A DNA stretch of 53,849 bases, counting the filler, from Jimgerdemannia flammicorona (taxonomy: Eukaryota), in assembly GCA_003990765.1 (NCBI GenBank). It is 3 parts of 3 records of this genome, joined end to end, with 100 filler letters (N's around TTAATTAATTAA, not from the genome) between each part and the next. Parts side by side here need not be neighbours in the genome. Positions count along the whole stretch, not along the records: positions 17,990 to 35,870 come from RBNJ01002375.1; 2 more parts are not named here. One strand, 5' to 3'. Numbering within the stretch: position 1 is the first letter of the stretch; every line of letters starts with the position of its first letter. The notes below the pieces were generated by a model. That model did not search any database, had not been told where the DNA came from, and was given only the letters and a program-made list of their open reading frames with translations. The position numbers and the translations under genes are program-made. Below, piece after piece: positions 1 to 53,849 of this stretch.

Positions 1-156
1 CGCTCGCTGCCTCCCCACAACTCCCTGCCCCCTAGTTCACTGCCCCCCCAGCTCGTTTCCCAGTTCGCCACTCCCTAGCTCGCCACTTCCTAGCCACTTT
101 CCAGCTCTCGGCCTCCCACTCAAGCTCTCAGTTCCTGCCATCATCAAATATTCAAA

Positions 157-2518
157 ATGTCTAAAGATCAAGAAGTACATTTAGGAGAAATCTCGGAACC
201 ATCGAATGATATATCGGAGGATATATCAGAGGATATATCAGATATCTCCACCAGTTCATTATCACCAATAAGCACGAGAATAAAAATAAAAACAAAACCT
301 GGTGATAGCTGGGTGGAATCATGCCACAAAGGTAGTTTTATACATTGTGCTAATGGTTGAATTCATAGGGGTGATTGGTCTCAGTCGTAAGGGTGGGTGG
401 TTGGTTGTATGTAAGTGGTTGAGGTTCTAATATAGTCTCATATCTCTCTATTCAAATAGAATTTACAAAGTAAGCTCATCAGTTGCAACCATTGCATGAC
501 TTGGAGCTATATATTGAAGGATGGCAATATCAACAATCTTAAACGACATCTCTGGAAGCATCACAATACCATGCTCTTACCTCTCCAGCATGCTGAGAAT
601 CCTTGCTGGTCTAAGAAAGATGATATTGTGAATATGGATAGAATGGAATTCGGGAAGTACTTAGGAGGTTATTAGAAAAATAATTGATCAAATTTTATTA
701 TTACAAATAGGAACACACTAGCAAGACTTTAAGTGATGAAAATTTCCATCGGTTAATTGCCAACTTCATTGTCACTGGATATCAGCTATTCTCCACTATT
801 GAAAATGCTGGCTTCAAGTATCTCCTTCACATATTATGCCCTGATCTGGCCCTTCCATCAGCTGATACGATTTCGCGAGTTATTCGAAAGGAATTCGAAC
901 TATTGCAGACTCAAGTAAAAGCAAGGCTAGCAGGGCTCAAGTCAAAGGTGTCACTTACACTTGATTGTTGGACATCGGATGTTAACATCAAGGCTTTCCT
1001 TGGAATAACAGCCCATTGGATTGACAGTGATTGGAAGATGCATGACATTATCTTAGACTTTGTGAATATCAGCGAAATAACACATACATATGAGTGCCAA
1101 TCTTGCAAAAAGTCTGGAGCTGGTAATAGATGATTTATTGCCTAGTGACAATCAAATCATTGCTGTTGTGTGTGACAATGCCAGTAACAACGATACTCTG
1201 TTTGAGAATCTCCATTATCCGCTCGCTCATGTATGCTGTTTCGGGCATGTGTTGAATCTTGTCATTCATGATGCTCTTGGTTCTCTTAGCGAGCCCATTG
1301 GAAAGCTATGGGAGTTGATAAAGAAGATCAAAAATTCAGCACAACGACAAGCACAACTGGCGAAGGTCTGTGAATCCTCCGGAATTCCCATTTTGAAGCC
1401 TCTCTTAGATGTTACGACGAGATGGAGTTCTACATATGAAATGTTAGCACGTGCTCTGGAGATTCATAAGGTAAGATTTTGAATCTATTTGTATAGATTT
1501 TGGAATACAATTCAGAAGTATTTTGGTACTAAATAAATTGATATTACATCCAAATAGGGCTTGGATATATTGTGTGCTATGGATAAGCAAATGAGCGATA
1601 TATCTGAAGATGCATGGCAACAATTTGAATTGATTTGCCGATTTCTCGAGCCTTTTGCCAAAGTGACAACTGTGATGTCAGCTTCGAAGTATCTTACAAT
1701 AGCGGCTGTTATCCCACTATTTAATCAGCTATGTGATCACCTCGAAGATGTCATCAATACATATCAAACTAGTGAACATTTTAATCAGATATATATATGA
1801 TTTTGAAAGTAATTTTATTTGTAAATTTAGGAACTAATTTAGTAAGTAATTGGGAAGTAATATGTGTATATTTTTATTTTTTATAGATAATGCTTACTGC
1901 TGCTGAGAATGCACATACGAAACTTCTAAAGTATTACTGCAAGATGACACCATTATACAGCATAGCTTCGGCCTTAGATCCACATATCAACATGCGTTAT
2001 TTCCATCATAAGCAATGGAAAAAATCCTTAATTGATGAATAGAAGAATCAGATGGAACATATCTGGGAAAAGGAGTATAAGCCTGTTAATGCTATCATTA
2101 TACCCTCAATATCTCGTGATGCTGATGATTTTATCAACTCAATATATGAGAAGAAACAGCGCATCGATGTGGATGATGAACTTGAATAGTGAGTGTTGTT
2201 TTTATGTTTTTTGATTGGCTTGGTTAATTTTCACTCATATTTCTCTGTTTTAGTTATTTGTCAGAGAATCCAGCTGATCCTCGTATAGATATACTGGATT
2301 GGTGGCAGCGAAATCAGTCAGTATATCCTAATCTTTCACGAATGGCTTGCGATTATCTTGCTATTTCGGCAACATCTGTTCCATCTGAACATATTTTTTC
2401 TATTGCTGGTGAGCTAGTGACTGAATATCGAAACAGCTTGTGTGTAAATACAATTCATGCATGTATGTGTTTGGATTCTTGGTGGTCTTCAGATATTTTT
2501 CACTTTCAATTACTCTGA
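157..2518 (+). pseudogene. hAT-superfamily transposase, intron-containing and decayed (zf-BED, DDE core, hATC dimerisation domain)
   Basis: Exon from 460 reads CNHC...NLKRHLWKHH (BED finger). Core motifs SLTLDCWTS, DNASNN, CFGHVLNL and TRWSSTY are present. C-terminal exon ILDWWQ..YPNLSRMACDYLAISATSVPSEHIFS is hATC-like. Putative GT-AG introns at about 331-459, 657-710, 1471-1557 and 2190-2253. Frameshift near 1088 and stop near 2040. Confidence 0.9.
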
Positions 2519-2554
2519 ATATTATCCAAATATTTTCCGAATCATTTTTTCAGA

Positions 2555-2897
2555 GCAGAGTTCAGAGGGTCGGGTTCAGGGTCGGGTTCAGGGGTCAGGT
2601 TTAGGGTCGAGTTCAGGGGTCGGGTTCAGGTTTGGGTTAAGGGTAAATAACAGGTCGGGTGATATACATTTCCAGGTTGGGTTAAAGATGGGTGACGTAT
2701 TATTCTGGGTCGGGTTAAAGACGGGTAACATACAATTCTGGGTTGGGTTAAAGACGGGTGACATATAATTCCGGGTCAGGTTAAAGATGGGTGACGTATA
2801 ATTCTGGGTTGGGTTAAAGACGGGTGACGTCTAATTCCAGGTTGGCTGTTTTACGGGTCAGGTTTCAGGTTAATCGGGTCAGGTTTGTGGAGCACTA
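2555..2897 (+). repeat. hAT 3' subterminal repeats and right terminal inverted repeat
   Basis: GGGTCGGGTTCA-type repeats, then ~30-bp tandem units (GGGTTAAAGACGGGTGACGTATAATTC). Ends GGAGCACTA at 2897 (reverse complement TAGTGCTCC), exactly where Gypsy sequence begins. Confidence 0.75.
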
Positions 2898-5846
2898 GGT
2901 GTTATAGATACTACTTGAGATATTAGTGCAGAGTGTGATAGGGTTCTTTGAGTCAGTGTAAGTTGCTAAAGTAATAGTTGTGGGTCTGGAGTGAGGGCTC
3001 AATAGATAGCTGTCTATTGCTGTATAGGTGTATTCTGTTCTAATAGAGGTGTATCTTCTTCAATAGTATATCTGAGATCGAATTCACTGAGATACTCCTC
3101 CTCCTCTTGGCTTTAGTCCCCATGTAATTGGGTTTGCTCAATGTCAAAGTAAAGAGAATTAGTTATATATCTGATTTCAGAAGGACTTAATTTAAAGTCA
3201 AGTTCTGGTTCAGTATTGGTTTTGGGTTCAGATAGGGCTATAGCTAGATCTGTTTCTGAGTCAGGGTCAGATTATTGATGAAGAGTTTCTCTTACTTTTT
3301 CCTTAAGAATATGGTAGGCCTTGCTGTTCTGAAATTGGTAGTATAATGTGGTCTTAGTCCTGGTATGGTGAAAGTTGGTAGAGTTGAGCCACTTGGCTAC
3401 AGAGACTTGGGCTTCATGAGGAACTAAGACTAGAAAGACTGCTGCTGATTGTTCTAGATTGCTCAGATTTGTGAAGCTGACAAAACTCTTATTGAGAAGA
3501 GTAAAGAAGGCTTCTATAAGACCTTCTTCATCTTGATTTGCTGGGTATAGTACAAGGAGTTCAGTGTATAGGGTTTTATCTATCTGCTGATTTAACTGGA
3601 GTACTTCTTTCTTCAAATGAAGTTTGTCCCACTTATTGCAGATGTGGAGGTCAAATTGTTCTTGTATGTCAGGTTCAATTCTCTCTAGATTGTCAAATGA
3701 TTTAGGATAAATTTTAGTTTAGAGATTGGGCTTTATACCAACTTGTAGGAATTCTCAGAGGGGTTTATAGTAGGGTGAAGAAGTATCTTAAAGCAGAATT
3801 GGATTGTAAACTGCTGCTACCAAGTTGTAAGTGGGTTACTTATTAAGATAACCATTATATAGTTCTGGAAGATTTTTCTGGAAGTTCTGAATATTCTAGA
3901 AGACTGTTTTCTTAAAGTTAAGATCAATTTCATATAGAGTATATCCTCTATGCTTATTGATTTTGAGATCAGGTTAACATCTCAACCAAAGTCCTTATTT
4001 GGACTAGTTTTGGATGTTCAGAATTTTCCATATTTCAGGAAGTTCAAGAAACTAAGACCAGCTTAGTTGAATTGGCATATCACTACAGACAATACTCAAT
4101 TAGGAAATTTCATAATATGGTTAGGAGTGGGACCTAATGGAGAGCAGATTTACTTAAGAGTAGTTTATGAGTTATTAAATAGATTTATTCATTATTTATA
4201 ATATTGCTATACTAGAAATAGTTGTGTGAAGGAATATTGTGAGAAAGTATTCAAAAATGTTCTTATGTATTCAAGTCTGAGATTCTGAGGTCTGGAGGAG
4301 GGGGTATTTATACTTATCTGGACTATATTGGATATGGATGTAGCACTTAGTACTTTGCTGAGTTGGAATGTAGTCATATAGTACAAGTGTGATCTGACAT
4401 ATTAAGAGATCATCTAACTGCTGAGTTAGTTCATAGTTATATTGTACAAGGCTAATCTAACTATACTATGACTGCTAAGCTATCTATAGATTTAGATGCT
4501 GTCTGAATAGTCTTTAATGACATCACCATTGATGATATCATCTCTGATGAAGTAGTCATCTAGGAAGAGTTATTTGCAGATTAATTCTTCTTGTTCACTG
4601 AGGTAATAATATATTGAGACTTCATCACTGTCCCATAGAATAGCATCATCTGTCTCATATGCTGGGTAAGATATTGGTGGACAAAGGAGGAATATATTAT
4701 CTTTACTTTCATCAGATTTACTATCTATGTATCTCCTATAAGTTATAGCACTATAAGTTACTGGGTTGTAGTAAGCTGGTAACTGTGGTTCATGTTGCTT
4801 ATACTTGGGTGACAGAGTTGTTGGTTTGATCTTGAGGGTTGTCTGGAGATATAGATTGTGTTCTCTAGTCTCTTCATTATAGTTGAAGTAATTGGAGATG
4901 AATACAGATTGGTACTCATACCAGTGGTCATTGTTCCAATAAGTCTCATAGATGGTTATGAACTATTGTAAATTTATTGACAAAGTTGGCAGAGTGATCA
5001 GGATTGGTAGAGATCCTTGGCTAGAGGTCATGTTAGTATCAGAGGGATCATTGTCTTCTACTTTATCTTCATCAAATCAAATTATATTATAGATGTCCTT
5101 CATGGTATATCCAACTTGAGACATTTACAGAATATAGTTATCAGGGTGTAGGAAGATTCTGTCTGTGGTCTGAATATACTCAAGGTACTTGTGGTTAAGT
5201 TCTTATATCAGGTCATCTATTTGGCCATAGGACAGAGTAGTGACTATTTCAGCAGTAGTAATTTAGAGGCAGAGAATAACAGTGCTATACTTATAAAAGA
5301 GTTCTTGATGTTTGTAGGCAATGAGTTTCTGGTGTTGAGACATCTGAATAATGTCTGTATTATAGTGGTATTTAACCATATCTTCTAGAAGGCAGCTGAT
5401 CTGATAGTAGCTTGAGATTTGTCCAATTTAGTAGGCTTCACTAAGTATGTTCAGAGCATTCCATTAGGTTTCCATGAAGTAGAGCTATGGATATTCATGA
5501 GGGGCAGAGGGGGTATGGCTCAGTTGACAATGGCATTCCAAATGTCAGCATGGATGCAGTTGTAGATCTTGGTGGCCATATTTATATATATGTTCAGGAG
5601 TTTGGGATTATTTGTTTGGTTTGTTTTGGTTCTCTGTTTCAATGTGTCTCAGTGCTCAGTATATATACATTTGGTCCTGATTGATAAGATTCTATTTGTA
5701 TGAATCTTGTATTCCATGACTTTGAGTTGACTCAACTTTGTGTGCTATGACTTCAGTTTGACTCAGCTTCATGATCTTGCAGGTGATTTCCAGATTTGTT
5801 CAGGGGTTGCATGTAATTTCAGTGACTTGGAGGTTGTGTGCTTACA
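2898..5846 (-). mobile_element. Partial Ty3/Gypsy family A (long-LTR variant A1): 5' LTR 3826-5846, PBS 3811-3822, start of polyprotein; interrupted by the hAT
   Basis: Reverse complement is colinear with 6802-9790. LTR termini TGTAAG...CTTACA. PBS TGGTAGCAGCAG. Confidence 0.9.
4492..5579 (-). pseudogene. Decayed second copy of the A1 LTR-internal cargo ORF
   Basis: Begins MATKIYNCIHADIWNAIVN, versus MTTEIYTRIHTDIWNAIVN at 7089. Same stop position; about 10 bp shorter. Confidence 0.7.
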
Positions 5847-6796
5847 TATCTTCCAGTATCAGTATCAATGATAGTATCAAAGATACAATCTTCAATCTGA
5901 TATTGAGTATAAGCTGAGGTCTTGTACTAATCTTCAGATTCTTTACCTAAGTCTTTTTATTCATCTTCTTGTACATTGTGAGCTTCTATGATCTTGTACT
6001 CTTGGTTTTTGACAGTAGTTACAAGTCTTACTCTCAACTACTGTCTGAAGGCAGGAACTTCTACTAGTTGTTCAAAAGTAGCATTAATCTTCTGTTTCTT
6101 AAGAACCTTGTAAATATCATACTGGTGAATCTTGGTCTTACACAGCTTCTGTTCTTTCTTGTTTTTGCTTTCTCCTGAGACTGGAGTGATGTCTTTAATA
6201 ATTTGGCAGGCAACTTCATCTAACTCTATATCTTGATCAATCTCCTCAAGTTGGGTCTTACTTTGAATAGTAATGGTTGAGGTCTTTTTTGGTCTTCCAA
6301 CTAGCTTACTATTGTCCTTCTTATCATAGGGCTTGGACTGAGTTCTGATACCTTCAATAATAGGGTAAAAGTCAGACTTCTTATAGTATTCTTCATCATC
6401 AGTATCATCAATCTCCTCAATGACTATTGTATTAATTTGTTCTCTGATTCTGATAGTATTACTTAGTTGAGCTCTATATCTTATTTCAGTTATATAATTC
6501 TTTATATAGTGGCCTTCTTCTCTATATTTGAAGTATGTAATAGTACATTTCTCTATAGTAGTTGTAAACTTCTACACTAGTCTCCTGTTGGCACTTCATA
6601 CTTCTCTAATAATATTACTAAGATATACAGTCATCTTGACAAACTGCTGGATAAGTTCCTCCACTAGGTCAGCTTTGGTTATCTTGGGAGTAGGTAGGAA
6701 TAGTTGTCTGTTAATGGCTGTAGTAAGTATGATACTGGTTGGTTTTGATAGCTCTATATTGATACCAGTTATTCTTTCTATTAAGTATTTGGTAGG
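5847..6796 (-). mobile_element. Relic gag (3' part) of an older retroelement (family C), target of the A1 insertion
   Basis: Minus strand ~6490-6540 reads YFKYREEGHYIKNY, a CX2CX4HX4C knuckle with all three Cys codons changed by G->A. Continues on the far side of the ATGTC TSD. Confidence 0.65.
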
Positions 6797-6801
6797 ATGT
6801 C

Positions 6802-8862
6802 TGTAAGTGCACAACCTCCAAGCCGCCAGAATTACACGTCACCCTCTGAACAAGTTACTGAAATCACACATGACCCTGAACAAATCTGGAAATCACCTGC
6901 TTAATCACGAAGCTGAGTCAAACCGAAGTCACAGCACACAAATCTGAGTCAATACGAAGTCACAGAACACAAGGTTTATATAAACGGAATCTTACCAATC
7001 AGGACCAAATGTATATATACCGAGCACCGAGATGCATTGAATCAGAGAACCAAAACAAACAACAACCACAACTTCCAAACACACAAACATGACCACTGAG
7101 ATCTATACCCGCATTCACACTGACATTTGGAATGCCATTGTCAACCGAGCCACACCCCCTCTACCCCTCATGAATATCCATAGCCTGGCACCCCTCTACT
7201 TCGTGGAAGCCTGATGAAACACTCTGAACATACTTAGCGAGGCCCACCGAATCAGACAAATCTCAAGCTACTATCAGATCGGCTGCCTCCTAGAAGACAT
7301 GGTCAAACACCACCATGATACAGACATTACCCAGATATCTCAACACTAGAAGCTCATCACCCGCAAACATTGAGAACTCTTCTATGCGTACAGCACCTTT
7401 ATTCCCCGCCTCCGAGTTACTACTAGCAAAATGATTGCTACCCTGTCCTATGGCCAAATCGATGACATGATACAAGAACTCAACCAGAAGTACCTCAAGT
7501 ATGTGGAAACCACAGACCGAACCTTCCCCCACCCCAATGATCACATCCTGCAAATGCCCCAAGTTGGATATGTCATGAAAGACATCTATGATATAATCCA
7601 CTTCGACGAAGACGAAGTAGAAGACAATGATCTCTCCGATGCCGACATGACCTCTAGCCAAGGATCTCTGCCAACCCTGATCACACCGCCAACCTTACTG
7701 ATGAACTTACAATAGTTCATAACTGCATACAAGACTTATTGGGACAATGACCACTGGCATGAATACCAACCTGCATTCACCCCCGATTACTTCAACTACA
7801 ATGAAGAGACTGGAGAACACAACCTGTACCTCCAGACAACCCTCGAGATTGAACCAACCACTCCACTACCTGAGTACGAGTAACATGAACCACAGCCACC
7901 AGCTTACTACAATCCTGCAACTCATAGTGCTGTAACCTATAGAAGATACGCAGATAGTGAATCTGATGAAAGTGAAGACAATATACCCATCCTTCACTCA
8001 CCAATACCTTATCCAGCATACAAGACAGACAATGCTATCCTGTGAGATGGAGACAAAGTTCCAATGTACTATTACCTTAGCAAACAAGGAGAAATAATCT
8101 GCGAATCATTATTCCTAGATGACTACTTCATCAGAGATGATACAATTGATGGTGATGTCATCGAGGACTACCCAGACAGCGCCTAAACCCATAAATAGCC
8201 TAGCAGTCATAGTATAGTTAGATTAGCATTGTACGATGTGACTGTGAACTAACTCAGCAGTCAGACGATCTCTTGACATGTCAGATCACACTTGTACTAC
8301 ATGACTGCATTCCGACTCAGCAAGGCACTTAGTGCTACATCCATATCTAGCATAGCCCAGATAGCCCCTCACTAGTATAAATACCCCCTCCCCCAGACCT
8401 CAGAATCTTAGACTTGAACACACAAGAACATTCCTAAATACTTCTCCACAATATCCCTTTACATAACTACTCCTAGTATAGCAATATCATGAATAGCAAA
8501 TAAACCTATTCAATAACCCACAACCCACTCTTAAGTAAATCTGCTCTCTGTTAGGTCCCACTCCTAACCCTATCATGAAATTTCCTAATTGGATATTGTC
8601 TGCAGCGATACACCAATTCAACTAAGCTGGTCTTAGTCTCTTGAACTTCCTGAAATACGGAAAATCCTGAACATCCAGAACTAGTCCAAAAAAGGACTTT
8701 GGTTGAGACATCAACCTGATCTTGAAATCAATAAGTATAGAGGACGTACTCTATATGAAATTGATCTTGACTATAAGAAAACGGTCTTCCAGAACATCCA
8801 GAATATCCAGAAACCCTTCCCAGAACTATGTAACAGTTATCCTAAAAAGCAACCCTCTTACA
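6802..8862 (+). repeat. 5' LTR of A1 (2061 bp)
   Basis: Matches 3826-5846 along its length and 14533-15215 over its last ~680 bp. TATAAA at ~8376. Confidence 0.9.
7089..8186 (+). pseudogene. ~365-aa unknown ORF wholly inside the LTR U3 (cargo ORF A1)
   Basis: 366 codons in one frame from ATG 7089 to TAA 8186. Internal stops are each one transition from a sense codon, with no frameshift. Includes track ORF 7431-7715. Acidic/Pro-rich C-terminal half ends DDTIDGDVIEDYPDSA*. Confidence 0.7.
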
Positions 8863-8865
8863 ACT

Positions 8866-8877
8866 TGGTAGCAGCGG
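8866..8877 (+). promoter_or_regulatory. Primer-binding site, probably for initiator tRNA-Met
   Basis: TGGTAGCAGCGG 3 nt after the LTR end, complementary to a ...CCGCUGCUACCA tRNA 3' end. Same motif at 3811, 30337 and 41246. Confidence 0.8.
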
Positions 8878-10889
8878 TTTACAATCCAATTCCGCTTCAA
8901 GATGCTTCCTCACCCTGCTACAAACCCTTTCAAGAATTCCTACAAGTTGGTATAAAGCCCAACCTCTGAACTAGAATTTATCCTGAACTATCTGACAATC
9001 TGGAGAGAATTGAACCTGACATATAAGAACAATTTGACCTCCACACCTGCAATAAGTGGGATAAACTTCATTCAAAGAAAGAAGTACTCTGGTTAAACTA
9101 GCAAATAGGTGAAACCCTATTCACTGAACTCCTTGCACTACACCCAGCAAGTCAAGATGAAGAAGGTCTTATTGAAGCCTTCTTTACTCTTCTCAATAAG
9201 AGTTTTGTCAGCTCTACAAATCCAAGCAATCTAGGACAACCAGCAGCAGTCTTTCTAGCCTTAGTTCCTCACAAAGCCCAAGCCTCCATAGCCAAGTGGC
9301 TCAACTCTACTGACTTTCACTGCACCAGAACCAAGACCGCCTTATACTACTGATTCCAGAACAGTAAGGCCTGCCATATTCTTAAGGAAGAAGCAAGAGA
9401 AACCCTTCATCAACTACCTGACCCCGAACCTGAAGCAGGCCCTGCTATAGCCCTACCTGAATCTGAAACCAATACCGAACCTGAACTTGACTTTGAATTA
9501 AGTCCATCTGAAATCAGATATATAACTGATTCTGTCTACTTTGACGCTGAGCAAACCCAATTACATGAGGACCAAACTGAAGAAGAGGAGGAGTATCTCA
9601 GTGAATTCGATCCCAGATATACGACCAAAGGAGAAGTACCTCCATCAGTACAGAATACACCTACACAGCAACAAACAGTTATCTATCAAGCCCTCACTCC
9701 AGATCCACAACTACTACTCCAGCAACTTACACAGACCCAAAGAACCCCATCACACTCTATACCAGTACCTCAAGTAGTACCAGTAACACCACTATCAGCA
9801 GTTCAAGCACCTCCAGTAAACAATATGGCAAACCAACAGATTCTTGATCTCACAGCCCAAGTAGCTATAATGGCAGCAACTATTACTGTCTTAGCTGAAC
9901 AGACCCAACCTACCAAAAATCTGAGCCTACCTACCTTCAATGGTACTGCACAAGAAGTCCAAAGCTTCATTAGTATAGTTGACACCAACTTCGAAGCCAA
10001 TCAATGGACCAATGAGTGAGTTGCTGACCGCATTCTGACAAACAATCAAGACCACACTCTGGAACAACTCTTTGCTACAACTACAGCCTATGTCTGTCGA
10101 GTTGTTACATTCTTCCGAGGACCTGCTGAAGAATGGTGGTGAACCCTTCCTGAAAAACCCCTCACATGGGATACCCGACCTGCAGTAGTTGCTCAGAATG
10201 CAGCAAACAATGCCCCAGGATATAGAGCCCATCCTGCAGCCCCTGGACTCAAACAACTCATGATTGCTCAATACTGCAGCGAAACCATGATTGCCAAATC
10301 TTAAGTAAAACTCCGCAACCTCAAATTTGATATACATGGCAAAGAAGAATTCAAAACCTTCTGTACAAAACTCGAGTCACTCCTGAACACTGTTGGCCTA
10401 GGATACATCACCAATGATGAAGCACGAAATGGTACAAGAGCAGATCATTTATTTAATGCTCTACTGGAATGGCTTACAAGAAAAATCCAAGAGAAAGGCT
10501 GCCCAGTTAGTTGTGATCACCAACAATGGTGCCTGGTAAGAATCAAGACCATGGTCAAGTGAATTCTAACAGCTGGACCAATTCTGCCTCGAAGACAATT
10601 CAACAACAAGGAAAGGACTTGGACTAAGAAAGAAGAACCCAAGCATGAAGCACCCCGAGCTCCCTCCACATCCACCTCTTGGACACCCAGAAATCCTGAA
10701 CCCACCCAGCCCAGTACCTTTAAGAAACTTACTGAAGGCAAAAGGAATGAACTTTGAAGAAGTAGAGTATGCTTCTATTACTGAAAGACAGGACATATGG
10801 CCAGTACCTGCCCTAACCAAAAACCCCGAACAGCAACATGAGCAACTGTTACCACTCTGTACTATCTCAACAACCTGACCACCAGAATA

Positions 10890-11300
10890 CTAGACTTTGT
10901 CAAGTTAAGACAAACTGCTAAGGCCCCAACCAAAGGAAGTCAAAAAGCAGCCAGATATGATCTATATGCAGCTGAAGAAGCTACAGTTTCTAACCGAGAA
11001 GTCAAACAAGTCTATATAGGAATCAGTATCCAAATCCCAGAAGGACATGTTGGAAGAATATGCTGTCGCAGCAGCCTAGCATTGAAAGGACTCTCAGTAG
11101 AAGGAGGAGTCATTGACAAGAATTACACAGGCGAAATTATTGTCCTCATCTGAAACCACAGTTGGACACCCTTCAAGATCCCTATTGGTTTCTGCATTGC
11201 CCAGATCCTATTCGAAAAAATCGAGTCAACTCTGACAGTCAAGGAAGTCTCTGAACTACTGCCTACTATCCAAGGATCTAAAGGATTTGGCTCATCAAAC
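10890..11300 (+). pseudogene. dUTPase domain between nucleocapsid knuckle and protease
   Basis: All five trimeric dUTPase motifs: A(R/G)YDL (AAGYDL in the copy at ~32420), RSSLA, GVIDKNYTGEI, IAQI, QGSKGFGSS. Confidence 0.9.
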
Positions 11301-24300: not shown

Positions 24301-25658
24301 CCACCCACGCTGTCCTTCTCCTTGGCCCCCGCAGCCGTGCCGCGCTTTGGAACCGAGAACGATGACGTTTTCTTCTTCTTGGCCAGCTTGGCCGACTTCT
24401 GTGCTGACTCATGTGTTAGTTCCTCTTCGCCCAGTATCCTCTGCGCGACTTTCCGCACCGCCGAGGTATTTTCGCACATCTTCCTCGCGTACGACAGAAT
24501 CTCCTTCGCCTTATCAACACTGTCTTCTGCGAGCAACCATTCCACTAGAGTATCGTATGTGGCGCAGGTGAAAGGGTCGAGGATGAGGGCGCGGTAGATG
24601 TCGATCAGCGCGCGAAAGGTGTTGATCCCGTGCCTTGTGGCGCGAGCCACCCAGCGGTTCGGATCGCGTGGGCAGGCCTTAATGTTATTAGTTAGGGCCT
24701 CGACGGTGCGGGCCACGATGATTTTGAAGTCGGGAATGGGTATAACGCCTGCTTTGACGTCGTCAGACCGGGCGGCCTTATCGATGTAATCCATGACGCA
24801 GACGGTTAGGGCGGCGGAGAGAGGTAGGGTGATCCGCTTGGCGTCGACGAGGTGGTTGACGGTGTCGCGGACGGAGGGGGGCGTCCTAATGTGGTCGTCT
24901 AGCAGCATCAAGACTTCGTCAAGGTTGTCCAGCTCCTTGCAATTTTCCAGAAAGTCCATGAAGTCGGACATATAGTTGGGGCAGTTGACAATCATGTCGC
25001 CAACGATCATAAACCAGGCGTGGATGGAATCAAGAAGTTCGAAGTGGCTTCGATCGATCAAAGATTCGTCGTCGATAGAGATGATGCCTGCAGTTTTGCT
25101 CCACTCGACAAATTTCGGATCGTTATCCCAGCGGAGAGTTTTGGTGGCCTTTGGGTTAAGTCCTTTGAGATTGAAAGCCAACGGTCGGAGAATGTCCTGC
25201 TCGAGGTTGACAAGGTACTTGCGGCGCCATCTAGGTTCATTGATTGACCAGAATATTTCGGCAGGATGCTTTGAATAATCCTCCTCCTCCTCCTCCTCCT
25301 CCTCCTCCTCCTCCCCCTCCTCTTCCACCCTCTCCTCCTCCTCCGCCTCTTCTTGATCAGAGATATTTTCAGAGCTGTCGTCAGCTGGAACAACAAACGA
25401 TGAAATTAGCCAGACACCCCATTTACATGTTCGTTCACACGTGGCACACTTACCCGGATCACTGAGCACGTCGTCGCGCTGGTTGCCCAAATCGTCGCTG
25501 TCGCTATCGCCCTGTAGTGGAGGCAAGTCGTCGCTGTCGCTATCCCCCTGCAGTGGAGGCAAGTCGTCGCTGTCGCTATCACCCTGTAGTGGAGGCAAGT
25601 CGTCGCTATCGTCGCTGGACTCTGTGGGGTTGTTGTTGTTCCGTTTGATATCGTTCAT
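21331..25658 (-). CDS. TTC3/DZIP3-domain, TPR-like protein with a C-terminal UIM (~1330 aa, 4 exons)
   Basis: Exons 25658-25454, 25384-23933, 23787-23139 and 23011-21331 join in frame through GT-AG introns. The spliced product FKWPESSDIIPESDP...HPPPPDAVC..C...IEC..C.LEYHKGCYRKL...CPTPDCNGLI follows the animal TTC3 pattern as recalled. TPR-like helices precede it. UIM-like EEEQMQKAIQASLDD at ~22036-22080. Confidence 0.8.
25490..25615 (-). repeat. 36-bp coding tandem repeat (SDDLPPLQGDSD x3)
   Basis: Visible directly in the DNA and the translation. Confidence 0.9.
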
Positions 25659-25895
25659 TCTTGGTTGAAGTAAAGCACGTCGCGGTGCACTCGATCTTGT
25701 TTGCAACAAAACCAGACAAAGTGAACATGTGACATCATCAGTGGCTTGGTTGAATGTTTTCGTTATATGTAGACAGTTTTCGCCCGCAACACTGAAAAGG
25801 GAGGCAAAACAAGACCGACGTGGTAAGTGAACACGGAATATTTTATTGATGGAGTACTGCTGCAGCAAATTTTCACCTCTTTACCACTTTACACC

Positions 25896-26260
25896 ATGAA
25901 AGGAACGCATTATTTCCACACGACTGATCCGTATGAGTGGGCACTCATTGAATTTCTGAAGTGGAGGTCTCAGTTCCCAGACTTTTCAAGTAGGGAATAT
26001 GAGCATGGCGTTTTTCTTCACCACGTCAAAAAAGCTGTCAAGGGTGGTGGAATCAAAAGCAGAGTGGCACAGCGAATGTGGGATAAATGAAAGGTCTAAG
26101 TCTCTTTATTTTTATTTATTCATTAAACCAATTGGCAGACCAAGAATATCTGTTTTTGGTAGGATTTAATCAGTGCTACAACACACTGGTAGACCTAGAG
26201 TTTCACCAGTATTGAATCTAGAGCTTTGTCACAGTTTGCTAGTTAATATTATAGTATATC
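25896..26260 (+). pseudogene. Possible decayed gene start, divergent from the TTC3-like gene
   Basis: MKGTHYFHTTDPYEWALIEFLKWRSQFPDFSSREYEH looks protein-like. It ends at TGA (possibly from TGG) just before a candidate intron at 26094-26138, then becomes stop-ridden and AT-rich. Confidence 0.35.
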
Positions 26261-26844
26261 ATTGATAGATTAAGAACTATTATCTTTTAGGTTATAATGT
26301 AGATATATATATCTACAAAATTACAATACTTAAATATTTTAGTTAATATTAACATTTATGAGACAAGCTTTAAAAATTGTTTTGCTTGCTATAATAATTG
26401 TATACTATATTTATATATATTTATTAAAGACTCAAATAATATAGCTTTTAAATAATAGTATATAGTTATATATATCTATATATTTGTCTGCAAAAATATA
26501 TATATAAAGATCTCAAAGACTGTAGAATAATAATGAACTATAAGATAACAATAGACTGCAGAATAATAATGAACTGTAAGATAACAATAGACTACAGGAT
26601 GATAATGAATGGTAGAAAAGAATGGTAGAAAAGAATGGTAGGAAAGAATAGCAGAAAAGAACTATAGAATAATATATATCAGACCACAGAATAATATATA
26701 ACTATAGAACAATAATAGACTATAGTAAGAACTATAAAATGATAAAGAGATGAGAACTATAGAATGATGGTCAATATTAGACCATATGATAGATAGCTAG
26801 ACCTGCTATTCACTGCTCTCTGCTCACTTATACTATATATTATA

Positions 26845-27010
26845 TACTACTTACTACTCACTACTTACTGCTTACTACTTACTGCTTACTACTTACTGCT
26901 TACTACTTACTACTCACCACTCACTACTCACTACTTACTGCTTACTACTTACTACTTACTGCTTACTACTTACTGCTTACTACTCACTACTCACTACTCA
27001 CTACTAGCCA
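26845..27010. repeat. Heptamer microsatellite (CTTACTA/CTTACTG/CTCACTA)n
   Basis: About 20 imperfect 7-bp units. Confidence 0.85.
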
Positions 27011-28445
27011 CTATCACTCATTTCTAGTCCAGATATATATAGAAGCAGAACAATAAGAAGTAGTCATTATCTGAGAAATATTAGATCTTTTATAATATCT
27101 TTGTATTATACTGAAACCTATTGAGGCCTAAAATGAACCTGTTGATGAATAACTCACTAGTATATATATGTATATATAACCTAGATTATCTAAAATTCTA
27201 TCTGAAATTTCATATACATAACCTATAAGCTATAAGACTAATAAGGAATAAAGAACTATAGGATAAGAAGATGAGGGAGCAAGATAATGAGAGGCCCAGA
27301 GATAGACTGCAGATAGATATTAGATAGTAGACTATAAGATAAATAATAAATAGTAGGCTATAGGATACTATTAACATATATATAACAACTAAGTCAAAAC
27401 TGCATACTATAATATAAATATACTATATGTTCTATCAATTTGTAGCATTTGTATAAAGTTAGAATATTCTTAAAAAACTAAATATCAGAGGACCTCATAA
27501 AGCTTCTGAGTCTAGTCAGAGGATAACTGATCTCTATTACTATAATTACTCTTAATACATGCAGGTACAGGGGGCTGGTATATGTGGGCAGCATATGTAG
27601 GCAGTGCATATGAGTAGTGTATATATGTAAGTACATAACCTCCAAGTCACCAAAATCGCATGGCATCCTCAGAACTAATTTAGAAACCACATGCGAGACT
27701 ACAAAACAAGAAATCATCTAATTATACGAAATATACCAGCAAGTACGAGAACCCACTGCCAAGATATAAGAATACTAGAAGAAGTACTATAACCATAAGA
27801 CTGACTCTGAACTGCTATAATTAGTTTAGTGTACTGTACTATTACAAAAGGAAACCGAAAGTACCAAATTCAAATTGAGACAAGAAGAACCCTATCTCAT
27901 CTACCAAAAGGTTCATGAACTGTACTTATCAACTCAAGACCAAGGTACACTATGACTATACAAGACCTCATTACTTAGCAAAAGCAAAACACATTTGAAC
28001 AACTCTGTTCACTCTATCTGTGTCACCTCCGTTGGAGAGTGACAGATACTTCATCTGAACTCAAGAAAGCCGACAACATCGAAACCAATCTCAAGTCATC
28101 CATGTGACAGATATTACTACTAGAAATTGCCTCGGATTACAGAAAATATCATTTCTGAGAGGTTTGAACCCCCAGCCACAACATTGGGAGCCCTCGCCCT
28201 AGACGAGAATGGCCAGTCCTCGCAAATGTACCAGTAGACCAAAAAAAAAGAGAACCAAGACCTGTTATCCTTATACAACTACCACCACCAAAGACAGTCT
28301 TAATCTTACAAGAGATAGAAGTGACGATATCTTGAAACTAATGATGTCAGAAGTTAGAAAACTGTTCAGACTTTACCAGTGATGATGTCATCAATAGTGA
28401 TGTTATCAAAGACTACTCAGACAGTACCTAAACCTATAAATAGCC

Positions 28446-29612
28446 AGGCTCCTTTCTCTGCTATCTTACCAGTCACAAGGTTTGATAGGCGACCTTCCGA
28501 GTCCCCTTTCCTCTATTATTACCCTCTCTACCTTGGGTTGGTTTGCTGTGCCTGCAGAGGCATGGTGGGAGGAGGGCAATGGTGATGAGTTGCCCCTTTA
28601 TTGGTATCAGATTGGTGCTTCCTCTACTTTTTCATGGATTCTGGTGCCTTTGGCTGTATCTGGGGTATACCCATTTTGGTGTAGCACCTTCTTCCTTTTG
28701 CCATCGCTAACAAGGAGTTGTCTCGGTGTATCTCGGGCTATGTAGGGAGTTGGCTGACCTTGGGTGTCAAGTACTCAGTGTAGGTTACCTGTAGGTCCTC
28801 AGTACCTGTGGTGGGGCCCTCTGGCTTTGGCGAGCTTCCCGGCGAGCATAGTTCTGGCATAGGTGACTGTTTTTCGGGTGTTGTCGGGATGGGAGAGAAG
28901 ATGGCTGTCACAGATAGGAGGAAGGGTGATAACGGTGAACCAGTAGGGTACCAGGCTGGGGGCAGTCATCAGAGCTGGGGCAGGTGCTGCTTTGGTGAGA
29001 CCTTTTGATTGGTGCAGCACAGTTAGGTGGTAGGGTCACTATTGGCTTCCTTTGGCAGTCAGTGGAGTTGGGCCCCAGTCGTCAGGGGGGGTCAGGAGGC
29101 CTGAGGCTACCCATTTCAGGTGTCTTGGCTACACTCAACTAGAACCAAGAGCTGATATGGCAATGTGATCGAGGCCTGCAGACTTAAGTAGTAGGGTATT
29201 GGGAGTTTCCTCCCACCTTACATGTAAGTTCTTTACTCACTTCAACTGGGAGAACCAGGCTCTACCCACCGTATTGTACTTTGATGAGGGTTTTTTCTTT
29301 GCCTGTCATTCTCTTTAGGGTGGCAGAGGCTATTCTATTCGGCTCAGGCATGGCCTTGTACATATGTTGGGTTCTCAGGTGTGTGCTTTCAGTCGTTGGC
29401 ATATGGTTGGATTTCTCCTGGTGGTAGGGAGAGCATGGTGTACAGAATGAGGTGTGGGCCTACATCGGTCCTATTGTACCTGGCATGGTCAAGCTGCTGG
29501 ACAATAGCTAGCCTAGGTTAATGAGAGGACAGTGCTTGGTGGGTGGTGGGGGAGGGTTTTGGCCTATATAGTCTAGGTTCTCTTCCAATAAAAATCTGCA
29601 AGACATGAGTCC

Positions 29613-29658
<46 letters not shown>
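28446..29658 (+). mobile_element. ~1.2-kb poly(A)-tailed non-autonomous retroposon, copy 1, inserted in the A2 5' LTR
   Basis: Absent from the 3' LTR. TSD AAACCTATAAATAGC at 28430-28444 and 29656-29670. AATAAA at 29587; poly(A) at 29616-29658. Confidence 0.9.
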
Positions 29659-29661
<3 letters not shown>

Positions 29662-32600
29662 ATAAATAGCTTAGCAGTCATAGTATAGTTAGATTAGTCT
29701 TATACAATATGACTGTGAACTGACTCAGCAGTCAGATGATCTCTTGACATGTCAGATCACACTTATACTATGTGACTATATTCTGACTCAGCAAGGTACT
29801 TAGTACTACATCCATATCTAGTATAGTCTAGATAGCTCCTCACTAGTATAAATACCCCCTCCCCCAGACCTCAGAATCTCAGACTCGAACACACAAGAAT
29901 ATTCCTGAATACTTCCCCACAATATCCCTTCACACAACTACTCCTAGCATAGTAATATCATAAATAGCGAATAAACCTATTTAATAACCCACAAACCACT
30001 CTTAAGTAAATTCACTCCCTATTAGGTCTCACTCCTAACTCCATCATGAAATTTCCTAATTGGGTATTGTCTGCAGTGATATGCTGATTCAACTAAGCTG
30101 GTCTTAGTTTCTTGAACTTCCTGAAATATGGAAAATCCTGAATATCCAGAACTAGTCCGAAAAAGGACTTTAGTTGAGACATCAACCTGATCTTGAAATC
30201 AATAAGTGTAGAGGATGTACTACATATGAAATTGATCTTGACCATAAGAAAACAGTCTTCCAGAATATCCAGAACTTCCAGAAAACCCTTCCAGAACTAT
30301 GTAACGGTTACTCTAAAAAGCAACCCTCTTATAACTTGGTAGCAGCAGTTCCCAATCCAATTCCGCTTCAAGATGCTTCCTCACTCTGCTACAAACCCTT
30401 CTGAGAATTCCTACAAGTTGGTATAAAGCCCAACCTCTGAACTGGAATTTATCCTGAACCATCTGACAATCTAGAGAGAATTGAACCTGACGTATAAGGA
30501 CAATTTGACCTCCACACCTGCAACAAGTGGGACAAACTTCACTCTAAGAAAGAAGTACTCCAATTAAACCAGCAAATAGGTGAAACTCTATTCACCGAAC
30601 TCCTTGCACTACACCCAGTAAGTCAAGATGAAGAAGGTCTTATAGAAGCCTTCTTTACTCTTCTTAACAAGAGTTTTGTCAGCTCCACAAATCTGAGTGA
30701 CCTAGGACAACCAGCAGCAGTCTTTCTAGCCTTAGTTCCTCATAAAGCCCAAGCCTCTGTAGCCAAGTGGCTTAACTCTACTGACTTTCACTATACCAGG
30801 ACCAAGACCGCGTTATACTACCAATTTCAGAACAGCAAGGCCTGCCATATTCTTAAAGAAGAAGCAAGAGAAACCCTTCATCAACTACCTGACCCCGAAC
30901 CAGAAGCAGGCCCTGCTGCAGCCCTACCTGAATCTGTAACCAACACCGAACCAGAACTTGACTTTGAATTAAGTCTATCCAAAATCAGATATACAACTGA
31001 TTCTATCTATTTTGACACCAAGCAAACCCAATTACATGAGGACCAAACTAAAGAGGAGGAGAAGTATCTCAGTGAATTCGATCCCAGATATACCACCAAA
31101 GGAGATGTACCTCCATCAGGACAGAACATACCTACACAGCAATAAACAGCTATCTATCAAGCACTCACTCCAGACCCACAACTATTACTCCAGCAACTTA
31201 CACAGACTCAAAGAACATCCTCACACTCTGCACCAGTACCTCAAGTAGTACCAGTAACACCACTACCAGCAGTCTAACCACCTCCAGTAAACAACATAGC
31301 AAACCAACAGATTCTAGACCTCACAGCCCAGGTAGCAATAATGGCAGCAACCATTACTGCCTTAGCTGAACAGACCCAACCTATCAAAAATCTGAGCCTA
31401 CCTACCTTCAATGGTACTGCACAAGAAGTCCAAAGCTTTATTAGTGTAGTTGACACCAACTTTGAAGCCAATCAATGGACCAATGAGCGAGTTACTGATC
31501 GCGTTCTGACAAACAATCAAGACCACACTCTGGAACAACTCTTTGCTACCACTACAGTCTATGTCCGCTGAGTTGTTACATTCTTCCGAGGACCCGCCAA
31601 AGAATGGTGGTGAACTCTTTCTGAAAAACCCCTCACATAGGACACCTGACCCACAGTAGTTGCTCAGAATGCAGCAAACAATGCCCCAGGATATGGAGCC
31701 CATCCCGCAGCCCCTGGACTCAAATAACTCATAATTGCTCAATACCACAGTGAAACCATGATCGCTGAATCCCAAGTAAAACTCTGCAATCTCAAATTCG
31801 ATATATATGGCAAAGAAGAATTTGAAACCTTCTGTACAAAACTCGAGTCACTCCTGAATACAGTTGGCCTAGGATATATTGCCAATAATGAAGCATGAAA
31901 TGGTACAAGAGCAGATCATTTATTTGATGCCCTACCTGAATGGCTTACTAGAAAAATCTGAGAACAAGGCCGCCCAGTTGGTTGCGATCACCAACAATGG
32001 TGCCTGGCAAGAATCAAGACTATGGTCAAGCAAATCCTAACAGCTGGACCAATTTTGCCCTGAAGACAATTCAATAACAAGAAAAAGACTTGGACCAAGA
32101 AAGAAGAACCCAAGCATGAAACATCCTGAGCTCCCTCCACATCTACCTCATGGACACCCAGAAATCATGAACTCACCCAGCCAAGTACCTTCAAGAAACT
32201 CACTGAAGGAGAAAGAAATGAACTTTGAAGAAGCAGAGTATGCTTCTATTGCCGAAAGACAGGACACATGGCCAGTGCCTGCCCCAACTGAAAACCCTGA
32301 ACAACACCACGAGCAACTGTTACCACTCTGTACCACCTCAACAACCTGACCACCAGAACACTAGACTTTATCAAGTTAAGACAAACTGCTAAGGCCCCAA
32401 TCAAAGGAAGTCAAAAAGCAGCTGGATATGACCTGTATACAGCCAAAGAAGCTACAGTCTCCAATCGAGAAGTCAAGCAAGTCTATATAGAAATCAGCAT
32501 CCAAATTTCTGAAGAACATGTTGGAAGAATATGCTATCACAGCAGCCTAACATTAAAAGAACTCTCAATAGAAGGAGGAGTCATTGATGAGGATTATATA

Positions 32601-33833
32601 GGCGAAATTATAGTCCTCATCTGAAACCACAGTTGGATACCCTTCAAGATCTCCATAGGTTTCTGCATCACTCAGATCCTATTCGAGAAAATCGAGTCAA
32701 CCCTGATAGTCAAGGAAGTCCCTGAACTACTGCCCACCATCCAAGGATCCAAAGGATTTGGTTCATCAAACAAAGCCCCAGCCCAATCTACTGTGAACAA
32801 AGAAGAACAATTCTATAAGAAAATTGAAGATGGATATGTACCAAGTGGCCAATGCCCCCATGGCATTGGAATGTACTCTTCCCAAATGATCGACAATTGC
32901 TTCTCTTGTGTCAACGAATTAGCTCAAAGAAGAACCAACAGAAGGAAAGCTCCTACAACTGAAATCACCACCATTGGATCAGACAAACTACTTACACTTA
33001 AAGCTTTTGTCAACCGAGCACTTGTCAAGATTATGATAGACAGTGGTGCCTCAGGCAACTTCATCAATGAAGAAACAGCCAATAGACTCAAGGTCTTCAC
33101 CTCTCCAGTACAACAAACTCAAGCAGTTGCCACAGCTGATGGAACCTCACATGTCATCAGCAAGGAAGTCCACAATCTATCCTTCTGAATTGGAGACTAT
33201 CAAGTACATGTTATCCTCTAAATTGTACCACTTCCTGACAATGAAATCATCCTTGGGACTCCATGGTTAAAACAAGAGAACCCTATGATTGATTGGGTAA
33301 ACCATTCTCTAACCATCAAGAAAGAATGCCACAACTTCAAACTGTAAGGTGAAAAGGACCCACTTAGTTCTAGTGACCCTGGACCAAAGATCACTCACAT
33401 CAACAAGCTACAACTTAAGAAATTAGCCAAGAAATGCTCTCTCTTTGCTATCTCCATTCATCTATCCAAAGAAGAACCCAAGAACTCTAAAGAAGACTTT
33501 TCTAAAGTTGACAGCCATGTCAGATTACTACTCCAGAAGGTCCGAGATACATTTCTGAACCAAACCACAAAACCACCTGCACCTGTCATTATTAATGACC
33601 AAGAAGAATACAAAGTTGAACAAATCCTCAACAAACATAGACACAAGAATCATCCAAATGGTACAACAACACCAGAACAAATTAGAAGGCCCTGATGAGG
33701 ACATTGAAAGCTAAGAAGGAGAGAGTTGTAAGCACACAACCTCCAAGCCACCAAAATCACATGGTATCCTCAGAACTAATTTGGAAACCACATGTGAGAC
33801 TACAAAACAAGAGATCATCTGGTTACATGAAAT

Positions 33834-34532
33834 ATGCCAGCAAGTATGAGAACCCACCGCCAAGATACAAGAATACTAGAAGAAGTACTACAACCATAAG
33901 ACTGACTCTGAACTGCTATAACTAGTTTGGTGTACTGTACTATTACAAAAGGAAACCGAAAGTACCAAACTCAAATTGAGACAAGAAGAACCCTATCTCA
34001 TCTACCAAAAGGTTCATGAACTGTACTTATCAACTCAAGACCAAGGTACACTGCAACTATACAAGACCTCATTACTTAGTAGAAGCAAAATACATTTGAA
34101 CAACTCTGTTCGCTCTATCTATATCACCTCTATTGGAGAGTGACAGACACTTCATCTGAACTCAAGAAAGCCAACAACATCGAAACCAATCTCAAGCCAT
34201 CTATGTGACAGATATTACTACTAGAAATTGCCTCGGATTACAGAAAATATCATTTTCGAGAGGTTTGAACCCCCAGCCACAACATTGAGAGCCCTTGTCC
34301 TAGATGAGAATGGCCAGTCCTTGCAAATGCACCAGCAGATCAAAAAAAAAGAGAACCAAGACCTGTTATCCTTATACAACCACCACCACTAAAGACAGCC
34401 TTAATCTTGTAAGAGATAGAAGTAATGACATCTTGAAACTGATGATATCAGAAGTCAGAAAACTGTTCAGACTTTGCCAGTGATGATGTCATCAATAGTG
34501 ATGTCATCAAAGACTACCCAGACCGTACCTAA
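33834..34532 (+). pseudogene. ~232-aa unknown ORF in the A2 LTR U3 (cargo ORF A2; second copy 27733-28431)
   Basis: 233 codons in one frame from ATG to TAA, with stops explicable by single transitions. One TGA of the 5' LTR copy is CGA here. Ends DDVINSDVIKDYPDRT* at the same stop position as the A1 cargo. Confidence 0.55.
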
Positions 34533-35285
34533 ACCTATAAATAGCTTAGCAGTCATAGTATAGTTAGATTAGCCTTATACAATATGACTGTGAACTGACT
34601 CAGCAGTCAGATAATCTCTTGACATATCAGATCACACTTGTACTACATGACTACATTCCGACTCAGCAAGGCACTTAGTACTACATCCATATCTAGTATA
34701 GTCCAGATAGTCCCTCACTAGTATAAATACCCCCTCCCCCAGACCTCTGAATCTCAGACTCGAACATACAAGAACATTTCTGAATACTTCTCCACAATAT
34801 CTCTTCACACAACTACTCCTAGTATAGTAATATCATGAATAGCGAATAAATCTATTTAATAACCCACAAACCACTCTTAAGTAAATCCACTCCCCGTTAG
34901 GTCCCACTCCTAACCCCATTACGAAATTTCCTAATTGGGTATTGTCTGCAGCGATATACCGATTCAACTAAGCTGGTCTTAGTTTCTTGAACTTTCTGAA
35001 ATACGGAAAATCCTGAACATCCAGAACTAGTCCGAAAAAGAACTTTGGTTGAGACGTTAACCCGATCTTGAAATCAATAAGTATAGAGAATGTACTCTAT
35101 ATGAAATTGATCTTAACTATAAGAAAACAGTCTTCTAGAATATCCAGAACTTCCAGAAAACCCTTTCAGAACTATGTAACAGTTACCCTAAAAAGCAATC
35201 CTCTTACAGTATGGGTAGTACATATAGATAGTATATATAAATAGTATATATATAGAGATATAGTATATATGGTCATATGAGCACC

Positions 35286-35870
35286 GCTCCTTTCTCTGCT
35301 ACCTTACCTGTCACAAGGTTTGGTAGGCGACCTTCCGAGTCCCCTTTCTCCTATTATTACCCCCTCTACCTCGGGTTGGTTTGCTGTGCCTGCATGGGTA
35401 TGGTGGGAGGAGGGCAATGGTGATGAGTTGCCCCTTTATCGGTGTCAGATCGGTGTCTTCTCCACTTTTTCGCGGTTTCTGGTGTCTTCGGCTGCGTCTA
35501 GAGTGCATCCGTTTTGGTGCGGCACCTTCTTCCTTTTGCTGTCGTCAACAAGGTGCTGTCTCGGTGTATCTCGGGCTACGTAGGGAGTCGGCCGACCTTG
35601 GGCGTCAAGTGCTCAGTGTAGGTTACCTGCAGGTCCTTGGTGCCTGTGGTGGGGCCCTCTGGCTTTGGCGAGCTTCCCGGCGAGCGCGGTTCTGACGTAG
35701 GTGACTGCTTTTCGGTGATGTCGGGATGGGAGGGGAGATGGCCGTCACAGATAGGAGGAAGGGCGATTACGGTGAACCAGTGGGGTGCCAGGCTGGGGGC
35801 GGTCATCGGGGTTAGGGCGGACAATATTTCGGTGGGGCCTTTCGATTGGCTGGTGGGGGGTGGGGTGGTG
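35286..35870 (+). mobile_element. Retroposon copy 2 (CpG-rich, least decayed; cut by the gap)
   Basis: Colinear with ~28448-29020 and has the same 5' start. Confidence 0.88.
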
Positions 35871-35970
35871 NNNNNNNNNNNNNNNNNNNNNNNNNNNNNN
35901 NNNNNNNNNNNNNNTTAATTAATTAANNNNNNNNNNNNNNNNNNNNNNNNNNNNNNNNNNNNNNNNNNNN
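35871..35970. other. Artificial contig spacer
   Basis: N-TTAATTAATTAA(35915-35926)-N. Confidence 0.97.
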
Positions 35971-37148
35971 TTTTTAACAGAATCAATATCCCACAGATTT
36001 TTATTGGAAGGAAACCTAGACTATATAGGCCAAAACCCTCTCCCACCACTCATCAAGCACTGCTCCTCTATTAATCTAAACTAGTTATTATCTAATATAT
36101 AGCTCAACTATACTAGACATAGGACCTATATTGGTCTGCATCTCATTCTGCACACCATGCTCTCCCTACCACCAGGGGGAACCCAGCCATATGCCAATAA
36201 CTGAAAGTACATATCTGAGATCTCAATATATGTACAAGGCTATACCTGAGCTAAATAGAATAGCTCCTACTATCTCAAAGAGAATGATAGATAAAGAAAA
36301 ACTCTCATCAAAGTATATTAAAGTAGGTAGAGCCTAGTTCTCTCAGTCGAGATGAGTAAAGGACTTACACATGAGGTGGGAGGAGACCCCCAATACCTCA
36401 TTACTCAAGCCTGCAGGCCTTAATCACATTGCTATATCAGTTCTTAGTTCTAGTTAAGTGTAGCTAAGATGTCTGAAATGAGTAGCTTTGGGCTCTCCAA
36501 CTCCCCCCCAATGACTGGGGCCCAACCTGCTGAATTGTCAAAAGAAGCTGAGAGTGATATCTACTACTTAACCACTCTACACCAATCAAAAGGACCTACC
36601 GAAGCAGTATCTGCTCTAGCTTCAATGACCACTCCCAGCCTAGCACTCTACTGGTTCAATGTTGTTACTCTTCCTCCTATCTATAATGGCCATCTCTCCT
36701 TCCATCCTGACAATATCTAAAAAGCATTCACCTATACTAGAACCATGCTCACTAGGAAGCTTGCCAAAGCCAGAGAGCCCTACCACAGATACTGAGAATC
36801 TACAGATAACCTACACTAAGCACTTGATGCCTAAGGTCAGCTAACTCTCTACATAGCCTGTAATATACTAAGACAGCACCTTGTTGGTGACAGCAAAAGA
36901 AAGAAGGCACTGTACCAAAATAGATATATTTCAGATACAGCTAAATACACCAGAAACCACAAAAAAGTAGAGAAGACACCAATCTGATACCAATAAAGGG
37001 GCAACTCATTACCATTACCTCTCTCCCACTGCTCTGCAACAGATACAGCAAACTAACCTGAGATAGAGGGAGTAATAATTGTGGAAAGTGAACTCAGAAG
37101 GTTGCCTACCAAACTATTATAACTAGTAAGATAGTAGAGAAAGAGGGT
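35971..37148 (-). mobile_element. Retroposon copy 3 (most decayed)
   Basis: Reverse complement of the full unit. TTTATT near 36000 and a T-run at the gap edge. Confidence 0.88.

Positions 37149-53849: not shown

Follow-up and report, generated by a model that had tools for sequence, protein, structure and literature searches.

A protein-coding frame in the U3 region of a chromovirus LTR in the fungus Jimgerdemannia flammicorona

Introduction

Open reading frames (ORFs) located inside long terminal repeats (LTRs) have been described as sag in MMTV and nef in lentiviruses, in bovine foamy virus, and in some HML consensus LTRs (PMC2664473, in part). As to the extra ORFs of retrotransposons, those described lie either ahead of gag-pol or in the interval from pol to the 3' LTR (PMC7264820; PMC3485330, PMC5408684 and PMC6431247, in part), examples being the sense and antisense aORFs of plants and gene23 of Grande (PMC7264820), ORF0 of rice Retrosat2, and the ORF3s of bdelloids (parts of PMC3485330 and PMC5408684). 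No description of a gene lying within a fungal retrotransposon's LTR was found in the titles or abstract openings returned by a full-text literature search (few subscription journals, supplements aside; the element tables in PMC2864245 and PMC3248453 may be relevant here), and the available part of the fungal survey PMC3248453 contains nothing on LTR genes. Here we describe such a frame from a window of 53,849 nt, the whole stretch of J. flammicorona DNA that was analysed, in which it lies entirely within the U3 region of the LTR of a Ty3/gypsy element.

Results

The element and its long terminal repeats

The element starting with the LTR at 6802-8862 is a fungal chromodomain Ty3/gypsy retrotransposon, or chromovirus (Table 1). 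Its pol region has the order PR-RT-RH-IN, with protease, RVT_1 and rve recognised by Pfam and RNase H identified by eye only. In the window the 3' LTR has lost the ORF by a deletion reaching from the integrase to about LTR position 8178, by which the chromodomain has gone as well. In six out of six other copies displayed, integrase, chromodomain, purine tract and the same LTR follow each other, and PF00385 chromodomains score above cut-off in family copies with the LTR ORF behind them; the repeat therefore forms a genuine LTR on either side of the element, which is a chromovirus. This agrees with the identity given by an earlier, sequence-only reading of the window, as do the chitin synthase genes (PF01644) of the genome with the fungal host. 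The tRNA-Met(CAT) matching the primer-binding site is present at two places in the genome. The 5' and 3' LTRs of the window differ at 38 of 678 nt, exclusively by transitions. Genome searches yielded 4,205-5,930 hits, which are first-look candidates across searches and not copy numbers.

The gag frame carries a long N-terminal extension (8970-9800) under selection (piN/piS 0.25), for which Pfam gave no match in the part scanned (9354-10019); a similar stretch was recognised by eye in a family whose LTRs measure ~0.8 kb and lack the ORF (L182, L187). Both long-LTR elements of the window are hosted by a fragment of another retroelement (5830-6801), in which a decayed zinc-knuckle-like gag frame (6038-6571, minus strand) was seen by eye. 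Other genes in the window include hAT-like transposase fragments (711-1482; by eye, with a weak RNase H-like Pfam match), a gene piece with a Crinkler N-terminal domain (PF20147; 43311-47020, minus strand) followed downstream by a frame of 434 aa without Pfam match, as well as two paralogous GTPase-like genes in divergent orientation with weak MMR_HSR1 matches and long Cys-rich repeat tails (48038-49900, minus strand, and 50991-52538, plus strand).

Table 1. Features of the U3 ORF, its host element and related elements in the window
Feature	Position	Strand	Remarks
Target-site duplication, 5 bp, left copy	6797..6801	+	right copy 15216-15220
5' LTR, 2,061 bp, TGTAAG...CTTACA ends	6802..8862	+	same repeat behind chromodomain and PPT in other copies
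CCAAT (6995) and TATA-like word (7014), candidate own promoter of the ORF (predicted)	6995..7019	+	75 nt before ATG
U3 accessory ORF, 365 aa, 7 premature stops	7089..8186	+	ATG...TAA, 366 codons
Helical N-terminal domain of ~135 aa (predicted), probably common to the U3 genes of this and two other gypsy families	7089..7500	+	
TATAAATA, main TATA box, likely genomic-RNA promoter (predicted)	8376..8383	+	99-100% per column, 87 copies
AATAAA, candidate polyadenylation signal in R (predicted)	8499..8504	+	
Primer-binding site, 12 nt, complement of tRNA-Met(CAT) 3' end (with CCA)	8866..8877	+	
Decayed gag-pol: gag, dUTPase, protease, RT, RNase H, integrase	8970..14530	+	chromodomain end deleted
3' LTR remnant without ORF	14531..15215	+	element ends at 15215
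Second ORF copy, in older element fragment (2898-5829)	4492..5579	-	10-nt deletion, 9 stops
5' LTR of short-LTR, RT-less element, split by ~1.2-kb repeat insertion	27626..30331	+	
Short LTR variant of the same element, 1.48 kb, retaining only the last ~18 ORF codons	33727..35208	+	

The U3 ORF and its genomic copies

The sequence-only reading had placed in U3 an ATG-to-TAA frame of 366 codons and had attributed to it the length of the LTR. Its start, end and position in U3 were borne out, and 1,098 of the LTR's 2,061 bases belong to the ORF. Its internal stops fall at codons 42, 43, 87, 95, 209, 265 and 319, and at each of them the majority of other copies (67-88 of 96-98) have a sense codon. 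That all stops derive from transitions held nearly completely at five of them, where almost all sense counterparts differ solely by C>T/G>A steps; at the remaining two such a difference applies to 48/67 and 63/87 sense codons. The second copy (1,088 nt) has indeed kept the same ATG and TAA, while its deletion near codon 32 shifts the frame. Both window copies are thus mutated relics.

Our main sample consisted of 55 genomic copies picked for their similarity, at the DNA level, to the two copies of the window. The ATG is kept in 51 and the terminal TAA in 53 of these, and the commonest internal stop occurs in 25; in wider copy sets the ATG is found in 92/97 and an A at -3 in 96/97. As the sequence-only reading had anticipated for a consensus, no internal column of the ORF frame holds a stop in at least 80% of the 55 copies, versus 4-22 such columns in the five other frames. 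Naturally open copies number three among the 45 full-length ungapped ones of this sample, and 23 out of 41 in a set selected by protein similarity, which is biased by this selection.

The substitution pattern is that of a coding sequence. Pairwise piN/piS over the 55 copies is 0.20 (interval 0.12-0.33) for transversions and 0.51 (0.43-0.60) for transitions, to be compared with 0.08 for the integrase and 0.25 for the start of gag on the one hand, and with 0.59-1.21 in non-coding LTR, 1.39 and 1.86 in shifted frames, and 0.77-1.03 in the U3 of a short-LTR derivative on the other hand. The signal is weakest, and not significant, for codons 1-120 taken alone (0.49, interval 0.18-1.23). Of the two signs of a non-gene that had been named beforehand, frame-random indels and a dN/dS of about 1, the former was found, with indels in 10/55 copies, all private; these are uninformative, being expected of dead insertions. 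The latter was not, as the transversion ratio lies clearly below the ~1 of non-coding LTR. The U3 ORF is almost certainly a protein-coding frame under purifying selection.

C>T/G>A changes are nearly neutral (0.78-1.25), and C>T rates among LTR copies (L001-L132) amount to 0.26-0.32 at CG, 0.12 at CA and 0.05-0.08 at CC. Being near-neutral and mostly at CG and CA, these changes explain the stops in the ORF as decay after insertion. The contexts of repeat decay in this genome are broader than CpG alone, including CA and CC.

Layout of the LTR and candidate expression signals

Both the main TATA box at 8376 and the AATAAA at 8499 lie downstream of the ORF end (8186), which places the ORF in U3, the transcription start of the genomic RNA being a predicted one. 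A TATA-like word precedes the ATG of the ORF in 91/94 copies, with CCAAT just upstream in 88/94; these are consensus matches and no proof of a promoter. The TATA pattern was set post hoc, and conservation of A/T sites extends over the whole LTR. From these motifs it seems reasonably likely that the ORF is driven by a U3 promoter of its own. Another word, TATATAA at 6977, was rejected as a promoter, being present in only ~10% of 90 copies, and a fusion of the ORF to gag is excluded by fixed stops at 8196-8682 and 8967. The leader of the ORF contains conserved YAG words. Tandem repeats of 31-121 nt, candidate binding sites, are found in U3 beside the ORF in this family and in the two further ones described below (window 6906-6967, L243:2338-2477, L234:1993-2209).

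None of the runs on record as RNA was listed as containing the stretch, and no transcript or peptide of the ORF was seen. Contigs of one run, X1, cover the LTR including the ORF at ~85% identity and almost nothing of gag-pol; that this run is RNA is a guess, and it was kept out of the evidence.

The predicted protein

The N-terminal ~135 residues are predicted to be all-helical (model pLDDT 51.5, pTM 0.41; 35.5 pLDDT for the full-length model), and this domain is not basic (12 K/R, 16 D/E). The tail that follows is acidic, aromatic, Pro-rich and of low complexity, with 51 D/E, 7 K/R, 30 W/F/Y and 23 P, a make-up which we take to match that of acidic activation domains. The protein displays no clear nuclear localisation signal and no hydrophobic or membrane segment (maximal 19-residue hydropathy 0.86).

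No family had been recognised by the sequence-only reading, and this was confirmed: searches of Pfam, PHROGs and PDB sequences gave no match, enzyme and toxin families included. The Foldseek comparison it had suggested returned nothing at E<=0.001 with the low-confidence model, the best VIA-align Z being 5.5, and no DNA-binding fold was detected; at a pLDDT of 51.5, a fold search neither assigns nor excludes any fold. Likeness to Sag, Nef, Tas/Bel1, CERV or VANC was not found by Pfam, PDB or BFVD matches, again with low-confidence models.

Read through its stops (as X), the window protein matched one of 418 candidates, P0002 (64-67% identical), a protein from a short contig that is 67% identical with two 2-residue gaps. 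A profile search of 1.84 billion representatives recovered P0002 and P0003 (N-terminus 95% identical, also from a short contig) and no cellular homologue; a repeat protein at E 6e-4 was dismissed as chance. A profile of all three families, searched against longer proteins only, retrieved P0005 and P0007, both of family G/H (see below). No loci were found in metagenome or viral contigs, and the ESM Atlas gave no usable match to P0002 or to residues 1-170 of P0005.

Similar U3 genes in two other gypsy families

Two further gypsy families with a U3 gene, G and H, were found from ORFs in fetched flanking DNA. The ORF of family G (971 candidates) encodes 328 aa and is part of an LTR of ~2.4 kb; in family H (6,312 candidates) the LTR measures ~1.55 kb, by our own reading, and the ORF encodes ~275 aa. 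These ORFs lie 207-242 nt inside the LTR start, upstream of TGTATAAATA, and their proteins have an acidic tail too. Across the three families the proteins contain 0-5 Cys and reach a maximal hydropathy of 0.48-0.86. A TATA-like word stands 75 nt before the ATG in the chromovirus (91/94), 62 nt in G (13/13) and 87 nt in H (18/18); it arises in 4-7% of leader shuffles in each family, the pattern having been chosen post hoc. For transitions, piN/piS among copies selected by protein is 0.64 in G and 0.50 in H; for transversions the intervals span 1. In the copies read, the G and H integrase tails lack a chromodomain; their identity to that of the window chromovirus is 26% (G) and 23% (H), the range among the three lineages being 23-41%.

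The U3 proteins of G and H are clearly homologous to each other by sequence comparison (E 2e-12). Over 132 collinear residues the window protein is 23% identical to them (2 of 2,000 shuffles), a 12-row alignment spanning the families has 13 invariant columns, and a G/H profile ranked the family of the window protein next at E 0.009-0.03. A second profile gave E 0.9 (13-78 of 5,000 shuffles), and hhalign, in profile-profile tests of kinship that were not significant, a probability of 0.3% on shallow profiles. Taken together, these comparisons suggest that the window U3 protein is probably akin to those of G and H in its N-terminal domain.

No U3 ORF was found in the other gypsy families reached by chromodomain, dUTPase and primer-binding-site searches, which have short LTRs; dUTPase loci were screened only via the flank-ORF search. 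A decayed fourth U3-gene-like family, ~45-50% identical to H, was noticed at L042:1639-2167 and in L240 (minus strand, 923-432).

A short-LTR derivative lacking the ORF

A 4.9-kb non-autonomous derivative of the chromovirus lies at 27626-35208 of the window, with gag, dUTPase and protease, no RT or integrase, and recombinant LTRs. At positions 83-611, its U3 matches the integrase tail and 3' UTR of a different gypsy family with ~70% identity. The short-LTR family has 3,094 first-look candidates in the genome, and in 9/30 loci its internal region ends at a point corresponding to ~12084 of the window, before RT. An ORF in the short LTR was looked for and rejected, there being 7-19 fixed stops per frame and no conserved frame. 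As this ORF-less derivative has multiplied, the ORF sequence is dispensable in cis, and the spread of the derivative despite the loss of the gene points to an action in trans.

A dispersed repeat of ~1.2 kb is present at 28451-29622, 35286-35849, 35971-37146 and 52676-53849 of the window; one copy is followed by a long poly(A) run and one is inserted in the short LTR, and it is possibly a non-LTR element.

Discussion

The U3 ORF is a genuine accessory gene, hitherto unnamed and unusually located. For its function we tentatively favor, at somewhat less than even confidence, a self-contained gene whose product regulates in trans the expression of its own element. Purifying selection kept the ORF during the spread of the family, and C>T/G>A decay then broke it in most copies. 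Its transcription would start from the putative TATA-like promoter near the 5' end of the LTR and end at the candidate poly(A) signal of the LTR, which would make 5', 3' and solo LTRs alike possible expression units. In the soluble product, the helical domain may give specificity and the acidic tail may recruit host factors, which would make it a transactivator or an anti-silencing factor in a genome heavily mutating its repeats. Yet the domain is not basic and neither a DNA-binding fold nor a clear nuclear localisation signal was detected. The TATA pattern behind the proposed promoter is post hoc, A/T sites are conserved LTR-wide, and the selection signal is weakest in codons 1-120. Other gypsy families of the genome, whose LTRs are short, do without the ORF.

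The same selection data would suit an accessory protein acting after transcription, helping the genomic RNA to be exported, packaged or reverse-transcribed, or serving as a partner of Gag or integrase in the manner of CERV, a reading we regard as rather unlikely. The ORF follows pol in the genomic RNA, at the site where spliced accessory genes are found (parts of PMC5408684 and, for CERV, of PMC10309623), and the product may possibly come from a spliced RNA of the 3' U3, like other ORF3s; the YAG words of the leader and the non-basic domain are in keeping with this, whereas the TATA-like words at matching distances in three families favor a dedicated promoter and the acidic tail appears poorly suited to RNA binding. 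An orphan, fast-diverging and soluble protein with a long low-complexity tail, in a position like that of sag and nef (PMC2664473, in part), could also be a selfish factor directed at the host and not at its own element, blocking host defence or acting in internuclear competition (e.g., by RNAi suppression or degradation of host proteins), and accessory proteins of transposable elements have numerous predicted contacts with those of the host (PMC13547354, in part); no enzyme or toxin family was matched though, and we deem this distinctly unlikely.

That the frame is a captured fragment of a host gene or a relic of another element, passive in U3 and of no function for the element, is very improbable. 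The U3 does take up foreign DNA, as the short LTR with the integrase tail of another family attests, but that captured piece has a piN/piS of 0.8-1.0 and fixed stops in all frames, against 0.20 for the ORF, which largely refutes passive capture, and no cellular homologue came up among the 1.84 billion representatives. An env-like membrane protein, to which the position 3' of pol would correspond, is scarcely credible given the acidic tail, the few cysteines and the lack of a hydrophobic segment in all three families.

Returning to the trans-acting regulator, a bolder version is that chromoviral and non-chromoviral gypsy lineages share one undescribed protein family as a U3 cassette of promoter, ORF and LTR poly(A) signal, encoding an activator or anti-silencing factor that acts in trans. 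We hold this to be doubtful at present; if true, thousands of solo LTRs would be potential expression units helping elements to escape methylation-linked decay. Annotation treats LTRs as non-coding sequence, and solo LTRs as nothing more than dead regulatory scars. A selected gene wholly within U3, in a family with thousands of candidate copies and with a like layout in two other families, implies that genes of this kind readily escape notice and that even a solo LTR can be a carrier of coding sequence. If the protein counters silencing, it would offer a testable handle on the retrotransposon-driven inflation of fungal genomes that mutate their repeats.

Among known systems, sag of MMTV and nef of primate lentiviruses (PMC2664473, in part) are close in layout, each being a long sense ORF situated towards the 5' side of the LTR, copied into both LTRs and making the LTR unusually long. 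The U3 ORF differs from them by its fungal host, its Ty3/gypsy chromovirus without env, the candidate promoter inside U3 and the absence of a membrane segment, and the likeness is one of position only; no similarity in sequence or fold was found. With the additional ORFs of other retrotransposons (aORF, ORF3, ORF0) it has in common to be a family-wide, selected, orphan accessory gene; gene23 of Grande has its own promoter (PMC7264820), as proposed here, and bdelloid ORF3 types are shared between distant elements (PMC5408684, in part). Unlike these, the U3 ORF lies entirely within the LTR, upstream of the TATA box, and is hence carried by solo LTRs. The dUTPase-bearing fungal chromoviruses PosPlaTy3 and those of Phanerochaete and Tuber have the same gypsy domain order, a chromodomain, and a dUTPase in pol; the part of PMC2864245 presenting them describes no LTR-borne gene, and a legend names an unplaced "add. 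ORF" of unknown function. As functional models we consider CERV of the C. elegans element Cer1 and the anti-silencing VANC proteins of VANDAL, trans-acting regulators of their own element (parts of PMC10309623 and PMC13547354). Family, PDB and fold searches with low-confidence models showed no similarity to either, and CERV comes from a spliced mRNA and VANC from plant DNA transposons (same sources, in part), whereas the gene described here resides in the U3 of a fungal LTR retrotransposon.

Follow-up and report, generated by a model that had tools for sequence, protein, structure and literature searches.

Family A, a group of LTR retrotransposons in the 53.8-kb stretch of Jimgerdemannia flammicorona DNA analysed here (the window), comprises at least two U3 subfamilies set on a common promoter–R–U5 backbone. 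The U3 type present in the elements A0 and A1 contains an open reading frame (ORF) that, to judge from its sequence, is well supported as a genuine but decayed gene. The second type, present in A2, shows no coding signature and ends in a short acidic tail that is better taken for a homologous remainder of the A1-type ORF than for a C-terminal module common to two proteins. We consider it probable that A0 and A1 carry a U3 gene and that A2 is a non-autonomous derivative with a non-coding U3 and an inherited tail. The earlier note on this DNA had proposed interchangeable accessory-gene cassettes in the U3: the accessory ORF is upheld for the A1/A0 type, for which there is coding evidence, but the interchangeable cassette is not, as the A2 interior is without such a signature.

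The three elements were assigned to one family within the window by self-comparison and by the LTR start motif TGTAAGCACACAACCTCC, which has four matches at ≤3 mismatches versus 0.08 expected; the LTRs of A1 and A2 both begin TGTAAG[CT][AG]CACAACCTCC. Coordinates are collected in Table 1. The domain order PR–RT–RNase H–integrase identifies family A as a Ty3/gypsy (Metaviridae) LTR retrotransposon, and its structure agrees, with direct LTRs ending in TG...CA, a primer-binding site (PBS), a purine tract (PPT) and a short target duplication. Pfam matches in element order are dUTPase (5.9e-32), aspartic protease (2.3e-13), RVT_1 (9.2e-29), RT_RNaseH (4.6e-31), Integrase_H2C2 (5.8e-19) and rve (1.3e-8). 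A1 is one insertion and has the 5-bp duplication ATGTC on either side, at 6797-6801 and 15216-15220. Its internal region is cut within the integrase C-terminal region at an abrupt junction (14531-14535), the deletion having taken the integrase C-terminus, the PPT and the U3 of the 3′ LTR as far as the ORF stop codon. A0 is truncated at 2898, inside gag. RT, RNase H and the integrase core are missing from A2, in which the end of PR joins a chromodomain-like C-terminus that contains the motif EEYKVEQIL; YLVKWKG occurs in loose ends from other copies at 33649 and 33679. No Pfam match was obtained for A2 33348-33692, and the corresponding region is deleted in A1. The 5′ LTR of A2 is split by a retroposon of ~1.2 kb (the B unit) 12 bp after the tail stop, and the A2 flanks, ATATA and GTATG, are two A/G transitions apart. 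Differences between paired LTRs amount to 146 transitions versus 3 transversions, with C-to-T rates of 0.52 at CpG, 0.24 at CpA, 0.16 at CpC and 0.02 at CpT. This excess of transitions and its dependence on context indicate that all family-A copies in the window have been hypermutated. A search of the whole window against Rfam returned no match.

Table 1. Positions of family-A features in the window, counted along the whole stretch.
Feature	Position	Strand	Remarks
A0 5′ LTR	3825..5846	-	same ORF-bearing type as A1; LTR start at 5846
A1 5′ LTR	6802..8861	+	ORF-bearing U3 type; 2060 bp, TG...CA; LTR start motif
TATATATA ~70 bp upstream of ORF ATG	7012..7019	+	kept in A0; candidate ORF-specific promoter
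A1-type U3 ORF	7089..8186	+	365 codons + stop; 7 in-frame stops, no frameshift
Acidic tail DDTIDGDVIEDYPDSA + stop	8136..8186	+	true C-terminus of A1-type ORF; conserved in P0004 as DDVIDDDLIAEYPDSI
Presumed LTR core promoter TATAAATA in block AGTATAAATACCCCCTCC	8376..8383	+	identical in 5 of 5 LTR copies
AATAAA in A1 5′ LTR	8499-8504	+	presumed poly(A) signal
A1 PBS ACTTGGTAGCAGCGG	after 5′ LTR 6802..8861	+	
A1 internal region	8862..14530	+	PBS, gag, dUTPase, PR, RT, RNase H, integrase (Pfam)
A1 3′ LTR remnant	14531..15215	+	
A2 5′ LTR, first part	27626..28444	+	A2-type U3; 92.7% identity to 33727-34545, no gaps
Retroposed B unit within A2 5′ LTR	28445..29658	+	AATAAA, 43-nt poly(A), 12-15 bp target duplication
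A2 5′ LTR, second part	29659..30331	+	shared promoter–R–U5
A2 internal region	30332..33726	+	gag–dUTPase–PR fused directly to chromodomain-like C-terminus
A2 PPT AAGAAGGAGAGAG	33713-33725	+	directly upstream of 3′ LTR
A2 3′ LTR	33727..35208	+	1482 bp, TG...CA ends, PPT adjoining
A2-type U3 interior	33826..34470	+	unrelated to A1 type; without coding signature; several copies in public runs
A2 tail remnant DDVINSDVIKDYPDRT + stop	34482..34532	+	shared stops close upstream
Second TATAAATA in A2 3′ LTR	34536-34543	+	presumed role
TATAAATA of shared core promoter, A2 3′ LTR	34722..34729	+	presumed role
AATAAA in A2 3′ LTR	34845-34850	+	presumed role

The pattern of shared and unrelated segments is as the earlier note had described it. 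A1 and A2 have in common gag–dUTPase–PR (90% identity, 8185-12084 versus 29656-33555), the start of the LTR (strong over the first ~35 bp and detectable over 73-100 bp) and its last ~715-738 bp (~91% identity, 8149-8862 versus 34495-35208), the similarity of the A2 LTR to the 3′ part of A1 beginning about 34471. The U3 interiors between these segments (~6900-8125 in A1 and ~33826-34470 in A2) are unrelated, with neither DNA nor translated similarity, and neither matches anything else in the window. Both acidic 16-codon tails, each followed by its stop, are also present as quoted.

In A1 as in A0, the A1-type ORF is bounded by the TGTAAG start on one side and the PBS on the other. In A1 it starts 288 bp into the LTR and ends ~190 bp upstream of the conserved TATAAATA. 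Its frame contains 7 stops versus 22.1 ± 4.6 expected, a number as low as this being reached in none of 2000 composition-matched simulations, and the other five frames over the same stretch contain 10-29. Every one of the seven stops (TGA, TAG or TAA) is a single transition away from CGA, TGG, CAG or CAA. On the minus strand, the A0 copy runs from an ATG at 5579 to a stop at 4494-4492 and has a 10-nt deletion and more stops than A1, and the stop positions mostly differ between the two copies. The A1-type ORF has a 3-base periodicity (p=2e-12; 5e-4 for the N-terminal part and 4e-11 for the C-terminal part) comparable to that in the known coding parts of the element (gag 3e-14, dUTPase–PR 3e-7, RT 2e-5), and no such periodicity was found in its flanks (p=0.92 for U3 upstream of the ATG, p=0.5-0.7 for the shared LTR). 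Differences between A0 and A1 fall at 23%, 8.7% and 27% of first, second and third positions over codons 115-366 (p=2.6e-7) and at 23%, 9.9% and 19% over codons 1-114 (p=0.026), the non-coding LTR control giving 16, 14 and 12% (p=0.46); this sparing of second positions is partly, not wholly, explained by the lower G+C of second codon positions. A pol frame running into the LTR was considered and ruled out: pol stops before the purine tract, at TGA 33693-33695, and the ORF is therefore separate from pol.

An intact homologue of 247 residues (P0004) shows 64% identity and 81% similarity to the A1-type ORF over 250 aligned positions. It begins at the residue aligned to M115 and ends where the A1 ORF ends, with the tail DDVIDDDLIAEYPDSI, and it has Q, Q and W at the three C-terminal stop sites of A1. 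Every copy of the ORF in the window is broken. P0004, encoded on a 998-bp contig and compared here as protein, was the sole relative recovered by a word-indexed search and by a profile search of 1.84 billion representatives. Two further profile matches were to repeat proteins and looked spurious on inspection, and comparison of the tail region with shorter proteins gave no candidate. The stop depletion, the periodicity, the conservation of second positions and the intact homologue with the same C-terminus together argue that the A1-type ORF was coding. Among the U3 types in the window, a sense ORF that lies wholly inside U3 and bears signs of coding constraint is found in the A1/A0 type only.

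The predicted protein is acidic (P0004 has a pI of 4.05, with 46 D+E versus 10 K+R), is rich in D, P, Y and E, and has no hydrophobic span. No Pfam family was matched at E≤1, and no PDB relative was found, the best profile match having E=0.61. Structure prediction gave no confident fold (AlphaFold mean pLDDT 31.6; Atlas pLDDT 0.39, with no usable neighbours). In JGI metagenome contigs an exact 25-nt LTR pattern had no match, and of 570 pattern matches obtained with the ORF profile none was confirmed by tblastn; a 21-nt U5 pattern had no match in viral contigs. With low confidence, we suggest that the protein may be a host-interaction or particle-associated accessory factor.

The A2-type U3 presents a different picture. 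The claim that each U3 contains a long frame is not borne out: in A1 the frame has 365 codons but is interrupted by 7 stops, and the 232-codon frame of A2 (33834-34529) contains 13. Over its full extent (33729-34529) the A2 tail frame has 17 stops in 267 codons versus 18.4 ± 4.1 expected, and the three frames of the interior have 14, 10 and 6 versus 15.5 ± 3.6 expected. Since the two LTRs were identical when A2 inserted, a stop found in both predates the insertion. The tail frame has 13 of these (12 ahead of the tail and the terminal one), frame f0 has 7 and frame f1 has 9, and the longest stretch without a shared stop is 73 codons. With those at 34434, 34440 and 34443 in place, no more than 28 codons are open ahead of the terminal stop. 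Frame f1, which has the fewest stops in the interior (6; p=0.0025 for a single frame, ~0.015 after allowing for six frames), is not the tail frame and closes at TGATGA (34481-34486); f1, the one frame compared with the protein collection, had no relative there, and none of the three sense frames of the interior had a Pfam match. Periodicity was not detected in the interior (p=0.14) and was weak in the 5′ LTR copy (p=0.038). No tandem repeats of the A2 LTR fall within the U3 interior.

It follows that two further statements of the earlier note do not stand. Each ORF was said to join the shared tail in frame; in A2 the tail frame is closed by the stops at 34434, 34440 and 34443, and f1 is a different frame that ends at 34481-34486. 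Each U3 type was likewise said to carry an ORF; in A2 the stops of the tail frame are at chance level, there is no periodicity, and shared stops interrupt all three sense frames. As the tail frame is full of shared stops, there is no in-frame join in A2, and hence no one-in-three coincidence. The A2-type interior thus appears not to be coding in the tail frame or in any other, although an A2-type ancestor could have been coding before decay. A homologous remnant of this kind can mimic a shared protein module when stops go uncounted.

Each U3 subfamily has been propagated, and neither is a one-off rearrangement. Both A2 LTRs contain the A2-type interior, and diverged pieces of it occur in contigs of four runs from four studies, three of them soil metagenomes. 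The A1 type occurs in A0 and A1 and also in loose ends, in which A1-type sequence joins at 33761 and at 34478. Another point of divergence was found at 34786 in two runs. In run X1 the summed depth is 370-460 for the A2 interior, 420-990 for the internal region and 1540-2750 for the shared LTR; other organisms may contribute to these sums, which should not be read as copy numbers. One sequencing run, guessed to be RNA, has its coverage mostly at 34809-35142 and none over the internal region, and so has no bearing on expression.

We propose that the ORF-bearing U3 came first, with a formerly intact sense ORF of ~365 codons wholly within U3. Lying after the PPT and the LTR start but before the conserved TATA box, the ORF would be copied into both LTRs by reverse transcription, and on the genomic RNA it would lie 3′ of pol. 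Two routes of expression can be envisaged. The TATA sequence TATATATA may direct a monocistronic mRNA that ends at the AATAAA of the LTR, or a spliced subgenomic RNA may be used, as for retroviral 3′ accessory genes. In the A2 lineage, ~1.24 kb of U3, comprising the ORF promoter region and the first ~345 codons, would have been exchanged for ~650 bp of non-coding DNA, and the last ~17-20 codons with their stop would have been kept on the retained side of the breakpoint, beside the first TATAAATA (34536-34543). A2 would then be a propagated, non-autonomous derivative subfamily without RT, RNase H and integrase core. The tail is constrained in A1 and P0004 and is preceded by stops in A2, which argues that it was inherited and not joined as a module to a second cargo. 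The direction, ORF first and A2 derived, is the most likely one by parsimony from the retained tail. A0, A1 and A2 are three taxa that define no topology and are unrooted, the A0 branch being longer and transition-rich, and the window provides two U3 types in these three elements only.

Several other readings were weighed against this account. That neither U3 is coding, the A1 frame having arisen by chance on a strand poor in G and P0004 being a false gene prediction in a related repeat, would fit the broken state of every copy in the window, the single database relative, and the lack of a domain or a confident fold. Chance alone did not yield as few as 7 stops in any of the composition-matched simulations, however, and it accounts neither for a periodicity equal to that of gag and RT nor for the sparing of second codon positions. 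Furthermore, at its level of identity P0004 keeps the frame, the collinearity from start to end, the position of the stop and a high proportion of similar residues, and the stops that differ between A0 and A1 match Q and W in it. We regard this reading as highly improbable. Several points favour the proposal that U3 is a swappable slot, the A2 interior then being the decayed remains of another accessory gene to which the acidic C-terminal tail belongs or once belonged. A common LTR start and a common tail enclose two unrelated interiors, the A2-type U3 has been propagated in many copies, frame f1 is poor in stops, the exact U3 of either copy in the window is, to judge from run depths, absent from most LTRs that have the shared 3′ part, and there is the additional divergence point at 34786. 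It is nevertheless improbable, given that stops in the A2 tail frame are as frequent as expected, that the 12 stops ahead of the tail date from before the insertion, with three in the last 33 codons, that f1 lies off the tail frame and terminates at 34481-34486, and that the interior has neither periodicity nor a Pfam match nor, in f1, a homologue.

The origin of the A2 interior admits a further alternative, to which we give some weight while thinking it unlikely: a fragment of another repeat may have inserted into an A1-type U3, followed by deletion, or the interior may have been acquired by template switching or recombination during reverse transcription. This LTR region does receive insertions, as with the B retroposon just past the tail stop in the 5′ LTR of A2, and it does undergo deletions, as at the 3′ LTR junction of A1, which falls at the stop codon. 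Against this, the window holds no second copy of the A2 interior, and a reading of the sequence at its edges turned up neither terminal repeats nor poly(A) nor a target duplication. Decidedly improbable, in our judgement, is the fullest version of a coding U3, namely that it is a true gene compartment in which solo LTRs as well as the two LTRs of an element would express an acidic orphan ORF of 365 codons with its own TATA and an LTR poly(A) end, and in which each of the other U3 subfamilies would have an ORF of another kind, so that U3 would be a modular slot for host-interaction factors. A U3 gene in A0 and A1 that survives in A2 as a tail remains the account that we favour.

Divergent U3 regions on a conserved R–U5 are found in Tnt1 and in Ty1/Ty2. 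Two LTR types on a conserved R–U5 are thus already known and not surprising, and the unusual part of family A is the orphan ORF wholly inside a retrotransposon U3; a limited search of the full-text literature found no report of a retrotransposon LTR that encloses an entire ORF. Among complex retroviruses, MMTV sag and the 3′ accessory genes of the nef/bel type lie in or overlap U3. The A1-type ORF resembles them in being a sense ORF downstream of pol, inside U3 and in both LTRs. It differs from them in having no sequence relation to them, with no Pfam match, PDB relative or usable Atlas neighbour, and in its host element, family A being a gypsy-type retrotransposon without env.

A close parallel for the LTR structure is crapaud of the Podospora anserina complex. 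In the part of its description considered here, LTR subfamilies differ mainly in the 5′ half (U3), R and U5 being conserved, recombination or template switching is proposed as their source, and the copies carry a heavy C-to-T load (PMC10787394). Family A likewise has conserved R–U5 and LTR ends with unrelated U3 interiors. In that portion of the crapaud account, however, the variants of U3 are presented as differences in promoters or enhancers and not as bearers of a long ORF (PMC10787394), whereas one U3 type of family A holds a 365-codon ORF.

Extra ORFs of other kinds are recorded in LTR retrotransposons. In the sections drawn on here, those of bdelloids have diverse coding ORF3 types, listed with gag and pol, and some of the families have a dUTPase (PMC5408684), and ORF0 of Retrosat2 lies upstream of gag–pol in the internal region (PMC3485330). 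The A1-type ORF is like these, on the same partial accounts, in that they are lineage-specific, often orphan and fast-evolving additions gained or lost among relatives (PMC5408684, PMC3485330). They are internal, whereas the ORF of family A is within the LTR, and several ORF3 types are coding in bdelloids, whereas in family A the coding evidence concerns one U3 type. Fungal chromoviruses with a dUTPase include PosPlaTy3 of Postia placenta and elements of Phanerochaete and Tuber, according to the excerpted description (PMC2864245). Family A shares with PosPlaTy3-type elements a dUTPase at the N-terminus of Pol, ahead of PR, and, by the motif seen in A2, a chromodomain-like C-terminus, and is set apart from them, as they are described in that excerpt (PMC2864245), by its LTR-internal ORF. 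Should the protein be produced, any LTR could serve to express it, a solo LTR as well, and elements would have another means of bringing an accessory factor into play.

Substitutions between the LTRs of A1 and A2, two Ty3/gypsy elements of one family, were compared over three pair segments (8178-8863/14531-15216, 27626-28444/33727-34545 and 29656-30331/34531-35206), and showed an extreme bias towards transitions (146, versus 3 transversions). C-to-T change in these pairs varied with context, falling from CpG (0.52) through CpA (0.24) and CpC (0.16) to CpT (0.02), where it was nearly absent. To judge from these alignments, the pattern resembles what is left when repeats are hypermutated by deamination or a RIP-like process.

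Three independent rearrangement breakpoints cluster within ∼75 bp of the stop codon of the U3 open reading frame (34471-34545 and equivalents). This clustering may be a coincidence, or the site may be fragile or accessible. There is also a small deletion within the chromodomain-like region of A2 (33649-33679). Beyond 33649, contigs from a public run carry on with sequence encoding PEYLVKWKG, and a variant lacking 33170-33726 is present in another public run.

Outside these elements, Pfam returned zero matches for the four large GC-rich open frames in the table. A direct repeat pair (400 bp, 88% identical; 16761-17166 and 41258-41663) lies in AT-rich surroundings. Two pairs of 44-base N runs, read as masked or gap stretches, coincide with the filler of the record joins (17890-17989 and 35871-35970), and inverted copies of the B repeat lie on either side of the second, across the join.

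Features in the window
Feature	Position	Strand	Remark
181-aa open frame	46475-47020	-	Crinkler effector N-terminal domain (Pfam match, E=1.1e-16)
Large GC-rich open frame	21331-25880	-	
Large GC-rich open frame	43311-44615	-	
Large GC-rich open frame	48038-49900	-	
Large GC-rich open frame	50991-52538	+	
B repeat copy	28445-29658		inside A2 5' LTR
B repeat copy	35286-35849	+	
B repeat copy	35971-37147	-	
B repeat copy	52674-53849	+	
A1/A2 homology boundary	34471-34545, equivalent 8125-8200		breakpoint near ORF stop
A1 3' LTR deletion junction	14531-14535		breakpoint near ORF stop; AGC-C microhomology
Retroposon insertion in A2 5' LTR	28444		breakpoint near ORF stop

The B repeat is ∼1.2 kb long and of higher GC content than neighbouring DNA. 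Its copy within the A2 5' LTR terminates in AATAAA followed by a poly(A) of 43 nt, and on either side of the copy stands a target duplication of 12-15 bp, (AAA)CCTATAAATAGC. Such an end and duplication together constitute the signature of LINE-mediated retroposition; on sequence grounds, this copy is a putative SINE-like unit or processed transcript.
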